A DNA stretch of 64,000 nt from a virus, in the UHGV virus genome UHGV-1351772; one strand, given 5' to 3'. The number at the start of each line of letters is the position of its first letter. Positions within the stretch are counted from its first letter, which is position 1. Shown here piece by piece: positions 1 through 64,000 of this stretch. Both the position numbers and the translations under genes were made by a program. The notes under the pieces are model-generated. The model did not search any database. It worked only from the letters and a program-made list of their open reading frames with translations, and was not told the DNA's origin.

Positions 1-1
1 C

Positions 2-568
2 TATTACCTGGACGACATGAAAACCGGTGGACGTCCAATACTTGATGTCCATATGGCCGTCACGCCTGTGGCAGGACAAGCCTATACCTTGCCGCCTGCC
101 GGGTCTTATTTAGATGGTGCAACGTCTGGTGTACTAGCCTCTACCCAATTTGTTGTGGATAGTCAATCTGCAATGCCACGCATTTCTTCACCTGAGGTGA
201 AAAAGCTTGGACCTAACACGATTAAAATCAAAGACCCTGGCATGTTCGTTTATGCGACCAAACTCCAGGTTAAATTCGAGATGTCTGAAGACTTGAACGA
301 AATCAAACCGGCCTTCTATCCGGTTGTTGCAGATATGGCACTCTACGCTACAAAACAATATATCTACAACAAAATGATTTTCGATATGGATTCTGGTCGT
401 CTCGAAAACGGTATGGAGTTCGGTGCGTTTAAAAACGTCATCGAGGGCTATTCCGATGCGGGTGAAATGTTCAACGACAATTTACCACGTCTACAACGCG
501 CAATGGTACACAACGACGACTCGGGCAACCGTTACAACTACATGTCAGGTGGTCGCTTCAAATCGTAA
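2..568 (+). CDS. hypothetical protein, 3' portion; reading frame is open to the window edge so the gene probably starts upstream
   Basis: ORF 17..568 has no in-frame stop back to position 2; TAA at 566-568; followed by hairpin terminator. Confidence 0.5.
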   Translation, partial: YYLDDMKTGGRPILDVHMAVTPVAGQAYTLPPAGSYLDGATSGVLASTQFVVDSQSAMPRISSPEVKKLGPNTIKIKDPGMFVYATKLQVKFEMSEDLNEIKPAFYPVVADMALYATKQYIYNKMIFDMDSGRLENGMEFGAFKNVIEGYSDAGEMFNDNLPRLQRAMVHNDDSGNRYNYMSGGRFKS

Positions 569-584
569 CAAAAAAAAGAAATTC

Positions 585-614
585 TACCCACTACTCGTTT
601 CGGAGTAGTGGGTA
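585..614. terminator. bidirectional intrinsic terminator-like hairpin between convergent genes
   Basis: inverted repeat tacccactactcg / cggagtagtgggta with A-run upstream (569-583) and T-rich tract downstream. Confidence 0.5.
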
Positions 615-622
615 CTATTCTT

Positions 623-1003
623 TCACTGCAACATATTCTTCAAATGACATGCCGTTCCTGTCGTCCACGCCACCCCATTACGGATGTTTTCAGGTTGTGC
701 ATTCACCAATCTGCGTAGGCTAATGATATTCTCCGCAGGTCCCGCAATCGGTAACGTGTAGGGTACCGTCATTTCAGCCATATACTGAACGACATCTTCA
801 AACCCTTCCGGTACAGACCAATCAATCACACTACCTTCTGGAATATCGTTGTATCGCGTGTTTTTATACTCGCCGGGGTGCATCACAAAACCCCATTCCA
901 GAGACGAAAGCAGCTTCTCGTCAAGCTGGCTCCGAATCTTAATTTTACTCAATGCGTCCGGATGCACCAAAATCACGTCCAGTGGACGCAGTGTAGTATT
1001 CAT
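623..1003 (-). CDS. hypothetical protein (126 aa)
   Basis: six-frame ORF, compact spacing to neighbours; no recognisable motif. Confidence 0.5.
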   Translation of the reverse strand: MNTTLRPLDVILVHPDALSKIKIRSQLDEKLLSSLEWGFVMHPGEYKNTRYNDIPEGSVIDWSVPEGFEDVVQYMAEMTVPYTLPIAGPAENIISLRRLVNAQPENIRNGVAWTTGTACHLKNMLQ

Positions 1004-1022
1004 TTTTCTCTCCCACTATAAC

Positions 1023-1427
1023 TCAATGGATATTTGACAGCTTATTGGTTGCCTGGTACTGGAAACTGTATACCGCATCCAATAACACAGAGAAAGCTTC
1101 AACTAACGGTATCTGTTGACGTTTTACCCCGTTGGCTAATTCGCTCATAAACGAATTAACTAGTTTCGGAGTAATCGCATGGACTTCCGTTCGGGTAAGG
1201 TGGTAATTCGTACGTATTACCGGAACCTCATCGTTTAGTAGCAAAGCAGGTTCGTCAATGGATTTCATTTCAGTCAACCATGCTTTAAACTCGGGGTGAT
1301 TTGCCAGTATAGGTAAGAGCGTATACAGAATCAAATCGTCTAAACGACTGCGAACTAAAATCCGTTCTGGAAAGATGTTGTTCTCTAACAAACTATAAAA
1401 ATCGTAATGTGGTTCTTCGATGTTCAC
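1023..1427 (-). CDS. hypothetical protein (134 aa)
   Basis: six-frame ORF, same strand block. Confidence 0.5.
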   Translation of the reverse strand: MNIEEPHYDFYSLLENNIFPERILVRSRLDDLILYTLLPILANHPEFKAWLTEMKSIDEPALLLNDEVPVIRTNYHLTRTEVHAITPKLVNSFMSELANGVKRQQIPLVEAFSVLLDAVYSFQYQATNKLSNIH

Positions 1428-1521
1428 GGTACCACCTCCTATAAATACATACCAGTACCGTAAAAATCAAAAAAAATGGGGACGTATAGTCCCCTAATCA
1501 CCCTCTATAGCTGATTTATAG

Positions 1522-1962
1522 TTATAGTAGCTCTACGGCATGACGCTCGTGGTAAAGCTCCGCCAACTGTTTCGTTTTAATCCGTAATTCGCCTCGGTCG
1601 TAAACTAATACCCGACCTGCGCCGTTTGTTCCTAACTCTGTGTAAAGTGCTAACCCGTACCGTCTTACAAATTCAATAGCTGGAAACGTAAATTCTTCGT
1701 CATCACAACGAAACACCAACATACACCACGGGCTCGGGTTTAAGTGCTTACGTTCTTTCCCATCCGCCCACCGTAAACTAAATTCATTTCGATTACGATT
1801 CAGCACCCGCTCAACAAATCGTTCTACTAACTTACCAGTCGGTCCATCTTTGGGTAGTGCTTGCCACACCGAGAAACGGCGTGACAAAAACGGTCGAATC
1901 ACCGCTGCTTCATCAAACGAATACCCCAAACACATCAAACCCTCAATGGCATCTATTTTCAT
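1522..1962 (-). CDS. hypothetical protein (146 aa)
   Basis: six-frame ORF. Confidence 0.5.
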   Translation of the reverse strand: MKIDAIEGLMCLGYSFDEAAVIRPFLSRRFSVWQALPKDGPTGKLVERFVERVLNRNRNEFSLRWADGKERKHLNPSPWCMLVFRCDDEEFTFPAIEFVRRYGLALYTELGTNGAGRVLVYDRGELRIKTKQLAELYHERHAVELL

Positions 1963-2056
1963 TTTACCTGCTCCTAAAAAGTCGAATTAAAACGCTTAGT
2001 ACCAACGTTCATACAGGTAACATCTATCTCTAAAAATTTGCGATAAAAAAAGAATA

Positions 2057-2082
2057 TACCTACCCCCTTTCGGAGGTAGGTA
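2057..2082 (-). terminator. intrinsic terminator-like hairpin downstream of the 2188..2835 gene
   Basis: tacctacc...ggtaggta stem with A-run on plus strand (T-run on minus strand) at 2044-2050. Confidence 0.45.
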
Positions 2083-2187
2083 CGTTCCCTGTCATCGGCA
2101 ATGAAACTACAGGATTAAAACCCTTCAGGGCATGAGAATGGGCGTTCTCGAAGGGTGGGCTTTTAGCTTTCGGCGGAGCTAAACTGG

Positions 2188-2835
2188 TTATCGGAGAGTA
2201 TCAATGGTTTTACCTTCATTGTTCATGATGTAAACCACATCCCCTGGATAGAAAAATTCGTAAGCATCATCGACGTGTAAAACACCGATCGCCTCGTCAA
2301 CCGAATGCTTACCACTACGGAGCTGATTCTGATAGAAGGTATCGCCATCTTCGTTGATCAACTCACGGATTAATTGGATTTCTTGAGGTGGCATCACATA
2401 CGTCATTTCACGCTGTGTAAAGCCACAAAACCGGCAATAGAAATTATTGCCAGGAATATAAATTTCGTCGACTGGCGAATTCTTTTCTTCGACGGACGGC
2501 ATACGCGGGTTAACGATCACCACACGTGGCACATCCTCTGGAATAGGTCGACCACCGATGACAACGGTCCAATTTGACACATTGTGCAAAAACGGATGCA
2601 GGTTGGCTAAGGTGCTTTTCTGTTCCTCTACGGACATATCAGTTAAAGCTGTATAACCCACCGGTTTCGGTTTTCTCGGCAAATCAATCGCGTTATCAAA
2701 ACACAATTCATTATCTTCGCCATTGGCGACTTTAAGTGCTTCTTTGTAAACACGGGACATTTTGTCACCCAAACGTACACGTTCGTGAACAGTGATGACA
2801 CGGTCGCCGTTAATAACACGTTTTACTGTAAGCAT
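2188..2835 (-). CDS. hypothetical protein (215 aa)
   Basis: six-frame ORF; followed on minus strand by hairpin plus T-run. Confidence 0.55.
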   Translation of the reverse strand: MLTVKRVINGDRVITVHERVRLGDKMSRVYKEALKVANGEDNELCFDNAIDLPRKPKPVGYTALTDMSVEEQKSTLANLHPFLHNVSNWTVVIGGRPIPEDVPRVVIVNPRMPSVEEKNSPVDEIYIPGNNFYCRFCGFTQREMTYVMPPQEIQLIRELINEDGDTFYQNQLRSGKHSVDEAIGVLHVDDAYEFFYPGDVVYIMNNEGKTIDTLR

Positions 2836-3379
2836 TTCTGTTACCTCGTACTGTTACTACTACTCGTTCTGTTGTACGTCGCTATACCCCGACGTGTGGG
2901 TTAATGGGACGCGTTGACGTCTGATGAGGCGCAGCAGGCAGTGGCAGCAATGACAGCAAGGGCAGCAATGGTACAAACGCCAACGCGAATAAAAAACGCT
3001 ACTGATCAAATAAAACGACAAGGAAAGTATGAGAAACAAAGACCAGTACCGTCGAGTTAACGCGTAACTCTCAATTCACATTACAGGGTATTCACGTTGC
3101 ACTTAGGGGAAATACCCAGTAATTAAATTCTTGGTGGGAGTAGGTGGGAGGATACCCTCCCACCGTACCACCGTTTCGGCAGTCGTGCTACCAGGACCCT
3201 ACGGCCCTAAACGTAAGTCCGAACTTAATCGGTAGGTGTTTACACGTTTTTAAGGAGCTTTCTACCCGTGAGCAAGAGCAGAAAATATCAGAGCAGGCGT
3301 AACTCAGTTGAAGGCTGACGGGAAAATCTACCCAACATACGTCTGTTCTAATTAGGTTAGTGGGCCGAAGCCCACTGTT

Positions 3380-3616
3380 TTAGCCGTATAGGTAATCAGT
3401 GTAAAGAACCTCCCCCTCAGGATAGTGCGTTGTACCGAGGAGTGTGGCTTCGAGGGTAACCTCTTCCACATCACCATCCGATAACAACTCGCCAGTCCAA
3501 CCTATTTCGGATGGAAGAATTGCACATGCAGCTTCTTCCGTAGGGGCTGCCACAATCATTGCGGAATATTCATCCCAACCAACGTGGTCGGTTCTTTCTA
3601 CTAGATACAAGTTCAT
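3380..3616 (-). CDS. small acidic hypothetical protein; start uncertain (ORF extends to 3640)
   Basis: ORF 3380..3640; internal ATG at 3616 preceded by GGGAG at 7 nt spacing. Confidence 0.3.
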   Translation of the reverse strand: MNLYLVERTDHVGWDEYSAMIVAAPTEEAACAILPSEIGWTGELLSDGDVEEVTLEATLLGTTHYPEGEVLYTDYLYG

Positions 3617-3680
3617 AATTTTCTCCCACAGATAACACATCTCGTTTTCTGTGTTGAGAATGAACTTACTGGCTAAAATC

Positions 3681-3756
3681 TGGCGGGGGTGGGAAGTTTC
3701 GAACTCCCAACCTTCGGTTTTGGAGACCGCTGCACCACCAATTGTGCTACACCCCC
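3681..3756 (-). tRNA. tRNA-Trp: tRNA-Trp (anticodon CCA), 76 nt with encoded CCA end
   Basis: manual cloverleaf fold of the minus-strand sequence GGGGGTGTAGCAC...CACCCCCGCCA: 7-bp acceptor stem, D-stem GCAC/GTGC with G18G19, anticodon loop CU-CCA-AA, T-arm GGGAG-TTCGAAA-CTTCC, discriminator G. Confidence 0.85.
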
Positions 3757-3763
3757 TAATACA

Positions 3764-4264
3764 TCAAAACAGCTTAAGTGTTTGCGTTTGACCACCGCTG
3801 TACAGGTCGTAACGTTTCGCCACTTCCACCGCAGTGGGGGCGTCAACGCCAGCACCTAATGCACCCAGGGCATAGTGAGCACCTGAGCCTATCGCATACG
3901 GCGGCTCTACAAACACGTAACTGGCGTATTTGTTGTCTTTGCACTTCGAGGCGTCGATAACGCGTCCGTCTGTCAAAACAGCAAGTACGATAAAATCAAT
4001 CTGCTCGGGATACGTCGTTTCGAATCTAACTCCACCCCGTTCGATACCGCCGAAACGTTCAAGCGTGAGTTCTTGGCGCACGGATTGCAATGCGGCGACA
4101 TCACCTGCCAAACCGATCGCTTTCACGTCTTCACCCAAAAGCTTCCACGACGTACCCTCAGGCGGCGTGTGAATCTTACGGTATTGCGTGGCAGCACTAC
4201 GTTCTTCCACGGTGACTTGACCGTCGCAAGCTAACGTCTTTCCGTCGAAAACAATCGTGGTCAT
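3764..4264 (-). CDS. HslV/proteasome beta-subunit-like Ntn-hydrolase (putative threonine protease)
   Basis: N-terminus MTTIVFDGK...DGQ resembles HslV (Thr1 after Met removal) and has the GSG motif AIGSGAHYALGA; AGGAA RBS 7 nt upstream of ATG. Confidence 0.7.
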   Translation of the reverse strand: MTTIVFDGKTLACDGQVTVEERSAATQYRKIHTPPEGTSWKLLGEDVKAIGLAGDVAALQSVRQELTLERFGGIERGGVRFETTYPEQIDFIVLAVLTDGRVIDASKCKDNKYASYVFVEPPYAIGSGAHYALGALGAGVDAPTAVEVAKRYDLYSGGQTQTLKLF

Positions 4265-4626
4265 GACAGATTTCCTAACTCATTGCCGACCTCCTGGTCA
4301 GCAGCTACCATCGAATTCGTGCAACGCGTAACATGTTCACGAATCGCTCGAGCCAAACCTTCACGAACGGCTACCAGGAGACACTCTCGATAGCTCGGAT
4401 AATGCGCAATAGGGCTAGGGATGTGTTCCACGCAATAACCATCGTGAACTTCCACCACTACCGTGATGTAAATCTCGACGGGTTGGTAAATCCGCACGCT
4501 CTTGATCAAATCAAGTAACGCTGGCTCCGTGCATCCCCAGTCCTCCGGGGCTTTTAACAGCACTGCCAACTCATCGAGCCTGTACTGAACATCCAATTCC
4601 ACGTTAGTGGTGTTTTTGGAATCCAT
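4261..4626 (-). CDS. hypothetical protein; probable start at internal ATG 4626 (ORF extends to 4710)
   Basis: AGGAG 8 nt upstream of ATG at 4626; stop overlaps the HslV-like start as ATGA. Confidence 0.45.
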   Translation of the reverse strand: MDSKNTTNVELDVQYRLDELAVLLKAPEDWGCTEPALLDLIKSVRIYQPVEIYITVVVEVHDGYCVEHIPSPIAHYPSYRECLLVAVREGLARAIREHVTRCTNSMVAADQEVGNELGNLS

Positions 4627-5518
4627 ATTAAAATCTCCTGTCGTGGTCTGTGTCACACCAACAGGAAATCCTGTAAAAAAATAATTCAGCTGCGTACCGG
4701 CGTTTCTCAACGGGAGTACGCACCCCTCTCGTCTTTGCGAGCCGTCAAGCTAGAGGACATCACACTGCCAGCGCTACCTGGAGCAGGGTCATTCGACGCA
4801 ACGTCGTAATTCGCATTTTGGCCGCACCTCTGGGAGCGTATCCCACCGTCGGCTGCCCGCAGGTAAGTTCTACGGACCTTTCGCCAACGTCGCTCCCAGA
4901 GGCTGCCACGGTTCACTCGGATTTTCTCATGTGGTCCACGCGTCACTGATAGCGCGGGTTCCCCAACACTCGTAAGTCGGGGAACGGTACCGAGCACCTG
5001 AACTCTGGGGATTCCAAAAATCCCTCGGGGTAAGTACGATTCGCAAATCGATTTTCAAACCCCATAGTAAAACAAACTCCAGTGTTAGGCTGAACGTTTT
5101 GTTTTTCCCAGTACACGGCGAAATAAATTCCATGCACTCGAAAAAACAACCCCCAAACCAACACCCGGTCAGGGGGCTTCGAGCTCTGCTGAATCTTCGC
5201 AGACAGAAATCGTGTTTGAGCTGTGAGCAGTAAACTCCTGAACTCCGAAAAATCTTCGTGGTTGGATTTGTAAATCATCCCACGCAAATCCTCCGAACAT
5301 ACCATAGGGTTTTAACGTTCGAAAAAGGGGAATGGGTTTTACCCCCCTCGGTCAGGTGTTCAGGGTAGACCCCCTACCCGATCCCCCAGGTGGGGATTTT
5401 ACCCTGGTGAATTACCCCGGGTTCGATTTTCGGATTTTCTGGAAAATACCGCTCACCGATCCCTACCCCCTCAGGGGGGTCAGACCGAGATCAGATCTCA
5501 TAATAAGGATCGCGCGCG

Positions 5519-5614
5519 TTTTATATATATTTATATATAATATATATTATATATAATAATTATTATATTAATAAATATATTAATATATTTATTTAAATAA
5601 ATAATTAAATAATA
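5519..5614. repeat. 96-nt pure A/T low-complexity tract (possible DNA unwinding element)
   Basis: no G or C from 5519 to 5614; flanked on the left by cgcgcgcg (5511-5518). Confidence 0.8.
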
Positions 5615-5682
5615 CCTAAAGGTATTATTATTTTGATCCTAAAGGAATAATATATTTATAAATAAATATATTATACTATACG

Positions 5683-5700
5683 CGCGTGCGTACGCACGCG
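5683..5700. repeat. 18-bp perfect palindrome cgcgtgcgtacgcacgcg (alternating purine-pyrimidine)
   Basis: sequence equals its own reverse complement; sits at the right edge of the AT-rich tract. Confidence 0.85.
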
Positions 5701-5758
5701 TATAAGGAAGAGATCTTGAGATCAGATTTTTGAGAGAGTTAAAAATTTAAGATCGATC

Positions 5759-5779
5759 CGAGAGACTTAGTGTCTCTCG
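5759..5779. repeat. inverted repeat/hairpin cgagagac-ttagt-gtctctcg
   Basis: 8-bp perfect arms with 5-nt spacer. Confidence 0.7.
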
Positions 5780-5835
5780 AAGAGTATTAAAAAATTTAAA
5801 AGATCAAAAAACCAAAGCTAGAGAACTACTCAACC

Positions 5836-5862
5836 TGAATCTTCAGTGTGTGAAGATTCAGT
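5836..5862. repeat. inverted repeat/hairpin ctgaatcttca-gtgtg-tgaagattcag
   Basis: 11-bp perfect arms with 5-nt spacer. Confidence 0.75.
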
Positions 5863-6331
5863 AAGTTGATCAATCCAGCTGATCCGCTAGTACGCGAAGC
5901 GTGAATGTTTTTTTGATCGTCGCGGCGGCCGGTCCGCCGACCCGAGGGTGGGGTGGAACTGGTCGAGGGGAATGCCCCTCAGGCGCTCTCAATCGCGCTG
6001 TAACGAGTTAAACGGGGTTCTGGTACCCAAGTGTACCCCTTGAGGAGATTTTTGCGTCAAAATGCGTTCTAGAGCGTTTTACGATGGGGTGGGTTTTCGA
6101 CCCACTCAGGGATAGGGGTTGGCGTGACAGCTCGAACGACAAAATCGTGGTTTCATGGCGTTGAGTGAAAATAAATTCAAAACCCACAACCAAAAACACC
6201 CTCAAATTCTTCGTAGGAAGCTCTCTGACGAGATAAACGTGGGTAAGGGGTACGAACGTACCGCCTGGAAAGAAAAATGCGTTAGAATCGCTCTCAGCGC
6301 GTTTTTGATTTTTGGGCAAAAAAATAAAACG

Positions 6332-6351
6332 GGGGAGACTTCGGTCTCCCC
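6332..6351 (-). terminator. intrinsic terminator-like hairpin downstream of the 6362..7486 gene
   Basis: ggggagac-ttcg-gtctcccc (UUCG tetraloop) with A-run on plus strand upstream, i.e. T-run after the hairpin on the minus strand. Confidence 0.5.
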
Positions 6352-6361
6352 AGAATATTTT

Positions 6362-7486
6362 TTACAGAGTCGTCAGTTCTTTTGACGGATAGTACAGTTT
6401 CACATCGACCAAACTGTAACCGGTGGCGTAGAACACCTGATTTCCGACCGAAGCAATAAACCCTTCAGGGTCGATAACGTCAACCGAGAAATCGGAATCG
6501 AATAGCCAGGTTTCTTGTTCCCCTTCCCGTTCGAAAACGGCAGCGTAACGCCCGTATTCTGGGCCTCGGCGGAAACGAAACAGCGTTAATCCTGTCTCAC
6601 GTTCTAAGCCATAAATCACCCCATTTTCTTCGTAGATTTCAGCGCGATTACAGCGTGTAACCGTCAACAACGCAGGCCGTTGTGTCGGGATTGTTTTAAA
6701 CGGTGAAGGCCCATCGTATGTCGTTGAAACCCAATCACCGAGACTGTCTAACGCCAGTGCTCGATACGCGATAGGTGACTTGTAGTTACACAACCTGTTG
6801 CCCTCGGTGTACATCGTGTATTCGATGCGTAACGTAGTACCGATGATGTCGTTCAAACTCAGTTTGTAGTGCGCTAACTGGGCTTGTATACGACAGGACA
6901 GAATTGTACACAGGAAAGTGTGACCCTCTGTAGAACGGCACACAACTCCGTAATCGGTCACTGCCAGTAACGTGGCATCTGTTTTACGGACGGGTTCCAG
7001 GCGAAACACCTCATTTTCAGTTTCTACGAGGAACTGCGAAACCGCTTGGTTTCTGGATTTAGCTTTAATCGTATCGAACACATCACCCGCTTTTACGATT
7101 AACGGTTCTACCACGTTTACCTGAAACGGCAGCGGTTTAGTTGGGTATTGTCCCAACGTTGTAATCGTTACTGAGTTGAGTTCTGGGTCCGATGCGTCAG
7201 GATCACCAGACAACCAATACGTTAGCCATTTCGACAACGTCTGGGGAATGACGCGCGTGGTGTAAAACAGAATTTCGCCATGTAAACCTGCCTCTGCCAA
7301 TTCGCGTGCAAGAAACGAGTTGACCGCGTCGTAGGTACCGTTGCGCAAGATGTCCATACCCCCGACACGAACCAAATCACAAATTACGCCGTGTGGAAGA
7401 ACCCACATTTTGACGTTTTGATTTCGGTCGATGGTACCTTCGCGCAGCATTCTGTGCCAAACGGGTTTACGTAAGTAATTTCTCAT
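6362..7486 (-). CDS. hypothetical protein (374 aa)
   Basis: six-frame ORF; TAAAGGAG-type RBS context upstream of ATG. Confidence 0.6.
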   Translation of the reverse strand: MRNYLRKPVWHRMLREGTIDRNQNVKMWVLPHGVICDLVRVGGMDILRNGTYDAVNSFLARELAEAGLHGEILFYTTRVIPQTLSKWLTYWLSGDPDASDPELNSVTITTLGQYPTKPLPFQVNVVEPLIVKAGDVFDTIKAKSRNQAVSQFLVETENEVFRLEPVRKTDATLLAVTDYGVVCRSTEGHTFLCTILSCRIQAQLAHYKLSLNDIIGTTLRIEYTMYTEGNRLCNYKSPIAYRALALDSLGDWVSTTYDGPSPFKTIPTQRPALLTVTRCNRAEIYEENGVIYGLERETGLTLFRFRRGPEYGRYAAVFEREGEQETWLFDSDFSVDVIDPEGFIASVGNQVFYATGYSLVDVKLYYPSKELTTL

Positions 7487-7559
7487 TTTAAAACTCCTTT
7501 AGGTAGAATAAGACTCTCACTAGGATAATATCTATCCGTAATTATTTCGAGGTTCACTA

Positions 7560-8936
7560 ATGGCTGAACTGGTTTATGATTTTACATCCGGCTGCTACCA
7601 GAAAGCTGGAACTCGCGTCGCTCAGGAATCGTTCGGCCGTGATCCGTTCTTCGATGACGCGGAAACCTCATCGGGTTTGTACTACGACTACGGTTTTGGT
7701 GGCTACGTACCGATGGGATTCTCTGTTGCACACGAAGCCCGTCGCGACGACCGTTTACGTAAAGCGTTTGACGGCGTGTTTAATAAACTCGTGATTGACC
7801 GCAAATTGGCGTCTAAGCTGCGTCACTACGTAAGCGGAATACTCTCTCGTGAAGGTAACGTGGAGTGGTTAGGGTCGAACCTCCTCGGTGTTCACAGCAT
7901 CCGTTTTTTCGATTCGGACCGTAATCGTCTGTTCGATGAAGTTATCAACGTTGACGAAGATTATCTGTCGGAACTGATTAAAGAGTCCCAGTCGATTAAT
8001 ACCGATTGGCAGGTCGCGGGTGATACGTATAACCTGACCATCGTGTATTTGTTGCACCTGATGATTCCAAAGTTTGGCGACAAAGAAATCCTCGCTGCAG
8101 CCATCGACCTGGTGACGATACTCCAGTTTAAATTCTACTCGAGTATTTACTATCACTTCTTTCCGAAACCGGTTGATCTCCCTGCAGCAGAAGCGGCGTA
8201 TTCGATGCTCTCAATGAAATTCGATATTCGACGTTTGGGTAACTGGGGGCTGCATATGGCAGAACGTGCAACGTATTTCTGTTCGCCCGAATACCCGAAC
8301 TACGACGCCGTAAAACGTTTCGATACCCCCGACTTGGTACTGCGTTATATCACCGATTTAAATACACGTACGAAACAAACCGTGAAAGACTACTACGCGG
8401 TGCTCGATCGTGTACGTCGTGAGAATACTCGCGTGGTTAGTCAATCCGCGCGTATCGAGTTAGATGGCCAGTCTGTAATCCGTGATAAAGTCGGTGCACT
8501 AGAGATTGCAAAACAGAATCTGTTTGATGCGTCTTACGACATTAACAATCTGTACAAGGAAGAGTTGGCTCGTGTGGTGCTAGAAATGGTGCCCAAAGCA
8601 TCTCCCGCCGCGCTGAAAACGCTGCTGACTTATATCGCCAGTTTGCCGATTGGTAAGAAGCGTGATGAAATCAATAGCATTATGGAGGATACACTCTCAC
8701 ATGCTTTTGATGAGATTGTTACCAACCGTATCAACTTCAATGATGCGGTAACGGTGTTGCAGCGTATGCGTGCGTTGTATCAAGCATCGAAATCACCGAA
8801 CCCGTATGTGTTATCCCTACGGTCGAGAATTGAGAAATTGGCGGCGAAGGAAACACACATCCGACACGAATCCGCGTTAGCAGCTTTGCGTAATGCGTTG
8901 TTGTTATATTTCTTAATCCGGTCGTTACAGAAATAA
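7560..8936 (+). CDS. hypothetical protein (458 aa)
   Basis: six-frame ORF, divergent from the 6362..7486 gene; followed by hairpin terminator. Confidence 0.6.
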   Translation: MAELVYDFTSGCYQKAGTRVAQESFGRDPFFDDAETSSGLYYDYGFGGYVPMGFSVAHEARRDDRLRKAFDGVFNKLVIDRKLASKLRHYVSGILSREGNVEWLGSNLLGVHSIRFFDSDRNRLFDEVINVDEDYLSELIKESQSINTDWQVAGDTYNLTIVYLLHLMIPKFGDKEILAAAIDLVTILQFKFYSSIYYHFFPKPVDLPAAEAAYSMLSMKFDIRRLGNWGLHMAERATYFCSPEYPNYDAVKRFDTPDLVLRYITDLNTRTKQTVKDYYAVLDRVRRENTRVVSQSARIELDGQSVIRDKVGALEIAKQNLFDASYDINNLYKEELARVVLEMVPKASPAALKTLLTYIASLPIGKKRDEINSIMEDTLSHAFDEIVTNRINFNDAVTVLQRMRALYQASKSPNPYVLSLRSRIEKLAAKETHIRHESALAALRNALLLYFLIRSLQK

Positions 8937-8945
8937 AAAAAGAGT

Positions 8946-8975
8946 TAGCCAGTAACCCTAACGGGTTACTGGCTA
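8946..8975. terminator. bidirectional intrinsic terminator-like hairpin
   Basis: tagccagtaaccc-taac-gggttactggcta stem, A-run upstream and T-rich downstream. Confidence 0.5.
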
Positions 8976-8992
8976 GTTTATTTTAGCTGGGT

Positions 8993-9232
8993 TCAATGGG
9001 GCCCTGACATTACCACGAGGTGTATAGAGTAGACCATATTTAGCGCATAGGTAGCTGACGAACCTGCTACCATCAGACCAAATACTGCAAATGCCTGTAC
9101 ATACCGTGTTTTTCGTAGTGGGAAACCTTGCGAACGTCCGTATTGTTTTATCGCTTGGTAACTCTCGCGGATCATTTTATACGTCGCTATCCACGAAAAG
9201 AACACAAGTAAATAGTAAATTGGAGCCATCAC
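8993..9232 (-). CDS. small putative membrane protein (79 aa, two hydrophobic helices)
   Basis: ORF overlaps the terminase stop by ATGA; two hydrophobic segments. Confidence 0.45.
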   Translation of the reverse strand: MMAPIYYLLVFFSWIATYKMIRESYQAIKQYGRSQGFPLRKTRYVQAFAVFGLMVAGSSATYALNMVYSIHLVVMSGPH

Positions 9233-11337
9233 TTCATCCTCTGGCGTTGGATAAGCTCTCTTAAGCTTTCCATTGACGCCACGTTTTGTGTATCAGTGTT
9301 AAGTTGAGCAATGAGGGACTGGAGACGGTTACGAGCAGCCATTGCTTGAACCGGGTCTAATAACCCGTTTGTGGTTCGCACAAGACGCTCAATTTCCCCC
9401 ATCAGTTCCTGCTGTCGCGCCTCCTCCTCGAGTTGTAATTCCTCATCCACCCCTTCACGATTTTCGACTAAATTACGATTGCGCATCATCAATCGACTGT
9501 TGTTGATTTCATAATGCCCCAGGTTATTCCCAAGCAGCAATAACCACATCGCAAGTAACCAAGAAATCACGAGGTCGTCATGACCTGAAGCTTTGTGGTC
9601 AATACGACCATTTTTCTCCACGAGGTTAAGTATCTGGTCGATGAGTTCTCCGCAACGGAGTTTATCCGCGGATAAGCGCAACGCTGTGGTGAATACCTCA
9701 CCGTACAGTTTACGACGTTTTTCCTGGTCGGTTGAGAAACCGATATATTTACGGAATTTATTCCAGAACTTCTCAGCGTTACCAATAGGTCCACGGTGAT
9801 ACTCTTTGTAGAGATCGTCCGTACGTGAGTAGTCCTGAGTGATTCTCACAAATAAACGGCGATGTAAGTCCGTGACGCGAGACTGTAACTGCAGGATAAT
9901 TGCATCAGCCACAGACGAGCCAGTAGACCGTCGTTCCAGGATTAGTACCGTGTTAGGATATCGCACCATAAAATCCGCTAAATGAATCGCGAAAGAGATA
10001 ACGTTAGATTCGTTAACGGTTAATTTACCTGCATACTCTGCGGTCACAGAGTTAACAATAGACATGGCGATCGCGTCTCGACCCACCGCCTCAGAGGTAT
10101 CCAACCCGATGACGTGTCGGTCTTTGAGCTTCGTCATCATCTCCTCTTCGGTGTAGTACCAGTCGGTAACGTAGTTTTGTGGTGAAATATCTTTAAACAC
10201 AGCACGCATACGGGAAGCATTCATACGATCTGCATCTTCCGCTGAGAACGGCTTGTTCAGACCACCGGTAGTCCATTCACCCCCGAAGTCACGACGGATC
10301 TGGTCAGGGGTACCTTTGGCGTTCGCAATCATTGCCGCTAACTGCTCATCGCTGGTACCGAGCTGACGGTGGTTGTACTTCACGTAGAACATGATACGTG
10401 GGACTTCTGCCGTGGAGTTAGAACGGATGATATCAATGAGCTGTTTACGGGTTGGAATGTCGATATAGCGCTCATCCCACATAATCCCCGACGTCATCAG
10501 CTCGTACATGTACTTGCCTTCTTCCGTCGCTAAGTCACCAGGGGTTGTTGCGAATACGTTACCGTAAGGAACACCTTCCGCTTCGTTAATACGGCGAGCC
10601 GCTGTACCGGATGCCAGGGCTGCCGGTAGAATGTGGTGTACGTTTTTGGTAAAGGGGCCTTCGTCCGAGAACAGACGACCAGCGGTGAGTCCACGACCGA
10701 TACCGTTAGCAGATTCTGGGTCGTTTTGGCCGATACCCGTAATCAGTTTGTTACCCTGGGCTAAACACGCAAAAGTTTCGCGGTTATCTGGATCATCTGG
10801 ATGTGCTGGCCACAAGTAAGACGGTAGACCGTTACGTAGTTGCTTAAGTTTGTTAATGGTTTCTTCACGCAGTGCCGGTCCTTTTGTGATAAGAATCGTA
10901 CGAGAGTTTTCCAGAAACCGAATTAACCACAATAGTAATCCGCTCATCCCGACGGTTTTACCATGCTGACGGAGGAACTCGACGGCGGCGTCGATGTTGT
11001 TGAAGAAAATCCAATACATCGAAAAGTTACCACGGTCGATACGGAACGGCGACCCGTATTTCATACCGTCCGCAGGTACCCTGACGCACTCTCGAAACCA
11101 GTACCAAGGGTTTTCAGCACACTCGATGGCGATATACGCTTTCTGCTCGTCCGTTAGGTTTTCGTCAAAAGGATCGACCCCTTGCAGTAAAGGGTTATGT
11201 AAGGCGAGATGAATATAGTAGTGCTTTACACCCAGCTTTTTTAGGATATTTGCAAACTTGATAAACGATTTGTTTGTGGTTTTATCGTCAACAATAGCGC
11301 CTGGATAATAACGCCAGTCCGATTCACGTAGTATCAT
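9229..11337 (-). CDS. terL: terminase large subunit (T4 gp17-type ATPase/nuclease)
   Basis: Walker A-like RQHGKT; C-terminal nuclease motif ASGHDDLVISWLL matching the T4 gp17 GYHDDLVMS pattern; GAGGAG RBS. Confidence 0.85.
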   Translation of the reverse strand: MILRESDWRYYPGAIVDDKTTNKSFIKFANILKKLGVKHYYIHLALHNPLLQGVDPFDENLTDEQKAYIAIECAENPWYWFRECVRVPADGMKYGSPFRIDRGNFSMYWIFFNNIDAAVEFLRQHGKTVGMSGLLLWLIRFLENSRTILITKGPALREETINKLKQLRNGLPSYLWPAHPDDPDNRETFACLAQGNKLITGIGQNDPESANGIGRGLTAGRLFSDEGPFTKNVHHILPAALASGTAARRINEAEGVPYGNVFATTPGDLATEEGKYMYELMTSGIMWDERYIDIPTRKQLIDIIRSNSTAEVPRIMFYVKYNHRQLGTSDEQLAAMIANAKGTPDQIRRDFGGEWTTGGLNKPFSAEDADRMNASRMRAVFKDISPQNYVTDWYYTEEEMMTKLKDRHVIGLDTSEAVGRDAIAMSIVNSVTAEYAGKLTVNESNVISFAIHLADFMVRYPNTVLILERRSTGSSVADAIILQLQSRVTDLHRRLFVRITQDYSRTDDLYKEYHRGPIGNAEKFWNKFRKYIGFSTDQEKRRKLYGEVFTTALRLSADKLRCGELIDQILNLVEKNGRIDHKASGHDDLVISWLLAMWLLLLGNNLGHYEINNSRLMMRNRNLVENREGVDEELQLEEEARQQELMGEIERLVRTTNGLLDPVQAMAARNRLQSLIAQLNTDTQNVASMESLRELIQRQRMK

Positions 11338-11349
11338 ACAGACTCCTCA

Positions 11350-11373
11350 CCTCCTACCCTTTCGGGTAGGAGG
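11350..11373 (-). promoter_or_regulatory. stable hairpin in the 46-nt spacer just upstream of the terminase RBS (RNA processing/stability or attenuator candidate)
   Basis: cctcctaccc-tttc-gggtaggagg 10-bp stem; no U-tract follows it on the minus-strand transcript. Confidence 0.35.
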
Positions 11374-11383
11374 CTTGTTATAT

Positions 11384-13024
11384 TTATTCGATGTGGTGCG
11401 CCAACATTGGCGACGCGGCTAAGTTTAACGTATCTGTTGGTGTGCGACGTATCCAACGAATCACTAGCGGAGCGTCCAGTGGTACGCGGTAGTCGATAAC
11501 CTTTTTATCCAACCACTCATCTACGCTATAGGTGTAAACTTTACCCCCGACGTGGATTTCGAAGTGTGTTGGTTCAGGTGGCTCTGATTCATTACGGCGG
11601 TCGTACAACGGATAAATCGGCTCGTACAACAGCTTCAACCATTCCGCCTTAGAGGCCACTTTGTTACTGACGTCGATTTCAGAATAATTGACGTTGGAGT
11701 ATTTAAATTCCGCCCATACGTTTTCCCCATACTTCATACCGTCTGGGAGGTATTCCAGAATGAAGTTCGAGTTCAGTTCGTTACCCGGATTTACAAGCGT
11801 AATAGCGAATGACTGAGACTGAATAAACGCACGGAATTTACTGTCTACTTTACTGATATCGACCTGAACGTTAAGGCGTTGTTTAACACCCATCAGTAAC
11901 GGATCGAAGGTCGTGCCCGTGGTGTAGTTAACGTGTGCTGTTGCATCGTAGACTTTACCGCGTGTCAGGTTATACAGCAAGAAGTCCAGACGATAACCGC
12001 GTGTGGCATCCAACCATCTCGGTACAACGAAAAGTTTCATGCTGTAGGCACCGTCGACCTGCTCTGTTACCGCCGTATAGTTTTTCACAATGGTGTCACC
12101 TACGACATCGGTACCCCCGTAAGTTTCACCTCTGGATAACTTATAGCTTAGTACGCATGGTAGCGTGTTGCCTGAGTTAGAAGCGATGTAGAACGTGTCG
12201 TGTGAACCTGCGTTACGTAGGCCGTTGAATTTCACACGAGCCTGGTCGATAGGTAGACGTTTTGTGCCATCGCTGTAAACAACATCACACCAAAGCGGTA
12301 TAGACTCGATTGGCATGTTGATCGGCAGCGTCAGTGTGGTGCCGTCGTTGTCTACCAAGAACGGTGACACTAACTTAATACCTAACACCGTGCGCGCTGG
12401 CGTTTCTTGCGGCATTACCAGGTTCGTTTTGATAATGTGTGCGTGACCGATTTGCACCACGTTACCGACGTCGGAGTAAACAGCGAACATACATTCTTCG
12501 CCGTTCTCGACCTCAGCTAAGCAAGCACCAGGTAACGTTTGTTTAACGACACGCTCTGCACCTTCGACAGAAATCGTCTGGACCGGTAAGTAAGTGTATT
12601 TCAATTTACCGTCTTTGTAGTAGCCGGAGAGTATTTCCGCACTGTCGTCAACTTTACTGCCTCGGAAAATGCGCACCCCGTCCACATCCGGTCCTTCAAA
12701 GGTGAGTGCGTTATCTAACACCATTGTTGCCGGGAGCTTCGTAGAATCCACGTAGACGCGATATTTATCGCTACGCAGTGGGTAGTGTCCGTTCAGACGA
12801 CCGTCTTGATTAGCCACCCCTACACCGCCCCACGGTTCTGTTTCCCACGACGGTTTGGCGTAGTTAACGCTTATGACGATATCGAAACCGGAGGTGATAT
12901 CGTTAACGATCAGATCTTTCGGGTTCGGTACGTATCCGGTTGGGCGTTCCGGCGCATAGAGTTCTTCAGGACGCCATACACGGAACCCGCGATCCTTATT
13001 AATAATGTCGGTTGTTAAGGCCAT
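11384..13024 (-). CDS. hypothetical protein (546 aa), possibly virion/morphogenesis given position next to the terminase
   Basis: long ORF, tight spacing with flanking genes. Confidence 0.6.
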   Translation of the reverse strand: MALTTDIINKDRGFRVWRPEELYAPERPTGYVPNPKDLIVNDITSGFDIVISVNYAKPSWETEPWGGVGVANQDGRLNGHYPLRSDKYRVYVDSTKLPATMVLDNALTFEGPDVDGVRIFRGSKVDDSAEILSGYYKDGKLKYTYLPVQTISVEGAERVVKQTLPGACLAEVENGEECMFAVYSDVGNVVQIGHAHIIKTNLVMPQETPARTVLGIKLVSPFLVDNDGTTLTLPINMPIESIPLWCDVVYSDGTKRLPIDQARVKFNGLRNAGSHDTFYIASNSGNTLPCVLSYKLSRGETYGGTDVVGDTIVKNYTAVTEQVDGAYSMKLFVVPRWLDATRGYRLDFLLYNLTRGKVYDATAHVNYTTGTTFDPLLMGVKQRLNVQVDISKVDSKFRAFIQSQSFAITLVNPGNELNSNFILEYLPDGMKYGENVWAEFKYSNVNYSEIDVSNKVASKAEWLKLLYEPIYPLYDRRNESEPPEPTHFEIHVGGKVYTYSVDEWLDKKVIDYRVPLDAPLVIRWIRRTPTDTLNLAASPMLAHHIE

Positions 13025-13026
13025 GA

Positions 13027-15543
13027 TTAACCCTTGATTTTCAGATACTGGTTCAGCTGAACTTCACCATTCAGATACCGCTCGTTAACGCGATCCAAAA
13101 ACGCGAACCCGAGTTCGTTAACTTCTACGGTTTGGTATTTCACATGCGGATGGAGCTTGACAAACGCTTTATCGTAACCGATGTACGCGGGGTCGAACGG
13201 AAGCAGGTCTTTATACCGCTCCATAATCTCATCCAACTGTGTTGTTGAAATACGATAATCTGGATCGTCTTCCACGAGGGTGAGAACACCCTGTAAGTAG
13301 TCCCACAGGATTTTATTCAACGTAGGTGAATATAGGTGATACAGGTGCGGTAAAGGCACCGGGTTCTGTGGAGGCGGTGTCGGGAACCAGTTAGTCATGT
13401 AATTTTCTACTCGACTATCCAGATCACGCGCTACGTCTCTGAGCGCATACGTGTTCCCCGTTACCAGTGTACGCAACGGTATTGTAGGGTCGTCGACAGA
13501 GTAGGGATAACCATCATCAACAATTTTGACGCCTACCGTGTTGTCCTCGCGGAACACTACCTCGTCGCGTAATAGCAAGGAACCGCCAGCAACGACACGA
13601 ATAACTTTGTCGTCACGACAATCGAATTGGTTGTTATTTGATAACAGCCCGCTTGAGACGAAACCGTGTTTCGGAATACGAAGTTCACCGGTGACACCAC
13701 GACAACGCACCGCGATGTGGTTTTCATCAGTATCGCTCATCCAAGCTTTACAGACTACAACGATTTCTGGCCAAATGACGTGATAATCGATACCGTGTAC
13801 CAGAGGGTGTCCGTTTAACCACACTTCAACAGTTTCCATCGGAATCCACAGAGTGCGTTGTTTACCTTCTTGGTTTCGGGCCAGAATAGGAATACGAATC
13901 TCCCCTTCCCTGACCGCCACATCGATTTCGAAATACAGATGACGATCGTCGTAAATCACCGTAGGATGACGACGAGTACGGTCCACAGTCCAGGTAATGC
14001 TATTACCTTCACGGGTGTAATCCGTCCCTTCCACTGCCTTCAGATATTCGTCTCGTGGAATGTCATCGATAACCTTACGTAACCACAAGTTAACGTTTTG
14101 GCCTTCCTGAATCTCGAAATCGGCGGCGTTATCAACGATAGTTACTGTCTCGGCTTTATCGCCTTCAATCGCCTCGATAATTCTGGTGTTGGGGTTGCGT
14201 GCTTGGTATACGTCGTAACCACGGTTTTGATGTGCCTCTAACAGCAAACCATCGCCATCATACTCGTACACAGTCGAGTTGGTTGCCAATAACGCAGGTA
14301 AGGTAGCGCGGTACCCTCCTTCCGTTAACGTAAGACGCTGAGGGGTATCGGCGGCATAACGGCTTACGGCGTTGTAACCGTAGGCATCAGTACACAAATC
14401 GCGCGTAATATTCTCAAGCTTAGCTGCTGCCAATCGGTTAAAAGCAGCTTGTTCCAGATTAGCAGCCTGCCACTCTGTTACGTTCGCATTCGCACCGATC
14501 ATCGCGTCGATAATCAGGTCATCTGATAATCGGTATAAATCGTGTATGTGCGATGAGTTAAACAACGGCGTAATATCCAGATAGTCATCGCGGATAATCA
14601 GCCTGATGATCAGATCGTCCAGGTCGGTGATTGAGCCACTAAAAACGTTGCGATATTTTGCAATGCGTTCAGTCGGGATTGATAAATCGTTCCATGTTAG
14701 CTGACGTAGCGCCTGGTGGCGGTGACGATGGTAATAACGCCCCCGGCCTTTCCAATAAAGCTGGATCTCCGCATCGTTGTTAAAAATCCAGATGCCATCT
14801 TTTTTCGGAATATGGAGCAAGTATTTTCGTTTGCTATCCAGTTTGGACATAAACGTTTGTAAGTCGCCGCAGCGAAACTCTACAACACGACGAACGCGAC
14901 CATCGACGCGGATGTCGATATCGTCCCACGTTTTAATATCCGCAGGCTTTGGAGAATCAACCAGTTCTCCGTTTAACCAGAACTCAACGTACCCTTTGTT
15001 TTGTTGTTTCAGGTAATTAAACCGATCGATGACCTTTTGGACCTGTTCACGATTCGGCGGTGAATAAAACTCGACGGTCGTCGGGTTGATGTACGGTGCG
15101 TTTTCACCCCCGTTGTAACCAGGATAAATTCGCAGGTAACAAGGGTCGTTGTCCAACCAGGCATACCGATCGGATTGCGGAATAGCCATGTAAACCATTC
15201 CCGCACTGTTACGGTAGAAATAAACGTATTCGGAAGGAATTGTCGTTCCGTTTTCGTTATAGACCTGAATCCAGGTGCTAAAACCGTTTACGCAAGTGGA
15301 CAGTTTCTTCCAACGGTTTAGGGGGATAGCAAGATTCCCCCAGTTTACGTGAAGTTTATCCACCGCATAGGCGTGCCACCACGAATTCTCTTTCGGTAAA
15401 GCGACCGGAATCCGACCGTGTTTGAAAAAGCCGATCGCCCCGGTCTTGGGTGAAAGACGGAAGGGTGCGATGTTGAGCACCCCGTCAAGATATGGACGCT
15501 GCCACGCTTTTTGGATGGCGTGGGCGACCAGCCAGTTCTCCAT
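13027..15543 (-). CDS. hypothetical large protein (838 aa), possibly virion structural (portal not excluded)
   Basis: long ORF in the terminase-containing block; no diagnostic motif recognised. Confidence 0.6.
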   Translation of the reverse strand: MENWLVAHAIQKAWQRPYLDGVLNIAPFRLSPKTGAIGFFKHGRIPVALPKENSWWHAYAVDKLHVNWGNLAIPLNRWKKLSTCVNGFSTWIQVYNENGTTIPSEYVYFYRNSAGMVYMAIPQSDRYAWLDNDPCYLRIYPGYNGGENAPYINPTTVEFYSPPNREQVQKVIDRFNYLKQQNKGYVEFWLNGELVDSPKPADIKTWDDIDIRVDGRVRRVVEFRCGDLQTFMSKLDSKRKYLLHIPKKDGIWIFNNDAEIQLYWKGRGRYYHRHRHQALRQLTWNDLSIPTERIAKYRNVFSGSITDLDDLIIRLIIRDDYLDITPLFNSSHIHDLYRLSDDLIIDAMIGANANVTEWQAANLEQAAFNRLAAAKLENITRDLCTDAYGYNAVSRYAADTPQRLTLTEGGYRATLPALLATNSTVYEYDGDGLLLEAHQNRGYDVYQARNPNTRIIEAIEGDKAETVTIVDNAADFEIQEGQNVNLWLRKVIDDIPRDEYLKAVEGTDYTREGNSITWTVDRTRRHPTVIYDDRHLYFEIDVAVREGEIRIPILARNQEGKQRTLWIPMETVEVWLNGHPLVHGIDYHVIWPEIVVVCKAWMSDTDENHIAVRCRGVTGELRIPKHGFVSSGLLSNNNQFDCRDDKVIRVVAGGSLLLRDEVVFREDNTVGVKIVDDGYPYSVDDPTIPLRTLVTGNTYALRDVARDLDSRVENYMTNWFPTPPPQNPVPLPHLYHLYSPTLNKILWDYLQGVLTLVEDDPDYRISTTQLDEIMERYKDLLPFDPAYIGYDKAFVKLHPHVKYQTVEVNELGFAFLDRVNERYLNGEVQLNQYLKIKG

Positions 15544-15553
15544 AGTGGACCTC

Positions 15554-16462
15554 TTACTGGTTGTTTATCGGTTTGGTGTTTTGGTTAAGTAATGTGTCGT
15601 ATGCCATGATAAAAGCGTCTTTACGTTTTGCCACGTCACATTTCTTAATTAGCCCACCTAAACGGGAGCGGTTAAATATCACGTTCTCTAAGCATGTGCG
15701 GGTAATAACAAAGAGAGACGGTGGATATTCGATGGCGCTGGTAACAAGTTGACGATCGTAGCTAATAAAGCTACCCAGGCTCGTTGCCAGCATACCTTGC
15801 AAACTTACTACGCTGAGATCTTTTAAGCGTGCGGTAATGTCTGCAGCTTTTACCATCTCGACAAATTCACCGATATTGCGTGGGAACAGGAACTCTGTGT
15901 TTCCGGTAACAGTTTCAAAAATCTGTGGTCCGAGGCGAAGTTCACGTTCTAACTGTTGCTGCATTCTTAACATTTTAACTTCATCTTCGAAGTTGTTGTA
16001 GAACTGCCCTACGGAGAACAGGGCAGCGAGTGCCTTGACTTGACCACTTTGATATGGAGCAAGTGCGTAGGTGTGTTCAATTGCATCGCTAATCCACCTG
16101 CTGAAGATCTCATGGTGATAAGACATACGTGACATTAATGCACCGAGCTTATCATTGTTCCGTTTCCACACTAATTCCCAACGTGCTTCGTCGAGACGTA
16201 ATTGGTGCTCAATGGGGTTACGGATTTTCAGTACGCCGTTTTTATCGAGCGTAGTGAAAGTTCGTGCGTCAACGTACACGTCATCACCGATGACGATCGG
16301 TAACGGGAACGGTTTTACATCGGCGGTTTCGATAACGTAATGTACTTCGTCAGACTGTGCAACGGTCTGATTGACTTTACGCGCCAGTTCCAAATCCGCG
16401 TGTAAGCGGGTAAGGTCTATGGTATTAAACGGAGTACCGTTGTAAGCGTTTTTGAGTGCCAT
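15554..16462 (-). CDS. hypothetical protein (302 aa)
   Basis: six-frame ORF. Confidence 0.55.
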   Translation of the reverse strand: MALKNAYNGTPFNTIDLTRLHADLELARKVNQTVAQSDEVHYVIETADVKPFPLPIVIGDDVYVDARTFTTLDKNGVLKIRNPIEHQLRLDEARWELVWKRNNDKLGALMSRMSYHHEIFSRWISDAIEHTYALAPYQSGQVKALAALFSVGQFYNNFEDEVKMLRMQQQLERELRLGPQIFETVTGNTEFLFPRNIGEFVEMVKAADITARLKDLSVVSLQGMLATSLGSFISYDRQLVTSAIEYPPSLFVITRTCLENVIFNRSRLGGLIKKCDVAKRKDAFIMAYDTLLNQNTKPINNQ

Positions 16463-16524
16463 GAGTATGATACCTTAGTATGACCCTTTTTCAAGGTCTT
16501 AAAGACTGAATATGGAGACGTTCC

Positions 16525-18582
16525 ATGAGTTTTATTCCACGAAACGGCGCGCCATTGAATAACAAGCAAGGGTGGCAGGATAACTCTGTCCCTGAGCTTG
16601 TCCGGACCCCCACGGGTGATCCGATTCATAAGCCGCTGATCTTCACCTTTGCATCACGCGGGGTAGACGACGAGGCGTTCCCGTTATCCGGGGATAATGC
16701 ATTGTCTCTGCTTGGTCGTGATTTGTTCGACCTGCGTGGCGATTACGCGACGTTCAACACACCCTTCCAGGCGATGTTTAATGCCAATGGTAACGAGTGT
16801 ATGTATCAGCGTCTGGTACCGGAAGATGCGAAAGTCGCAGCTGTCCGTCTGGTGGCTGACGTCCTCGAAACCAAAGTTCCTTCATACGAGCGTGTGAACG
16901 GCATTATCCAGTATGAAACTAACGGTAAGCCGAAGAAGAAAGCGGACGTTGATGGCTTGAAAGTGGTTTTCCGTCTGCAAGTTGTCGAAGATGTAAGCAC
17001 CCTGAAAAAAGGTGTGGTTACTGAAGGGACAATGACCGACGAAACTACCCAGGCGAAATCAAAGCTCTATCCGATCTTCGACATTAAAGGCCCGTACGCG
17101 GGTGCTGATGTCAACGGTTTCGGTTTTAAACTGGTTCCGCTGAACGAAAAATCCAGCCCATCTATCGCGTCTGCTTATCAGACCAACGTAGGTGGACGTA
17201 TGTACGCACTGCAATGGTTTGAAACCTTAGCAGGGGTTACATCGCCGGTAATTTGGAAGACCCTTAAAGGTCTTAGCAGCATCAATGTTAGCTTCAAGCC
17301 CGATGCATACTATCAGCCGATGGCTACTCAACTGGACTTCGAAGTCGTTGTTCCAGATGCCTATCGTCAGACGATGCCAGACATCGGTGGTCTGCCGGAC
17401 TACGGTCCTTTCGAAGAGTTCTACATTTACCGTGAAAACCTGGAAACTGTTCTGAAACTGGCACAGTCTAAAATTCAGAATGCGAAACCAGCGATCACCG
17501 ATCCGTATATGGTCGATATCTTCGGCGGCCTGGATTTAACCGGTCAAATGTACGATGGTCTGCAAGTTAGCCCATCTGATGAAGTGGGTAAAGTTGTCTT
17601 TTCTGCTTCTAACATTCACTATCTGCAGGGCGGTAGTGACGGGACGATGGGTAATGATGCTTACGACAAACTCGTGCGTCGTGAGATGAGTCAGTTCCCG
17701 GACGGCGGTAAAGTCCGTTACGATAACGAACTGAAATATTCGTTAGGCTGCTTCTGGGACTCCGGTTTTAGCATGGATACCAAGAAAGTGCTGACCAATT
17801 TCATTGGTCGTTCTCGTAACACGTTCTTGACACTCTGTACTCACGTTTATAACGAAGGTCGTAATGACTTACAAACCGAAGAGAACGTGAAGACAGCGCT
17901 GATCGAAATGATTACGTCCGTGCCTGAGTCGTCCTATTACGGTACCCCGGCGTGCCGTGGGATGATTACTGGCCAGTCTGCTTTCATCCGTAACTCGAGC
18001 TACAAGAAACCGGTTCCGATGTGTTATAGCATTGCGAACTTCTTCTCGAAGTATCTCGGTTCCGGTGAAGGACGTGCAAAACCGGCGTATCGTTTCAGCC
18101 GTGGTGAAGAGACGATCATCGAAGATCTGTACGATTTGAGTATGCCGTGGAAAGGTAACGAGATTTACGCGTCCGACTGGGATGTGTCCCTGGTTACCGC
18201 ACGTTCCCGCGACTACTATCGTTTGTTCATCCCAGCTATCCAGTCCATCTATAGCGAAGAACGTTCAGTGCTGAACAATGCACTGTTTAACTTTATCCTG
18301 ACTTACGTTTATCGTGTCAGCGATCAGGTTTGGGCAGATATGTCCGGTGAAAGCCGTATGACGGACGACGAACGCGCGAAAATGATTGAAAACAAAATCA
18401 CCGAGCGTTTGGAAGGTCGCCTGGATAATATTGCCGACATTACCCCGAGTGCGTATATGACAGCGGACGATAAAGCCAATGGCTACTCTATCACGCTGGA
18501 CATTAAAGCTGAAGGCGGTGTACTGTTGTCGCAGTTCAACACGACGATCAAAGTTTATCGTCGCAACAGTACGGAGGTCTAA
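16525..18582 (+). CDS. abundant virion structural protein candidate (tail sheath-like or capsid; 685 aa)
   Basis: strongly biased, highly-expressed-type codon usage; GGAGA RBS; immediately followed by a 291-aa gene, as in sheath/tube pairs. Confidence 0.6.
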   Translation: MSFIPRNGAPLNNKQGWQDNSVPELVRTPTGDPIHKPLIFTFASRGVDDEAFPLSGDNALSLLGRDLFDLRGDYATFNTPFQAMFNANGNECMYQRLVPEDAKVAAVRLVADVLETKVPSYERVNGIIQYETNGKPKKKADVDGLKVVFRLQVVEDVSTLKKGVVTEGTMTDETTQAKSKLYPIFDIKGPYAGADVNGFGFKLVPLNEKSSPSIASAYQTNVGGRMYALQWFETLAGVTSPVIWKTLKGLSSINVSFKPDAYYQPMATQLDFEVVVPDAYRQTMPDIGGLPDYGPFEEFYIYRENLETVLKLAQSKIQNAKPAITDPYMVDIFGGLDLTGQMYDGLQVSPSDEVGKVVFSASNIHYLQGGSDGTMGNDAYDKLVRREMSQFPDGGKVRYDNELKYSLGCFWDSGFSMDTKKVLTNFIGRSRNTFLTLCTHVYNEGRNDLQTEENVKTALIEMITSVPESSYYGTPACRGMITGQSAFIRNSSYKKPVPMCYSIANFFSKYLGSGEGRAKPAYRFSRGEETIIEDLYDLSMPWKGNEIYASDWDVSLVTARSRDYYRLFIPAIQSIYSEERSVLNNALFNFILTYVYRVSDQVWADMSGESRMTDDERAKMIENKITERLEGRLDNIADITPSAYMTADDKANGYSITLDIKAEGGVLLSQFNTTIKVYRRNSTEV

Positions 18583-18585
18583 TAG

Positions 18586-19461
18586 ATGTCTATCAAAGAA
18601 CGCATGATTTTACCTGACCAGGGCCTCCACGTCGATGGCGGCCAGTACGATATGGTTAACCCCTTTTCGTCTGGTCAAAACGGTCCGGTCGGCCAGGTTG
18701 GTAAGTTCGTTACCAACGCCCACCGTCTGCGTCGTAACGTAATCGCACGTGTGATGGAATTCCCTCGTTGGGTTGATTACATGCCGAACCCACAACTGTG
18801 GCGTCAGGCAATCAAATCGTTCATCGAGGTTCACACCACGATTACCGGTCTGGACAAATCCCTGAGTGCTGAGTACGTACAGACCCAGCAGGGACGTAAC
18901 AACCGCGTTCAGTATGAAGCTGGTCTGGTAACGGAAGCACTGTCTTCGGTTACGCACACGACCCCGGATAAACTGGGTAAAGTGTATCAGAACATGCTCT
19001 GGGCGTGGTTGGTTTACGGTGTTTGTGATCCGCACACAGGCCACCCTGGTCTGGCGGCAATCAACCCGAACGTGCCAGATCACTTGCCGGATATGTACAG
19101 CATGACAGTGCTGTATTTCGAACCGGATGCGTATCAGCGTAAACCGCAGAACGCTTGGTGGCTGACGAACATGGCTCCTGAGTCTAACGGTCAGGATATC
19201 GGTGAACGTGACCCGAACACCGGACCTCAGACCAACGAACTGTCTATCACCTTCACCTCCCAGCAATGGACAGGTTGGGGTCCGATGCAGGCAGCTCAGA
19301 AAGAACTGGAGCGCATGAAGCTTTACGGTCTGCGTCCTTACGAACGCAAACTGTGGCTTACTCCGTCTCAACAGACCAACGGTATCAACCCAGACGTCGA
19401 TGCTACGGCTGGCGGTTATCGTTCTGTGTCCGACGAGCAGATGGCAAATCAGCTTCGTTAA
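18586..19461 (+). CDS. virion structural protein candidate (tail tube-like; 291 aa)
   Basis: 3-nt spacing after the preceding gene, same codon bias, followed by strong terminator. Confidence 0.6.
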   Translation: MSIKERMILPDQGLHVDGGQYDMVNPFSSGQNGPVGQVGKFVTNAHRLRRNVIARVMEFPRWVDYMPNPQLWRQAIKSFIEVHTTITGLDKSLSAEYVQTQQGRNNRVQYEAGLVTEALSSVTHTTPDKLGKVYQNMLWAWLVYGVCDPHTGHPGLAAINPNVPDHLPDMYSMTVLYFEPDAYQRKPQNAWWLTNMAPESNGQDIGERDPNTGPQTNELSITFTSQQWTGWGPMQAAQKELERMKLYGLRPYERKLWLTPSQQTNGINPDVDATAGGYRSVSDEQMANQLR

Positions 19462-19477
19462 GCAAAAAAAATAAGTT

Positions 19478-19504
19478 TACCTACCTCCGTCAAGGAGGTA
19501 GGTA
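19478..19504. terminator. bidirectional intrinsic terminator
   Basis: tacctacctcc-gtcaa-ggaggtaggta 11-bp perfect stem, A8 upstream, TTTTATTTTT downstream. Confidence 0.6.
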
Positions 19505-19508
19505 GCTT

Positions 19509-20087
19509 TTATTTTTCTTCTTGCGCCAGTTGTTTACGGGCAGAAGAACGAATAATTAAGTTTTTCATCTGCATTAACAGCAGGAACGTAGAGAGTAGAT
19601 CGAACGTGGTGGGTGGTGTGTTGGTGGTGTCGCTGGGATAAGCAACACGCCACAGTGTTAGTTCTGTGTCACCGTTTCCTTTTTCGTTACGTATAATTTC
19701 GTTGTTGTGCAAGCTAACCAATTCAGATTCCAACGCTTCTAATACATCTTCACCGAACTCAATCCGTAAGAGCTGTTTGAAACGGATAACGTAACCGGCG
19801 ACGACATTACCGACTGAACTGCTACGTATTTCGGTTAAGAAACGCTGGTAGCCGTTGATAGTGTGTGGGATCGTTTCAGCAGGCCATCCCGCGATGTGTG
19901 GAAACGCATCACCTAAAGTGGCTTGCATAGACAACGTAAAGATTTCACCGATCTGGTTAAGATGGCTAATGACTTCTGTACGGTTCATGACGTTAGGAAG
20001 CGCGACGGCCCGTTCTGTATTCGGCTTTTCTTGAGCCACGGGATAACCATCGAATAAGTTTTGCATTGTTTTATCTCCTGAAATCAA
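19509..20087 (-). CDS. hypothetical protein (192 aa)
   Basis: six-frame ORF. Confidence 0.55.
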   Translation of the reverse strand: MISGDKTMQNLFDGYPVAQEKPNTERAVALPNVMNRTEVISHLNQIGEIFTLSMQATLGDAFPHIAGWPAETIPHTINGYQRFLTEIRSSSVGNVVAGYVIRFKQLLRIEFGEDVLEALESELVSLHNNEIIRNEKGNGDTELTLWRVAYPSDTTNTPPTTFDLLSTFLLLMQMKNLIIRSSARKQLAQEEK

Positions 20088-20095
20088 AAAAATAA

Positions 20096-20113
20096 GGCGG
20101 TCATAAGACCGCC
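20096..20113 (-). terminator. intrinsic terminator-like hairpin
   Basis: ggcggtc-ataa-gaccgcc with A/T runs on both sides. Confidence 0.45.
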
Positions 20114-20274
20114 CTAGATTTTATTTTCTCCGTCGATGGCTCAGGTAAACCAGACCATCAATCGGTCTAGGTGGCCCTGGCTTCCGAGAAAGAGGTTGTT
20201 GCCATTTCGTAGGATTGATTTTCTCTTCAGGAACAAAAGCCCGATATAGTCGGGCTCCTGAAATAATGCCGATC

Positions 20275-20757
20275 TTATTCGTCGTCTTCGTCATCGCCCG
20301 CCATCATCGCGTCGGCAAACACTTTGCGCATTTTCCCTTCCAGCTCTTTTGACTTAGGTACACCGTAACCAAAGCCGATAGAAGCTGCCCATTCAGACGC
20401 CCCTACTGTTTCCCCAGTCGGACGTGAGAACACCGTAGAGAACGACGCGTTACCAATATTCGTGGTAAGGTCCAGTGCGACCAGTTCGTCGTCTGCTTTC
20501 GCTTTCTCAACGATAAGTTCTGACGCAACCTTACCGTAGACTTCCAGGAAGTTCGCATCGTGTTGGCGAACCGCATCCGCATCCTGTAGCGTCAGACGAT
20601 AATCGGTGTCGTTCACTTTGATGACCGGAAGTGATTCTTCGTAGATTTTGATTAACGGGTCTGCGTTAAGTACCGCGCTTTCGTCCAGAGTCATTGCCGG
20701 AGTTTCCAGCGCATCGATCATTGCAGCCAGTTCTTTAGTAGACATTACTTGTGCCAT
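20275..20757 (-). CDS. hypothetical protein with acidic C-terminus (160 aa)
   Basis: six-frame ORF; C-terminal DDEDDE; followed by two hairpins on the minus strand. Confidence 0.55.
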   Translation of the reverse strand: MAQVMSTKELAAMIDALETPAMTLDESAVLNADPLIKIYEESLPVIKVNDTDYRLTLQDADAVRQHDANFLEVYGKVASELIVEKAKADDELVALDLTTNIGNASFSTVFSRPTGETVGASEWAASIGFGYGVPKSKELEGKMRKVFADAMMAGDDEDDE

Positions 20758-20776
20758 TTGATTTATTCCTTAAGGT

Positions 20777-21448
20777 TTACTGTTGTTGAAGACGGCTTTC
20801 TAAGCCAGTGATGATTTCGTCGGTGAAATACGCTAAGTCGAGCATTTCAACGTACTCTTGGCGTTCCAAGATTTCTTTCGCAAACAATGCGTTATACCAA
20901 TCAGGAACACGAGATTTACCATTACGACCGAACTTATTTTGTACGTGACTGATTGCATGGAATTTTGAATCGGTAACGGATTTTCCATGGTCACGTGCGT
21001 ATAAGTAAGAGCGGTGCATGTAATTTTTAACTTCTTCGACGGTAGGGATACCGCGATCGGCGGCAGCGACAATTTCAGAAACAATGGAATTATAACCACC
21101 TTTGTGGGAACTCCGATGTTCTAATACTGCATACGCTACCTCGGTTACATCGTCGGAACTAAGTTTAAAACGACGTCTGAGAATAGGCGCAGAATCAAGC
21201 ACGTAATTGAATGCTTTGATGTGGTGGGAGGCACGGTCGGCAGGTGTGGAGAAAATATCGTGCGCTGCTACAGCAACCAGAACATTCTTTAAGTGTTGAG
21301 TTTCGTTCAACAGGTAAGCGATACGGACAGCGTTCGACTTCACAGAAAGAATGTGGTCTAGTCGATGTGCGCTATCGGTATAGCGATAGAAATCGCGGAA
21401 GTGGCTAAGTACACGTTCCCAGAATTTATTAATTTCGGTAGCTTCCAT
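20777..21448 (-). CDS. HD-domain phosphohydrolase-like protein
   Basis: H...HD pattern (LDHIL ... VAAHDIF) typical of HD metal-dependent phosphohydrolases. Confidence 0.5.
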   Translation of the reverse strand: MEATEINKFWERVLSHFRDFYRYTDSAHRLDHILSVKSNAVRIAYLLNETQHLKNVLVAVAAHDIFSTPADRASHHIKAFNYVLDSAPILRRRFKLSSDDVTEVAYAVLEHRSSHKGGYNSIVSEIVAAADRGIPTVEEVKNYMHRSYLYARDHGKSVTDSKFHAISHVQNKFGRNGKSRVPDWYNALFAKEILERQEYVEMLDLAYFTDEIITGLESRLQQQ

Positions 21449-21469
21449 TGATAATACCTTACAAGTCGA

Positions 21470-21859
21470 TTAAGAGAATGTGAACTGACAGCGTGCCAAC
21501 AGAATACGATGGTTTTTCCAATCGTCAGGTTCTTGGATAATGTTTCGATAAAGGATATGGTCGGTGCTTACTACCCTTGCAAGCTCTTGCACCATATCCG
21601 GGAGCGTAGATGCTTTTAGCCGATGCGCTTCACGCCACTTAGGAGACGCCATACGGCACAGAAACGCATCTTTAGGTACGATGGTATTGCTTTCCTCTTT
21701 TAACGTCTCTAAATGCGCCTCAACGCGTTTTACGTGGAGCTCAAGTGCTTGTGGGTCTGTTACGAAAGTATAGAATCTGTCATCGCGACGTAAGCTACAC
21801 AGAATCCATAAGGTAAAGGGGTCACGACAAATATCAATGAATTGTTCTGACCAGACCAT
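21470..21859 (-). CDS. hypothetical protein; start uncertain (ORF extends to 21895)
   Basis: GGGAG at 9 nt spacing before ATG 21859. Confidence 0.45.
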   Translation of the reverse strand: MVWSEQFIDICRDPFTLWILCSLRRDDRFYTFVTDPQALELHVKRVEAHLETLKEESNTIVPKDAFLCRMASPKWREAHRLKASTLPDMVQELARVVSTDHILYRNIIQEPDDWKNHRILLARCQFTFS

Positions 21860-22259
21860 GAGCTGCATCTCCCTGAGTGTTACCTGCGAGTTCAATTGTT
21901 ACTATATCGATATTCGTCATGGCCGCACGCAAGACAATTGCTAAGACCTCATGGTCAGATTCATCCAGTTTGGTCCAAAGCTTTTTATCCGCTTTCACTT
22001 CTGGAAGTAGTTTTTCAATTGATAAATTAATGTATTCGGATAACGGATGTGCTTTTCTCCATTTTTCGTCTTTAAGTGTCTCAACCAACACTTTCATGTT
22101 GCCCGGGAATTCCAGGATTTCTTTTTCTAAATACGCAGAGCTTTGTTCGCGCAGGTATGCTTCATCGGAGAGGAGACGGTTTAAATCTTCAGCAACACCT
22201 GCTGCTCTGACAGCGACCATCATTACAACAAACGGGTCTTTAAATAATTCGTTTTTCAT
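21834..22259 (-). CDS. hypothetical protein (141 aa)
   Basis: six-frame ORF with TAAAGGAG-type RBS. Confidence 0.5.
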   Translation of the reverse strand: MKNELFKDPFVVMMVAVRAAGVAEDLNRLLSDEAYLREQSSAYLEKEILEFPGNMKVLVETLKDEKWRKAHPLSEYINLSIEKLLPEVKADKKLWTKLDESDHEVLAIVLRAAMTNIDIVTIELAGNTQGDAAHGLVRTIH

Positions 22260-22365
22260 CTTTAATACTCCTTTAGGTTAAACAGTCGAATAGCGTGTAA
22301 TTCTACAACGCTCACCTAAGTAAAATATATCTAAGATAATTTTCAATAGGGTTAAAATAAAGGTG

Positions 22366-22394
22366 GGCTAGTCTATTCGATGAATAGACTAGCC
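22366..22394 (-). terminator. intrinsic terminator downstream of the nucleotidase-like gene
   Basis: 13-bp perfect inverted repeat ggctagtctattc / gaatagactagcc followed on the minus strand by a T-rich tract. Confidence 0.5.
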
Positions 22395-22402
22395 GAATGG
22401 TT

Positions 22403-22954
22403 TTACTGCACGCACAAAATCTGACCTGAGTATTCGAAGGGATTTTCTGCGAATGTTCTGAGTTGTCGACAAATGGCGTCAACGTCAGGCTCATCCGTCC
22501 GCGTATAGATCGCGGTCCCGTTCTTTAACACCCACTCACGGCAATTCCGGCCATAGTCATCCACTAACAATCTCCCCTTATCAGCGTAAGTCGCTTTTTC
22601 TGCAGAGTTTGTGGTTACGATAACTTTGTGACCAGGCACACCAAAGTGTTTCTCGAAGAATAATTTTTTACACTCAACAACACGGTCGTGATCGAAATGG
22701 TCTTCCGAACCCGACGTTAATATCGCCCAGCATTCCCCCAGACTTTCTACCGTTTCGAGGATTTTTGCGGCCTCGGGTATAGGGTCTAGTTTATAGAAAA
22801 GATCCGGGTCCTTTAAATACATTTCCCGGACCAGTGCACGGCGGTGCAATTCCGGCATTCCATGAAATTCTTGTATGGACATTCCTTGAAAGTGGTGGGT
22901 CAGCACGTATTTGCGCCAACTTGCGAATACGCCGTCACTATCTAAATTGAACAT
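22403..22954 (-). CDS. HAD-superfamily 5'(3')-deoxyribonucleotidase-like protein
   Basis: N-terminal HAD motif I LDSDGV (DxDG[VT]) at residues 4-9. Confidence 0.55.
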   Translation of the reverse strand: MFNLDSDGVFASWRKYVLTHHFQGMSIQEFHGMPELHRRALVREMYLKDPDLFYKLDPIPEAAKILETVESLGECWAILTSGSEDHFDHDRVVECKKLFFEKHFGVPGHKVIVTTNSAEKATYADKGRLLVDDYGRNCREWVLKNGTAIYTRTDEPDVDAICRQLRTFAENPFEYSGQILCVQ

Positions 22955-23020
22955 TTTTGATTATCCTTTTTGTAGAAGTTCCTCCGACACAATAACGGTA
23001 GAAATCGTAAAATAAAAAAA

Positions 23021-23320
23021 TTAAGACTGCTTAATCGAAAGAATGAACCGAAACGGTTCAGTTAACAAGAGGTAAGTACGTGTAAAGTCGATTTCGGTAC
23101 CGGCTTGACGCACATCGCAATAAAATTTCGCGATATCTTGTTGTGAAATACCTGCGACAATGTTGTTGACTTTACGTTTGGTGTCAAAACGTTCAGCGAG
23201 TATCGAAGAAAGCACTTCCTTTCCAGCACGCTCTTGAACGGCATAGATTGTTAGTGCTTTCAATTCCTCAGGCGTTAAAGTTTGCAAAGTCGGAGGTATG
23301 GCAATGTTAACCACTTTCAT
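23021..23320 (-). CDS. hypothetical protein (99 aa)
   Basis: six-frame ORF. Confidence 0.45.
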   Translation of the reverse strand: MKVVNIAIPPTLQTLTPEELKALTIYAVQERAGKEVLSSILAERFDTKRKVNNIVAGISQQDIAKFYCDVRQAGTEIDFTRTYLLLTEPFRFILSIKQS

Positions 23321-23369
23321 GCTTCCCTCACAATCGACAAATTCGGGTTGCAGACCATGAACTGGGCGA

Positions 23370-24008
23370 TTATGGAGTTACAGTGTATTCGTTTAACGCA
23401 GCGTCAAAAATACCCCGAGAGATTTCCTTTGCATCAGAAATCGTAATCTGAGGTTCCCGTTCACTACACGCTACAGTAAGCTCGTAGAATGAACCACCCT
23501 TTAATAGCTGGTTAGCATTCAAACGAACGTCTTGGTTAAGCGCTACTGCTAACGTGTGAGTGTATCCGTTGTTTGCCAGTCGAACTAAACGCAGTTCACC
23601 GACCATACTGGGTTTAATTTCCCAGTTTGATAAGCGGTGAGGAACAATCCACACTTCATTAGCGCGGTAAGGCTCAGCCGACAGCTCTATCGAGGGCTGG
23701 ACAACATCACGTTCGTCGAACCCATACAGATAAAAACGTGGCACAGCGGTTGTGGTTTCCGCAGGTGTAAAGTAGCGACGGACACCACGCAGGCAGCGTT
23801 CTAAATCGACAGAGCAGCAAATACGGGGTACCGTTTTGTCTTCGTCTCTGTAAACGCTATAAGGAATCCGAGGTGTGAAAACCGAAATCTTTCGATCGCT
23901 GATATGCAACGGGGCGCTATCTAACTTTTTCAAAGAAACTTTCTTTGCGGTGCGCGGCAGTTGTTGCTCTAACCACTTCACCAACGAAGGTTCAATAGTA
24001 TCAGCCAT
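23370..24008 (-). CDS. hypothetical protein (212 aa)
   Basis: six-frame ORF abutting the next gene. Confidence 0.5.
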   Translation of the reverse strand: MADTIEPSLVKWLEQQLPRTAKKVSLKKLDSAPLHISDRKISVFTPRIPYSVYRDEDKTVPRICCSVDLERCLRGVRRYFTPAETTTAVPRFYLYGFDERDVVQPSIELSAEPYRANEVWIVPHRLSNWEIKPSMVGELRLVRLANNGYTHTLAVALNQDVRLNANQLLKGGSFYELTVACSEREPQITISDAKEISRGIFDAALNEYTVTP

Positions 24009-24812
24009 TTACCACTTCCCGTTACCTAAACCCATAACACGCAGGTTAGTTTTCTTATTAGCGATGGCCAGGTACTCCTGCGCTAACGCACGAACTTCAC
24101 CACGACGAGATTCTGTCGCGATAGTAGACGTAGTGTTAGGATTTCGCAGAATGTCCTCCAGCGCCTGGAGGGAGACGCGACGGTCCAGCAGAACGCGTGT
24201 GGATTCTTGAGCCACTTTACTACCGCGTTGAATCGCAGAGTATTTGTTACAAATCTGCAACCCGTCCTCGATAACCCAGTCAAACGTTACCAGGCGATCC
24301 AGGCGACGCGTTTTCACACCACCTACATAACCTTCACGCACGATTGCACGCAGAGAGAAACACACATTCTGGTGTGGGTTTTCGAGCGCTTCTGCTAAGT
24401 ACGGACCACGTTCACGGTTCGGCTTAATCCAGCCCCAGATTTCCATAACCGGCAACCCGTTACAGGTTTGGTCGGTTGGAATCACTTCAACTTCACGAAT
24501 GTGCATACAGACGTTTTTCGTCTCAATCCATTCGTTGCGATCAATCCATTGCGCTTCGGTCATACCAGGTTCTGGTGCTGGGTGATCTTCTTCCCCGAAC
24601 AGATTCCCTGCCTTCACTTTACGCATAAAGATATTCGAGCGTTCGAATACGTGCTTAGACTCGTTATAGGCGTAAAAAATCCCTTCCGAGTTAAAGATAT
24701 TCAAAGCACCCAATAGTACGCGGTAATAACCATCCGCGTCTTTCTCCAGTGTGGCTGGAGCGTTAACACCGGCTAACGCTACGCAGTTGTAACGCAGTGT
24801 TAAATTGTCCAT
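24009..24812 (-). CDS. hypothetical protein (267 aa)
   Basis: six-frame ORF. Confidence 0.55.
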   Translation of the reverse strand: MDNLTLRYNCVALAGVNAPATLEKDADGYYRVLLGALNIFNSEGIFYAYNESKHVFERSNIFMRKVKAGNLFGEEDHPAPEPGMTEAQWIDRNEWIETKNVCMHIREVEVIPTDQTCNGLPVMEIWGWIKPNRERGPYLAEALENPHQNVCFSLRAIVREGYVGGVKTRRLDRLVTFDWVIEDGLQICNKYSAIQRGSKVAQESTRVLLDRRVSLQALEDILRNPNTTSTIATESRRGEVRALAQEYLAIANKKTNLRVMGLGNGKW

Positions 24813-24843
24813 TGTTTTCCCCGAGTAAAAGTAAAAGGTAAGA

Positions 24844-25578
24844 TTACCTCATAAACAAATCTTCGAGCGGTTCGGCACGCACCGGGTCAACCTGTAGCGC
24901 AGAACGAATACCACGTTTAAGTTCTACGTCTGCAAGTTTCGCCAGTCTCGACGTTTTGTTAAGTGAACCACTGCGCAACGGAATAAACTGCACAGGGTTG
25001 TTAAGATCGCTATCTTTCTTCAGCGTGTAACGGAAGAACGTTCTCGGATCACCTACTTTACGCTGCGTGTGTGCTGCGTAAACGTCAGCGGTAATCTGAT
25101 CGGCAAATACAGTAAAACCGTTCCATTTCTTGACTTTATCAGGTGCCAAGAGTTCAGCATCATCCGCTGCAGTAAACCAGAAAGGACGATTACCAAAGTC
25201 GTAAATATACGACGCAATGTTGTAAATAGGGTGAGACAACACCTGTAAATTGCGGTTGGGGAAAACCACTGTACCGGGATCAAAACGAAATTCGTAATAA
25301 GGAACGCCAAAGACGTCGATCTCTTCAAACGCCGTTGGGGTAATTTCCATAAGCGTTGTCACGCTGGACACCCCATATGTTTTACGGTCGGTAGAAATCG
25401 CAAAGATCCCTACAATTGTTACCGTAGAAGAAATAACCGCCAACTCCTTCGCCACAAACCCAACGGGGATGTAAATGTAACACCCCCCTTTGGTAGTGGT
25501 GACCGTGCCGTTATTTACCAAGTCCGCATGAACCTTAGTAGGGTCACGACGGGCTGTTTCAATCGCACTCACGATCAC
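24844..25578 (-). CDS. hypothetical protein (244 aa)
   Basis: six-frame ORF. Confidence 0.55.
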   Translation of the reverse strand: MIVSAIETARRDPTKVHADLVNNGTVTTTKGGCYIYIPVGFVAKELAVISSTVTIVGIFAISTDRKTYGVSSVTTLMEITPTAFEEIDVFGVPYYEFRFDPGTVVFPNRNLQVLSHPIYNIASYIYDFGNRPFWFTAADDAELLAPDKVKKWNGFTVFADQITADVYAAHTQRKVGDPRTFFRYTLKKDSDLNNPVQFIPLRSGSLNKTSRLAKLADVELKRGIRSALQVDPVRAEPLEDLFMR

Positions 25579-25590
25579 CTCCTAAGCGCG

Positions 25591-27051
25591 TTAAAGTTTA
25601 TCGACAAATACTGAGCCTGCGATCCAGTTCAGTACATAGTCAATCATCCAACTGGTTGCGGCTTCTGCCGGGTCGGTGTTCTCAATCATCGCGGTATGAA
25701 TCGTACGCATCAGCGGATCAATTTCGTAGGCGCAGAATACGGAGTTACATGCAGTCCGGATGATAAACAACGTAATGTCTTCGTCTGCGTTGACAAAGAA
25801 ATCATCACAAATACCCATAACAACCTGCTTGACTTCTTCGCGAGTACGCGTCAGTTCGCCAACAGTCAGGTAGCCCTGGTCGAGTTGGTCGATTGCAATC
25901 GAGAACGCTGTTTTCAGCGCCTGACGGTTACGACTTACCCAGTCGAGTTCATTTCGTTTCTGAACGATAATCGCACGACGATTGTAAGCTTCAACGTAGG
26001 CTTTCTGGTTTTCCAGCAGAGATGCGACACGTGCGGAAACGTTATAGTCACCTTCGTCCATCAGGTAAATGGCACCCAACAGGGCTTCAACGATGCCGCC
26101 TTTTTCCAGGTAGTCGTCCATCGTTTCCTGACAGATATAGACGTTTTTCTCGTTGGTATCGTAAGAGTAAACGATGTTACCTGTGGCGACACGGTTAGCC
26201 ACCGCTTTTTCGAAACCGTATACCCAACCGATAGATGTGTAATACGCACGACCCATTTCCGCTTTCCATTTCAGGGCGTCAACACCTGAGTCAGGCCATG
26301 GACGTTCAATGAAGAACGAAGACAACAGCAGTACCAGAACACGTTCTTTTACCATCTCCGGCGCTTTATCTGCAACAGGTACGGTGTAGTTACCTGCCAG
26401 CAGCAGTTTTGCTGCATCGTACATGCTGAGGTTCAGGTCGTTCAGTAATTTACGTACCAGTTCATCGTACGCTTTTACACCTGTTTCCGGAATCTCGATG
26501 TCGGTCGGTACATCGAACTTGATTGGGTCGTAAGTTGTGCCATTACCCATCGGGTTGGCGATTTCTTGAATCAGCGCCTGGACAACCGGGGAATCTACAC
26601 ACGGATCGATACCTACCGGAATCAGGTTCCAGTCTTCGACCAACGGTTTGACATCTTCAATCGTGTTATTCTGGATAACCAGCTGCACAAACGGTTGAAC
26701 AACGTTACGGGCAAAGTCCAGCATCCCGTTGCAACGCTGAATGGCCATGTTTTTCAGTTCGAATAGCGTGGTTTCATGATCGTCAACACGCAGCGCTTCA
26801 ACTTCAACAGCACCGTCACGAATAATCGAAGCTTCCGCTGTACCGTCTACTGGACGTTTAAGCTGCGTAATCGCGGGCAGTTCCTGGAAGAACTGTTCGT
26901 CGGTGATTGTGGTATCGAAAACGCGGGTAGGGTCGACCGCACGGTTGAGCAAATCAACCGGAGAGTCAACGTCTGTGCCAAGCTGAACATTATGCTGTTT
27001 GCACAGTTTCATGGCGTTAGTAACCGCATTCAGCGAGTATAAACTGATCAT
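25591..27051 (-). CDS. hypothetical protein (486 aa)
   Basis: long ORF, same strand block. Confidence 0.6.
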   Translation of the reverse strand: MISLYSLNAVTNAMKLCKQHNVQLGTDVDSPVDLLNRAVDPTRVFDTTITDEQFFQELPAITQLKRPVDGTAEASIIRDGAVEVEALRVDDHETTLFELKNMAIQRCNGMLDFARNVVQPFVQLVIQNNTIEDVKPLVEDWNLIPVGIDPCVDSPVVQALIQEIANPMGNGTTYDPIKFDVPTDIEIPETGVKAYDELVRKLLNDLNLSMYDAAKLLLAGNYTVPVADKAPEMVKERVLVLLLSSFFIERPWPDSGVDALKWKAEMGRAYYTSIGWVYGFEKAVANRVATGNIVYSYDTNEKNVYICQETMDDYLEKGGIVEALLGAIYLMDEGDYNVSARVASLLENQKAYVEAYNRRAIIVQKRNELDWVSRNRQALKTAFSIAIDQLDQGYLTVGELTRTREEVKQVVMGICDDFFVNADEDITLFIIRTACNSVFCAYEIDPLMRTIHTAMIENTDPAEAATSWMIDYVLNWIAGSVFVDKL

Positions 27052-27341
27052 TGTTTAACCTCTTTATTCGTGCTGATGTTCGCCTGAAGCATCGCGTACA
27101 AACGCGCGCCCACCAGATCTGCGATATCACGTTTCAGCAGTTTCTGATCACCGATACGGTCAGACATTCCTGAGTTACCGCGAATCAGACCATGCACAAT
27201 CTCCGTTGCTAATTCGACAGTATTACCTAAAGACACGTAGTTGGTACGTTGAATGGGACTGTATCCCTCCACGTTTTGCTGGGTAATATTTTTCCCAGTC
27301 GGAATACCGTGTCGCTGTTTGATTTTATCTAGAATAGACAT
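27048..27341 (-). CDS. hypothetical protein (97 aa)
   Basis: ORF start overlaps upstream stop by 4 nt. Confidence 0.45.
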   Translation of the reverse strand: MSILDKIKQRHGIPTGKNITQQNVEGYSPIQRTNYVSLGNTVELATEIVHGLIRGNSGMSDRIGDQKLLKRDIADLVGARLYAMLQANISTNKEVKQ

Positions 27342-27388
27342 TCTCTTCTCCGGAGTTTACAAGGGTGGGAGCGACCCACCCCTCGAGA

Positions 27389-30300
27389 TTATTTAAGTGT
27401 CGCGGGTAAATCAGGCACAGCCTCCCCATCGAGTATACGCCCGATGAGAATCCCGGCTTGTTCACCTACAGCATTCGCGGTACCGATACGTTGGATTGAA
27501 CCTACGATACGCGCATCGACGGAATCACGACCGAACAACACGTCCAGGTCATCACCATCCTCTGTTTTGTTGTCGCCGTACATGACTTCTTGTACGGTGG
27601 TTTTTAGCTGGTTAGCAATAACCATCTTATCCGCAGCGGCCATCTCAACGTCGTGTGTAATAAAGAATCGAACACAAAGTGAGTTAAAGGCCAAGGGTAC
27701 ACCTTCAACACGGTAGTCGCCGTTTACACTGCCTGAAACCGGATCACCGCGTCCGACTGCCAGTGCGGCCTTACGACGAATTCTGTCGTATTTACGCACC
27801 AGTTCAGCAAGACTTGGTGTCATGTCTTCGGTTTCACCGTGATACACCACTTCGATTTTATCCACGATACCACGTACCCCTGCACGAGGTGCGTACGAAC
27901 TTAAACTTTGCAACGTTGCGGCTGCTTCCTGACTAAAGGCACTCATATCGCCTGTCAAGTCGTCAGTAAACGTGCATAGGATTGTGTCGACGTCTACGTG
28001 GTCGCCCTCATTCACGATTTCCAAAAGCATTTGGTTGCTGTTAATCGTTACTTCTTTCAGCTTTGTTACCTGCCCCACCATTTTCTTCGCGAACCGTTCA
28101 GAAATTGCGTTGGAGTCTTCGATAACTTCTTCAGCTTCTAATAAAGCAACGGTAGCCAGCACCCCGTTTTTCCAGGAAACCTGAGTAGGATCGTAAATAT
28201 CAGGTTCAAAGTGTTGCTCGTTATACGTAATCACTGCTCCGGCCGGGAGCTTGTCACCGGCTTTCCAGCGTGTTACCAAGGTGTGCGGATAGAAGGTACC
28301 TTCGTGGGGGCCGAACCAGCGCCCTAGAGGAAAGGCTTCTTTACTTCCATCTTCGTACGTAATTTCAATGTGGTCTTTCGACAGACCAGTAATCTTACCT
28401 GCTTTATCAATAACGCGTGCATGTTTCACCGACGTACGGTGTGCGACGAATTTCTCCTGTTCAGTACGGTACGGGGTTGTGGTTGCCCCATTACAACTGG
28501 TGGCAGAACCTAACTGAATCCCAACGAAGTTTTGACGCTTTGCGTCGTCCATTAACGTATCGGGTACTAACCCGTCAATAAACGAAAGGGTATCGCTTGG
28601 TTTCGGGGTTTTCTCTTCACGTTTAAACGTAGTACCGTCAACGGTGTCAAAACGTGGGTTATTGGTGACGAAAGCAGTAATACCTACGTCGCCGTTATCT
28701 ACGGTGTTACCCGAGACTATCCCGATATCGCTGGGTTGGAACTCACGTGTGTGGTAGACCATCGTTTTACGATTACGACCACCTGTACCCCCCATCGTAA
28801 TAACGTCTTTTTCTTTAATTGACTGGATAGGGTTAGCACCTGGTGCCAAAAGTACCGACGGGTCGGAGTTAATTGCACCCCAAACCATGTCTTGCGTCAG
28901 TTCGAACTTACGGTTACTGCCCGGTGCGTTATTGTAGTTACGCATCGCTCTGACCATCGCGGTATAGATGTGGTAGGCAATCCTCTGATTTCCTAAGAAC
29001 ATCATTTCATCGCCGTTAATCTCTGGTAAAGAGTGGTCAGTTTGTAACAGTTCGTTAGAACGTTCCAGCAAGCCAATAAAGGTTTCCGGCTCACCCATTT
29101 TCCTGAGGATACGTGCGTGCATGTCGTCAACAAACGCGGACCGCATCTGTTTCAGCTCGTTGATGTACCGTGGTGTTAGGCCATCTGCATCACGTAATAA
29201 GTTCAGGTAAATGTCTTCACGGTCTGCTTCTGATTCGGTATAAGCAACCAGGTGTTTGAGATAACGATCCAAACCATGCAGAATCATCTTCTGTTGATCG
29301 TTATCGCAAGTAACTAAAAGTTTACAGTCTTGTAGTCGAATAATGCTGTCGTAGGCATTCTTATCAACACGTTGCCCTGCGGGAACCAACTCGTATTGGA
29401 TACCGAAATGTTTCAACATTCCCTGGAGTCCAAGATAGAACGAGAAGATAAAACCAAGCGACAAAGATTTACCCATCAAAGACAGCTCGGTCATTTCGCG
29501 AGGCACTTTCTGGTTATTAAAGCCCAGTACCTCTGCGATAGTTCCCACCGGTTCAACTTTGTTTCCGTTCACACCGTAAAGCATGGATTTGTCATCCATT
29601 GCCAGGATTGTTTCACTACGCGGACGTTTCGCCACCGGCAAAAGTTTGGCAGCATCGGCGTCTCTGAGTTGCTCGTCGTTAAAGAAGTTAACGGCTTCTT
29701 TGTAGTCGAAGTTCCACATATAGCCGTTCGCATTAAAGCTGGCAATACGACGCGCAATCTCCGTATACTGACGCGGCAGATGTTGCGTAGGATCGAACAC
29801 ATTTGCTAAACGTGCGTCGGTGACTTCGGTGTTTGTCGGGTCAACGGCGCGTGTGATGATCGCATTGGTTAACCAACGACCGTAGTCGTTTGCGACCTTA
29901 TCACTACGACGGACAAAGTTTTTACCGTAAGCGGTAGTCAGTGCGACAGTATCCGGTGCAACCTTACGGATCGGTAAGTCCACACGTTGCCGACGCATGG
30001 TGTATTCGACACCATTAGCGACCCAGGTACCGTCTTCGGTCAAGCCTGGGATGGAGAAGCGAACGGTTGTTGGTTCACCACCGACTGGCTGAACACGTAA
30101 AGTGTGGTGCTCGATAGTCCCTGTAACAGAAACCTCTTTTTCCACCGTGTGGTTGTGAACTGCCAGACCCAAACGTTGTGAGCTGGCGACCGCCGCCAGT
30201 ACGTCCTTCGTCATCATGGTCTGGTTGTACTGTTTCACCATCTGGTCGGTGACGTTCTCTGCCCACCCTTCATCAGTAACAAGTCGCTGAACTTTTTTCG

Positions 30301-31555
30301 GTTCGGCTTTAACGACAATATCTTTCTCGTGAACAGTCAGTGCTTCCCCGTAGGTTTCTTTCGGGTTATACGGGTTAGGTAACTGAACGAAACGTTTAGA
30401 CGATTCTGACAGGAACTGATATGCTTTAGAACTTAAGCGGCCCGCTTCAGCTAAGCGTTGTGCTTCCTGTTTAATAATCTCGTCATGCGGAATGACTTTC
30501 TCGACGACGATAGTCGTCGGTTTGACGTCTTCCTTCGGTTCTTCAATAACAACGTCTTCTTTTTCATCGAAGGTGTTATCGGATTCGACCACAGCGTCAT
30601 TAACAACGTCGTCATCATCGACAACATCAACGGTTTCTTCTTCGACGTCTTTAAGGAAAACACGCTCGTCGCCTTCAGGCGTTAGGAATTCCGCTTCGTA
30701 CGCGTTAGACGGTGCTTGTGTCATTACACGCACCAGCGTACGGTAGAACATCCTGGCCATTTGGTCGTCACTTAAACGACCGCCGGATGACTTACGCATT
30801 TTCTCTACAACACCCATGTTCATGGACGTAAAGCCCGTGTTGTGGGTGAAGATAAAGTTCATTCGTGACAGCTGAGTTAAATCCATTCCCGCGAATAAGG
30901 AATCGGATTGTTTTCCATAAGCCCAAGCAAACAACTCCAATAACCACAGCAAGTTGAAGTCCTGGAACTTCTCAATCTTACTCTTAACGCGATCGTTATA
31001 GGTTGTTTGAAACTTCTGGAACGAAGGTAGAGTCGAACCTAGTTCAATAACGAAATAGTTCTGACGCATGTATTCTTGCGTGTCGTATTTGAACTGGTTA
31101 ATCATCAACAGTTGGATGTTACGCAGTCTATCGTACCAGGCTAACTGGGTATCAGGATAGTAATAGTGCGATAGCATCGGTGTGTAGTTCTCGACCAGGA
31201 GAACTTTTAAGTCTTTGCGAACCAGATCGTCTGAGGTAAGACGACGCATCGGTCGGTTTGCACGGTGGTAAGCAAAGATAGCACGTTCTTGCCCCTGAAC
31301 AGGTTTGTTGCGCGGATGACCGCTAATACCGTCTTCCGGTAATTTAAAGTGGTGACGAACCTGTGCAGGTTTTTCTAACGGTTGAATAATCTCGAGTGTT
31401 GCAGGTGGCGCTAACACCACCTGGTCGAGATCAATGACATGGAGTACAGAACCACGTGGTATCTGTAGCTTCTCGAGCGGGATAATCCTCGGATTACCAA
31501 ACTCGTCAGTTTTACGCACCGAGAAGCGTTGGTTAAACTGTTTAATGAGCAGCAT
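27389..31555 (-). CDS. large protein (1388 aa), tentative partner subunit of a phage multisubunit RNA polymerase (beta- or beta-prime-C-like), contains an acidic low-complexity insert
   Basis: located 9 nt downstream of the beta-prime-N-like gene; weak GDK-containing stretch reminiscent of the beta subunit; otherwise unassigned. Confidence 0.55.
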   Translation of the reverse strand: MLLIKQFNQRFSVRKTDEFGNPRIIPLEKLQIPRGSVLHVIDLDQVVLAPPATLEIIQPLEKPAQVRHHFKLPEDGISGHPRNKPVQGQERAIFAYHRANRPMRRLTSDDLVRKDLKVLLVENYTPMLSHYYYPDTQLAWYDRLRNIQLLMINQFKYDTQEYMRQNYFVIELGSTLPSFQKFQTTYNDRVKSKIEKFQDFNLLWLLELFAWAYGKQSDSLFAGMDLTQLSRMNFIFTHNTGFTSMNMGVVEKMRKSSGGRLSDDQMARMFYRTLVRVMTQAPSNAYEAEFLTPEGDERVFLKDVEEETVDVVDDDDVVNDAVVESDNTFDEKEDVVIEEPKEDVKPTTIVVEKVIPHDEIIKQEAQRLAEAGRLSSKAYQFLSESSKRFVQLPNPYNPKETYGEALTVHEKDIVVKAEPKKVQRLVTDEGWAENVTDQMVKQYNQTMMTKDVLAAVASSQRLGLAVHNHTVEKEVSVTGTIEHHTLRVQPVGGEPTTVRFSIPGLTEDGTWVANGVEYTMRRQRVDLPIRKVAPDTVALTTAYGKNFVRRSDKVANDYGRWLTNAIITRAVDPTNTEVTDARLANVFDPTQHLPRQYTEIARRIASFNANGYMWNFDYKEAVNFFNDEQLRDADAAKLLPVAKRPRSETILAMDDKSMLYGVNGNKVEPVGTIAEVLGFNNQKVPREMTELSLMGKSLSLGFIFSFYLGLQGMLKHFGIQYELVPAGQRVDKNAYDSIIRLQDCKLLVTCDNDQQKMILHGLDRYLKHLVAYTESEADREDIYLNLLRDADGLTPRYINELKQMRSAFVDDMHARILRKMGEPETFIGLLERSNELLQTDHSLPEINGDEMMFLGNQRIAYHIYTAMVRAMRNYNNAPGSNRKFELTQDMVWGAINSDPSVLLAPGANPIQSIKEKDVITMGGTGGRNRKTMVYHTREFQPSDIGIVSGNTVDNGDVGITAFVTNNPRFDTVDGTTFKREEKTPKPSDTLSFIDGLVPDTLMDDAKRQNFVGIQLGSATSCNGATTTPYRTEQEKFVAHRTSVKHARVIDKAGKITGLSKDHIEITYEDGSKEAFPLGRWFGPHEGTFYPHTLVTRWKAGDKLPAGAVITYNEQHFEPDIYDPTQVSWKNGVLATVALLEAEEVIEDSNAISERFAKKMVGQVTKLKEVTINSNQMLLEIVNEGDHVDVDTILCTFTDDLTGDMSAFSQEAAATLQSLSSYAPRAGVRGIVDKIEVVYHGETEDMTPSLAELVRKYDRIRRKAALAVGRGDPVSGSVNGDYRVEGVPLAFNSLCVRFFITHDVEMAAADKMVIANQLKTTVQEVMYGDNKTEDGDDLDVLFGRDSVDARIVGSIQRIGTANAVGEQAGILIGRILDGEAVPDLPATLK

Positions 31556-31564
31556 TGCTTAGCC

Positions 31565-33184
31565 TTATGGGTTCTTTAATAACGCTTGCGTTGCACGTTT
31601 AATCACGTTGTTGATAGGATTGATTTTAAAGTTCCCATCAGAATCGAACCAGTAGTTTTTCGAGTGTATCCAGTTCCGGTTTTCCTCGAGCGCTTCCTGG
31701 GACATAGGCGCGTTAAACGACCCGGTATCGCCATCGTAGTCACCCCCTAAGCCACCTAGACGTGAAGGGTGTGGTGCCATCGACTCAACGAAGGTAGGAA
31801 CCGACCGGTCAGGGTAGCTGATAGCCCCTCGGGGTTTTTCAGTTTCCCAGTCATCTTCCAGTTCTTTTAAATATAAAGATGACGTGGTGGTCTCCAATCT
31901 TATGGTCGATGAATACGTCGAGCCTCGGCCTGTAACGGGATAACGTGTAACGAAACCGAAATAATCGTTCCAAAGTTCGTAGCCCGACAAATAAAGCAAT
32001 TCGACGAGTGTCATACCGTGGACGAATTTTCGGTCAAACGTTTTAGGAAGTTCTTCAATATCGTAGAACACCTTAAAATGTTTGGTGTCTTGGTAAACCA
32101 ACGCAACGTAGTGGGTGTCGTCCAACATAATCGGCTGATGGCGAAGCCCGCGAGCTTCCATTCGGTTGATTAAGGATTCAATCCCATCGTCGGTGGTGAA
32201 GGTGTCGTATACACGACCACCTACTTCCAAGAATTCACGTTTAAGGGTTTTGGTGTTTACGCCGTAAAGGTTGCCATCACCGGCACGGATGTTACCGAGG
32301 TAACGTTCACGTATCTGGTATTGGGCGACAGGGAGTAATGCTTTTAAACCCTGGTATAAACCAATTTTGGTGTCGGTAGGACGAATAGCGTCTTCACGAC
32401 CCATGCACTTAGACCCCGTCGAGAACGAGGACAGTACGTTACGTGTCCCGTTCATTAATTTACGAGACGTCACTTTACGACGTTGGAAACCCCCTTTACC
32501 GTCTTGGATGTTAAAGAAATACATCCAGATATCGTTGAAGGTTTGTTGCAGCTTCCAGCGTACGGGGTTAGTTAATTCAACACGGGTTGCCCGGTCAGGG
32601 ATCGCCCTGGCGAGAGATACCAACCGACGATACATCCCGCCGATTTCTTCTTCCTGTTCTCTACCATCTTGTCGAATTACTAAATCGCGTAAACCCGCGG
32701 GTAACACGAGAACGTATCGACTAAGACTAACGGGACGGAATTTCAAAAAGAAATCCACGGTTTCGTCACGTTGTAGGGACTCGTTACGCTTAGGTTTTAA
32801 ATCGTTATAGTGATTGAGGAAGAAGTTAAAACCGGTATCTGCGCCTGGGTCTCCCGGCAAGGCCGGTTCGAAATCTTTTTCTTTTTCGCTCCACGTTGCG
32901 TAGCGTTTTCCAGAACAAATTTCTTCGTAGAGTTGTTTGAGTTGGAATAACGCCAAACACACTGTCGGCGAAATGATATCGAGTTTAATATCGATATAAG
33001 AGAAAGTAGAGTCTCGCGCTTCACTCCCCGTGAGTCCAAATATCTCTGTAGAGTAAAGACCTTCGGGGTGAAAGTTTTTTGTTAACCCCTGGAAAGTATC
33101 CGTGGTCGTGACGGGTCGTAATCGCGACACAAGAGACTTGTTTACATTGAGCAGATAAAAGTCAACCCAATTAAGTTTATTCAC
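31565..33184 (-). CDS. multisubunit RNA polymerase beta-prime N-terminal fragment-like protein
   Basis: EGLYSTEIFG and IDIKLDIISPT resemble the beta-prime N-terminus (DGLFCARIFG / HIELASPTAHIWF); MYRRLV resembles DLYRRVI; C-terminal GGDYDGD matches the catalytic NADFDGD aspartate triad; GTG start with AGGAG RBS. Confidence 0.65.
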   Translation of the reverse strand: MNKLNWVDFYLLNVNKSLVSRLRPVTTTDTFQGLTKNFHPEGLYSTEIFGLTGSEARDSTFSYIDIKLDIISPTVCLALFQLKQLYEEICSGKRYATWSEKEKDFEPALPGDPGADTGFNFFLNHYNDLKPKRNESLQRDETVDFFLKFRPVSLSRYVLVLPAGLRDLVIRQDGREQEEEIGGMYRRLVSLARAIPDRATRVELTNPVRWKLQQTFNDIWMYFFNIQDGKGGFQRRKVTSRKLMNGTRNVLSSFSTGSKCMGREDAIRPTDTKIGLYQGLKALLPVAQYQIRERYLGNIRAGDGNLYGVNTKTLKREFLEVGGRVYDTFTTDDGIESLINRMEARGLRHQPIMLDDTHYVALVYQDTKHFKVFYDIEELPKTFDRKFVHGMTLVELLYLSGYELWNDYFGFVTRYPVTGRGSTYSSTIRLETTTSSLYLKELEDDWETEKPRGAISYPDRSVPTFVESMAPHPSRLGGLGGDYDGDTGSFNAPMSQEALEENRNWIHSKNYWFDSDGNFKINPINNVIKRATQALLKNP

Positions 33185-33260
33185 GCTAAATCTCCTGATA
33201 CGGATTAAACGTTATGGCTAAAAAGGTAAAGATGATTTCGATGAAATCGATCTTGATAAC

Positions 33261-36200
33261 ATGGACGACTGGGACGATTTTGATGAGCCCCCTCGTCAAC
33301 AAGACCAATCGCGTAACCCGGTCATGGACACATTTCGTGCTGCCCGTAAGTCGGCGTTGTCGACTATCTGGCCCGAAAACAAACGTGATCAGGTTATTTT
33401 AAAAGGGATGCCTAAACCTGCGGCAGAAGCCTACGAAGGCTATCAAAACGTTAAAGCTGCAGGTCAAGACATTCTGGCCCATACGAAAGACGAGATTGAA
33501 AAGACGTCTCGCGTCGTCAAGATGCAAGCGAGACAGTTAGGTCCAACACTGAAACGGTATTTACCGGAATCCGTAACACGGAAAATCGACAAGTGGGCAC
33601 GTAACGATCAAATCGACTATGGGAATTACGATCCTAAACAAGCGATGATGGATCGTGAGCTGGACAGCGTGTTCTCAGGCGCACCGCAAACAGCGGACCA
33701 GCAACGTGAGGCGCAAGAGGGGATGGTTGAAGACCGCTTGCGCGACACGATTAAGGACATGAAGTCCGACGCACTGTTCCAGACCGTAATCGGTATTGCA
33801 AAAGACGTCAACTTAACGACTAGCCTAAGTCGTGGCGTGTTGTTGAATGTTCAGCGTAAGCAGTTAGAGCTGCAATATCGGACGCTGTTTGCTTTGCAGG
33901 ATATTGCGAAACTCAAACAAGACGAGTTTGCACGCAACACCCCGGCATTAGAAGCCATCGTTAAGAACACGGCACTACCCGACTACGCGAAGGAAGAGTT
34001 TTCTGAAATTCGTTGGGCTAATGTAAAACGTAAAGCTGCGGAGTGGATGAACCCCTTACACTACGCAGATAATTTCATTGGCCAGATTCGCGAAAACGCG
34101 AAGAAGAAAATCTCGAACATCTTTAGTGATGGTCGTGGGATTCTAGAACAAGTTCTAGGGATGGCTCAGGAAGATGACTTTGACATGTCGGACAGCTCAT
34201 CGTTGTCTCCTGACCGTCGTAACACAAACTCGCGTAATAAAGCGGCAGGTTTTGCAGGTGGTTGGTTAGCAAAACGTCTCTTACAACCCCAGATCGAACG
34301 ACTTCAGAACTGGACGCGTGGCGAGCTAGAGAAAAACCCAGAAGTCATGAAACGCCTACAGTTGGCGAAGTATGGCTTTGGAAATTTGTCGTCTATTTCT
34401 AACTCGGCAATAGCGGGAGAAACAAGCGGTCCGTTAGCTGATCTGTTTCGACTAATGCACGATTTGGGACTAGTTAACCCGCTACGTCGCGAAACCTTAG
34501 CATTAGACGATCGTTCTGCGGAATCTCTTTCTGCGGCGGCGAAGTTCGATCGTAAAGCTTACCTTAGTATCACAGAAGTTATTCCGACGTTACTGTCCGA
34601 GATTAACAAATCTATTCGTCGTGGGTATGGCGAACACCACGATCAGGTTTATGACCTGACCACGCGCGGTATGGTGGATCGCAAAGTTATTGGTAATCGT
34701 GTACGTAAGGCCGTTGCTAATGACGATCAGCGCAAACGTTTACAGACGTACATCAACGACACTGTCGACTTTATCGATAAAGATAAAACGCTCGATAGGA
34801 AAACACGTCAAGCGTTAGCGGACTACATCGAGTCTCGTGCCTCGGAAGGGAAAGCGTTCGATGTAGGGTCTTTATTGAAAGACCCGATGCACATGTATCG
34901 ATACATGAACGCAAACGCTGTGGAAGCGATTCAGGGTGTTTTAGAAGCCCGTTCTGCGGAACTGGTTGGCGGACACCATGAACTGAGTAATGCGATTTCA
35001 AACAAAATCGCCGCTATCCAGTCAACGATTCGTGCACGTCAAGACACGGTTGATGCTGCGTCTGTGATTTACGGCGAGAACGCACTTCGTGATTCCGGTA
35101 TTTTTAAATACGATGCGAAGAAAGACATTTTCGAGGTCGATAAGGACATTAACGATCCCTATACGTTATTTAATGACCTGTCGATGGGTAAGACCCGCTC
35201 TGGACGTTCGTTAACCCGTGAGCAAGAGATTCAGCGTAAATTGCAAAACGGTTCTGCGCTGGGTGATTACTTGCGACGGATGGGTGCAGGCGCAGAGCCG
35301 AGCTTTGAAGACAAAGAACTGTCCAATGTACGTGGCGGTGGAAAAGGAGGTCGTGGTCGCGGTTTAAGCGCACGCCAACTCGCTGCGGTACTTTATGGAG
35401 AGAAATCCACTAACTTTGTTGAACTGTTAAGCAGTCGTCCAGACACGAACGCCGGGTTGGAACAGCAATTCGACCGTTTGATTGATGCTGTACGTAAACA
35501 GCCCGAATCTAGCACAGTGCAAGATATCCTCAAACACGTTAAGAACATGGATGAGGAAGGTATTCTCCTAGCCAGTTTAGGCGGTAGTCGTGATGACGGT
35601 GACGAATCTGAAAGTTCGAGTGACTCGGGTCGTAAACGTCGTCGTAAACGCAAACGTATTGTGCTAGGCGAGACAGGCTTGTTACGCCGTTGGGCTGGGG
35701 TGCTTTGGGATACCGGTTCAGGTGTAGGGCGGTTTGGTAAGAATCTGTTCCTACGTGGGAAAGATCGTCTGCAGGCTTTAGGTGGTTTTATCCGTGGGAA
35801 ATTCTCAGGCGGCTCCTCCGAAGGACCCGGTGTATTTAGCCGACTGAAAGGGTTAGTAACAGGTACTCTATCGACAGGTTGGAATTCTGCTGTAGCTTTC
35901 GGTAAAGGCGTTTTAGGTGTTCGTGATATTTACGATGAACGTGGCAACGTCGTATTACAAGGAAGTCGTTTAGAAGCTGGGGAATATTACCAGGCTGACC
36001 CGAAAACTGAGAAGCTGATTCAACTTAAAACCCTCGACGATATTAAACTGGGACGTGATATTGTCGATGAAGCGGGTAATTTAATCTTAGCTGCTGCTGA
36101 TTTGGCTGCCGCAGGTAAACTGCGTTTCTACAAAGGTGGTAAAGTTCAAGCGCTTTTCCAGTACATTTCTGGGAAAGCAGGAACGGCGGTAAACAAAGCT

Positions 36201-39200
36201 GTGACTTTACCGAAGAAACTTTTAGGCTTCATTTCACCTAAAGCGGCTTCGTTGTTCGAGAAAGCACGTGAGTGGCTAAATGAGGTTCCAGAGGGCGCAG
36301 AGAAAACCCGTTTACAAAGCATGATTTCCCGTGTAACGGGAATGCCAGCGCGTTTGTGGAACAATGCAAAACGCGGGTTTGAGAAGCTCAAAGAGTTGGC
36401 TTCTGATAACCCTCTGACACGTTGGTGGCAGAACCGTAAGGAAGGGGGTTCTGGTGGTGGGTTTAGTGTGTTCTCATGGTCGAACGGCCGTAAAACTAAC
36501 CACATCTTAATCCGTATCTACAAACTCCTTAACCGGAGATTGCCAGGTGAACCAGAAGATGATACCTGGACAGAACAGATGGAGCGGAATACGGGAGCCA
36601 GTTCAGTTAAAGGATTATTCCAACGTGCTAAAGACATACGCGATGGGTTCCGTGAACATTTTCAGGGGTTCCGGGATTGGCGCGGTCGGATGCGTGACAG
36701 AATGTCCCGTTATCGCGGTGCGGTAGGCGATCGTCTTTCTCGTTGGGGCGGTACCGCACGTGGTTGGTTTGATCGTTTCCGTGGCCGTGCAAGCGATATG
36801 GTCGATACTTTCCGCGATCCGCGTTACGATATCGGCACACGTTATCGAATGGAGAGTCGTTTAGCAGGACGCGATGACGATGTTGCTGAGTTTTATCGTC
36901 AACACATCTACGCAAGAGGTAAGGTGTCTAAAACACGTATCATCGATGCGGCAAAAGAAGACTTAGACACCGTAACGGATAGCGCTGGACGTGTGATTAA
37001 TAAAGGGAAACAGAAAGCCCGTAGCGTTGGGTCAGCTTTACTGGAACGCCTGAACCGAATGGTTAATCTTCAGGAAATGTCATGGTTTAACACCATGCGT
37101 GATTCTGCGGAAAAAGCAGGTGCTTCGGATGGTTTGTTAAGAACTATGTTCAGTAAGTTCGGCCAACGCAATAAACCGCCTGCCAGTGATGAAAAACGTG
37201 ATTACTTCCAGTTCTTCCGACGCCGTCGTCGTTCTAAGGAAGAGGAAAAGGCTAAGAAAGAAGCCGAGAAGAAAGGTGGTAAGCGCGGGGTGATGGATTT
37301 CCTTAAAGGACTGCCGTTGGTAGGACCGATTGTGAGTATTTTAGGCACAGTAGGTTCAATCTTAGGTAAAGTCGCGAAATGGGGAATCTTTAAGCCGGTT
37401 GGGTTTGCAGGCAAAGCGTTGTGGAACGTTGGTAAGTTTGCTGTGACTCGTTTGGCTGTCCCTGCGGTGAGTGCTGTCGCGACGGCAGCATCTGCAGTGG
37501 TAACTGCGGTTGGCTGGCCGATTATCGGTTTGGTCGCTGCAGGCGCTGCGCTATCTTGGTTTGCATATAAAACTGCAACCCGTGTGAATGCTCAGTATTT
37601 GGATAACATGCGATTGGCACAGTACGGATTTAGAGATCACGATGAGTGGTCTTCCGACGATGGCGCAAAAGCACGTTATTTAGAAGACAACTTGAAACCG
37701 TACATCTCTTATACAGAGAATGGCCAAGCACAGTTGCGTGGTTTGTCCGGTGACGACGTGAAGAAACTGGCCGAAGGGTTTGGTACTAACGTAGAAGACA
37801 AAGGCGAAATGCTGGCGTTTAGTGCGTTTATGCTACAACGTTTTGTGCCGATCTATTTACGTTGGATTACGGCACTGAAATCCATGGATAATGATATCGC
37901 GTTAGCAGATGTCGGTAATCCTGCGAAAGTGTCGAAGGCAGACATGTTGAATATCTTCAACAAAATGAAGATGTCGAAAGATGCGCCTGCATTCCGTGCA
38001 TTAGAAGATCCCCGCAAGGTTAACCAAGGTTGGTTCTCTAAAGCGTGGGATTTCGTAACGTTTACCCCGGCCGAGTTTTTGTCAGGCGAAGAAGTCGTTG
38101 AAGCGCAAGAACGCGTGCTTCGTTCGATTAACATGCGTCGTGATGAAAAACGTAAGGATGTAAATGCTACAGGCGGTGTGGCCGAAGGACACAAAGTTGC
38201 TTCTGTGGCAGAATCGACCCAAGCGTTGGCTCAAGCGGATGCGGAACGCAACAAAGAAGTTGCGAAAGTCGAAGGTTGGGAAGACGGCACCGAACAAGTT
38301 CAGGTTCAAGTCGACTGGAGAAGCTTACCTAAAGAAACCGATCTCCGTGATTTGGAGTCCGTAAGGTTGAAAGCTTATGGTGCGGTGAGTATTACTCAAA
38401 CAACCCGTAACCTCTATACGCTCTTGGAACGTCAAGTGTTGCAAGACACCGATGTGAAAAGCTGTACGTATAAAGGCGACTGGAAACGTGCGATTGCGGT
38501 GATTGCGCCTGACGCCATTGGTGGGCCAAAAGAAGATCGGTACAAGAACTGGTTCTATAACCGCTTCTTACCTGTCTTCATGACGTACGTGGTTGGGGTG
38601 AAACGTTATGTCCCTGCTGCCGATCCGATGGACCTACGCGTTACGGGTGGGTTCTTGTATGAAATCGCACTGATGATGCGTGGTGCATACAACCTGAAAG
38701 GGGGTATTCGTCAGTCAGTGTGGGAGGTACCGTTTAACCCGTTAGGGGGAGACGCTAACACCGACGCCGGTTCAGTTGCAACGGAGTTAGAGAACCTGAA
38801 AGAACTGTCTAAGGAAGCTGATTTGGCAGTACGTAAAACGCTGCGTGCTACGCCTTCTGCGGGTTTCCGTGTGAACTGGCAGCGAAAAGATCGCGCGACT
38901 CAGATGTTCTTGACCGACGATGAGAAGGAGCAACCGTCTCGACCACAGATGAACACCTCCTCCTCTTATCGTGACCTATTGCAACCAGCGGCAAACGACG
39001 GTGGGAATTACGGCACACCAAACGATTTGGCCGGTGCTTACGGTCAGATGGGAGCTAAGAATTACGCTGCATTTACTACCGGTAACTTCGGCGTGAAACT
39101 TGGCGATATGCAAGACGGTGACTATAAAACGTTAGCGGCTAAGTATCCAATTTCAACGTTGGGTGACGGATTGAAGCCTAACTTGAATGCGGTTGCAGCA

Positions 39201-40337
39201 CTGATTACAGACGTAGCGAAGATGATGGGTGTTCCTCCAGCGTTAGCACTGGGAATGGCACAAGCAGAATCTGGGCTTAGATACGGTATCAAAGCTAAAG
39301 GAAGTTCTGCGGCTGGCTTGTTCCAGTTCATCAACGATACCTGGGGTGCGCAGATGAAAGCTTATGCGAGACGTTATGGTATCCCGCAAACCAACCAGTA
39401 TGACCCGTGGGCGAATGCTCTGCTTGGCGTCCGTCATATTCGTGATAATATCGAGAAAGCCAGAAAGGATTTAGGTGGTATCGATCCTCCAGGTGCAGCT
39501 GTTTACCTCTACCACTTCTTAGGACAAGGTGGCGGTAAGAAATTCCTGCAAGAATGGAAGCGTGATCCGAACGGGCCATCGTCGCGTGGTGCGTCGGCCG
39601 ATCAAATCGCGGCAAACAGCACAATTTTCTACAAGAATGGAAAATTGCGTAGTTTGGATGAAGTGCTCAACATCATGGGTGGTAAGATTGGTGCTGTAGG
39701 AACAAACGCGATCGCGGCTAACCAGGCATCGCTGAAAGACTTGACGACAGGCGTAACACCAATGCCGTCTTCCCCGGCTATCGCTGCAGGCGCTGCTAAC
39801 GATCCGTCTATCACAGGCCCGGCAGATAACCTGCCAGCCGCGAACGAGGCGAATCGCGACTCCGCTTTAGCAGACAAAGGCGCGATGGGTGCTGAAGATA
39901 TTAAAGCTGCAACTGGTGGTGGTCCGGCTGTGCCGAGTCCTGGCGGCGATGTCACGCCGAGCGATGCGTCAGTTGTTGTAGAGACGGTGGGTCAAAATGC
40001 ACGTGCTGATGGCCTGGCCGAAGAAGAGGTTGCTAAAGTAAAAGAAGGTGCTAGACAGCAGATGGAGAAATCGGCCCGTCCTGCACCAACGGTAACTTCC
40101 GATGCTCAGAGCGGTTCTACAGTGAACAGTGGTGATCCGATCAGTGTACAACAGCTGGCGGTTGCAAAAGAGTCTGCAGGCTATCTGAAAGAGATTGTAA
40201 CAATTCTTCGCCAGCGGCCACAGGCTATGCAAAACGGTCCGGCTAACCCGGCGTCAACCGCTCCGGGTTCGGCGTCACGTAACGTGTCAATAACTCAACC
40301 CGCGCCGCAACTCGACGTTAGTCGTAAATCAGCGTAA
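33261..40337 (+). CDS. giant virion-associated protein (2358 aa) with C-terminal soluble lytic transglycosylase domain; tape-measure/ejection-protein-like
   Basis: SLT motif GMAQAESGLRYGIKAKGSSAAGLFQFINDTWG near residue 2000; long hydrophobic block near residues 1340-1430; poly-basic tracts (RKRRRKRKR). Confidence 0.8.
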   Translation: MDDWDDFDEPPRQQDQSRNPVMDTFRAARKSALSTIWPENKRDQVILKGMPKPAAEAYEGYQNVKAAGQDILAHTKDEIEKTSRVVKMQARQLGPTLKRYLPESVTRKIDKWARNDQIDYGNYDPKQAMMDRELDSVFSGAPQTADQQREAQEGMVEDRLRDTIKDMKSDALFQTVIGIAKDVNLTTSLSRGVLLNVQRKQLELQYRTLFALQDIAKLKQDEFARNTPALEAIVKNTALPDYAKEEFSEIRWANVKRKAAEWMNPLHYADNFIGQIRENAKKKISNIFSDGRGILEQVLGMAQEDDFDMSDSSSLSPDRRNTNSRNKAAGFAGGWLAKRLLQPQIERLQNWTRGELEKNPEVMKRLQLAKYGFGNLSSISNSAIAGETSGPLADLFRLMHDLGLVNPLRRETLALDDRSAESLSAAAKFDRKAYLSITEVIPTLLSEINKSIRRGYGEHHDQVYDLTTRGMVDRKVIGNRVRKAVANDDQRKRLQTYINDTVDFIDKDKTLDRKTRQALADYIESRASEGKAFDVGSLLKDPMHMYRYMNANAVEAIQGVLEARSAELVGGHHELSNAISNKIAAIQSTIRARQDTVDAASVIYGENALRDSGIFKYDAKKDIFEVDKDINDPYTLFNDLSMGKTRSGRSLTREQEIQRKLQNGSALGDYLRRMGAGAEPSFEDKELSNVRGGGKGGRGRGLSARQLAAVLYGEKSTNFVELLSSRPDTNAGLEQQFDRLIDAVRKQPESSTVQDILKHVKNMDEEGILLASLGGSRDDGDESESSSDSGRKRRRKRKRIVLGETGLLRRWAGVLWDTGSGVGRFGKNLFLRGKDRLQALGGFIRGKFSGGSSEGPGVFSRLKGLVTGTLSTGWNSAVAFGKGVLGVRDIYDERGNVVLQGSRLEAGEYYQADPKTEKLIQLKTLDDIKLGRDIVDEAGNLILAAADLAAAGKLRFYKGGKVQALFQYISGKAGTAVNKAVTLPKKLLGFISPKAASLFEKAREWLNEVPEGAEKTRLQSMISRVTGMPARLWNNAKRGFEKLKELASDNPLTRWWQNRKEGGSGGGFSVFSWSNGRKTNHILIRIYKLLNRRLPGEPEDDTWTEQMERNTGASSVKGLFQRAKDIRDGFREHFQGFRDWRGRMRDRMSRYRGAVGDRLSRWGGTARGWFDRFRGRASDMVDTFRDPRYDIGTRYRMESRLAGRDDDVAEFYRQHIYARGKVSKTRIIDAAKEDLDTVTDSAGRVINKGKQKARSVGSALLERLNRMVNLQEMSWFNTMRDSAEKAGASDGLLRTMFSKFGQRNKPPASDEKRDYFQFFRRRRRSKEEEKAKKEAEKKGGKRGVMDFLKGLPLVGPIVSILGTVGSILGKVAKWGIFKPVGFAGKALWNVGKFAVTRLAVPAVSAVATAASAVVTAVGWPIIGLVAAGAALSWFAYKTATRVNAQYLDNMRLAQYGFRDHDEWSSDDGAKARYLEDNLKPYISYTENGQAQLRGLSGDDVKKLAEGFGTNVEDKGEMLAFSAFMLQRFVPIYLRWITALKSMDNDIALADVGNPAKVSKADMLNIFNKMKMSKDAPAFRALEDPRKVNQGWFSKAWDFVTFTPAEFLSGEEVVEAQERVLRSINMRRDEKRKDVNATGGVAEGHKVASVAESTQALAQADAERNKEVAKVEGWEDGTEQVQVQVDWRSLPKETDLRDLESVRLKAYGAVSITQTTRNLYTLLERQVLQDTDVKSCTYKGDWKRAIAVIAPDAIGGPKEDRYKNWFYNRFLPVFMTYVVGVKRYVPAADPMDLRVTGGFLYEIALMMRGAYNLKGGIRQSVWEVPFNPLGGDANTDAGSVATELENLKELSKEADLAVRKTLRATPSAGFRVNWQRKDRATQMFLTDDEKEQPSRPQMNTSSSYRDLLQPAANDGGNYGTPNDLAGAYGQMGAKNYAAFTTGNFGVKLGDMQDGDYKTLAAKYPISTLGDGLKPNLNAVAALITDVAKMMGVPPALALGMAQAESGLRYGIKAKGSSAAGLFQFINDTWGAQMKAYARRYGIPQTNQYDPWANALLGVRHIRDNIEKARKDLGGIDPPGAAVYLYHFLGQGGGKKFLQEWKRDPNGPSSRGASADQIAANSTIFYKNGKLRSLDEVLNIMGGKIGAVGTNAIAANQASLKDLTTGVTPMPSSPAIAAGAANDPSITGPADNLPAANEANRDSALADKGAMGAEDIKAATGGGPAVPSPGGDVTPSDASVVVETVGQNARADGLAEEEVAKVKEGARQQMEKSARPAPTVTSDAQSGSTVNSGDPISVQQLAVAKESAGYLKEIVTILRQRPQAMQNGPANPASTAPGSASRNVSITQPAPQLDVSRKSA

Positions 40338-40384
40338 TAACAACAGGGGGGTAGGAAACTACCCCCGTTTTTTAGAGGTATAAC

Positions 40385-42556
40385 GTGGACGCTAGATCAG
40401 CTAACGACTCAAGCTGGGTCAGAAATCTATTTAAGGGAGAGTTGGAAGGCCGAGATGAACGTTTTCTGGCCTTGCGACGCTACTCTAACGGTATGATGTC
40501 TTTTGAAGATACGACCATGGGCGGTAGCAAAGCGATTAATAGCCCTCCACAGTTTACGTGGTTTGCAGACCCCCCATCAACAGGGGCATTTGCACGACCC
40601 GGTAATCGTGAAGCGGAGAAAAAGGCGTTGGCTAACGGTATGCCAACCTCTTCTTATCGCTTAGGGACGTATTATTACGAAAGCATTAACCAAAATTCGT
40701 TTTACGTACATTGTCGCTTCGGCAAGCCGAAATATCTGGGAATGGCCGCATTCTTTGCGAATATGTACGATTCCAACTTAGCGTATTTAGCGCGTACGGG
40801 CGATTATCCGGGAATGATCCGCACGATAGCAAGTTATATCGGTGCGGCAGCGATATGGGCCACTGTAGGCACTGTCGCTTTTGCGGTAATTTTAATTACT
40901 CCTCGCATTCTCGCAGCAGCGTTGAATAAACAAACGTCGCGTTACTATTACGTTAAACCGACGATGCATCTGTATTTGCGTGCTGTACAGAACATCTTGA
41001 ATACGCAGCTTGTTTATCGTCGTTTGGTTCCCACGGGTATCTTAGGTACCTTCCAGGTTAGTCAAGACGGCGATGGAAAAGGGAACAAAAAAGCACGTGA
41101 TGATGCTTTTGAAGCGTTGCCGGAGGTTTGGAAAAAAGACGGTGAATTCGATGTCTTTAAGATGATCAACCGTTATCAAACCCTGGCGAACTATCAGAAT
41201 CAACGTTTAAAAGAACTTCGTAAGCAGTCCTCAAGTGACGATGATTTCGCCGAGCGGATACGAAATTTCTATTTGGACAGCACATATGGTGCGGCTTCGT
41301 ATTCTGACGATGTGAGAAATTACGAAGTTTCTTTGCAAGACATGGAGCGGTTAGCTGCATCCGAGCGCGGTGGCTATGCGGCGAAAGACGCGTCGGGCAA
41401 AGATATTAATAGTGTTGATGAACTGGAAAAAGGGGTTCTCGATGCGTTTAGTTCCGGGCTACAAACTGGGGGAACGGCAAGCGACCTAGAGGCGCAGGCG
41501 GCAGAAATCCAAAACAAAATGAACGAGGATTTGGAAAATGCCGATGCGAGTAACCTCACCGAGGGACAACAGATTACGATACAGTCCTGGGCGGATAAAG
41601 GTAAAGAATCGACTATGGAGACGTTCTTCGGCGACTTTGTTAAAGTGGTTGGCGAACAGATTGAAGGGATTAAAGCACAGGCGCTGTCCGAAATCTACAA
41701 CGGTTCTCAGTGGGTAACCTGGAGAATCGATGGGAAGGACACCGTCTCTCGTTCGTTCTCTAACTCTACAAAAGAGCCGGAGATCTCTAGCACAGTTAAC
41801 TCAATGACAGCGAAAGCTCGTCAACTTGAAGTAAACTTGTCCGGCGGGCAAACCGGCTTCAACGCGGTCGATTCATTAATTACGGGCTTTAAGTCCGTAA
41901 TGCGTGGGTTAGCAGATACGTTGCATCTAACGGGGATTATGTCGTTATATAATTCATCCGTCATTGACTTCCCAGAGGTGTGGGACAGTTCAGATGCCTC
42001 GGGCGATGATATTAACTTGACAATACCTTTACGTGCATGGTCTGGAAGTGACCTGGATATCTTCCAGGAAATTCTAGTGCCACTATCCTTTTGGATCGCC
42101 GCAGTATGTCCAATTGCGACAGGTAAACAATCGTTCACTCATCCGTTTTATCTGGAGTGTTACTCGCAAGGTCGATTCTCGTTCCGTAATGCTATCGTAA
42201 CATCTTTGTCTTTACAATTCGGTGTGGGTGGTTTAGGTTGGCGACCAGGTGATTCTGTTCCACTGTCTTGTGATATCAATGTTACCATCCGTGATTTGTC
42301 GCGTGTGATGTATATGCCCATCGTTACAGACACAGGTGTTTGGGACGACGATAATAAATTCAGTGAGTTTATGGCGTGTTTGGGTGCAGCGACGTTGTAC
42401 GAACGTACGAACGGTATAGAGCGTGCCAAGATCCAAGGAAGCATTTGGGCGCAGAACTGGGCATCTGCGTGGTCACAGGGCAGTTTTATTAACTCTGCGT
42501 TTGATGTGCTTCCAGCACGCCAGATCGCGAACATCTTCTTGCCGCAAGCACGTTAA
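40385..42556 (+). CDS. hypothetical protein (723 aa) with one transmembrane-like segment, probably virion/ejection-associated
   Basis: follows the giant SLT protein on the same strand; hydrophobic segment IGAAAIWATVGTVAFAVILI. Confidence 0.6.
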   Translation: MDARSANDSSWVRNLFKGELEGRDERFLALRRYSNGMMSFEDTTMGGSKAINSPPQFTWFADPPSTGAFARPGNREAEKKALANGMPTSSYRLGTYYYESINQNSFYVHCRFGKPKYLGMAAFFANMYDSNLAYLARTGDYPGMIRTIASYIGAAAIWATVGTVAFAVILITPRILAAALNKQTSRYYYVKPTMHLYLRAVQNILNTQLVYRRLVPTGILGTFQVSQDGDGKGNKKARDDAFEALPEVWKKDGEFDVFKMINRYQTLANYQNQRLKELRKQSSSDDDFAERIRNFYLDSTYGAASYSDDVRNYEVSLQDMERLAASERGGYAAKDASGKDINSVDELEKGVLDAFSSGLQTGGTASDLEAQAAEIQNKMNEDLENADASNLTEGQQITIQSWADKGKESTMETFFGDFVKVVGEQIEGIKAQALSEIYNGSQWVTWRIDGKDTVSRSFSNSTKEPEISSTVNSMTAKARQLEVNLSGGQTGFNAVDSLITGFKSVMRGLADTLHLTGIMSLYNSSVIDFPEVWDSSDASGDDINLTIPLRAWSGSDLDIFQEILVPLSFWIAAVCPIATGKQSFTHPFYLECYSQGRFSFRNAIVTSLSLQFGVGGLGWRPGDSVPLSCDINVTIRDLSRVMYMPIVTDTGVWDDDNKFSEFMACLGAATLYERTNGIERAKIQGSIWAQNWASAWSQGSFINSAFDVLPARQIANIFLPQAR

Positions 42557-42572
42557 TGTTTGAGAGGAAATA

Positions 42573-43136
42573 ATGGCTAATACGCTATTAGGTAAATCAG
42601 GAAAACAACTGGTTTATGAGTTATTAGTAAAAAAGAATCCTGGTTTGGTAGAGAAAGGTATTACAATCGATAAGTTGAATTTTGGTACACCGTCACATAT
42701 TCCTGCGGTAGAAACACCAGAAACCCAATTTACACGATTAAATACCCAACTTAGCGTCCAGGGAATTATTGAACAGAAAACGTTTGGTAAAATCGACGTT
42801 ATTTATCGTCGATTGGATTTAGAGCACCTCTTAGGTGACTTTGTAGTTTCTGTTGCGGGTGTTAATGCGGCTACGGTATCTGAGGTACTACAGCTTTTCC
42901 GCAATAAGTACAATTTACAGATTACCGACGATGAAGTTGAGAACCCAACAGCTGCACCAGACAGCAAAGATAAAACCATCATTATCATGAATGGGACATC
43001 TTTGGCATGGACAGGGCGGCTGGAAGTGTACTTAACAGAGCTGCCGTCCGACGGTAAGGATATTTCGAAGTTGATTAAAGTCACTGAACTTGACGGTTTG
43101 ACGTATATCTCTTCTGGGATTGTTCCAGGCGCTTAA
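42573..43136 (+). CDS. hypothetical protein (187 aa)
   Basis: six-frame ORF with GAGG RBS; followed by terminator. Confidence 0.55.
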   Translation: MANTLLGKSGKQLVYELLVKKNPGLVEKGITIDKLNFGTPSHIPAVETPETQFTRLNTQLSVQGIIEQKTFGKIDVIYRRLDLEHLLGDFVVSVAGVNAATVSEVLQLFRNKYNLQITDDEVENPTAAPDSKDKTIIIMNGTSLAWTGRLEVYLTELPSDGKDISKLIKVTELDGLTYISSGIVPGA

Positions 43137-43159
43137 AAAAGAAAAAAAATAAGAAAGTC

Positions 43160-43185
43160 TACCTACCTCCGAAAGGAGGTAGGTA
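43160..43185. terminator. bidirectional intrinsic terminator
   Basis: tacctacctcc-gaaa-ggaggtaggta; the 11-bp stem is identical to the one at 19478; A-run upstream, T-rich downstream. Confidence 0.6.
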
Positions 43186-43192
43186 CTTTTAT

Positions 43193-44023
43193 TTATTTCG
43201 CCAGATCTGCTTCTTTTACAAAGATACCGTCGGCGTTCAGATAACCTTTACGGTCTTTGATTTCGTGCCAGGCCAAAGAGAAACAATGGCGAATGTTAAG
43301 ACGATAATAGAGAGCGAGTCGCGCAAGACGATGTAAAGCCCAACCTAACGTAACAGTACCCAGTTCAGTACGTAAGAACGCAGTAGCGAAGATTTCGGTA
43401 GCCTCTAAATACAACTGGTGTGGATATTTGGTATCGTTTAAACGTTCTTCAACGTCAGCGACATCATCTACCTGCAATTGTAAACCGCGTTCGATGACTT
43501 CAGCGGTTGTCATTCCGCCAGTCACTCTGTCCTTATCCAGTTCCAGGATGTTTACCAGAACCACCAACGCATCGCCGATGCCGTCCATGATCAGTTCAGG
43601 TTTGTTTTTGCTGATACCTGTTGCAATCTCACCAAATTCTTCATAGAACTTTGTGATTTGAGTTTCCAGTTTACCGTTGTCGAGAATACCACGTTCTTTA
43701 GACCAACCTTTAACACGTTCTACACAGTTTTCAATAGAGTAGACCGGAACAGATTCTGTATGCATTACCGTGCCGTTGTAAACAGCATCGGTAAGCTTAA
43801 TAGGCGCTACAATTGTTTCGATGTCCAGTTCTTGATTACCGGTGTGACGTTTACCTTCTACACGAATACGGTTGGTACCAGGGTTTACACCAATTGTGTA
43901 AATAGCATCGAACTGTACTGCATTCTCATTCAGAGCGCGCAGTTGTGCGTTAACTTCTTCCAGGTGCTGACCAGGATTAACCACGATGTTGTAAATAGTG
44001 TTGATGTCAAAACGTTCGCCCAT
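43193..44023 (-). CDS. MazG-like nucleoside triphosphate pyrophosphohydrolase domain protein with about 100-aa N-terminal extension
   Basis: FYEEFGEIATG ... DGIGDALVVLVNILELD ... LAWHEIKDRKG pattern typical of the all-alpha MazG family. Confidence 0.6.
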   Translation of the reverse strand: MGERFDINTIYNIVVNPGQHLEEVNAQLRALNENAVQFDAIYTIGVNPGTNRIRVEGKRHTGNQELDIETIVAPIKLTDAVYNGTVMHTESVPVYSIENCVERVKGWSKERGILDNGKLETQITKFYEEFGEIATGISKNKPELIMDGIGDALVVLVNILELDKDRVTGGMTTAEVIERGLQLQVDDVADVEERLNDTKYPHQLYLEATEIFATAFLRTELGTVTLGWALHRLARLALYYRLNIRHCFSLAWHEIKDRKGYLNADGIFVKEADLAK

Positions 44024-44063
44024 CTTAAAACTCCATTAGTTTAAACAAAAAGAATAAGGATTA

Positions 44064-44084
44064 GGGGTGCTACATAAGCACCCC
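44064..44084 (-). terminator. terminator-like hairpin
   Basis: ggggtgct-acata-agcacccc with T-rich tract after it on the minus strand. Confidence 0.4.
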
Positions 44085-44092
44085 ATGAACTG

Positions 44093-44455
44093 TTAAATTT
44101 TGCAAGCCCCGCCTGAGCAGTTATCGTCTTCCGTGGTTGGATCAGCACCCTTCTCTACGGTAGCTTCCGGGTCTAACCCAGGGATTGCAAATTCGTCAGT
44201 TTCTTTAACGTTTTCTACTTTAACTTCTTCAGACATTTTAGTTCCCAAATTTCTTACAAAGGGGTTAACAGTTTTGATTTTAAGATTGGCAAATGGTGAT
44301 AGTAGCATTGCCAACCGTGGTAGACTTGGCGGTGCCTCTTTATATTGTACAACGCGCACCTTCGACCTACCAGGACCCTTACGTACACGGTTGTAGCCAA
44401 TAAAATATACAGTACCTGTAAAGTATCTAAGGCTGTGAAAGCGTGGTTTCTTCAT
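44093..44455 (-). CDS. hypothetical protein (start uncertain)
   Basis: ORF with AGGAA RBS; basic N-terminal part and acidic C-terminal part. Confidence 0.35.
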   Translation of the reverse strand: MKKPRFHSLRYFTGTVYFIGYNRVRKGPGRSKVRVVQYKEAPPSLPRLAMLLSPFANLKIKTVNPFVRNLGTKMSEEVKVENVKETDEFAIPGLDPEATVEKGADPTTEDDNCSGGACKI

Positions 44456-44575
44456 CGCACTTCCTTTTCGACAACTAACCCATTAAATGTATTACGACGT
44501 CTTTAGTTACTGAGTTTGCCAGTAAGCGGAAGAACTTCATGTAACGGAAAATGCTAAAGAAAACCCCAGCGTTAT

Positions 44576-44920
44576 CTACAATAACAAGACTGTATTTTTC
44601 TTTTCTGTACCCATTTGGTAACCGATGATTTGAGTGATACTCTTCGGTAAGTCTTCGAGACCCAAACGGAATAGCACATCGTCCTCTAAGAACCCTTTTG
44701 GATTAACGAACAATACTTTCCCTTTATGGTTCTTAGCTAACTCGACAGCAAAGTCTGTAAGTCCTGTCTGTCTACCTGTACCGTAGCGGATAGTACGGAA
44801 CTCAGATAAAGCTTTGGCTCCATAACGATCGGTAAACGGATTATCTTTAGAATCCAGATCAGTTAAACCTTTTGATAATTCTTCTACTACGATGTTATAG
44901 TTAACATGAGTTTTAGACAT
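44576..44920 (-). CDS. hypothetical protein (114 aa), possible degenerate P-loop
   Basis: GTGRQTG segment; otherwise unassigned. Confidence 0.45.
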   Translation of the reverse strand: MSKTHVNYNIVVEELSKGLTDLDSKDNPFTDRYGAKALSEFRTIRYGTGRQTGLTDFAVELAKNHKGKVLFVNPKGFLEDDVLFRLGLEDLPKSITQIIGYQMGTEKKNTVLLL

Positions 44921-44954
44921 TTCATTGTTCCTTTTAATTACAAGCGAAATAACT

Positions 44955-45251
44955 TTATTGAAAATCTCGTTTGGCCTTGCTGATGATTTGAGATATTCGG
45001 CTTGGCGTCACTCCGTGTATTTCGGCCAATTTCTTGTTACTTAGGCCACCCAATTTACCAACAAGAATATTCAATACACGTAAGTCTTTTAACGTTGCCG
45101 AAATCTTTTCTAAGATTTCGATATCAGCTTGATCAAACTTACCTTTGGTCTGCAATGCTATCCCAGCACGCTCGGTAATAGTTTTTAGCTCAGCTAATCG
45201 ACTAATGCCGAAAGAAGTTAACTCCGCGTACGATTTCTCATTAATCATCAT
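44955..45251 (-). CDS. small helix-turn-helix protein resembling sigma-70 region 4
   Basis: LSNKKLAEIHGVTPSRISQIISKA matches the region-4 HTH pattern (..L.EIG.T.ERIRQI..). Confidence 0.5.
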   Translation of the reverse strand: MMINEKSYAELTSFGISRLAELKTITERAGIALQTKGKFDQADIEILEKISATLKDLRVLNILVGKLGGLSNKKLAEIHGVTPSRISQIISKAKRDFQ

Positions 45252-45258
45252 GTACCCC

Positions 45259-46293
45259 TTAGACAGCTATGGGAGCTTTAATTGTGTCGTGCGATTGATA
45301 TCCAACCAATTCGAAGTCTTCGAATTTGTAATCGAAGATGGAATCAGGTTTACGTTTGATAACCAGTTTAGGTAGCGGGTAAGGTTCGCGAGTAAGTTGA
45401 AGTTTTGCCTGCTCCAGATGGTTAGAGTAAAGATGAACATCTACGCCACTATAAACCAACTCGTCTGGAACCATATTGAGTTGTTGAGCAATCATGTGAG
45501 TTAACAACGCGTAAGAAGCGACGTTAAACGGTGCGCCAAGTAGGTAATCGTTGCTCCGCATCATGTAAAAACACGAAAGTTTACGACGAGGGATACCTTC
45601 ACGATCTAAGGTTTCATGAAGTCGTTCTTCGTTATCGATATCTTCGTGGTTAATAAGCGGTGCGTTCGCAAACTTTTCCGGTTCGTTTACTTCGTACCAA
45701 TCCAGTCGTTCAAGCAACGTCATTTCTGTTGTGTAAAATTGGAAATAGTTGTGACATGGATTGAGTGCCATATCGTCCAGGTCACCTACATTCCAGGCAC
45801 TAACGATAATACGGCGGGAGTCAGGGTCTTCACGAAGTTGTTGGATAACTTTACTGATCTGGTCATGTGCTTTTTCATAAACCAAATACGTCGTACTATC
45901 TTCCTTCATATTCCCGATATACTTGTAACCCCGCTGCATTAGTTGTTGTGTACGTCTTACGTCATGACACTCCACAACTTTACAGTCGCGCCATTCCCGC
46001 CACTGGTGTCCGTAGACAGGACCTAAATTCCCTTCTTCATTCGCCCAAGCATCCCAGATTTTTACCCCGTTCTCTTGCAGGTACTTCACGTTAGTGTCAC
46101 CGTTTAAGAACCACAATAGTTCATGAATGATACTTTTCAGGTGAACCTTTTTCGTAGTAACTAATGGGAAACCTTCTTTCAGGTCAAAACGTAGTTGACG
46201 ACCAAATACAGAAAGTGTCCCTACACCTGTGCGGTCTTTCTTGACAACACCGTTATCCAGAATGTCTTGCATTAACGCTAAATACTGTTTCAT
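45259..46293 (-). CDS. thyA: thymidylate synthase family protein (ThyA-like, with two in-frame insertions)
   Basis: N- and C-termini align closely with E. coli ThyA from memory (MKQYL..DRTG.GTLS.FG ... PCH ... RSxD..LG.PFN.ASYALL ... IKRKP.SIFDY.FEDFE..GY); catalytic Cys in NPCH retained. Confidence 0.9.
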
Positions 46294-46610
46294 TTGTTAT
46301 TATTCCCCATTCGTTTCGTTAAAATGTCTAAATTACGTTGCGCTTGCTCAGGACTAAAAATAATGTTTTCCTGGCTATACGTTACATGGAAATGTTTTTT
46401 GTTAACAATCTCAACCTTAAGGCCACGAACTTCGAATTGCCGTTTAGCCTCTTCAACCTTTTTTGGTGAGATTCTAAGAAGACCCGGAAATAGTTCGTCT
46501 GCAGGAACGTAGTATTTGATTTCCTTAGTTTCGGGAATTAATTCGATTCTATCTAAACTGACGCTTATAATCTCGTCAATCTTTTTCTTTATATTGTCGT
46601 TCACAGTCAT
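46290..46610 (-). CDS. hypothetical protein (106 aa)
   Basis: ORF with start/stop overlap coupling to neighbours. Confidence 0.5.
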
Positions 46611-46918
46611 TAGATTTTGTCCTTTTCGAGTTCAGTTAAAATTTCAAATAGGTCTGCGTTGGACTGCAGTACGATTTCACTGCCTTCTGCTACAACGGTA
46701 ATTGAAGGCTTCTTACCACGTAGCAAGAACTCCCAACGCATTGTTCTTACGTGGCTGTCGAGTAACTGCTTTAATTTGTGGTTAACTTCGACTTCCAATT
46801 TGCCCAGTAACTGAGGTGTAATAGCTTCGCCTGAGTTTTTGTTATAAAGTGTACGCACTAAAGAACGTAAAGAATAACCAATGCACTGCGAAATTGCCCA
46901 ACCCGAATAGTTTTCCAT
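46610..46918 (-). CDS. hypothetical protein (102 aa)
   Basis: six-frame ORF. Confidence 0.5.
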   Translation of the reverse strand: MENYSGWAISQCIGYSLRSLVRTLYNKNSGEAITPQLLGKLEVEVNHKLKQLLDSHVRTMRWEFLLRGKKPSITVVAEGSEIVLQSNADLFEILTELEKDKI

Positions 46919-46919
46919 G

Positions 46920-47465
46920 TTAATCCTTCAAAATGTCTTTAAGCTTTAGTTTTGTATAGAACGGAGAACTGCTTAGTTCTTCTGTCCAACTTATACGTCC
47001 GTTCTGTAGAACCCGGTCGAAGATTAGGCCGTTCATCTTTACAATTCTAGCCAACTGATAAAAGAGCGTCGTGAGGTGTAGTCGACGCTCCATTTGTGCG
47101 CGTGCGGTACAACTACGTACCGCTTTGATAGCAAGTACCGCTTCCGGCATCAACGTCACCGCGATTGTCTCAGGATGTTCGTTTTTCCATTTCTTAATGG
47201 CTAGTAGTCTGTGTAACGATTTTTCAAGGGGACGTAAATCCCCGTTATTCATCACGTAAACCAAAGCAGCAAGATCCCACAAGGCAATACCTACTGCTTT
47301 AGCAACAAACAGCCCGTCGTGTGTTGTCGTGGATTCACAGACTTTGCCAATACTTCCGTAAACACGTGCAGTCCATGCGTCTGTCTGTTCGCCAGGTTTT
47401 ATACCCGCGTTATCCAGAAAGTGTTTAAACGCATTAACGTGTTCAGTTAACTGTATTTGTTTCAT
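46920..47465 (-). CDS. hypothetical protein (181 aa)
   Basis: six-frame ORF. Confidence 0.5.
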   Translation of the reverse strand: MKQIQLTEHVNAFKHFLDNAGIKPGEQTDAWTARVYGSIGKVCESTTTHDGLFVAKAVGIALWDLAALVYVMNNGDLRPLEKSLHRLLAIKKWKNEHPETIAVTLMPEAVLAIKAVRSCTARAQMERRLHLTTLFYQLARIVKMNGLIFDRVLQNGRISWTEELSSSPFYTKLKLKDILKD

Positions 47466-47479
47466 TTCCGATACCCGAT

Positions 47480-47944
47480 TTAGTCACGAGACTTTATTTT
47501 AAGGTACGCAACCGCAGCTCCCATGATTGCAATACCGGCACCCCAACCTATCTTTTCTATTACACTCATATCGTCCCATCTTTTCTCTACGTTACGTCGT
47601 TTGGCCTCTTCTGCCCGTTCTCTCCACATCGCTTCGCGTTCCAGACAGCTGGGATTTATTTCCTCTTCACAACGACGTTTCCGTTCTTCTTCCCCAATCA
47701 GTTCTTCTAAATAGAGTCTCGTTTCTTCCACAGCTTGTTCATAGACGTCTATGTGATCAGGAAGAACTCTCCTGTGAGCGGCTTTGTTGCGAACGGAAGC
47801 AATCATGTGGAGTTTCCGTTCGTATTTTGGTTCGAGAAGATGAGCTATGCTTTTGGTCTTCCCATGAAGCCCATGACCGGTACCGCCGAGTTTTTCCACA
47901 AGTTCTTCTACAGAAATTGCAAGATCGAGAATATATCCACGCAT
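47480..47944 (-). CDS. hypothetical protein with C-terminal membrane anchor; start uncertain (ORF extends to 47995)
   Basis: C-terminal hydrophobic helix IGWGAGIAIMGAAVAYL; internal ATG at 47944. Confidence 0.45.
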   Translation of the reverse strand: MRGYILDLAISVEELVEKLGGTGHGLHGKTKSIAHLLEPKYERKLHMIASVRNKAAHRRVLPDHIDVYEQAVEETRLYLEELIGEEERKRRCEEEINPSCLEREAMWRERAEEAKRRNVEKRWDDMSVIEKIGWGAGIAIMGAAVAYLKIKSRD

Positions 47945-48004
47945 AATTGTTTCTCCGCTTAAACGTAGTCTTGGGAGACATAAGTTTGTTCCCAACTGTA
48001 AAAA

Positions 48005-48373
48005 TCATTTCAACAAAACAAGATGAATTTGGTATTCGTCATCCGCAGGAGAAGAATAATCGCCAGTTACAGGTAACGTTATATCTTCCAGTAGAGCGTG
48101 GAAGGGTAATCCACGAGCAGCCTCAACAATTCGTACAAGCGGAAAACCCGTTCTTTTAATCCAATTGTAATCGACAAACATAACACCGCCAGGATTTTCC
48201 GAACCTTCCCACACACGAATTTCCACAGTCTTTCCCGAAAAGTTGGCCAGAACGGTGCGCAGTCCTAATTGCACATAACGGGGGAAGGGTACTTCAATAA
48301 CTTGTTTTGGTAAAACAAATTCAGGGAATTTAAAACCGAAACCTTTGGGTGTACTAAAAAACTGAGCTTGCAT
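48005..48373 (-). CDS. hypothetical protein (122 aa)
   Basis: six-frame ORF with TAAAGGAG RBS. Confidence 0.5.
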   Translation of the reverse strand: MQAQFFSTPKGFGFKFPEFVLPKQVIEVPFPRYVQLGLRTVLANFSGKTVEIRVWEGSENPGGVMFVDYNWIKRTGFPLVRIVEAARGLPFHALLEDITLPVTGDYSSPADDEYQIHLVLLK

Positions 48374-48436
48374 GATAATTCTCCTTTAGGGTAAAAAATG
48401 AAAATACCCTACTCCTAGTCAGGAGTAGGGTAGATG

Positions 48437-49096
48437 TTACATACGGGTAACTGAATCCCAGTAATCACGAAGATATTCTTGGTCTTCTGGGTCTTTCGGT
48501 GTAGCAGGGATATGACCGTCAAACTCAAACGGAATCACAGACAGAACATCGGCAATCTCGTAACGTTCGACTTCCAGTTCAACTTTCACCCAGTCACCGA
48601 CGCTGGTACTGCTACGCATTTCGGTGAGGAGATCGTTAAAGTCACCCGAAACCTCAATTGCTGGGTGTCCGGTGGTGACAGTGAAAATATCAATATCCCA
48701 ATGCTTAGCACCCTTATCGGCTAATTCACCCGGTTCTAAGTGAATACGTTTCACCAGGTGCGCCAAATAACCGTCCTTGTAAAAAGAGAGTGCAGAACTA
48801 ATCCCGATATCCGAATTCTCTTCAACCTTTCCGTCCAGGAATTTACGCTTAAGCGTTAGCTGTGCTGTACCGTCTTCTTTAATACGGATACGGCGACGCC
48901 CACCTTCTATCGGCATGAGAATGTCCATGAACATCTTAGTGGACTGTGCGTGTAGCCAATCCCATCCCGCTTGCGTAGGTTTAACCCAGACGCAATATTC
49001 CTTTTCCACTTCGCGTTTAATGGATTCGCCCGCAACGCGAATAACCTCTTCTTCCTGCGCTTTTTCCAATTGCGCAAGGGTATCGAATAATCCCAT
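48437..49096 (-). CDS. hypothetical protein (219 aa)
   Basis: six-frame ORF. Confidence 0.55.
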   Translation of the reverse strand: MGLFDTLAQLEKAQEEEVIRVAGESIKREVEKEYCVWVKPTQAGWDWLHAQSTKMFMDILMPIEGGRRRIRIKEDGTAQLTLKRKFLDGKVEENSDIGISSALSFYKDGYLAHLVKRIHLEPGELADKGAKHWDIDIFTVTTGHPAIEVSGDFNDLLTEMRSSTSVGDWVKVELEVERYEIADVLSVIPFEFDGHIPATPKDPEDQEYLRDYWDSVTRM

Positions 49097-49938
49097 TAGA
49101 TTAATCCCATACTTTCACTGACGCTCGTAATGTCGAACGTTGTGTCGTTAAAGTCGATGTTTTCTACAATAGAAACCACCAGATTAGGAAGCCATTCCGA
49201 ATGGGGTGGTGTAATAACCCGGCCGTTCATAACGTAGTAATGCAAGAACGGTAATCCCATCGAATGGCAGTACGATAACACATTACCTAAGCAGCTTCCG
49301 TCAAACTTCAAGAGTCGGAGCTTACGCAATAATGCGTTTTGAAATGCACCGTTCGCGTAATCGCTAAACTCGCCAGGCCGATAATCCGTGCCCCCGTAGA
49401 TACTCGCCTTTAATCGTCGTCCGTGTTGTATACATTCAGCCCCAGTCAGGGTGCGTAATAAACGGATGTCAGGATATTCAGTTTCCAAACGACCCAAAGC
49501 GTTTATTCCGTAGCCTTTGTAGAACAGATAGTCTACGATCCTTAAATAATGATAGTAGCCTTCTAACGTTAAAAACTGACCGTGAATTGTGTCGAATTTC
49601 GCACCGTTAGGTTGCGCGTAGAAGTTACTGATCATTTTCCCTACGGTAGTACGACCGTTAGAGTAAAGGTTAAGATGGTTGATACCATCGGTAAAAGGGA
49701 GTTTTTCGGGTAACGCACAAACGTAGCCTAAACGACGAAGGTATAGGACATAAACAAAGCGCTCATCAGGAGTAAGCACGATGTTTGACGCGTTAACGTA
49801 TCCATTAGGATTATTTCGCCCAGGTTGATAACCCAGCGTTAATGCCAAAGCTTGATTGTCTTCGCCCTGGCTTTTGATCTTCTTTAATACGGAACGCAGT
49901 AATTGTGGTTCGGACATAACCGGCCTCTTAAATTGCAA
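49096..49938 (-). CDS. hypothetical protein (280 aa)
   Basis: six-frame ORF. Confidence 0.55.
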   Translation of the reverse strand: MQFKRPVMSEPQLLRSVLKKIKSQGEDNQALALTLGYQPGRNNPNGYVNASNIVLTPDERFVYVLYLRRLGYVCALPEKLPFTDGINHLNLYSNGRTTVGKMISNFYAQPNGAKFDTIHGQFLTLEGYYHYLRIVDYLFYKGYGINALGRLETEYPDIRLLRTLTGAECIQHGRRLKASIYGGTDYRPGEFSDYANGAFQNALLRKLRLLKFDGSCLGNVLSYCHSMGLPFLHYYVMNGRVITPPHSEWLPNLVVSIVENIDFNDTTFDITSVSESMGLI

Positions 49939-51202
49939 AATAGTCTTCCACGATTTTATCGGTAGACTGGTAACTTACACTGCCTGCAGCAATCACGTAA
50001 TTACGTTTCTCGGTGGTTAGTAGCGCCTGAATCGCATTTACGCCCGCATAGGTGTAAAGTTTAAGTTCAGTCATTTCTGGCGTGATGTTTTTCGCTTTGT
50101 CCCATTTTGCATCTAATCCTTTAAATAGCGTTAATAGACGAGTGCCATACGTTTTGAAACTGACACCGGGTTCAACCCGAAGGTTAGCCATAAGGTTCTG
50201 GATAACGGTGGTTGCGATCTGAGTCCCTTGCCCCGGTTGGAGTTTATCCAGATAGTATTCCGTTGAATCCAGATTACCTGTCGCTGCTGCCTGAATCATC
50301 AGCTCGCCGTACAGTACCTCTTTCGCTTGTGCATCAGTAATCGCTTGAAGCATCGGTTCGATTTTAGCCGGTAAACCATAACTGTTCAGTTTAGTAGACA
50401 GGCCATAAATCAGCGCTGAAGAGGTATTAATGTCTAACGTGGAGAAACTGTTGCTGCCTTTAAAGCTGTTAATCAGGTTATCGATGGCTAGGAAGTCGTC
50501 TAAGTCTTTGTAGCTGTCGAAAGTATGCTGTACGTCATCAACGATCGAGGTGATTTGATAACGCATACTGTTGACTTCGGACATAAAGCCGTTGACTTCT
50601 TGACTAACTTCCGAGGGGAGTTTAGCCAGTTGCCCAGCAATGTTCATCGTCCCTTCGAGACGTTTTTTCACTGAGTTAAAGTCGGTGCCGATACCTGATA
50701 AAACAGAGTCGGTTAAGCTGCCGATGCTGTCCCACCCTTTATTTAACAGTTTCCCCATCCCACCCGGACTTAGGTAGTCTAGCGCTTTTAGACCATCTTC
50801 ATCCTTTTTCTTAAAAGGTTCAGAAACGTCACGCTTTTGTGGATCGAGGACAGGAAGTGTTTCTTTGGTATTAGATGCAAACCCGGGAACTTTTTGTCCC
50901 GGAGATACACCGGAAGCCGAACTCCCAGCAGTCTTACTTCCGCCAACACTGGCGGTATCACTACCGCCAAAAAGGTTACCAATTTTGCTGGTCAGTTCGT
51001 TACCACCGCCAATCAGTTTGTTGAATGTTTCACCCGCACGTTCTGACAATCGGTTGACGCTATCGACCGTGCTTTTAATACCACGCTCCGCATTCTCCAC
51101 CGTCGATTGTACGCGGTTTGCGGCGTTCTTTGCCGTATTAACGGAATTATCGATTGCTGACTGACCTTTATTTATCTGACTGGTTATTTGGTCGATTTTC
51201 AT
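49928..51202 (-). CDS. hypothetical protein with coiled-coil-like N-terminus; start probably ATG 51202 (ORF extends to 51229)
   Basis: GGAG 7 nt upstream of ATG 51202; Ser/Gly-rich linker. Confidence 0.55.
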   Translation of the reverse strand: MKIDQITSQINKGQSAIDNSVNTAKNAANRVQSTVENAERGIKSTVDSVNRLSERAGETFNKLIGGGNELTSKIGNLFGGSDTASVGGSKTAGSSASGVSPGQKVPGFASNTKETLPVLDPQKRDVSEPFKKKDEDGLKALDYLSPGGMGKLLNKGWDSIGSLTDSVLSGIGTDFNSVKKRLEGTMNIAGQLAKLPSEVSQEVNGFMSEVNSMRYQITSIVDDVQHTFDSYKDLDDFLAIDNLINSFKGSNSFSTLDINTSSALIYGLSTKLNSYGLPAKIEPMLQAITDAQAKEVLYGELMIQAAATGNLDSTEYYLDKLQPGQGTQIATTVIQNLMANLRVEPGVSFKTYGTRLLTLFKGLDAKWDKAKNITPEMTELKLYTYAGVNAIQALLTTEKRNYVIAAGSVSYQSTDKIVEDYFAI

Positions 51203-52013
51203 TCTGGTCTCCAATTTGGTATTCGTCAAGGTTTACCGTGACCTGAACTTCGTAGATTTTATTGTCTTTCTGACGCCTTAAGGTCAGAAGGATTTCGAAA
51301 CTACGAACATCAATTGCCTTGAGTACCCTCATAAACCATTTCCAGGAAAACTTCTTTTTTAACCTTAGATTGTGCTGCATGTTGTGCCGCAAATCATTTC
51401 GTTTCGACGGTGTCTGCTCACAGTTAGCAGGATCGTTAACGAAGTTTGTGGAAAGACGGTACCACCAATCCGCATTCATTTTCATGTTTGCGAAGATAGT
51501 CCAAGTTAGCCGAGATAACGGATGCACCATCATCTTTGCGGTCTCACCACAGTTCTGGAAATAACGGTTCAATTGCGCAGTTGCAGACTCTTTAGGTCGT
51601 TCGTCGTTATCTTCGAACAAATCCCGAGCGAGATCTTCACGCACGCGTGTGGTAATTTCAGATACGGTTTTTGTTTTGAAGTGTCCTCGGTAAGTGGTTA
51701 CACAAATCCGCAGTGTCTCCACTCCGGTAATCACCAACCCTTCTGTAAAACCTCGCCAGGTAAGATCGACAGGTAGTGCAGGAATGTTACCTGAACTCAG
51801 CTTCGTGGAGATACGTTGTATTCGATCGTCCATCGTTGCTTTTGAACGTGTTTTAAATTCCGGAGACAGAATATGTTTGGCGACGGCGAGTTTATAATCC
51901 GAAGGCTTCCATCCGATCAATTCTTTATAATTCCAATATAGTGTTTGAAGTGGTCCGCCTGCACGTTCGTCTTCAGCGTCCACGACCACACTTACTTTTT
52001 TGCTATCCATCAC
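51168..52013 (-). CDS. hypothetical protein (281 aa)
   Basis: six-frame ORF. Confidence 0.55.
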   Translation of the reverse strand: MMDSKKVSVVVDAEDERAGGPLQTLYWNYKELIGWKPSDYKLAVAKHILSPEFKTRSKATMDDRIQRISTKLSSGNIPALPVDLTWRGFTEGLVITGVETLRICVTTYRGHFKTKTVSEITTRVREDLARDLFEDNDERPKESATAQLNRYFQNCGETAKMMVHPLSRLTWTIFANMKMNADWWYRLSTNFVNDPANCEQTPSKRNDLRHNMQHNLRLKKKFSWKWFMRVLKAIDVRSFEILLTLRRQKDNKIYEVQVTVNLDEYQIGDQNENRPNNQSDK

Positions 52014-52043
52014 ATCACCTTGTTACAAGGGGTTACTGGTTTA

Positions 52044-52592
52044 TTAAATAGGACGTTCTAAAAGGTAGTGTTCAATCAACGTTTCCAACTCCCGGAATAA
52101 ATGCGCAGTTTGATTTACCAGCGCTTTGTCTTCGTCGGACTCCGGTTTAAGGAACGCCGATTCATAGGGTTGAATTAGCGCGAGTAATTTACCCAGCTTA
52201 TAAGCGGCAACCTCAGGACTGGACGTCCCAAAATAAGTGTCTAGCCATCGGTATTCCGCCAAGTCGTTTCGTTTATTTAAAGCGTCAGGTAATGGCAGCC
52301 ATTCGATTGAACTCCTGTTAATTGCTCGTTGGTATTCATTAATGAGAAATGCCAAACGTTGATAAACGAGGTCAATGTTATTGATACGCAATTCGAGGAA
52401 ACCGCGAAGGCTGGGACGAAAGGGTTCTTCATTTATGTTTAAAGGCAACGTAAGCAATTGTAAGCCGGTAAAGACTCTGACATAGGGGTTGTGGGTGTTC
52501 TTATGGAACTCCTGCTTCAGAGACTCTCTGAGGGCTTTTAAACGATTATTCTCTAACCGTTGTTTAAAACGAGTTATTATTCCTGTTAACAT
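52044..52592 (-). CDS. hypothetical protein (182 aa)
   Basis: six-frame ORF. Confidence 0.5.
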   Translation of the reverse strand: MLTGIITRFKQRLENNRLKALRESLKQEFHKNTHNPYVRVFTGLQLLTLPLNINEEPFRPSLRGFLELRINNIDLVYQRLAFLINEYQRAINRSSIEWLPLPDALNKRNDLAEYRWLDTYFGTSSPEVAAYKLGKLLALIQPYESAFLKPESDEDKALVNQTAHLFRELETLIEHYLLERPI

Positions 52593-52663
52593 AATTCACT
52601 CCTAAAGAATGTCTCACGTAGATAATATCTGTCTGACTTCTTTTTGAAATTGAGGTAGTAAGA

Positions 52664-53128
52664 ATGGCTGACGAAGAAGTGAAATATCAGGCGTTTGATG
52701 GAGATGTGGACGACGAAGAATCGCTTCTCCGCCAAACGCAACAAGCCCGTGTACGGATTGTGAATCTCATCTTAGACGATCCACAAGCACACAAAGACTT
52801 GAAAACGGTAGACCGATTAGGGTCTTTGCTTAACGACGTTGACAAACAAATCATTTCCAAACGTCGCGTCGCTGCTGCACAGAAAAACAGCGAAGCTAAC
52901 CAAGATTTGGCGAATGCACTTAATAGCATCCTCATGCAACGTGGTAATATCAAAATACGTCGTCACGATGAGGAAGTCGAAGAAACCCAGGGCTACCAGC
53001 CCCCCGTTCCTGTTATTCCGGATGTTGAAGTAACAGAAGGGGAGCTGGCACCAGTAGGCGAACAAATCGATGTTAGGTCCATTATGACGGCGGCGTTTGC
53101 ACGTCCTGAGCAGGGCGAGCAAGACTAA
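52664..53128 (+). CDS. hypothetical acidic protein (154 aa) on the opposite strand to its neighbours
   Basis: ORF with GAGGT RBS; 3' end overlaps convergently with the 53082..53804 gene. Confidence 0.4.
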   Translation: MADEEVKYQAFDGDVDDEESLLRQTQQARVRIVNLILDDPQAHKDLKTVDRLGSLLNDVDKQIISKRRVAAAQKNSEANQDLANALNSILMQRGNIKIRRHDEEVEETQGYQPPVPVIPDVEVTEGELAPVGEQIDVRSIMTAAFARPEQGEQD

Positions 53129-53804
53129 ATAAAGCGGCATCTCGTGGGTCGACACCGACCCACTCTGCCATAAACCGGATATGTTCCTTAAACGGGTTAA
53201 CCCCGTCTTGTTTGATTTGTTCAACCAATTCCCCGGTCAGTTCTGGTGTGAGCATGGCAGGGTGTGTGATGGTAAAGCTCGGAATCGGTTTTTTCAAGTG
53301 CGTAGCATTAAGCTTAATCCACTCGAACCAATCGTACATTATCCAGCAATCCCACGCCAACGACAATCTCCCCGGTGTGAGATCTTCTAACGACCAAGAC
53401 ACTAATTCAACTTGTACGTTATTGTAGTACATCCGAAACAGATTCAAAAAGGCTTGAAGTTCTTCGCCCGTTAAATCCGTATAAGGCCACGTATTGATGG
53501 TCAGAGTGGGTTTTTCAATTGGCGAATGCATTTCGATTTCAAGCAACATACACTCGAATTCGTTTTTCATTGTTGCCAATAATTCAGTAGGCTGCGCATT
53601 AATCAACGCGCGCTTATCCCGCTTCCGCCACACTTCATCCCATTTTTCAAATCCAAGTACGCCAGCCCAAGCTTCTGTATAGCGACGACGATAAACGTCG
53701 TAGTCTAGCAATGTTAAGCTTTCAGGCTTAACGGCTTTTACCCAACCTAAACGCGTATCAAATAACGTATCAATATCGATTAAGAAACGCCGAGATAATC
53801 TCAT
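53082..53804 (-). CDS. hypothetical protein (240 aa)
   Basis: six-frame ORF. Confidence 0.5.
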   Translation of the reverse strand: MRLSRRFLIDIDTLFDTRLGWVKAVKPESLTLLDYDVYRRRYTEAWAGVLGFEKWDEVWRKRDKRALINAQPTELLATMKNEFECMLLEIEMHSPIEKPTLTINTWPYTDLTGEELQAFLNLFRMYYNNVQVELVSWSLEDLTPGRLSLAWDCWIMYDWFEWIKLNATHLKKPIPSFTITHPAMLTPELTGELVEQIKQDGVNPFKEHIRFMAEWVGVDPRDAALFSLARPAQDVQTPPS

Positions 53805-54469
53805 GACGGATGGCCTATGTTGTTACCGATATGCATCGCTTTTAGGTACGCCGACCACGTACGCGTTGCTTTAGAACTCGTTCGCTCCGCCCCAGGCAAA
53901 TCAATACGCCCTTTACCGGTTTGGCGTAGCGACTGATAGAAAGCACGTTGTAATGCGTCGTTACCACCACGCGCCCACAAGAACTCTTTCAGCGTCCAGT
54001 CGTGACCATCGGAATACATGATGTATGCTTCTGGGAAGGACACCCCAGATGCTTTGGAAGGACCAACGACTTGACCGGAGAGCTTATCGCGGACTTTGTC
54101 GTTTTTCGCAACCGCCATTTTCTTTTCTTGCATCTGTGTCTGACGACGGACAGGCAAGCGTAAGACTAAGTGAGGGTAACGAGTACGGTGATAGACACCC
54201 GTTTTTGGTTCTGTTAACCAGAGTCGTTGCTCCAGGTTTACCCCGAGAATTTTGCACACCTCGATATTGCGCAGGTGGTCAATTTCGACTTTACTTCCCA
54301 CCGGGTTGTAAATAGGTAAACCGTTACGAAGTCGATTAAACTGTTCGTCGGTCATTCGTGCGAAGGCTTTCTTCGCGGCTTCAGCATTAATGCCAGAAGG
54401 GTCTACCAACTTTAAGATTTGTAAGGCGTAGGCTTCCGCCTTTTTACGCCGTGCTGGTTCGAGTTTCAT
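53801..54469 (-). CDS. hypothetical protein (222 aa)
   Basis: six-frame ORF overlapping upstream gene by 4 nt. Confidence 0.5.
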   Translation of the reverse strand: MKLEPARRKKAEAYALQILKLVDPSGINAEAAKKAFARMTDEQFNRLRNGLPIYNPVGSKVEIDHLRNIEVCKILGVNLEQRLWLTEPKTGVYHRTRYPHLVLRLPVRRQTQMQEKKMAVAKNDKVRDKLSGQVVGPSKASGVSFPEAYIMYSDGHDWTLKEFLWARGGNDALQRAFYQSLRQTGKGRIDLPGAERTSSKATRTWSAYLKAMHIGNNIGHPS

Positions 54470-54743
54470 TGTCTACCGCCTTACGTAAATTGGATAACGT
54501 TTCTGCTTCAAGCAGGTCAATCCAGTAGCTGATAGCTTCCGTGTTTTCAGGAAGTTCGGAACGTACTGGCGCATACCCGTAACGTACTAATAGATTCGAG
54601 TAATACTCAGCGACCTTTAAACAAAAAGATTCCAGATCGGGAAACGGAAGAGTGAAGGCTTCACGAAATTCGGCCGCTGTTTCTAAATTAACACTTGCCA
54701 ATCCTTCACTTAAGCGTTCCACAATCTCCGTTTGATAACGCAT
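54444..54743 (-). CDS. hypothetical protein (99 aa)
   Basis: ORF fills the gap between flanking genes. Confidence 0.4.
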   Translation of the reverse strand: MRYQTEIVERLSEGLASVNLETAAEFREAFTLPFPDLESFCLKVAEYYSNLLVRYGYAPVRSELPENTEAISYWIDLLEAETLSNLRKAVDNETRTSTA

Positions 54744-54787
54744 GATGACTCCTTAGGTCGGGTAGGGTTTACCCTACCCGAGCCTAT

Positions 54788-56284
54788 TTATTTCTTTTTC
54801 GTCAGGAACTTCGGTTCTAGTCCATCGACAGCCATACCCAGAATGGTACGTGCAGTCAGTGTACGTTTACCACCTTTGGTTTCCTGGTCTTTAAACATCC
54901 AGTATTCTACCGTGTTGTCCAGAATTTCATTCCAGTCCCACTTCTCGTCAATCATTTTGTAAATCTCACCCATGCTGAGATGATACTTCATTTCAAGACG
55001 ATGGTAGTTGTTTTGCATATAAGCAATTGCCGCCGTGATCTCTAAAGCGCGACGTAAGCGTGCGTTATCAGAAATCATATCACGGATTGTCGTGCGTTGG
55101 AATTTCACACCAGGTAGAATGTCCAGTTCTTTGATGGAGCCGCCACTACCGCTTGACGTAAAACCAAAGTCTGACTTCTTCAGCGTGTCACTTAAATAGT
55201 GCCACAGGCTCAGGTGATATAACAGACCCATTTCCTGAGAGAAGATCATCTGGAATTTCACACCAGTGTGACCACCCTTCGCACGATACTGAGTAAAGGT
55301 GATAATCTTCAAGTCGTTTACCGAAGCATTCATCGCTTTAGAACGTGACGTCGGATAAAGTTCTTCGTTAACACCGGTCTGCGCGTTATAGCTCTGGTCT
55401 TTTTTCAGCTCCCCTGATTTCGTCGCGACGATAAAAGAGTTTGTTAAAAAGCTAAGCTGACGGCGAGGAATACCTGCGAATTTTAAATCGTCGTTGGCAT
55501 CGTCAAGAATTTTCGCATTTGCTTTTTGTGCCTGACGGCCACCTGCCATCGCTTTCCCAGAGTCATCGGCCATCTGTGCCACGAAGCCCATGTAAAAACC
55601 ACCACGTGCAAACGCAGACGGCCAGCGGCTCATCATATTCGATTTTTGCAGCGCATCGTGGGCGTTCAGGATGTTCTGATCAGAATCCCCAATATCCGTT
55701 TTTGCGTGCTTGTCTTCCAGCGAACTGGAATGCCACTCTGACAGGGAGTCGATAGAATAAAGCCAGGGGTCCAGGATTTCTTTTAACTTACGACGAACCG
55801 GATCGGGGAACGGTGTTACGCGGGTTTTACCAGACATATACTGTTTGAAGCGTTTTTCAACTTCATCACGAATATAATCACTGTAATACTGTTCCCCAGG
55901 CATTACGTCAGAACCGACCAGGTTATAACGACCTTCGTGGATAAGTTCCAGTACGGATGTTCCGTCGTCGATACCGTTGGCGTTCATGGCAGAGATGTAC
56001 CCAGTTTCTAAACGATCGAGGGCAGCTGACACTTCTGTATCGTACTTAGAACCCCACTCTGCTTTATAACGTTGCAGGATTTGGAAAATACAGAAATCTA
56101 ACAAGGTGGATTTAAAAGTGTTACCGCGCCCTGCGAAACCCATGATGTGGGCAAAACCACCGTTAAGGTAGTACAAACCATCTTCACCTTTTTCGTAGTT
56201 ACCTAAGGCATGATCCATGATGGTGTAAACGTTAAAACGTGGACGAATTACTTCACCGATAACTTGCTTAGTTGGGCCTGCCAT
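54788..56284 (-). CDS. hypothetical protein (498 aa) with degenerate P-loop-like segment; possible ATPase
   Basis: GFAGRGNTFKST near the N-terminus; no canonical GK[ST]. Confidence 0.55.
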   Translation of the reverse strand: MAGPTKQVIGEVIRPRFNVYTIMDHALGNYEKGEDGLYYLNGGFAHIMGFAGRGNTFKSTLLDFCIFQILQRYKAEWGSKYDTEVSAALDRLETGYISAMNANGIDDGTSVLELIHEGRYNLVGSDVMPGEQYYSDYIRDEVEKRFKQYMSGKTRVTPFPDPVRRKLKEILDPWLYSIDSLSEWHSSSLEDKHAKTDIGDSDQNILNAHDALQKSNMMSRWPSAFARGGFYMGFVAQMADDSGKAMAGGRQAQKANAKILDDANDDLKFAGIPRRQLSFLTNSFIVATKSGELKKDQSYNAQTGVNEELYPTSRSKAMNASVNDLKIITFTQYRAKGGHTGVKFQMIFSQEMGLLYHLSLWHYLSDTLKKSDFGFTSSGSGGSIKELDILPGVKFQRTTIRDMISDNARLRRALEITAAIAYMQNNYHRLEMKYHLSMGEIYKMIDEKWDWNEILDNTVEYWMFKDQETKGGKRTLTARTILGMAVDGLEPKFLTKKK

Positions 56285-56299
56285 TTAGCGCTCCGATAA

Positions 56300-56599
56300 T
56301 TAACGATTCTTGGTCGGAAGAAGAAGACGGCGGTTGTGCCAGAATTCAAAGTAGGTCTCTACCCACTCAGTAACTTCTTCCGCATTTTCAGGATAAGGGT
56401 TTTCAATAGACTCGAAACGGCGTTTATTACGCTCGTCAATTTCCAGTTCCATAACACGTTTACCGCTCGGGCACGACGTTACGCTCAAGACTTTTCCAAC
56501 TTGAATAGGTTTACCGTTCTGACCTTTTTTAACAGGGGTCAGATAAATTTCCGGTTCTAAACGCGGTGTGGTGTTTCGAGTCAGTAATTTGATTTTCAT
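56300..56599 (-). CDS. hypothetical protein (99 aa)
   Basis: six-frame ORF. Confidence 0.5.
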   Translation of the reverse strand: MKIKLLTRNTTPRLEPEIYLTPVKKGQNGKPIQVGKVLSVTSCPSGKRVMELEIDERNKRRFESIENPYPENAEEVTEWVETYFEFWHNRRLLLPTKNR

Positions 56600-56697
56600 C
56601 GAGCTTTACCTTTATGGAAGAGTCTCGGTCATAAGGTTTGGGTGAACTGTAAAAAGACTTTACTATGTAACCCTGACTTATAATCCGAGGTTTTAGA

Positions 56698-57486
56698 ATG
56701 AATGTAAATCCACTTGCAGCGTTATCTAGCTTCGCCGCTAAAGCGTCTGCAATCTTACCGAAAGGGTTTAGTGGCCCTCAACAAGAGATTGCATTAACCA
56801 CTTATGACGAGATGTCGGACGTTTCCAAGTGGATGCAACAAGAAAAATTCCTACACTTTGCGGGAATGTTGGTTATCGTTCCACCTGGGTTTAATACCTA
56901 CGTGATGGATCACTTGAACCGCTTAGAATCTGTATGGAGTTCACTACAAAACATCTATACGGGTATTCTGCTACCGGTCGATAAACAACTTTCGGCCCTT
57001 ACACATGATGTGGGGGTACTGTCATTACCGATTGGTTTCCGTTACAAAAACGTTAATTTACCGTTACGTAATGTTAACCCGAAAGACCTGGTTAACTTAT
57101 TAGCGAAATCGTACACTAATAACGTTATTGACCAGCGACCAATTGAGAAGACGTACCACAGCGCGTCTGAGATTGACGTTGCGTTCAATCGTGCTAAAGC
57201 CCTGAACGTTGAAATTACGAAACGTTTACGGACGAATATCGACAAGTCAATCGAGTCCATTCGCACTACGTCAGAAATCTTGTCCGAACAAAACATTCAT
57301 CCGAATGTAGCAAAAGAACTGACGATGATGTTAGATTTTGCATCCGATTGGGTGGAGCTGTTTGGTCTGTTCATGAAACAGGTTAACGAGTTAATCGAAT
57401 GCCTGAACGTTACTGCCGAACGCTTAAAAGCGCTTAAGGCAAACAAAAATAAAAAAGTAAAGTTACCCCTAGACCGTGTGGTCTAG
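56698..57486 (+). CDS. hypothetical protein (262 aa) on plus strand
   Basis: ORF with GAGG RBS; stop lies inside a 13-bp hairpin terminator. Confidence 0.5.
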   Translation: MNVNPLAALSSFAAKASAILPKGFSGPQQEIALTTYDEMSDVSKWMQQEKFLHFAGMLVIVPPGFNTYVMDHLNRLESVWSSLQNIYTGILLPVDKQLSALTHDVGVLSLPIGFRYKNVNLPLRNVNPKDLVNLLAKSYTNNVIDQRPIEKTYHSASEIDVAFNRAKALNVEITKRLRTNIDKSIESIRTTSEILSEQNIHPNVAKELTMMLDFASDWVELFGLFMKQVNELIECLNVTAERLKALKANKNKKVKLPLDRVV

Positions 57487-57492
57487 GGGTAA
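57463..57492. terminator. bidirectional intrinsic terminator
   Basis: 13-bp perfect stem ttacccctagacc-gtgt-ggtctaggggtaa followed by T-rich tract. Confidence 0.5.
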
Positions 57493-57497
57493 ACTAT

Positions 57498-58397
57498 TTA
57501 TTTCCCACGATAAAATCCAGAAATGTAACTCGGCGCTATCCATCGCCATTCGCGCCAGCGCATTTCTGACATCTTACCACACCATACACGCTTCCAATGC
57601 GCACGACGGATATGTGCGGCGCAATAAATCGCCAAACAAACCTCGTGTCCTTCCTTGCGTTGCTGTTCTATATCTTCCCATTGTACCGGACTTACATCTA
57701 AAACGACTGCTTCACTACGTGGGCGAATCTCTGTATCGGGAACATAACGAATGGTCCTTCCGCGAAATTCTTTCTTCTCACGTTCAGTACGTTTAATTCG
57801 TGACGAAAGGTATAGTCCGATATAGACAGCGTCGAGTAGTCGTTGATTCTCCTTAACCGAAATAAGGAGCGGCTTTAGCTCGACGAAATCATCTTTACTT
57901 TTATCGATTTTGTAAATCTCAAACTCCATGTATACCGATTCTTCACGTTCTTCGCATGACATCACAAAGAGAACTTCTTCGCCTTCGTAAAGACGTCTTC
58001 CGATAAATAACGTGATTGGACTTTCGTCGAGATTTACAGTAACCGAGAAAGTAAATGAAGGGATGGTTTCTATCCAGAAGTACGGGATGTTTTTTAGTCT
58101 CTCAGTTTTTGCTAAGAGTGCCATCAGTTCTTCATCCGAGATGATTTCAACAGCAGCGTATTGCCATCCTAGTCCCAGGGACTGCTTAATCAGTCTGGGA
58201 ATCTGTTCGGTAACGCCATACTCTCGATAGGTCGGATCTTTAACTGGCATAAACGTTACGGGTATTTGACGTTTATGCTCGTTAATGAACCGAATAAAGC
58301 GGCACTGATCTAATCCGTGAATTGTTTGGTGTGCCTTTTCTATTTGTTCGCTCATGCGTCTTAGCGCTTTCCCGTAAAGTCTATTATTCGTTGTCAT
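57498..58397 (-). CDS. hypothetical protein sharing a C-terminal AAHIRRAHW module with the upstream gene; possible tyrosine-recombinase-like fold
   Basis: C-terminal CAAHIRRAHWKRVW...W...Y; start ATG 58397 with AGGAG RBS (ORF extends to 58553). Confidence 0.55.
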   Translation of the reverse strand: MTTNNRLYGKALRRMSEQIEKAHQTIHGLDQCRFIRFINEHKRQIPVTFMPVKDPTYREYGVTEQIPRLIKQSLGLGWQYAAVEIISDEELMALLAKTERLKNIPYFWIETIPSFTFSVTVNLDESPITLFIGRRLYEGEEVLFVMSCEEREESVYMEFEIYKIDKSKDDFVELKPLLISVKENQRLLDAVYIGLYLSSRIKRTEREKKEFRGRTIRYVPDTEIRPRSEAVVLDVSPVQWEDIEQQRKEGHEVCLAIYCAAHIRRAHWKRVWCGKMSEMRWREWRWIAPSYISGFYRGK

Positions 58398-58422
58398 TTT
58401 AATACTCCTAAACACTTTTAGC

Positions 58423-59349
58423 TTAATTGTGGGGTACGTAGCCACGGACAAATGTAGGTGGAATCCAACAAAGTTTTCTCTTTCTTTCACCATTTCTAGG
58501 GCCGACCCAATATCTGCGCCAGTGAGCGCGACGGATGTGGGCAGCCTTAGCATGTTTGATACCCTGCATGGTTTTCAAGTCAGTGTTAAACCCTTTTAGA
58601 TAATTCACTTGTCCTGGCGTGATATCTATCTTAACATCGCGTTCACGAGGTTTAACGTCGTAGCTAATACTACCGTTCTTTTTGATTTCTTTGAACTTAA
58701 TATCATTAAAAGACTCCCTGTAATTGGGCGGGATTAGCGTACACAGAAATATCATCGAAGTAGCGGCTTTGGCCAGAGATAACCATAGCATCTTTTCTTG
58801 TTCGTTCTCCACACCGTCGGCATAGTCGATTTCCACAAGCCCGTTTCCTGCGCTACGAAGCTCTAACGAACAAGTGGCAATTGTGGTAACGCCTTCTGTT
58901 AACCCGTAATCAGTATTTGTAGCAATTATAATAAACCTTCTCTTCCCGTTTTTTCGATAGCCGAGAAAGAAAGTCTCATCCTCTTTACCTACGTCGATTG
59001 CTACAGTCCAAGTAGGTATAAAGTCCAACCATTCTTCAGGGAATTTACTGGGCATCTCAGTCTCGAAAACAAGTTCTCTAAGTGCTTGGTTGGATATTAA
59101 GGAAGCACCACCGTATAGCCATCCAATTGCCAATGTTTGAGCGTGAAGGGAACGGGGATCTTTGAGACCTAACTCAGCGTCGTAAGGTATAAAGGCATTG
59201 GTTAAATGGTTACGATTCTTTTTTATCCATTTCGAGACAGGATTTTCCTTTATTCGGTTTTCTTCCATGACATTTTCAAGATGCTGAGACCCCATTTGTC
59301 TAAGGCAGTCTTTAATACCTTTTACTTTTTTACTTTTGTACAAATACAT
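58423..59349 (-). CDS. hypothetical protein with C-terminal AAHIRRAHW module; possible tyrosine-recombinase-like fold
   Basis: C-terminal KAAHIRRAHWRRYWVG...LCW...VRGY; AGGAG RBS 8 nt upstream of ATG. Confidence 0.6.
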   Translation of the reverse strand: MYLYKSKKVKGIKDCLRQMGSQHLENVMEENRIKENPVSKWIKKNRNHLTNAFIPYDAELGLKDPRSLHAQTLAIGWLYGGASLISNQALRELVFETEMPSKFPEEWLDFIPTWTVAIDVGKEDETFFLGYRKNGKRRFIIIATNTDYGLTEGVTTIATCSLELRSAGNGLVEIDYADGVENEQEKMLWLSLAKAATSMIFLCTLIPPNYRESFNDIKFKEIKKNGSISYDVKPRERDVKIDITPGQVNYLKGFNTDLKTMQGIKHAKAAHIRRAHWRRYWVGPRNGERKRKLCWIPPTFVRGYVPHN

Positions 59350-59408
59350 GGTTTATTCTCCTAAAATGGTTAAAAATAAAGTAACCCTAGCCGAAGCTAG
59401 GGTGTCTA

Positions 59409-59894
59409 TTAATCGATTTGGACGTAGTTCGGATAATTGGCTTTTAACCACTCCCACAACTGATATGCAAGTTGACTTTGATCGGCACTGATAAGAGCTA
59501 CTATTTCAAGATAAACGCTTTCATTACTCCAAATCTGGCTATAAAAGCGTCGCCATTCAGGAGCAGTGTAGGGTACTATTACGTCAGGCATGTACCCGTT
59601 GTGCCAGCCATTAACTATCGAACGTAGGGTTTCGATACGGATGTCGTAAAACCGACGTCTGATAGAAGTCCATGTAATAGGCCCTGGCTGATCGAAGAAA
59701 TTGTCCAGATTCATTAGTAATGTCGCACGATATCTCGCAACGATAACGCCAGCTGCCTGTGAAGCTATCCAAACAGCGTCCACTGTTTTTGGAGCTAACA
59801 AGTTACGTATCGACTGTTCCATGCGATCGCAGTGGTTCAGAAACTCATGGACAATGTCGCTATTAGAGAGATTGATAATTGCATTTACGTTCAT
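59409..59894 (-). CDS. hypothetical protein (161 aa)
   Basis: six-frame ORF. Confidence 0.5.
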   Translation of the reverse strand: MNVNAIINLSNSDIVHEFLNHCDRMEQSIRNLLAPKTVDAVWIASQAAGVIVARYRATLLMNLDNFFDQPGPITWTSIRRRFYDIRIETLRSIVNGWHNGYMPDVIVPYTAPEWRRFYSQIWSNESVYLEIVALISADQSQLAYQLWEWLKANYPNYVQID

Positions 59895-59895
59895 T

Positions 59896-60420
59896 TTATT
59901 GTCCTAAAATTGGGGAGAGTTTGTCTGCGGTGTTTAACAACGCTTTTGTAATTTCGTGGTTGGTCTCTTTTAGGATGGCGCAACAGAGAGTGGTATAAAC
60001 CTCGATTGCTAACGCGATTTCTTGTTCAGTCAGGCACGGTTCGGTACCGTCAATCCCGTAACGTTGCGCCGCATATTCAATTTCAAGTTTCAAACGTTTT
60101 CGTAGTGCCTCATCGTTAGTTAAACGCGTACACGCCCGATCGAAACGTCTATTGTAAGCCTCGATCTTGTGGACAATTTCGCGTCGCAGTTGGTCGACAT
60201 TTACGTTATCATCAAGAGTGATGGTGACGTTGTCAACTAAACAGTAATGTACTGTGTGTCGTAAGTTGTGTAATGTGGCGACAGTAACGACCCGCTCCTG
60301 ATGGTCGCTAAAGCCATGAGCACCACAGAGCTTGCGTGCAACCGCGCCAGAGATTTTCTCCTCTAACGCTATCGGCGTGGCAATGGTTGTTTTCTTACGA
60401 AGCTGAATTAAAATATCCAC
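59896..60420 (-). CDS. hypothetical protein (174 aa)
   Basis: six-frame ORF. Confidence 0.5.
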   Translation of the reverse strand: MDILIQLRKKTTIATPIALEEKISGAVARKLCGAHGFSDHQERVVTVATLHNLRHTVHYCLVDNVTITLDDNVNVDQLRREIVHKIEAYNRRFDRACTRLTNDEALRKRLKLEIEYAAQRYGIDGTEPCLTEQEIALAIEVYTTLCCAILKETNHEITKALLNTADKLSPILGQ

Positions 60421-60422
60421 GA

Positions 60423-60965
60423 TTATACTCCTTTAGGTTGACCGTATTTTGATGACAGGTAGATGAGCTCGGCATGGCAGATTTTCTCAACTAACCCGAG
60501 TGTTTCAAGGAAAATATCCCGGATACGGGACATTGTTTCGTTGGTAAGAATATCGCTCCAACACGTTGTGTCTATTATATCCGTCGTTGAAGATTGCCGC
60601 TGCAATATGGCGACATACACTTCGTCGAGGGTATCTGGAGCATTATTCTGTAAGTAATGCGCGGCATGTAGAAAGGCTTTCTCAAGAATCAGGTGAATAT
60701 CCGTATCGGGATCAGTTACCCGCACCAAATGTGGGTATGTCATGGCCGAATGGATTTTTCGCTCTAACTGTTCAATGAGATTATTCACCATCGCTTCTGA
60801 ATCCAGGATAGTAATTTCGACCCCACTGTGTTCTTCAGAAATCTTGTTCTCATGTACTGCTATCGCGTCGTGCAGTTCAAACGCAACGCGGCTACGCATC
60901 CCACTTAACAGTTTGTTTAATTTACCCCGTGACTCGCTGAGTGAGAAATCGATAAGTATTTTCAT
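60423..60965 (-). CDS. hypothetical protein (180 aa)
   Basis: six-frame ORF with TAAAGGAG RBS. Confidence 0.5.
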   Translation of the reverse strand: MKILIDFSLSESRGKLNKLLSGMRSRVAFELHDAIAVHENKISEEHSGVEITILDSEAMVNNLIEQLERKIHSAMTYPHLVRVTDPDTDIHLILEKAFLHAAHYLQNNAPDTLDEVYVAILQRQSSTTDIIDTTCWSDILTNETMSRIRDIFLETLGLVEKICHAELIYLSSKYGQPKGV

Positions 60966-61708
60966 TATGCATATTCCTGATAAATTGCCCGACCCCGATC
61001 TTCTCGAATCTGGCAGTAAGTTACAACAGCACCATTAGGGATTTGTGCTCCGCTGTCTTCAAGGTAAATAACGCCCGTAGCTTCACAGAGATAAAACGAC
61101 CACAATCGTGAGATACCAAGCCGTGCGTTCTCGTAGTCACTGAATGGCCAGAAACCACAGTGAAGCTCAACATAGTCTCCACGTTCTATCCCGTAAGCAA
61201 TCAATTCTTTTTCCCACAACGTACATTCGGCGTCGTAAATCGAAAACCAGAAACCAACGAGGTTCTTTGTTTGTTTAACGTTGAGCAAGTCGTTATAAAT
61301 GGGGAAGAGTGCTTTATTGAAACTTTCTAACATCTCTGGAGAGAATAGAAAATTCATGTAGTATTCTAGCCATTGATAAACGGCCTCCCAGACATCTTCA
61401 GAAGAGAAATGTTCGAATACAGCGTCATCGCAATCGTAGTTATCGAAGATCCCTGAGAGATCTATTTCGACTACGCCGCGAAGGTCAAAGTTTCGGTTGG
61501 TATTGACAGCCTCGATAACTTCGGAGATGAGACGAGTAAAGACGATTGTGCAAGCCGTCTGTGCGGTATAAAAGAATTCTCCTTGTACGGTTGACCACTT
61601 CGGGTCCTTCAAGTGTTCATTGAAGTATTGTGGCCAAATTTTATAAAAGATTCCCTCGAACAACGAGGGATTGATACGTTGTAATTGAGGGACATAAACT
61701 TTTAGCAT
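60965..61708 (-). CDS. hypothetical protein (247 aa)
   Basis: six-frame ORF. Confidence 0.55.
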   Translation of the reverse strand: MLKVYVPQLQRINPSLFEGIFYKIWPQYFNEHLKDPKWSTVQGEFFYTAQTACTIVFTRLISEVIEAVNTNRNFDLRGVVEIDLSGIFDNYDCDDAVFEHFSSEDVWEAVYQWLEYYMNFLFSPEMLESFNKALFPIYNDLLNVKQTKNLVGFWFSIYDAECTLWEKELIAYGIERGDYVELHCGFWPFSDYENARLGISRLWSFYLCEATGVIYLEDSGAQIPNGAVVTYCQIREDRGRAIYQEYA

Positions 61709-61744
61709 TTTAATAACTCCAATGGTGTTACACCTGGATAATAT

Positions 61745-62413
61745 CTATCTAAGAATATTTTTAGCGAAAAAAGGATCGACTGTAAACTCCCTCACCTGTG
61801 AGTCATAACCCGAATGTATCTGATCGCTACTGAGCAAATACCCGTCTAAATCGTGTGGAAGAATCCAAGAATCGCCTTGTTTAAAAATACCATAATCTGT
61901 TGTTCCAGAGGAAAAAACGATTTCCTCTGGAGACGAATAGATGTGGCGTAAGGCAAGATCTGACGGCTTTAACACGATTAATCGAACGGGATGTTGACTG
62001 ACTGCCTCTTTAATAAACTGTTCACGATTAAACCAAATTATTTTTTCGGGGTAAGTTTCGAATTCAGCCCATGTCCGCGTGATAACTAATTTGGAAATCT
62101 TTCTCAATTCTTCAGAATGCTCTGCGTAGCCGATACACTCCTTGCGCACTTCATGATTTTCTACCGATGCTGTGAATTTTTGGAATAGGTGTTGTTGGAA
62201 AAAGCCGTTCTCCGGGATATCACAACCCGCGTTGTATAGTGCAATGATCTCCCACAACAACGAAAGAGAAAACACAAATGCTAACTTTTCCACAACTTCC
62301 CAATCTTCGGAGTAAGGGGCTTTAAAGCCCCAATACTGCCGTGCGTTATACATAAAGTGAGTTTGTAAAAACCGAGGGGCTTTTGACAAGACCTCACTAT
62401 AAACGATCAGCAT
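61745..62413 (-). CDS. hypothetical protein (222 aa)
   Basis: six-frame ORF. Confidence 0.5.
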   Translation of the reverse strand: MLIVYSEVLSKAPRFLQTHFMYNARQYWGFKAPYSEDWEVVEKLAFVFSLSLLWEIIALYNAGCDIPENGFFQQHLFQKFTASVENHEVRKECIGYAEHSEELRKISKLVITRTWAEFETYPEKIIWFNREQFIKEAVSQHPVRLIVLKPSDLALRHIYSSPEEIVFSSGTTDYGIFKQGDSWILPHDLDGYLLSSDQIHSGYDSQVREFTVDPFFAKNILR

Positions 62414-63927
62414 TCAAGCTCCTTATCCGTCAATATTCGTTTGTTTGAATAATAGCCGCACCACAACCCATGATATTTTTCCCCAATATAAACCAACGCG
62501 TACTCGATATACTGCCGTTCTGGACGCCGTACCGCCACGTAGAATCGTCCTTCTGGTTCTTTCATACGGTTGATTTCCGTACGCGTCGGTATGTCGATAC
62601 CACGAGTAAGGATAGTTTTAACCTTGTTTTTACTACCAGGGATATGGATGGTTACGTCAAAACCTTTATCTACGTTACGATAAAAATCTTTCTTCGGCTT
62701 ACCTTTCTCATCGTAAAGCAGGTCAGTAATGTCGTTCATCACGACTGAGTTTTTCCCTTCCATGGCATCGCGTAACCAACCTGCAAGCTCATCACGAATC
62801 GTAATGCAGCGATAAGACAATAACGCGGGACGAAGAATTCGTGTAATCGAAAGATCTTCAAACATCCATAGGTTTTTGTCTTCGCTAAAATGCATCCGAT
62901 CGACAGGAATACCGTTACCTGCGGCTTCTGCGAACTTCTTACGTTTTACGAATAAGTTAAAAACAACGGCGATGGGATCAAACTGACGTAAACGGGGCAC
63001 CCCTTCCCACGCTTTCGCAGAGTGGGTATTTACCAACTCGTATACGTTGTTCCATGGTTCTTTGGTAAACATTACGCAGAATTGCGCGTCTGGAATGTAC
63101 TTACCAACGAAGACGATATCGTCCTTCTGTTTTGCATGGTTCCCACCGAACATGTAATAAAGTTTATTACCGTTAACTGTAACAGTGGGATGCGGTTCGT
63201 TCACCATCGGGTAACAGAACTTCGTAACACAGATATCGGGAAAAGCAGACAAATTGACGCCTTCACCAACAACTTCTGGTTGCTGATCTTCCTCAGGCAT
63301 CTCGTCTTTTGACCAATACGGTGTATAGTCTAGCCCATCGCCTCGTGCCGAGATACTTGAACCCTTCCGTGCTAACTCGTCGGCACGCTCGTTTCCATAA
63401 CGTCCTGAATGCCCTTTAATTTTAAGGACACGAACACCTTTCCCTTCTTTCTTTAACCGCTGTTTAACCTCCCACATCCGTTGGATTAATTCCAAGTTCG
63501 CAATGGGCGTACCGTCTGCGCGACGCCAACCGCGTGCAGCCCAACCATCAATCCAATCGTTATACGTGTTGACAACGTAAGATGCGTCGATATAGATAAC
63601 ATAGTTTTTAGCAACGAAAGGTGCATGTTCGAAAACGGTCAGGAAAGCCACGAGTTCTGCAACGTCGGAGTGTGACATTTTTGGTACAGGCACAACACCG
63701 TCAATAAACTCCACAGCTTCTGGTAAAGATGGAAGTTTTTCATCCTTGTTTATCTGGCGGTATCCTGACGTCGTAATCCCCTCGGGAATAGAGGGATGGC
63801 GGTAAACCCGACCATCCTCAATCGTTTCACGATTAAATAAGTATCCATGAATCCCCGCTCCTGTACCGAGCGGGGAGGTCAAATGGCTACCATCCGTGTA
63901 AATTACTGCAACATCAACGTTCTTCAT
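62407..63927 (-). CDS. RNase HI-like domain protein fused to an about 300-aa C-terminal domain of unknown function
   Basis: N-terminal half carries RNase H-type acidic residues in order (YTDGS ... AELVA ... YIDASY ... GHSG..NERADELA). Confidence 0.65.
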   Translation of the reverse strand: MKNVDVAVIYTDGSHLTSPLGTGAGIHGYLFNRETIEDGRVYRHPSIPEGITTSGYRQINKDEKLPSLPEAVEFIDGVVPVPKMSHSDVAELVAFLTVFEHAPFVAKNYVIYIDASYVVNTYNDWIDGWAARGWRRADGTPIANLELIQRMWEVKQRLKKEGKGVRVLKIKGHSGRYGNERADELARKGSSISARGDGLDYTPYWSKDEMPEEDQQPEVVGEGVNLSAFPDICVTKFCYPMVNEPHPTVTVNGNKLYYMFGGNHAKQKDDIVFVGKYIPDAQFCVMFTKEPWNNVYELVNTHSAKAWEGVPRLRQFDPIAVVFNLFVKRKKFAEAAGNGIPVDRMHFSEDKNLWMFEDLSITRILRPALLSYRCITIRDELAGWLRDAMEGKNSVVMNDITDLLYDEKGKPKKDFYRNVDKGFDVTIHIPGSKNKVKTILTRGIDIPTRTEINRMKEPEGRFYVAVRRPERQYIEYALVYIGEKYHGLWCGYYSNKRILTDKELEC

Positions 63928-63929
63928 TC

Positions 63930-64000
63930 TTAATCCCTGGTTAATTGATCACGAATCTGCGGCGCAACATACTCGCCCGTTTTCAGTTCTTCGTGACAGG
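63930..64000 (-). CDS. partial CDS (3' end only; gene starts beyond the window end)
   Basis: open minus-strand frame from the window edge to TAA at 63932..63930, 2 nt before the RNase H-like start. Confidence 0.35.
   Translation of the reverse strand, partial: CHEELKTGEYVAPQIRDQLTRD

Follow-up and report, generated by a model that had tools for sequence, protein, structure and literature searches.

The 64,000-nucleotide window analysed here, which belongs to an SPN3US/Asesino-like jumbo phage of the nucleus-forming family Chimalliviridae, carries a dense cluster of GATC tetramers arranged around an AT-only palindromic tract in a conserved non-coding locus. We tentatively propose that this locus, present once per genome in SPN3US-like nucleus-forming jumbo phages, is a cis-acting DNA element that may act as a Dam-tuned replication origin, a reading that we regard as plausible rather than probable. 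An origin and a packaging (pac) site resembling that of phage P1 remain the two best readings of the locus. In the literature searched, neither a replication origin nor a pac site nor any further cis-acting DNA element is defined for Chimalliviridae, and no paper in it describes this locus.

Results

The GATC cluster occupies positions 5380–5918, with sites at 5380, 5458, 5489, 5494, 5508, 5635, 5712, 5720, 5751, 5755, 5802, 5868, 5881 and 5915; the AT tract has five of them on its left, one within it and eight on its right, and no strand is assigned to the cluster. The original prediction had counted about 14 sites in 5380–5919 against about 2 expected, and the exact figures are 14 sites and an expectation of about 1.5. 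Across the window there are 194 GATC (3.03 per kb), with coding and non-coding sequence both at about 3.0 per kb, which agrees, for the window, with the earlier impression that the tetramer is sporadic elsewhere. The sliding-window test that had been suggested placed the next densest 540-bp stretch at only 7 sites; the Poisson probability (lambda 1.53) of at least 14 sites is 1e-9, or about 1e-7 after multiplication by the number of windows, and 2000 uniform re-placements of the 194 sites reached 12 at most and never 14. With the AT tract excluded, GATC is the most enriched strand-symmetrised 4-mer of the flanks (13 against 1.28 expected), and the bases around the 14 sites show no consensus outside the tetramer. 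A further GATC-rich spot, at 25.0–25.7 kb, was rejected because its sites are scattered through coding sequence. Over the complete SPN3US genome GATC is depleted, with 489 sites observed and 937 expected (observed/expected 0.52), and the locus is again the densest 540-bp stretch, with 10 sites against 6 in the runner-up, and thus the genome-wide GATC maximum.

The cluster lies inside a gap of about 2.1 kb that is without a conserved protein-coding gene. Open reading frames listed in 4261–6385 show no protein conservation past the nearest relative, and there have low identity or broken frames, whereas the genes flanking this interval are 89–98% identical to that relative; the earlier view that the locus holds no credible ORF is upheld by this comparison. 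The locus is 3.3 kb downstream of the gene for a T4-type large terminase (TerL; PHROG 2), a distance found in each lineage whose synteny was compared; a ligase-like gene and a virion-protein gene separate the two. The adjoining gene has a ligase-like fold and not a Rep-like one, and no initiator gene was identified beside the locus, the neighbours being this ligase-like protein and proteins of unknown function; none of the neighbours matched a small terminase, a PacA-like recogniser or a PacA/PacB-like protein. These phages also encode chimallin, together with SbcD-like and SMC-domain (putative SbcC/Rad50-type) proteins. In phiKZ no syntenic counterpart was found, its first 40 kb around TerL showing neither an AT-only tract nor GATC depletion. 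A covariation-supported structured RNA adjoins the locus and is absent from Rfam; the tRNA was the sole Rfam match at E<=1, and raising the limit to E<=10 added nothing credible. A candidate RNA of roughly 390 nt and a candidate minus-strand transcription start near 5063 also belong to this region.

The AT-only tract of the original prediction comprises two runs: tract I (5519–5614, 96 nt), a candidate DNA-unwinding or cruciform core that contains a perfect 26-nt AT palindrome at 5531–5556, and tract II (5646–5675, 30 nt), which was found in a scan for AT runs. Elsewhere in the window no AT-only run exceeds 17 nt, and of all 150-bp stretches the one lowest in GC falls at the locus (6%, against 28.7% in the runner-up). 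In SPN3US the locus likewise has the lowest GC content and the longest AT-only run, and it lies in the largest non-coding gap (1716 bp). The palindromic tract varies from 63 to 180 bp across lineages between constant flanks, as expected if only easy melting counts, and it is 45 nt shorter in a contig (L003) that is 99% related to the window. As a single strand the core folds far better than shuffled sequences (z -4.85 for the window, -4.66 for the Seoulvirus homologue).

Because of the AT tract, genome assemblies of these phages are prone to breaks at the locus. The ends of the SPN3US, EC001, JN03 and Asesino records at the tract were considered as physical termini and rejected as products of convention or assembly breaks. 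Alignment to the family fixed base 1 of the Erwinia phage records (PMC6256631), and in the SPFM records the locus falls at arbitrary positions inside the sequence. Several IMG/VR metagenome contigs (L004/L055, L006 and L019) break inside the tract, where both ends of one contig meet, as would be expected of AT-only DNA, which is hard to assemble.

Alignment of the lineages divides the locus into recognisable parts, to which no strand is assigned unless stated. The left boundary motif, GAGATCAGATCTC-ATAATAAGGATC-GCGCGCGT (5487–5519), holds three GATC in 23 bp. Preceded by a GATC doublet, TAATAAGGATCNCGCG is identical in all 11 of 11 aligned sequences, and the component motifs CCTTATTA and TTATTANGAGA are absent from all other intergenic sites of the window and of SPN3US. 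On the minus strand the left motif reads GATCCTTATTATGAGATC, which matches a late-promoter motif only in the window's own lineage. A central palindrome, AATAATACCT-AA-AGGTATTATT (5608–5629), is replaced elsewhere by ATATCCCTACGGGATAT or AATATCTAAAGATATT at the same position and has therefore been kept through changes on both arms; GATCCTAAAGGAAT (5635–5648) stands where every other lineage has AAAGATCC(C)TGNAGGA. The alternating purine-pyrimidine CG/TG block ACGCGCGTGCGTACGCACGCGTATA (5680–5704) encloses the perfect 18-bp palindrome CGCGTGCGTACGCACGCG (5683–5700). Alternation in this block is kept and its sequence is variable between lineages, and the SPN3US homologue is the longest GC-rich alternating run of that genome. 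In the right boundary motif, CGCGTATAAGGAA-GAGATC-TT-GAGATC (5697–5725), ATAAGGA repeats part of the left motif in direct orientation and is followed by a GATC doublet.

Further to the right stand two perfect palindromes, H1 (CGAGAGAC-TTAGT-GTCTCTCG, 5759–5779) and H2 (CTGAATCTTCA-GTGTG-TGAAGATTCAG, 5835–5861). The H1 loop is exactly inverted (ACTAA) in contig L003, and inversion of a hairpin loop between 99%-related genomes is consistent with the palindromes folding in vivo; other lineages carry a different perfect palindrome at the H1 position. H2 occurs with five distinct stem sequences across lineages, and in the window, Seoulvirus and Erskinevirus lineages the stems are perfectly Watson-Crick, with no G-T pair, around a loop of GTGTG, GAGAG or GAGA. 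A plus-strand mini-hairpin, TACGCGAAGCGTG (5891–5903), has a C-GNA-G loop and is followed by T7 in the window lineage; the loop is GAA or GTA in most lineages and CAA, AAA or CTA in outlying ones. The last part (5914–5941) is a conserved TGATCGTCGCGGCGG followed by a GC-rich hairpin (5919–5941), where TGATCG(T/G)C recurs in nearly all lineages, SNU29 having CGATCG and ChrisDB AGATCG. The palindromes at 5531–5556 and 5683–5700, with H1 and H2, exemplify the several that had been predicted at the locus.

This modular layout recurs in every lineage sampled, namely Seoulvirus, Erskinevirus, Wellingtonvirus, Machinavirus, ChrisDB/Caitlin and metagenomic lineages, in the order of a GATC doublet with TAATAAGGATCNCGCG, the AT-only palindromic tract, the alternating CG block, more GATC with perfect palindromes, and TGATCG(T/G)CG. 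The same architecture is found in more than 12 sequences of at least seven lineages, whose Dam proteins are only 53–70% identical to that of SPN3US, and the element is single-copy in each genome. Across these lineages the boundary motifs are invariant and the palindromes are kept through compensatory change; invariant motifs of eighteen nucleotides imply sequence-specific recognition. On the same scaffold the number of GATC ranges from 3–4 (ChrisDB, Caitlin) to 14 (the window lineage), and the invariant feature is therefore the AT/CG/palindrome core, not GATC density. Even the poorest lineage has 3–4 GATC in 620 nt against about 1.3 expected, so that an excess is present at the locus in every lineage, and several GATC positions are kept across lineages whose flanks have diverged beyond alignment. 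A search of species-representative genomes with the extended motif gave a single match, in a metagenome-derived contig. Hits of an invariant 16-mer in unrelated viral contigs (L013/L022/L028, L018/L026 and L029) were discarded, as they have a CG run with no AT tract or GATC cluster and are compatible in number with chance.

A full-length Dam homologue is encoded in every lineage checked, including that of the window (presence in ChrisDB and Caitlin was taken from database records), and matches Pfam PF02086 with an E value of 2.5e-52 and E. coli Dam (2g1p) with 1.4e-54 over its full length. An early-type promoter at 94242 precedes the SPN3US Dam gene by about 2.6 kb on the same strand, which hints at early, not late, expression. 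Judged from sequence, the GATC sites of the cluster would be expected targets of this Dam-like enzyme, and the putative link to methylation is strengthened by the occurrence of the homologue in all lineages carrying the locus.

Discussion

The original prediction had offered an origin, a pac site or another regulatory site. Its general sense is supported by a locus that is non-random, non-coding, conserved across genera, single-copy and accompanied by Dam, while its specific parallels are weakened by the lack of a DnaA box and by P1-type hexamers at only 2 of the 14 sites. We infer every functional step of the Dam-tuned origin that we tentatively favour. The 100% A/T palindromic core (5519–5675) could open as a duplex or extrude a cruciform under negative supercoiling, and the alternating-CG blocks on either side may limit this opening, as clamps or as supercoil-sensitive, Z-prone boundaries. 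The invariant boundary motifs TAATAAGGATCNCGCG, AAAGATCCTGNAGGA and TGATCGNCG would be putative binding sites for a phage protein, and the phage-encoded Dam would methylate the GATC in and around them. Protein binding or duplex stability might then differ between the fully methylated, hemimethylated and unmethylated states, and with it the timing of origin firing or shut-off, possibly at the change from origin-dependent to recombination-dependent replication. Once single-stranded, the perfect palindromes on the right could form hairpins that possibly serve as priming or loading signals.

In favour of such an origin we count the GATC excess, the conserved architecture, the extreme values in SPN3US, the variable AT length, the folding scores, the loop inversion and the presence of Dam; the motifs of the locus are also not a recurrent promoter type. 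The oriC of E. coli and the oriR of P1 are GATC-rich origins controlled by Dam and SeqA. The locus resembles them in a GATC density several-fold over background beside an AT-rich, putatively unwinding region, and in being a single site whose function methylation could gate, but it differs in having no DnaA boxes, tandem 13-mers or iterons. Searches of 4264–6362 on either strand found no DnaA box (TTATCCACA) at up to one mismatch. Matches resembling the oriC 13-mer (consensus in PMC9948254) number three, at 5805, 5754 and 5715 on the minus strand, dispersed rather than in tandem and with two mismatches each, and the only repeat families are the AT-rich ones and GATC; no IHF consensus was found at the locus. 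The AT tract is moreover pure A/T, palindromic and set between alternating-CG blocks, and the methylase is phage-encoded; SeqA and DnaA are host proteins that are probably shut out of the phage nucleus. Control by host SeqA or DnaA is doubtful: these phages encode chimallin and belong to the nucleus-forming family, whose compartment is reported to shut out host defence factors. Cumulative GC skew, which had been proposed as a way of finding the origin, tracks gene orientation in both the window and the complete SPN3US genome and never returns to its starting value; following gene strand only and showing no replication inflection, it is uninformative on the origin and was dropped as a locator.

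T4 oriF and oriG consist of a promoter and a downstream unwinding element and are primed by an R-loop. Shared with the locus are a phage-borne replisome, a candidate promoter bordering a tract that melts easily and a nearby early replication-related gene, but at the locus the promoter match is lineage-specific and faces away from the AT tract; no promoter reading into the tract was found, the edge matches pointing outward only and the locus holding no early-type promoter. The T4 origins are not known to have a GATC cluster or CG clamps. Herpesvirus oriS and oriL also have an AT-rich palindromic centre with conserved recognition flanks and are prone to hairpins or cruciforms, but they come from an unrelated virus realm, with no homologous initiator and no role for methylation, and the resemblance is mechanistic, not one of membership. 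Several considerations speak against the origin reading. It is not obvious why a lytic phage would need sequestration-type control, and the variation in GATC number between lineages, from 3–4 to 14, means that high density cannot be essential to the core function. TerL is only 3.3 kb away, and the P1 pac precedent fits the two-sided GATC layout and the phage Dam at least equally well.

A pac site of the P1 kind is the leading alternative, which we consider somewhat doubtful. A phage recognition protein and the T4-type large terminase would bind GATC motifs flanking a bendable AT core and make the first headful cut there, and phage Dam methylation would decide which concatemer copies may be cut. 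Three GATC lie within 23 bp to the left of the core and four within 47 bp to its right, the innermost of both groups are kept in most lineages, Dam is encoded by the phage, the element is single-copy, and the large terminase gene keeps its 3.3-kb distance in all synteny-examined lineages. The family is thought to use headful packaging (PMC5694885; PMC6256631). The pac site of P1 is a 161-bp segment whose seven hexamers, each with a GATC, form two groups that surround the region of cleavage; IHF and HU bend this DNA, which is bound when hemimethylated and must be methylated further to be cleaved (PMC10028697). The architecture of the locus is comparable in its two GATC groups around a bendable centre, its Dam-family phage methylase, its one site per genome and the supposed headful packaging. 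In P1, however, all seven hexamers read TGATC(A/G) and lie inside the pacA gene, whereas this locus is non-coding, extends over about 540 bp, has the hexamer at only two of its 14 sites (TGATCA at 5867 and TGATCG at 5914) and contains a 100% AT palindromic core of variable length. P1 pac also needs PacA/PacB with host IHF and HU; no PacA/PacB-like protein, small terminase or PacA-like recogniser was found among the neighbours here, and host IHF and HU may be absent where the phage replicates or packages, in or on the phage nucleus. Further arguments against a pac site are that the locus lies downstream of the terminase gene, not inside or upstream of it, with the ligase-like and virion-protein genes intervening, that the spacing between the two GATC groups varies about threefold across lineages, and that the record ends at the locus are not physical ends. 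The P1 methylase gene dmt is expressed late, whereas the SPN3US Dam gene stands behind an early-type promoter.

It is unlikely that the locus serves Dam-sensitive control of transcription, in which outward promoters at the edges of the AT tract (minus-strand start near 5499, plus-strand start near 5708) would produce short non-coding transcripts and the GATC over the start sites would confer a methylation response, as at IS10 pIN or Mu mom. The minus-strand sequence GATCCTTATTATGAGATC does fit the late motif T(A/T)NTATG(A), which was derived 20–49 nt upstream of late structural genes, but the fit, seen in TTATTATG-AGATC at 5505–5493 (minus strand), is confined to the window lineage; the key T of TATG is A or C in other lineages, the motif being otherwise invariant, and the right edge fits no derived promoter class even though both edges, read outward, present CGCG, about 10 nt and GAGATC-N-GATC. 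A terminator-like hairpin with a T run on the minus strand at about 5140–5185, supported by compensatory changes in other lineages, implies a minus-strand transcript starting to its right, and the plus strand has a hairpin and T7 at 5891–5912 in the window lineage; the stretch from the minus-strand start to the terminator is nonetheless poorly conserved. The boundary motifs are unique in the genome and much more strongly conserved than ordinary promoters of the phage, no early-type promoter of at least 12 bits lies in 4264–6362, and a 100% AT tract of 63–180 bp would be left unexplained. At the locus GATC overlaps a candidate transcription start, which recalls IS10 pIN, Mu mom, pap and agn43, but those systems have one to three GATC in a host sigma-70 promoter or regulator site, against up to 14 over 540 bp around an AT-only tract here. 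The family is reportedly independent of host RNA polymerase (PMC5312081). Two related candidates were discarded: an early-promoter cluster at the locus, as the five window sites picked out by a weight matrix derived from 14 SPN3US sites all fall outside it, and a reading of the central palindrome as back-to-back promoters, as its likeness to the early core is present in two lineages and absent in the ATCCCTACGGGAT lineages. Less probable again is a structural or recombinogenic palindrome with no dedicated GATC-dependent function, for instance a supercoil sink, a hotspot for the phage SbcCD-like nuclease or the relic of an inserted element flanked by ATAAGGA, in which the GATC count would be drift around a few conserved GATC-containing motifs. 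The variable count on a common scaffold, the direct ATAAGGA repeat that brackets the CG-AT-CG unit, the instability of AT-tract length even between 99%-related genomes and the encoded SbcD-like and SMC-domain proteins all speak for it. The depletion of GATC elsewhere in SPN3US, its excess over expectation at the locus in every lineage, the positions kept despite flanks diverged beyond alignment, and the recognition implied by the eighteen-nucleotide invariant motifs argue otherwise.

Long-term persistent infections have recently been reported for Seoul-like phages. An oriC-like, methylation-timed origin could conceivably provide low-copy, host-paced replication of a nominally virulent jumbo phage during such infections. 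Its GATC array would be recognised by the phage Dam, with host Dam and SeqA possibly acting too, for as long as the genome stayed outside a mature phage nucleus; we regard this as the most speculative of the readings and very improbable.

The locus opens the questions of where replication or packaging begins in nucleus-forming jumbo phages, of whether adenine methylation is a timing signal inside a compartment that excludes host factors, and of what part the element plays in the persistent infections of Seoul-like phages. As a single, easily recognised, clade-wide element accompanied by a phage Dam, it is a concrete target for mutation, for example of TAATAAGGATC or of the GATC sites. A defined origin or pac site would aid the construction of jumbo-phage vectors and transducing particles. 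Were the improbable link to persistence to hold, the locus would be the first defined cis-acting replication-control element of Chimalliviridae and would give a mechanistic handle on phage persistence.

Results

The original prediction of about 14 GATC tetramers between 5380 and 5919 proved exact, as 14 sites (5380, 5458, 5489, 5494, 5508, 5635, 5712, 5720, 5751, 5755, 5802, 5868, 5881 and 5915) fall within 539 bp, and its proposed sliding-window statistic sets the cluster well apart from the rest of the window, where the runner-up 540-bp stretch holds seven (Poisson P(>=14) = 1e-9 at lambda 1.53). When GATC sites were re-placed uniformly 2000 times, the maximum never rose above 12. The whole window carries 194 GATC (3.03 per kb), close to the ~247 (~3.9 per kb) estimated from base composition, with equal density (~3.0 per kb) in coding and non-coding DNA. 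In the flanks of the locus, taken without the AT tract, GATC is the most enriched 4-mer (13 observed against 1.28 expected), and because the bases flanking the 14 sites share no pattern beyond GATC, the repeated unit is the Dam target itself and no longer iteron. Likewise borne out were the AT-only tract, the palindromes and the lack of any credible ORF.

The window derives from a jumbo phage with ~75% nucleotide identity to Seoulvirus (SPN3US) and Erskinevirus (Asesino, phiEaH2) over conserved structural genes. It encodes a phiKZ-type vertex protein, DUF7193 and a T4-type large terminase (9229-11337), and near-identical contigs are present in IMG/VR. The locus lies within a ~2.1-kb stretch (4265-6361) devoid of conserved protein coding, with an HslV-like gene (3764-4264, - strand) and tRNA-Trp to its left and a 374-aa gene (6362-7486, - strand) to its right, the latter having an early-type promoter (7536, - strand) and a strong terminator (6351-6332). 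Seoul-like phages encode chimallin, belong to the nucleus-forming Chimalliviridae and are over-represented among persistent phages in bacterial assemblies (PMC9365700). A partial protein with 99% identity to the product of the 374-aa gene (protein clusters P0001 and P0002) comes from a Shigella flexneri assembly. The 302 member sequences of P0001 derive mostly from public sequencing-run assemblies. These records fit the reported persistence of Seoul-like phages in bacterial isolates.

The locus is built from an ordered series of modules. A left boundary motif, GAGATCAGATCTC-ATAATAAGGATC-GCGCGCGT (5487-5519), leads into a first AT-only tract (5519-5614) that holds a perfect 26-nt AT palindrome (5531-5556), followed by a central palindrome, AATAATACCT-AA-AGGTATTATT (5608-5629), then GATCCTAAAGGAAT (5635-5648) and a second AT-only tract (5646-5675). 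To the right lie a strictly alternating purine-pyrimidine block of 25 nt (5680-5704) with a perfect 18-bp palindrome inside, the right boundary motif CGCGTATAAGGAA-GAGATC-TT-GAGATC (5697-5725), three perfect palindromes, namely H1 (5759-5779), H2 (5835-5861) and a C-GNA-G mini-hairpin (5891-5903), and finally TGATCGTCGCGGCGG with a GC hairpin (5914-5941). Read outward, both edges of the AT tract present (CG)n, ~10 nt and GAGATC-N-GATC, and ATAAGGA stands on both sides in direct orientation. Folded as a DNA single strand, 5484-5712 reaches -39.5 kcal/mol (z -4.85), and its Seoulvirus homologue gives a z of -4.66.

Sequence comparison recovered these modules in unchanged order in the window lineage (L003, L005), Seoulvirus (SPN3US, MET_P1_082_240, SPAsTU, pEa_SNUABM_29), Erskinevirus (Asesino, phiEaH2), Machinavirus (Huxley), Wellingtonvirus, ChrisDB and Caitlin, and further metagenomic lineages (L014, L057/L061, L063). 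TAATAAGGATCNCGCG is unchanged in 11 of 11 aligned sequences, with variants in the more distant Wellington and ChrisDB/Caitlin lineages. In the central palindrome both arms have changed while pairing was kept (AATACCT/AGGTATT, ATCCC/GGGAT, AATATCT/AGATATT). The 10-11-bp hairpin of H2 has five different stems across lineages, and in the window, Seoulvirus and Erskinevirus lineages every stem pair is Watson-Crick and none is G-T, which points to selection on a DNA palindrome rather than on RNA; the neighbouring candidate structured RNA (4676-5063), in contrast, is full of G-U pairs. H1 is a perfect 8-bp palindrome whose 5-nt loop is exactly inverted between the window (TTAGT) and L003 (ACTAA), a contig 99% identical to it in the neighbouring protein, consistent with hairpin-mediated template switching in vivo. 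The AT tract spans 63-180 bp, and even 99%-related genomes have tracts that are 45 bp apart in length. On this unchanged scaffold, the window lineage has 13-14 GATC, Seoulvirus and Erskinevirus have 8-11, Wellington has 7 and ChrisDB/Caitlin have 3-4, each count being above expectation, with near-universal sites in AAAGATCC(C)TGNAGGA, in [TCA]GATCG(T/G)C and, in most lineages, in TAATAAGGATC. TAATAAGGATCGCGCG followed by further alternating CG also occurs in unrelated phage contigs (L013/L022/L028, L018/L026 and L029), in a number compatible with chance; the L029 copy lies in a non-coding region just past a gene that we read, from sequence, as the terminase of a T7-like genome, and the L018/L026 copy adjoins short direct repeats.

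The complete SPN3US genome (240,413 bp, assembled from the five pieces L031-L035) allowed the uniqueness of the locus to be assessed. This phage, which encodes Dam, carries about half the expected GATC (489 against 937), a stronger depletion than that of the window lineage (194 against ~247). Its densest 540-bp GATC stretch is nevertheless the locus, which spans the record junction (10 sites, next best 6). Nowhere else in the genome are AT-only runs or GC-rich alternating purine-pyrimidine runs as long, or any 150-bp window as low in GC, and the locus falls within the largest non-coding gap (1185 + 531 bp). No second intergenic site with the component motifs was found in SPN3US. The first 40 kb of phiKZ, including the terminase region, held nothing comparable (GATC 4.6 per kb), and phiKZ is without a counterpart at least at that position.

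SPN3US gp161 is a D12-class N6-adenine methyltransferase (PF02086, E 2.5e-52) whose best solved relatives over its full length are E. coli Dam (1.4e-54), DpnM and then T4 Dam, all of which are known to methylate GATC. Orthologues are syntenic near 98 kb in Seoulvirus, Erskinevirus, Wellingtonvirus, Machinavirus and ChrisDB/Caitlin; for the window's own lineage, the gene is not within the 64 kb and is found on related contigs (L070-L073, 67-68% identity). GATC sites and their putative marking enzyme thus co-occur throughout these lineages, and by homology the phage Dam would be expected to recognize GATC and to methylate the locus. An early-type promoter lies on the same strand in SPN3US (94242), ~2.6 kb upstream of the Dam gene.

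Both promoter classes used here were derived in this analysis and draw their support from analogy to published phiKZ and AR9 work. The early-type consensus, AAAnnTTTCAGATA(G/T)ATATTA(C/T)CTnnGTGA, was built from 14 SPN3US sites and matches the promoter class that has been assigned to the virion RNA polymerases of phiKZ-like phages (PMC5312081). Across the window it finds five sites, all on the - strand and upstream of genes (22331, 7536, 52633, 61749 and 2028), with zero matches inside 4264-6362. Structural genes, among them window genes 16525-18582 (+) and 56698-57486 (+) and SPN3US late structural genes, carry the late-type motif, T(A/T)NTATG(A), 20-49 nt ahead of their start codons, in agreement with the TATG-type late promoters described in phiKZ (PMC5312081). 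One late-type match sits within the invariant motif at 5505 (- strand) in the window lineage only, other lineages having TATTAAG or TATTACG. A hairpin with a T run at ~5140-5185 (- strand) has been kept in relatives by compensatory changes, though the window's own copy is weak; it suggests a - strand transcript with its start in the locus or close by.

Directly left of the locus, between it and the HslV-like/tRNA genes, a block of ~390 nt on the - strand (~5063 to 4676) is conserved in all lineages, and the conserved blocks around it reach ~5160. A conserved late-type TA(G/T/C)TATG (5069-5063) precedes the block, which ends in a T run. In the 3' half of the block, RNAalifold on nine lineages predicted 46 pairs, of which 18 are compensatory, with 94.9% of cells paired; sliding the partners by 1-3 columns lowered these values to 35-46% and 3-6 compensatory pairs, and 0 of 500 shuffles scored as high as observed. 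Its many G-U pairs assign this candidate RNA to the - strand. The block matched no Rfam family, and a search with its invariant 22-nt string CGGCTCGNNAAGACGAGAGGGG recovers it in 15 viral contigs of the clade. Conserved non-coding blocks are also present at 5930-6330, right of the locus and before the terminator (6332-6351), and include GGAACCCAAGTGTAC(N)GGGT (~6020-6040) and GCGTTCTAGAGCGTTTT (~6065-6081), both common to the window, Seoulvirus, L014 and Huxley; these could represent another RNA or a binding region.

Discussion

Our analysis establishes the locus as a single-copy, non-coding DNA element conserved across the clade, whose core melts more easily and is more prone to structure than any other DNA of the genome, and is bracketed by invariant GATC-containing motifs. 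Its carriers all have a Dam homologue and avoid GATC elsewhere. Every function considered for it below is one that we infer from sequence.

We tentatively rank first a methylation-tuned replication origin, a reading we hold at well short of even confidence. The unwinding-type core, free to vary in length and flanked by GC clamps, would suit such a role, as would neighbours that are early-expressed DNA-metabolism genes and a phage Dam that is apparently early; the hairpins could act once the DNA is single-stranded. At the locus we found no DnaA boxes, no iterons and only three dispersed 13-mer-like matches with two mismatches each, no initiator gene was found among its neighbours, and GC skew, proposed for locating an origin, was uninformative. 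A P1-like pac site, at which packaging would start, is possible but less probable: GATC groups on two sides plus a phage Dam, the nearby large terminase and the single site per genome speak for it, but the spacing between the groups is variable, P1-type hexamers occur at only 2 of the 14 sites, and the locus lies neither inside nor beside a pac-recogniser gene, no recogniser having been found. Nor did evidence of molecule ends at the locus emerge; record and contig ends there are explained by record convention and by assembly failure in AT-only DNA. The AT tract is a systematic assembly break point in this phage group; IMG/VR contigs L004/L055, L006 and L019 stop inside it or at its edge, and the two ends of contig 3300045988_113438 meet there. 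Since the defining features of the origin and pac families were not found, we file the element under neither, and the original prediction of an origin or packaging site survives as two working models.

A Dam-sensitive divergent promoter region is kept alive by the late-type match and the - strand hairpin, but promoter signals explain neither the AT tract nor the extreme conservation of single-copy motifs, and we regard this as unlikely. Still more doubtful is a structural or recombinogenic palindrome in which GATC would be incidental.

Because replication proceeds inside a chimallin shell, the locus is unlikely to be read by host SeqA or DnaA. Should its methylation be read in any way, the reader is more likely to be a phage protein, or the physical effect that 6mA has on the stability of the duplex. 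The persistent infections reported for Seoul-like phages would also allow a host-coupled version of the origin, in which the element may serve as an oriC-like origin during carriage.

Follow-up and report, generated by a model that had tools for sequence, protein, structure and literature searches.

A single-copy A/T tract between GC-rich inverted repeats as candidate unwinding core of a replication origin in SPN3US-like jumbo phages

A 96-nt tract that consists exclusively of A and T lies in a non-coding region of an SPN3US-like, phiKZ-related jumbo phage, and it may well be the unwinding core of the lytic replication origin, or an unwinding element. The original prediction had proposed a DNA unwinding element at this place, and this proposal gained indirect support from four sides, i.e., the instability of the duplex, the conservation of the locus as a single copy, a link between GATC sites and the Dam methylase, and a switch of the synonymous-site skews at the locus.

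The A/T tract and its GC-rich flanks

The stretch of DNA that was analysed, called the window here, has a length of 64 kb and a GC content of 46.3%. Positions 5519-5614 are an uninterrupted series of A and T, directly preceded by gatcgcgcgcg (5508-5518), which includes (CG)4, and followed at 5683-5700 by the 18-bp palindrome cgcgtgcgtacgcacgcg, which is identical to its own reverse complement. All three elements had been described before, and the letters of the window verified them as well as their positions. A/T runs of at least 18 nt occur only twice in the 64 kb, namely the 96-nt tract and a 30-nt run at 5646-5675, and the number of 96-nt runs expected by chance is about 3e-22. The palindrome is enclosed by a 28-nt perfect alternating pyrimidine-purine tract, TATACGCGCGTGCGTACGCACGCGTATA (14 dinucleotides), and no other such tract in the window exceeds half its length; given this already alternating context, the palindrome itself is only mildly improbable (P about 0.05). 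The combination of A/T tract, (CG)4 and palindrome is not explained by chance. The 28-nt tract is rich in CG, TG and CA, and alternating sequences of this composition and a length of at least about 12 bp are predicted to form Z-DNA; thus, it could adopt a Z-DNA or a cruciform structure.

A duplex-destabilisation profile was calculated with nearest-neighbour energies, and it bore out that the tract is easily melted. Of all 100-bp segments in the window, the one at the A/T tract had the lowest stability (z=8.1), and the next region reached only 3.7. The minimum was found at the same place with 50-, 100- and 150-bp windows (z=6.9-8.6, next region 3.7).

An assembly artefact was ruled out, because independent assemblies carry the tract, i.e., a closed 222-kb record (128 nt) and IMG/VR contigs (51 and 119 nt). 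It is also present in SPN3US and other GenBank phages. Several contigs and records are interrupted within the tract, so that no single assembly gives its exact length with certainty.

Parts of the module, conservation and genomic setting

The tract and the elements around it, together called the module, are summarized in Table 1. The sequence GAGATCAGAT of the outer left dyad (5487-5496) recurs exactly at 5718-5727, and the two copies flank a core of 231 nt. Short motifs at the module are GAGATC (four copies), TCCTnnAGGA, the central dyad, and AGAGnnTTAAAAATT (two copies). The central dyad could be bound by a dimeric protein or fold into a small hairpin.

Table 1. Features of the module and of the surrounding non-coding region (positions in the window)
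Feature	Position	Strand	Remark
Candidate conserved structured RNA, about 550 nt	4681..5229	-	Strong covariation; left side of the non-coding region
GATC (Dam) sites, 14 in a cluster around the module	5380..5918	.	Window background 3/kb
Outer left dyad GAGATC-a-GATCTC, two GATC sites	5487..5499	.	Kept as GATCnCGATCTC in SPN3US, phiEaH2 and Asesino
Left boundary ATAAGGATC and (CG)4, GC-rich self-complementary "clamp" beside the A/T tract	5503..5518	.	GC-rich part kept in Seoulvirus and Erskinevirus relatives
Pure A/T tract, candidate DNA unwinding element	5519..5614	.	96 nt; ends invariant, middle 51-128 nt in close relatives
Central A/T-rich dyad AATAATACC-TAAA-GGTATTATT	5608..5629	.	Identical in SPN3US
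GATCCTAAAGGA with dyad TCCTnnAGGA	5635..5646	.	Kept as AAAAGATCCTG(G/T)AGGA in six SPN3US-like lineages
Second pure A/T run, 30 nt	5646..5675	.	Identical in L001, L004 and L006
Right GC-rich clamp, alternating pyrimidine-purine tract with palindrome 5683-5700	5677..5704	.	28 nt
Right boundary ATAAGGA, then GAGATC at 5710 and 5718	5702..5727	.	Direct repeat of 5503-5509
Two AGAG(A/T)(G/A)TTAAAAATT repeats around a hairpin	5733..5796	.	GAGTATTAAAATTT also in Miami
Hairpin C-GAGAGAC-TTAGT-GTCTCTC-G	5759-5779	.	Stems covary in SPN3US and phiEaH2
Conserved hairpin CTGAATCTTC-AGTGTGT-GAAGATTCAG	5835..5861	.	Same alignment position in SPN3US: AACCGACA-CACACT-GTCGGTT
Mini-hairpin ACGC-GAA-GCGT (contains GCGAAGC)	5892..5902	.	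Same place in SPN3US: GCAC-GAA-GTGC
Intrinsic-terminator-like hairpin and T-run	6320..6363	-	Ends the upstream 374-aa gene; tail matches the genome-wide CTTTTATTTTTT

The layout is the same throughout, i.e., a GC-rich element, an A/T arm, a small A/T-rich dyad, a further A/T arm, and a GC-rich inverted repeat. Three complete genomes that belong to two clades (the Enterobacter-record genome, SPN3US and BUCTxx100) each contain it as a single copy, and it was also found in eight further relatives. It is thus present in 11 lineages, and the absence from relatives that would have refuted the original prediction was not observed. In the three complete genomes the module is the most extreme locus with respect to A/T runs, A/T content and alternating tracts. 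The architecture is kept across Seoulvirus, Erskinevirus, Machinavirus and Miamivirus, with invariant boundaries and an A/T middle of variable length. At the left boundary, TAATAAGGATC(A)CGCGCG is kept across the Seoulvirus and Erskinevirus relatives.

The dyads retain their symmetry by compensatory changes across the genera that carry the module. The central dyad reads ATATC-TAAA-GATAT in phiEaH2 and Asesino, ATATCCC-TAC-GGGATAT in SPAsTU, SNUABM29 and Caitlin, and ATAATAC-TAC-GTATTAT in Miami. The 20-nt core of the right clamp differs only by transitions between near-identical phages, and the palindromic 18-mer is exactly inverted between the near-identical phages L001 and L006. The Machinavirus relatives (Caitlin, SNUABM9) retained the GC-rich inverted repeat, but lost the strict pyrimidine-purine alternation. 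The original description of the flanks as Z-DNA-prone CG repeats is true of the window phage, but it does not describe a conserved property.

Several searches for further copies gave negative results. The contig L012 shares the 20-nt central dyad, but it has a GC content of 38.6% and lacks GC clamps, and thus looks unrelated. The 16-nt pattern AATAAGGATCN{0,1}CGCGCG was too short; in metagenome_contigs and genome_contigs it yielded only chance matches, none of them beside an A/T block. Longer patterns retrieved only already known relatives from viral_contigs. The pairing flanks and the flanking GAGATCAGAT could suggest a miniature transposable element, but this was rejected because there is one copy per genome, at a syntenic position in two clades.

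The tract is situated inside a non-coding region of about 2.1 kb (about 4265-6362), the right edge of which is the terminator-like hairpin. That the tract is not coding sequence, as had been predicted, is supported by two observations: the frames of the ORFs across this region are broken between close relatives, and annotators have assigned no CDS to it. The position and the polarity of the module are the same in both clades, with the terminase/p458 block on one side, while on the other side more than 100 kb of genes in a single orientation begin. The distance to the large terminase gene (TerL), from which the module is separated by two unrelated genes, ranges from 3.5 kb in the window to 8 kb in BUCTxx100. 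The terminase/p458 side is syntenic also in Miami, as revealed by tblastn, and in BUCTxx100 the module occupies a classic divergent intergenic region. A PolB is encoded about 10 kb from the module, and the phage also encodes a DnaB-like helicase and an SbcD-like nuclease. The neighbouring genes for proteins of 374 aa and 458 aa had no match in sequence searches of Pfam, NCBIfam and PDB, and their PHROGs matches were exclusively families of unknown function. The AlphaFold model obtained for the 458-aa protein from its sequence alone had a pLDDT of 35 and could not be used.

The structured RNA candidate to the left of the module was previously unannotated. A search of positions 3000-7000 against Rfam at E<=1 revealed a tRNA-Trp as the sole significant match, and thus no family for this RNA. 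In the Miami-like clade it was detected neither by nhmmer nor by a motif search. It may act jointly with the module or independently of it, and it represents a separate lead.

GATC sites and strand-composition skews

The number of GATC sites at the module is much higher than expected in two genomes, i.e., 13 versus 1.5 expected sites in the Enterobacter-record genome (Poisson P=9e-9) and 10 versus 1.4 in SPN3US (Poisson P=2e-6). Both genomes encode a Dam methylase, as does phiEaH2. Lineages with Dam have 10-14 GATC sites at the module, and the lineage without Dam has one. BUCTxx100 has neither a Dam gene nor a GATC cluster at the module. This correlation points to an epigenetic layer of control.

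The G-C and A-T skews at synonymous sites flip their signs within 3-6 kb of the module. The tests were performed with third-position sites, and the strand was separated from the genome half. The cumulative GC skew of the whole sequence was not used alone, because it tracks gene orientation. In the Enterobacter-record genome, the third-position GC skew of the sense strand was +0.03 in genes whose direction matches that of forks moving away from the module, as against -0.08 to -0.09 in head-on genes, and this difference was present in both halves and on both strands. In free scans with two breakpoints, the distance between switch and module was 2.8, 5.9 and 5.0 kb in the three complete genomes, and in two of them the second switch was roughly opposite the module. 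The permutation results of the free scans were 0/300, 26/300 and 52/300, and thus significant in one genome only. In addition, a fixed hypothesis was tested, with the origin set at the module beforehand and the terminus at its antipode. The interaction of strand and half for the GC skew had t=5.2 (p=4e-7), 3.9 (p=1e-4) and 1.3 (p=0.19), the last value being that of BUCTxx100, which had the same sign but was not significant. The result persisted at four-fold sites in two genomes, and the A-T skew was opposite in sign to the GC skew in all three (p=0.02, 0.008 and 0.04). This is the usual pattern of a G+T-rich leading strand. The signal is modest, and it leaves some room for an unmodelled confounder tied to genome layout or expression class, because the gene order on the terminase side is common to all three genomes. 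If replication is mostly driven by recombination, a single origin might leave little trace.

Possible functions of the module

Both the GATC sites and the skews bear on the question of whether the module could be a packaging site. The P1 pac site contains seven GATC-containing hexamers and is cut in a Dam-dependent manner, and P1 encodes its own Dam; sites of this type lie in or beside the small-terminase gene, and virion DNA ends map to them. Likewise, the module would be the place where terminase recognises GATC repeats that flank a flexible A/T spacer and makes the first headful cut, gated by Dam. The shared features are clustered GATC sites to the left and right of a central region, a Dam gene on the phage genome, and packaging by the headful mechanism; the two copies of GAGATCAGAT around the core and the proximity to TerL in two clades also fit, and several records and contigs end at the A/T tract. 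However, these ends vary in position inside or beside the tract and lie elsewhere in most records, and breaks in extreme A/T sequence are expected from a drop-out of coverage. Where records end at the locus, this stems from convention or from breaks in the assembly, and record starts at the module were rejected as physical ends because this convention was inherited from SPN3US. In contrast to P1 pac, the module has no array of repeated TGATCA/G hexamers and does not lie within a terminase gene, and two unrelated genes separate it from TerL. The spacer length is not conserved (51-128 nt), the Dam-less Miami-like clade retained the module without GATC sites, and a pac site neither predicts nor explains the skew switch. 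A packaging site is thus quite unlikely. A hub of transcription is unlikely as well. In this case the A/T block and the dyads would be promoters or upstream elements for the phage RNA polymerases, from which the structured RNA and the HslV-tRNA unit are transcribed one way and the p458 side the opposite way, and the GC-rich hairpins would separate the late structural block from the long unidirectional block as terminators or insulators. The position at the head of the co-directional block, the divergent arrangement in BUCTxx100, and the structured RNA about 260 nt from the module agree with this, as does one arm of the central dyad, which resembles the promoter-like motif ATAGATATTAT with one mismatch in phiEaH2 and two in the window. 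Yet the promoter-like consensuses of the phage group, AGATATATATTAC and ATAGATATTATCT, are absent from the module and their sole near-matches lack the G. Such motifs are found at many places in each genome, but the module at only one, and the terminators of the phage are hairpins followed by a T-run, unlike the palindrome. Neither the 96-128 nt of pure A/T nor the link between GATC and Dam nor the skew switch would be explained by a promoter. Origins often contain promoters, and the two roles are compatible and do not exclude one another.

Two further explanations assign the locus no dedicated function in initiation or packaging or shift it to host proteins. The module could be a purely structural element, i.e., a supercoil sink, a topological boundary or a recombination hotspot, kept for its potential to form non-B-DNA by melting or as cruciform or Z-DNA. 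The longest Z-prone tract adjoins the least stable duplex, and the differences in the palindrome core, including the inversion of the 18-mer between L001 and L006, are those expected from template switching at hairpins; the phage-encoded SbcD-like nuclease would fit as well, and an interaction of Z-DNA and bubbles under torsion has been reported (PMC8053131). Such a role would leave unexplained the dyads and boundary motifs that are conserved in sequence, the connection of the GATC sites with Dam, and the polarity with which the skew switches, and strict alternation is missing in Machinavirus, so that it is very unlikely. A target of host nucleoid proteins (H-NS, IHF or DnaA), as put forward in the original prediction, is extremely improbable. 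H-NS binds any long A/T tract in vitro, but the region 5200-6400 contains not a single match to the IHF consensus WATCAANNNNTTR, the DnaA box TTWTNCACA or the oriC 13-mer. The absence of host-type origin motifs fits replication inside the phage nucleus, and the protein shell in which these phages replicate is reported to keep host defence proteins strictly out (PMC12908238). To extend this exclusion to host proteins that bind DNA, e.g., IHF and DnaA, goes beyond what that paper states.

The origin interpretation can be compared with well-known systems. The lambda ori comprises iterons, an A/T-rich block and a palindrome, and E. coli oriC and P1 oriR have an A/T-rich unwinding element with clustered GATC sites. 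The module shares with them a unique, easily melted A/T block beside a GC-containing palindrome and short repeats or dyads, a dense GATC cluster (14 in 540 bp, in Dam-encoding lineages), and a skew switch at the locus. Unlike these origins, it has no DnaA boxes, 13-mers, IHF site or obvious array of 18-19-bp iterons, its tract is much longer and purer (96-128 nt without G or C) with GC-rich alternating inverted repeats on both sides, and it would work inside a nucleus built by the phage. Alternating, palindromic sequence abutting pure A/T is a context that favours cruciform extrusion through a large bubble. The 28-nt alternation and the palindrome next to pure A/T resemble such C-type cruciforms and Z-DNA "flipons", but these are structural classes and not functions, and Machinavirus keeps the GC-rich dyad symmetry instead of strict alternation. 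The lytic origins of herpesviruses and baculoviruses and the mitochondrial control region likewise combine, in a non-coding stretch of 1-2 kb made of several parts, an A/T-rich palindromic core with non-coding transcripts next to it; they serve only as an analogy, with no sequence relationship.

An origin is the reading that fits the module best, and the following mechanism is proposed for it. A phage-encoded initiator would bind the dyads in and beside the A/T block (AATAATACC-N4-GGTATTATT, TCCTnnAGGA and the GAGATC repeats), and the 96-nt block, by far the weakest duplex of the region, would then melt. The flanking GC-rich inverted repeats would hold the bubble within bounds and could absorb superhelical stress as cruciform or Z-DNA, because they are self-complementary and, in the window phage, alternating. 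The DnaB-like helicase and the family-B polymerase of the phage would start two diverging forks, and in the Dam-encoding lineages the dense GATC cluster would couple firing to the methylation state. Neither an initiator protein nor a clear iteron array was found, and the putative binding motifs have only a small length.

The reviews PMC12908238 and PMC13282480, which cover nucleus-forming and jumbo phages, mention neither an origin of replication nor a packaging signal, and a full-text literature search retrieved no description of either for these phages. To judge from these sources, an origin site of this phage family has not yet been described. We tentatively regard it as possible that the module is the first cis-acting origin for the nucleus-forming jumbo phages (Chimalliviridae), independent of the host and composed of a pure-A/T unwinding block held between GC-rich inverted repeats, in some lineages under the control of the phage's own Dam, and situated beside a structured RNA that might assist it, e.g., as primer, organiser or regulator. 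As a single, sharply bounded and conserved candidate locus, it makes the question of initiation testable, and it could aid the building of replicons or the engineering of these phages, which resist DNA-targeting tools.

The A/T-rich module and its conservation

The tract at the center of the module contains no G or C, as originally predicted; gatcgcgcgcg is present to its left, and the palindrome cgcgtgcgtacgcacgcg to its right is identical to its own reverse complement. The GC content of the window is 46.3%. Only two A/T runs of at least 18 nt occur in the 64 kb, and the chance expectation for a 96-nt run is about 3e-22. The palindrome lies within a perfectly alternating pyrimidine-purine tract twice as long as the next longest one in the window. 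The duplex-destabilisation profile, based on nearest-neighbour energies, revealed that no other 100 bp of the window is as unstable as the A/T tract (z = 8.1, versus 3.7 for the region ranked second). In addition, 14 GATC sites were found in 5380-5918, versus 3 per kb window-wide.

Features of the window and their positions
Feature	Position	Strand
Intergenic hairpins	2072-2082, 19478-19504, 43160-43185	
tRNA-Trp	3681-3756	-
HslV-like peptidase	3764-4264	-
Non-coding hub	4265-6362	
Small ORF	4265 to ~4590	-
Structured RNA candidate	4681-5229	-
gatcgcgcgcg	5508-5518	
96-nt A/T tract	5519-5614	
Octamer CCTAAAGG	5615, 5638	
30-nt A/T run	5646-5675	
28-nt alternating tract	5677-5704	
Palindrome	5683-5700	
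Conserved right flank	5704-6330	
Ribosome-binding context	7496-7503, 60430	-
Ribosome-binding context	22270, 48383	
Promoter-like motif sites	22320-22332, 7525-7535, 61738-61748	-
Large terminase	9229-11337	-

The neighbouring genes, which also encode a phiKZ gp28-like protein and a tail sheath, identify the window as part of a phiKZ-like, SPN3US-related jumbo phage; domain searches with the flanking proteins gave nothing informative. Among complete genomes, the nearest relative is a circular record of 222,441 bp with 80% DNA identity, filed as an Enterobacter ludwigii plasmid (the Enterobacter record). In IMG/VR contigs the adjacent gene has 99% and 89% protein identity, and SPN3US, phiEaH2, Asesino, Caitlin, SPAsTU and the SNUABM phages are more distant (48-62%). 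The Enterobacter record (NZ_CP134650.1) is classed in its database entry as a non-mobilizable circular 'plasmid' of 222 kb from a gull isolate. It is a complete chimallivirus genome with terminase, sheath, PolB, DnaB and Dam, which suggests a carrier state or contamination, not a plasmid.

Alignments showed that the module layout is kept in close as well as distant relatives. In close relatives the flanks and both ends of the A/T tract are identical, and the tract middle differs in length (51, 96, 119 and 128 nt). Between phages whose 374-aa protein, the product of the adjacent gene, is 99% identical, up to seven positions differ in the 20-nt core of the alternating tract; all these differences are transitions, and thus the alternation is kept. 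One core variant is the exact inversion of another variant's 18-mer. The order is retained in distant relatives: the outer GATC dyad is followed by TAATAAGGATC(A)CGCGCG, then by one or two small A/T-rich dyads between two A/T arms, and finally by GATCCTnnAGGA, a GC-rich inverted repeat and TATAAGGAA. Substitutions in the small dyads are compensatory (ATACC/GGTAT, ATATC/GATAT, ATCCC/GGGAT). In every lineage, the GC element on the right contains an inverted repeat with 5-9-bp arms, whose sequence differs. This repeat was significant against plain shuffles in eight of nine lineages (P 0.0005-0.03), but only marginal against shuffles preserving the pyrimidine/purine pattern (0.05-0.46). Machinavirus members retain the GC-rich inverted repeat and have lost strict alternation, and therefore the GC-rich dyad symmetry is better conserved than the Z-DNA potential. 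A recognisably homologous module is present in Klebsiella phage Miami and its relatives (BUCTxx100, KPN8 and others), with alternating tracts of 33 nt and 15 nt around about 150 nt of A/T containing ATAATAC-TAC-GTATTAT. Taken together, these results show a genuine and conserved feature that is not random.

Two metagenome contigs (L005 and L007) and at least four deposited genomes (GenBank MN445185, OK428535, MT799840, LC768500) stop within the tract or at its border. Assemblers appear to break at the tract, which makes its recorded length in databases unreliable; these ends are conventions or assembly drop-outs and do not indicate physical termini. In an unrelated-looking 13-kb viral contig of 38.6% GC (L012), the exact 20-nt dyad ATAATACCTAAAGGTATTAT lies at 1427-1446 beside a 49-nt A/T run, without GC clamps, a similarity that may be fortuitous or a distant echo.

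Non-coding surroundings and recurrent motifs

The assignment of the locus as non-coding was also supported. ORFs in the hub are frame-broken among close relatives or much less conserved than the flanking HslV (46% vs. 99%), and no CDS is annotated in the corresponding region of the Enterobacter record and SPN3US. Therefore, the non-coding hub around the tract spans about 2.1 kb, which is unusual where about 88% of the genome is coding. The stretch between the structured RNA and HslV holds a small ORF that has a Shine-Dalgarno sequence and an ATG of its own. This ORF has 46% identity to its counterpart in the Enterobacter record (99% for the adjoining HslV), is missing in SPN3US and phiEaH2, and is replaced by another gene in SPAsTU and SNUABM29.

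Between the module and the HslV/tRNA-Trp genes a candidate structured RNA (about 550 nt) was detected. Its nucleotide sequence is conserved in different genera, and the lengths of its indels are not divisible by three. RNAalifold analysis of six sequences predicted 117 pairs, 40 of them with compensatory double changes, compared with 17 in shuffles and 5-11 when the partners were shifted by 1-3 columns. In total, 91% of cells were paired versus 83% in shuffles, and 0 of 500 shuffles reached the observed value. The strand assignment follows from the abundance of G-U pairs. Using nhmmer, the RNA was found in every SPN3US-like relative and was not detected in the Miami-like clade; Rfam yielded no family besides tRNA. 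The right flank is conserved non-coding DNA too, with several hairpins whose stems covary across genera and with common blocks GGAATTTATTTT, TTTTTTAACC, AAAACGCTCTAGAA and GGTACACTTGGGT (minus-strand reading). RNAalifold support is weak here, so these elements may be DNA-level or protein-binding.

Two promoter-like motifs, (C)AGATATATATTAC (seven copies in the Enterobacter record) and (G)ATAGATATTAT(CT) (nine in SPN3US, seven in the Enterobacter record), lie about 40-70 nt upstream of genes, without exception on the coding strand, and probably define two promoter classes of phage RNA polymerases. A ribosome-binding context, ACCTAAAGGAG(T), is found just 5' of start codons, with 12 sites in the Enterobacter record; its octamer CCTAAAGG occurs twice on the opposite strand within the module, probably by coincidence. 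A near-identical intergenic hairpin family, TACCTACCTCC...GGAGGTAGGTA (in the Enterobacter record TACCCTACTCC...GGAGTAGGGTA followed by CTTTTATTTTTT), likely represents shared intrinsic terminators.

Uniqueness, GATC sites and strand skew

Three complete genomes were compared, and in each the module alone stands out as an extreme outlier and contains the longest alternating tracts. In both clades it lies beyond the block of sheath, terminase and p458 (458-aa protein), with the same internal polarity, and heads a block of genes that exceeds 100 kb and is transcribed nearly all in one direction; the gene context of Miami and the SPN3US-like phages differs on the far side only.

The module in three complete genomes
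Property	Enterobacter record	SPN3US	BUCTxx100
A/T runs, nt (longest elsewhere)	128 + 30 (19)	54 + 35 (21)	61 + 45 + 21 (24)
Top A/T per 200 nt (next)	93% (70%)		82% (72%)
Top GATC per 500 nt (next)	12 (6)	10 (6)	
Dam	yes	yes	none found
GATC per kb, genome	2.07	2.03	5.79
GATC, module ±250 nt (expected)	13 (1.5), P=9e-9	10 (1.4), P=2e-6	1 (4.2)
Module, kb	87.1-87.3	0.06-0.24	190.9-191.1
Scan 'origin', kb	86-90	0-6	196-198, broad optimum spanning module
Scan 'terminus', kb	186-190	~116 (antipode 120)	132
Permutations reaching observed fit	0/300	26/300	52/300
Fixed test, GC3	t=5.22, p=4e-7	t=3.91, p=1e-4	t=1.31, p=0.19
Fixed test, AT3 (opposite sign)	p=0.019	p=0.008	p=0.038
Fixed test, GC four-fold sites	p=6e-4	p=0.006	p=0.14

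The GATC cluster accompanies a phage Dam gene and resembles a methylation layer, specific to a lineage, on top of an older module; the Dam gene is present in phiEaH2 as well. The two genomes with Dam have a GATC density of 2.0 per kb versus 5.8 per kb in the Dam-less BUCTxx100, and GATC seems to be avoided outside the module where the phage methylates it.

Whole-sequence cumulative GC skew tracks gene orientation and is uninformative alone, therefore third-codon-position skew was used, in each gene's own sense, with genes grouped by strand and by the half of the genome they lie in, the module being the dividing point. For the Enterobacter record the GC3 skew was +0.028 (plus strand, half A, 98 genes), -0.092 (minus, A, 9), -0.081 (plus, B, 84) and +0.027 (minus, B, 21). 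Such a crossing pattern is predicted by diverging replication forks, not by a gene-class or transcription effect. Free two-breakpoint scans with 300 permutations were complemented by a fixed test of the strand-by-half interaction, with the origin at the module and the terminus at its antipode. The main effects of strand and half were mostly small; the largest (t=2.6) was seen in the Enterobacter record, for strand on A-T skew. The sequence is G+T-rich in the direction of fork movement, the polarity usual at origins.

A candidate replication origin and its rivals

According to the best-supported reading, the module probably serves as a lytic replication origin, which is held with about even confidence. 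This reading builds on the extreme instability, uniqueness and conservation of the module, the link between GATC sites and Dam, and the skew switch. The A/T tract would be the unwinding core, predicted to melt in vivo and clamped by GC-rich inverted repeats that may behave as clamps, cruciforms or Z-DNA. The conserved dyads are candidate sites for a putative initiator protein, forks would leave bidirectionally, and the Dam-sensitive GATC sites may be a later addition in one clade.

A P1-like pac site would agree with the GATC sites, the Dam gene and the nearby terminase, but it accounts neither for the skew switch nor for the Dam-less clade. A transcription hub would fit the location ahead of the long gene block and could coexist with an origin; however, the module lacks the known promoter motifs, as neither AGATATATATTAC nor (G)ATAGATATTAT(CT), the promoter-like consensus sequences of this phage group that recur upstream of genes elsewhere, has a copy in it. 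The host nucleoid-protein target of the original prediction is not supported, as no IHF consensus, DnaA box or oriC 13-mer was found at the module.

In the literature on these phages, as far as searchable, no origin or pac site is named. Such an origin would have a previously undescribed architecture, and, as far as found, the module is the first candidate replication cis-element in nucleus-forming phages.

Follow-up and report, generated by a model that had tools for sequence, protein, structure and literature searches.

Short repeated words, GATC sites or promoters beside AT-rich DNA are found in several well-described systems. In iteron origins (lambda ori, P1 oriR, R6K, pSC101), the repeated words directly adjoin an AT-rich block and form an array of at least three phased and conserved repeats of 17–22 bp, with an initiator gene adjacent. 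Dam-sensitive origins such as E. coli oriC and the P1 oriR heptamers show an excess of GATC around an AT-rich, easily melted region, T4 oriF/oriG and the T7 primary origin combine promoters with an AT-rich region, and P1 pac has GATC clusters flanking a central region in a phage with its own Dam. Two further classes are relevant here: the intergenic GC hairpins and intrinsic terminators of phages, which are short stems of G and C runs with loops of 3–7 nt between transcription units, and the GOLLD and ROOL RNAs, which are phage-encoded, several hundred nucleotides long, located near tRNA genes and supported by covariation. For giant phages of the phiKZ/SPN3US type, we found no paper in which a replication origin is defined, and a recent paper gives only low-reliability origin predictions for such phages (PMC12390700). 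Likewise, a literature search for an origin, a pac site or non-coding RNAs of SPN3US or phiKZ at the locus described here returned nothing specific. SPN3US itself has a T4-type polymerase together with UvsX, and sequence-independent headful packaging has been proposed for it (PMC5694885).

The DNA analyzed here, a stretch of 64,000 nucleotides that we call the window, derives from an uncultured SPN3US/phiEaH2-like jumbo phage. According to the open reading frame list and the translations, it contains a gene-free locus of 1735 bp at 4627–6361. To the left lies a small minus-strand gene (4261–4626) beside the gene of an HslV-like peptidase and tRNA-Trp; to the right follows a minus-strand gene encoding 374 amino acids of unknown function, and the gene of the terminase large subunit, assigned by PHROGs, is located at 9229–11337. 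The neighboring proteins have no Pfam match, belong to PHROGs of unknown function only and have no sequence relative in the PDB; the label "putative DNA ligase" in one GenBank record is without Pfam support. The equivalent interval is free of genes in Seoulvirus, Erskinevirus, Machinavirus, Wellingtonvirus and the L014 clade as well. Compared with the relative L006, positions 4700–5000 and 5300–5700 are 89–98% identical, and most of the flanking coding DNA is about 75–90% identical. An open reading frame of 74 codons' worth of protein (74 aa) at 5332–5556 was rejected as a gene, as it is broken by indels of 1 nt and of 14–16 nt in sister contigs.

Within this locus, the sequence-only reading had singled out 5308–5475 as a set of iteron-like direct repeats to the left of an AT tract. 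As stated, this finding is ordinary and reduces to GC hairpins that the phage uses genome-wide; the surrounding locus matters more than the motifs themselves. By a modest preference, we explain the whole as follows: The motifs are arms of GC hairpins, likely of the terminator or insulator kind, which stand beside a functional AT/GATC core that is a candidate origin.

The core extends from 5487 to 5810. Its conserved left border (5487–5519) reads GAGATCAGATCTC-ATAATAAGGATC-GCGCGCG and includes three GATC sites. Machinavirus is the only lineage without TAATAAGGATC followed by a CG run: Of its members, L026 (Caitlin) retains TAAGGATC and L025 (pEa_SNUABM_9) has GTCCTTA instead. The element has no further copy in the window, and the 243-kb Seoulvirus genome contains it once as well. 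The AT-rich block that had been noted beside the motifs is indeed present as an AT tract of about 157 bp at 5520–5676, which reaches 100% AT over 80 bp. Elsewhere in the 64 kb, no 100-bp stretch reaches 85% AT, and in the 243-kb Seoulvirus genome only the homologous stretch reaches 80%. Small hairpins are formed around CTAAAG within the tract (5611–5626, AATACCTAAAGGTATT; 5636–5648), the stems of which vary by lineage (ACC/GGT, ATC/GAT, CTC/GAG, CCC/GGG) with retention of pairing, and the core folded as single-stranded DNA yields z = −5.8. The tract is closed on the right by a GC clamp, TATACGCGCGTGCGTACGCACGCGTATA (5677–5704), whose 28 nt are near-palindromic and strictly alternate between purine and pyrimidine: Within the 64 kb, this run exceeds all others of its kind in length, as does its homologue within the 243-kb Seoulvirus genome. 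The right border (5705–5810) contains a GATC cluster (GAGATCTTGAGATCAGAT; TAAGATCGATCC), an AT-rich word that occurs at 5733–5748 and again at 5781–5796, and the hairpin CGAGAGAC-TTAGT-GTCTCTCG at 5759–5779.

The short word that is over-represented at the motif region is GATC and not the proposed repeats. Fourteen GATC sites fall within 5351–5950, the densest cluster in the window, versus 3.0 per kb elsewhere; within 350 bp on either side of the AT tract there are 13 sites versus 2.0 expected (Poisson P ~2e-7). The cluster is conserved at P < 1e-3 in eight out of ten loci; the two Machinavirus loci, with 3–5 sites, have a weaker one. Moreover, the combination of AT tract and top GATC cluster occurs once per genome, as judged from the 64-kb window and the whole genomes of Seoulvirus and CR5. 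In CR5, this module stands alone, has been relocated beside a DNA polymerase gene and shows no trace of the RNA arms that flank it in the window; its right flank contains colinear counterparts of AGATCAGAT and TAAGATCGATC, and the gene for the 374-aa protein is present in CR5 too, at a distance from the module. Since the module persists there without the RNA arms, it does not exist just to serve them.

For this core, we tentatively propose the role of a functional cis element with replication origin as its most likely function; to the origin function we assign somewhat less than even weight. The AT block stays plausible as the mark of an origin because the module is single-copy, conserved across genera and kept in CR5 beside the DNA polymerase gene. 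In such an origin, the AT tract would serve as the unwinding element, the GATC sites would be read via the Dam-family methyltransferase encoded by related genera that have the locus (a D12-class adenine methyltransferase in Seoulvirus, Erskinevirus, Machinavirus and Wellingtonvirus), and flanking transcription would aid opening or priming, as at the origins of T4, T7 or lambda. Resemblance to Dam-sensitive origins lies in the GATC excess around an easily melted region and in the methyltransferase of the related phages, whereas the AT tract is much longer (~157 bp) than in those origins and is clamped by alternating CG. It is also about three times longer than the unwinding element of T4. In contrast to E. 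coli oriC, the locus has neither 13-mers nor DnaA boxes (TTATCCACA, none with up to one mismatch in 4627–6361), and no IHF consensus was found at the locus either. In a phage of the nucleus-forming group, as the window phage presumably is, host DnaA and SeqA would probably be excluded. The weak GATC cluster of Machinavirus speaks against an origin, as does the lack of a recognizable initiator gene in the neighborhood. GC skew tracks gene orientation, and a polarity switch at the locus, which is a weak test for phages, is seen neither in the window nor in the 243-kb Seoulvirus and 224-kb CR5 genomes. An AT/GATC module that occurs once per genome, is conserved in at least six genus-level lineages and is kept after relocation provides a concrete target for the origin question.

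The motifs themselves lie to the left of this core, and all four are located where the sequence-only reading had placed them: GGGTTTTACCCC at 5334–5345, CCCCTACCC at 5371–5379, GGGGATTTTACCC at 5392–5404 and CCCTACCCCC at 5461–5470. An adjacent GATC, which had been claimed for each, accompanies three of them (GATC 5380 abuts CCCCTACCC and precedes GGGGATTTTACCC by 8 nt; GATC 5458 overlaps CCCTACCCCC), and the first has none within 35 nt. They fall into a clade-specific spacer of 158 nt (5329–5486) that is rich in G/C runs and short GC hairpins and occurs as a single copy in the clade of the window only; other genera have about 20–50 nt at this position. This region has 8 runs of four or more G or C per 200 bp versus 0.66 in the background. 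A mobile element was considered for the segment and rejected, as neither the window nor any relative locus compared carries it twice.

Four hairpins in and at the edge of the spacer have a GC-rich stem of at least 5 bp and a short loop. The first, GGGG-AAT-GGG / TTTTA / CCCCCC at 5327–5347, was identified from sequence and the minus-strand fold; it contains GGGTTTTACCCC, is followed on the minus strand by TTTTT and looks like a weak terminator, and its G and C runs differ in length among sister contigs with retention of the hairpin potential. The second, GGGTAG-ACCCC-CTACCC at 5363–5379, is the inner hairpin of an imperfect inverted repeat (5361–5406, from repeat search and folds) that is centered on the GATC at 5380–5383 and whose arms hold CCCCTACCC (5371) and GGGGATTTTACCC (5392). 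A consensus scan revealed the third, a terminator-like CCGGGTTCGATTTTCGG followed by ATTTTCTGG on the plus strand at 5417–5433, and a hairpin scan the fourth, ACCCCC-TCAG-GGGGGT at 5465–5480, which overlaps CCCTACCCCC and retains a C5/G5 stem in the four out of seven sister contigs that carry a T to C change. A U/T tract follows the stem at 5417–5433 (plus strand) and 5327–5347 (minus strand) and is absent from the other spacer hairpins.

Both motif types are halves of one type of GC hairpin and not iterons. This becomes apparent from the composite hairpin GGGTAGGG-TTTA-CCCTACCC at 54758, which is situated between two genes, and from the distribution of GGGTAG/CTACCC: Of its 25 occurrences in the window, 14 fall into the non-coding 9% (2.2 expected), which corresponds to an approximately 6-fold enrichment in intergenic DNA, and 11 of these 14 lie outside the locus at 4627–6361. 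Perfect GC hairpins follow the same pattern, 23 of the 40 in the window being located outside open reading frames and several at convergent gene ends. Members of the stem family, some with T tails, are found at further gene ends (11350, 40347, 43160, 48405, 54758, 57463 and others). Judged only by position and shape, the spacer hairpins are most likely of the terminator or insulator type. Accommodating four or five short GC-rich hairpins of the GGGTAG/CTACCC G-run/C-run family, the spacer would block transcription between the AT/GATC core and the neighboring minus-strand promoter with its structured-RNA gene. What distinguishes it from ordinary intergenic hairpins of phages is the stacking of four or five stems within 158 nt at the edge of an AT/GATC module, and unlike intrinsic terminators, most of these stems are not followed by a clear U tract. 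With regard to a terminator role, it should be borne in mind that only two of the spacer hairpins have a U/T tail and that the fold z-scores of the spacer are not significant (−1.3 on the minus strand, −0.4 on the plus strand). Furthermore, G/C runs are found beside the AT tract in every genus and may be a working part of the core instead of generic terminators.

A more far-reaching version, in which the core is the origin of SPN3US-like jumbo phages and both the G/C-run elements and the ~470-nt RNA on its left are functional or control parts, appears doubtful to us. In this version, the G/C runs (the motifs of the window, the G-quadruplex repeat of CR5) would nucleate an RNA–DNA hybrid or bind a phage factor, and the flanking RNA, hitherto undescribed, would help to control initiation. 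Unlikely as well is a transcription-primed origin with the G/C runs as its working part, where a G-rich RNA–DNA hybrid or a G-quadruplex would supply the primer by analogy to ColE1 RNA II, mitochondrial CSBII and the origin transcripts of T4 and T7. G/C runs do flank the AT block in all lineages, where at least one side carries 2–5 per 200 bp versus a background of about 1, but which side and strand they occupy depends on the genus, the left side being free of them in L001 and L025. A canonical G4 motif, G5-A-G4-CCTAC-G5-A-G5, is found in CR5, 10 nt downstream of the promoter-like sequence TTTTAAC-N8-TATGCAAC that points into the AT tract, and the minus strand of the window reads G6-ATC-G3-TA-G5 at 5389–5370; however, the canonical motif is confined to CR5. 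The T4-like replisome and UvsX of SPN3US would suit this mode of initiation, as would the promoter-like motifs beside the AT-rich region, a feature shared with T4 oriF/oriG and the T7 primary origin, yet unlike at these origins the promoter-like motif and the RNA of the window point away from the AT tract.

This promoter-like motif, TTTTTCG-N18-TATGGTATG on the minus strand at 5297–5328, was recognized by sequence comparison and abuts the spacer. It is putatively homologous to TTTTTTAC(A/G)-N14-T(A/G)TG, which in other genera is positioned just left of the core. A second motif of this kind, TTTTTTTACAGG..., is located on the minus strand at 4650–4681, 45–55 nt upstream of the start codon at 4626, and related TTTTTAC(A/G)...TATG motifs precede other minus-strand genes; 5297–5328 and 4650–4681 are putative promoters. 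One might ask whether the spacer could be a control region or variable 5′ part of the minus-strand RNA and the core, instead of an origin, mainly a transcription hub that supplies the flanking RNA genes with promoters or UP-like elements. The abutting motif, the well-supported structured RNA that begins 150–350 nt to the left, the structural conservation of the right arm as well and the lack of a replication signal in GC skew are in line with such a hub. We nevertheless regard it as improbable: CR5 retains the AT/GATC module without the RNA arms, the motif-bearing part has no consensus structure across genera (alifold −7 kcal/mol), and an extreme AT tract with CG clamps that occurs once per genome far exceeds the needs of a promoter.

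Iterons in the strict sense, at which a phage initiator would melt the adjacent AT tract as in lambda ori, P1 oriR or R6K, were the proposal of the sequence-only reading and have become very improbable. It is true that the motifs directly adjoin the AT tract, that both copies of GGRTTTTACCC in the 64 kb are located in the motif region, and that GGGGATTTTACCC is invariant in all seven members of the clade. Wellington, moreover, has a similar GGGGGTTTTCACCCC by a GATC at the equivalent position, and in CR5 a true direct repeat, GGGGGAGGGG, is present twice to the left of the AT tract. Against this stand copy number, spacing, drift, lineage restriction and the nature of the motifs as hairpin arms, with identical words serving as hairpin stems elsewhere in the genome. 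Each motif type has two copies of 8–13 bp (one 11–13-mer twice, one 8–10-mer twice), no longer repeat family was detected, and an array of at least three direct repeats of ~17–22 bp is not found. Nor are the copies helically phased, the spacings of 60 and 89 bp corresponding to 5.7 and 8.5 turns. The direct repeats remained within chance for the local composition: In first-order Markov simulations of 5308–5475, 37% of the trials reached the observed 11-mer pair with up to one mismatch, 25% the three exact 8-mer pairs and 20% the two features together. Compared with the other 168-bp windows of the 64 kb, of which 9%, 2.7% and 1.9% reach the 11-mer pair, the 8-mers and both, respectively, the segment is indeed unusual, because it is dense in G and C runs. 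Conservation fares no better, for the copies drift independently across sister contigs: CCCTACCCCC has become CCCCACCCCC in four out of seven, the run lengths of GGGTTTTACCCC vary, a 14–16-nt insertion is present in four out of seven, and overall only one of the four copies is unchanged throughout the clade. The segment as a whole is missing from other genera that retain the AT core. Finally, searches of eight neighboring proteins against Pfam, PHROGs and PDB sequences yielded no recognizable initiator near the locus.

The weakest alternative is a pac site of the P1 kind with the motifs in its recognition flank, which we consider very unlikely even though the AT tract has GATC clusters to its left and right, the terminase large-subunit gene is 3.7 kb away, related phages encode a Dam-family enzyme and many GenBank records as well as six assemblies start or break at the locus: In CR5 the module is beside the DNA polymerase gene and ~19 kb round the map from the terminase, the SPN3US-type terminase is T4-like with proposed sequence-independent headful cutting (PMC5694885), related giant phages have no defined termini (PMC12390700), the GATC contexts are mixed with 2 of 14 sites fitting TGATC(A/G) of P1, and other assemblies run straight through the tract, so that the breaks fit a failure of assembly at low complexity.

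Beside the AT/GATC core favored here as a candidate origin, the left arm of the locus encodes a structured RNA on the minus strand that is supported by covariation and absent from Rfam. An RNAalifold analysis of a MAFFT alignment of nine sequences delineates a core of ~470 nt with 11 helices (4688–5157), including a long-range closing helix (5152–5157 with 4745–4750) and a 3′ hairpin with a GNRA loop (4688–4725). Of its pairs, 96.2% are paired and 27 have changed on both sides, versus 38–46% and 3–6 in slid controls, and none of 500 shuffles reached as high a pairing. The strand is indicated by the fold energy (−147.8 kcal/mol for the minus versus −118.0 kcal/mol for the plus strand) and by the number of G-U cells (105 versus 9). 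Open reading frames within 4700–5300 were rejected as genes, since they overlap helices that covary as RNA. Like GOLLD and ROOL, this is a large structured non-coding RNA near tRNA genes with strong covariation, but it comes from enterobacterial jumbo phages and matches no Rfam 15 model: In the window and five relatives, nothing in the locus matched at E up to 1, and only tRNAs reached the threshold. In one relative, a gene for an HNH endonuclease lies inside the region of this RNA. The right arm (5811–6331), delineated by alignment and motif search, contains the conserved blocks GATCGTCGCGGCG at 5915 and ACCCAAGTGTAC at 6025 together with covarying hairpins, among them GCGAAGC at 5894, and its pairing amounts to 83–86% versus 38–47% in slid controls, which holds for either strand. 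It is followed at 6332–6351, where the gene for the 374-aa protein ends, by the hairpin GGGGAGAC-TTCG-GTCTCCCC, which resembles a terminator in both directions.

The four motifs that the sequence-only reading had described as iteron-like direct repeats do lie where it placed them, within the 158-nt segment at 5329-5486, and all but the first have a GATC no more than 8 nt away, as had been claimed for all four. As direct repeats they are weak: each motif occurs in two copies, with spacings of 60 and 89 bp, and in sequences simulated from the first-order composition of the region itself 37% of trials reached the observed 11-mer pair, 25% the 8-mer pairs and 20% the two features together. Both repeat features are present in 1.9% of ordinary windows, from which the region stands out only because it is packed with G and C runs. 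The truly over-represented word is GATC, with 14 occurrences in 600 bp versus 3 per kb. The motifs themselves are arms of inverted repeats, an ordinary feature that had been misread as iterons: hairpins form at 5327-5347 (GGGG-AAT-GGG/TTTTA/CCCCCC), at 5363-5379 (GGGTAG-ACCCC-CTACCC, nested in an imperfect 46-nt palindrome that has GATC 5380 at its centre), at 5417-5433 (CCGGG...TTCGG) and at 5465-5480 (ACCCCC-TCAG-GGGGGT). GGRTTTTACCC is confined to this spot within the 64 kb. Of the 25 copies of GGGTAG/CTACCC in the window, 14 fall in the non-coding 9% (2.2 expected), so the word is not equally frequent in coding DNA, as a compositional artefact would be; yet 11 of these 14 lie outside the gene-free locus at 4627-6361, mostly as inverted pairs. 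Both motif types are combined in a single hairpin, TCGGGTAGGG-TTTA-CCCTACCCGA, between two genes at 54758, and 23 of the 40 perfect GC hairpins in the 64-kb window are not within ORFs, and several stand where convergent genes end. The motifs are thus not specific to the AT tract but part of a general repertoire of hairpins that the phage carries between its genes.

Among the seven contigs of the phage's own clade, GGGGATTTTACCC is unchanged throughout, whereas GGGTTTTACCCC differs in run lengths, CCCTACCCCC is replaced by CCCCACCCCC in four, CCCCTACCC is lost from one and a 14-16-nt insertion stands at 5368 in four; despite every such change the hairpin potential is kept. The segment is bounded by a left anchor homologous across genera (5297-5328; CCCTATGGTATGTTCGGA in the window versus CCCTATCGTGTGTTCAGA in Seoulvirus) and by the conserved border GATC..GATCTC.TAATAAGGATC at 5487-5511. 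Because these anchors are 158 nt apart here versus 20-50 nt in other genera, and no second copy was found anywhere in the window or in the relatives' loci compared, the segment is a lineage-specific expansion.

To its right lies the core module, whose left border GAGATCAGATCTC-ATAATAAGGATC-GCGCGCG is followed by a 157-bp AT tract (5520-5676) containing small hairpins with stems that vary from lineage to lineage, by the clamp TATACGCGCGTGCGTACGCACGCGTATA (5677-5704) and by further GATC sites. Nowhere else in the 64-kb window or the complete 243-kb Seoulvirus genome does a 100-bp window reach 80-85% AT, and the core is also the densest GATC cluster of each; GATC is enriched around the tract in eight of ten loci (7-14 sites versus 0.5-2 expected), more weakly in the two Machinavirus loci. 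The clamp, 28 nt of strictly alternating purine and pyrimidine and nearly palindromic, is the longest such run in the 64 kb, as is its homologue in the Seoulvirus genome, and has Z-DNA or cruciform potential. It resembles TATACGCGCGTATA, the centre of the N15 telomere-resolution site, probably by coincidence. Six independent viral or metagenome contigs (L005, L007/L015, L017, L018, L023, L024), from related, presumably circularly permuted genomes, terminate within the AT tract or at its edge, most likely through assembly breaks at low-complexity, AT-rich sequence; many GenBank records were opened within the gene-free locus.

The core is flanked by two arms. The left arm (4688-5157) is predicted to encode a ~470-nt structured RNA on its minus strand, for which RNAalifold finds 11 helices in nine sequences from six lineages aligned with MAFFT. 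Paired cells amount to 96.2% versus 38-46% with partners slid, 27 pairs are changed on both sides versus 3-6 in the slid controls, and none of 500 shuffles matches the observed pairing, in a test with few independent lineages and a structure derived from the same alignment. The minus strand folds better than the plus by 30 kcal/mol; G-U cells in helices number 105 versus 9, a count biased by prediction on the minus strand. Covariation support for this RNA is strong; it is conserved in Seoulvirus, Erskinevirus, Machinavirus, Wellingtonvirus and the L014 clade, and nothing similar was found in Rfam. In Erwinia phage Wellington (L027) the structured-RNA region is interrupted at 9629-10138 by an annotated HNH endonuclease gene on the same strand, at the position of a small hairpin, CGGCG-UUG-CGUCG (window 4794-4806), of the other genera; the related pEa_SNUABM_11 has neither insert nor hairpin. 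The right arm (5811-6331), with conserved blocks GATCGTCGCGGCG at 5915 and ACCCAAGTGTAC at 6025, and covarying hairpins that include the very stable mini-hairpin word GCGAAGC at 5894, may be a second non-coding RNA, on one strand or the other.

In Cronobacter phage CR5 (Derbicusvirus) the locus is absent at the syntenic place. The most AT-rich window of the whole CR5 genome coincides with its top GATC cluster at 13.1-13.4 kb: the module occupies a 312-bp gap (L058 9080-9392, record 13,080-13,392) just downstream of a DNA polymerase gene, separated from it by one small gene, CR5_021. On the right, CR5 and the window are colinear (AGATCAGATC, TAAGATCGATC, an AT-rich word and a GGGTAGGTAGG hairpin, in this order), and the left flank reads GGGGGAGGGG-CCTAC-GGGGGAGGGGG. 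Since CR5 keeps the module with no trace of the RNA arms in its whole genome, the AT/GATC module can exist apart from them. The left side of the CR5 module carries a canonical G-quadruplex motif, GGGGGAGGGGCCTACGGGGGAGGGGG, with a promoter-like TTTTAAC-N8-TATGCAAC ahead of it. Seoulvirus (L034 38788-39603), Erskinevirus, Machinavirus and Wellingtonvirus, all of which have the locus, share a conserved adenine methyltransferase of the D12 class (Dam family), presumably GATC-specific judging from its family; none was found within the 64-kb window.

We tentatively read the core module as a cis-acting element, with a replication origin as the leading candidate function, at rather less than even odds. 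In favour of an origin are its uniqueness, conservation and autonomy, a tract that melts easily, the combination of a GATC cluster with a phage Dam, and the adjoining polymerase gene in CR5. GC skew tracks gene orientation in the window, Seoulvirus and CR5, with no switch in any of them; the gene-free locus holds no DnaA or IHF consensus, and no initiator was recognisable in Pfam, PHROGs and PDB searches of the neighbouring proteins. SPN3US has a T4-type polymerase and UvsX (PMC5694885), which makes T4-style, transcription-assisted initiation a fair analogy. The segment stands between a conserved promoter-like motif with the structured-RNA gene on its left and the conserved single-copy module on its right; its hairpins would be terminators or insulators separating the module from the transcription unit of the RNA. 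In the proposed origin the AT tract would serve for unwinding, the GATC sites would respond to methylation, and initiation would be assisted by transcription on the flanks. G/C runs accompany the module in every lineage examined; that they contribute to the origin as an R-loop or G-quadruplex element we consider unlikely. A region serving purely as a transcription hub for the non-coding RNAs, as its two arms might suggest, is similarly improbable. True iterons, given the chance-level repeats, are very doubtful. A P1-like pac site is the least probable, as SPN3US packaging is thought to be T4-like, sequence-independent headful (PMC5694885) and related giant phages lack defined termini (PMC12390700). 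Ori-Finder origin calls in the latter are of low reliability (PMC12390700), and we found no defined origin for the SPN3US-like group in the literature; the locus is a good candidate for the replication origin of these jumbo phages and also carries a previously undescribed structured RNA.

The source is an uncultured jumbo phage, one of whose proteins is 99-100% identical in metagenome and IMG/VR contigs of 220-229 kb. Conserved structural genes share only ~75% nucleotide identity with the Erwinia phages phiEaH2 and Asesino (Erskinevirus) and the Salmonella phage SPN3US (Seoulvirus); such relatives we take to be of the phiKZ-like, nucleus-forming group. The 1735-bp gene-free stretch (4627-6361) is flanked on the left by a small minus-strand gene, an HslV-like peptidase gene and tRNA-Trp, and on the right by a minus-strand gene for a 374-aa protein (6365-7486), with the large terminase gene 3 kb beyond. 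Two GenBank records label this protein "putative DNA ligase", for which Pfam and PDB gave no sequence support; it falls in a PHROG of unknown function. Two promoter-like classes recur upstream of genes, TTTTTAC(A/G)-N7-16-TATG and AGATATTATC-N3-GTGAGA, with sites at 1466, 4681, 48004, 56655 and 62371 (minus strand) and upstream of 7486 and 52592; RNA polymerases encoded by the phage itself may use them as promoters. A second gene-free stretch, 2860-3380, has no detected tRNA, unlike its Seoulvirus counterpart with tRNA-Asn and two weaker tRNA matches; it carries GC hairpins at 3143 and 3359 and is 99% identical to a relative whose adjacent genes match at ~80-85%.
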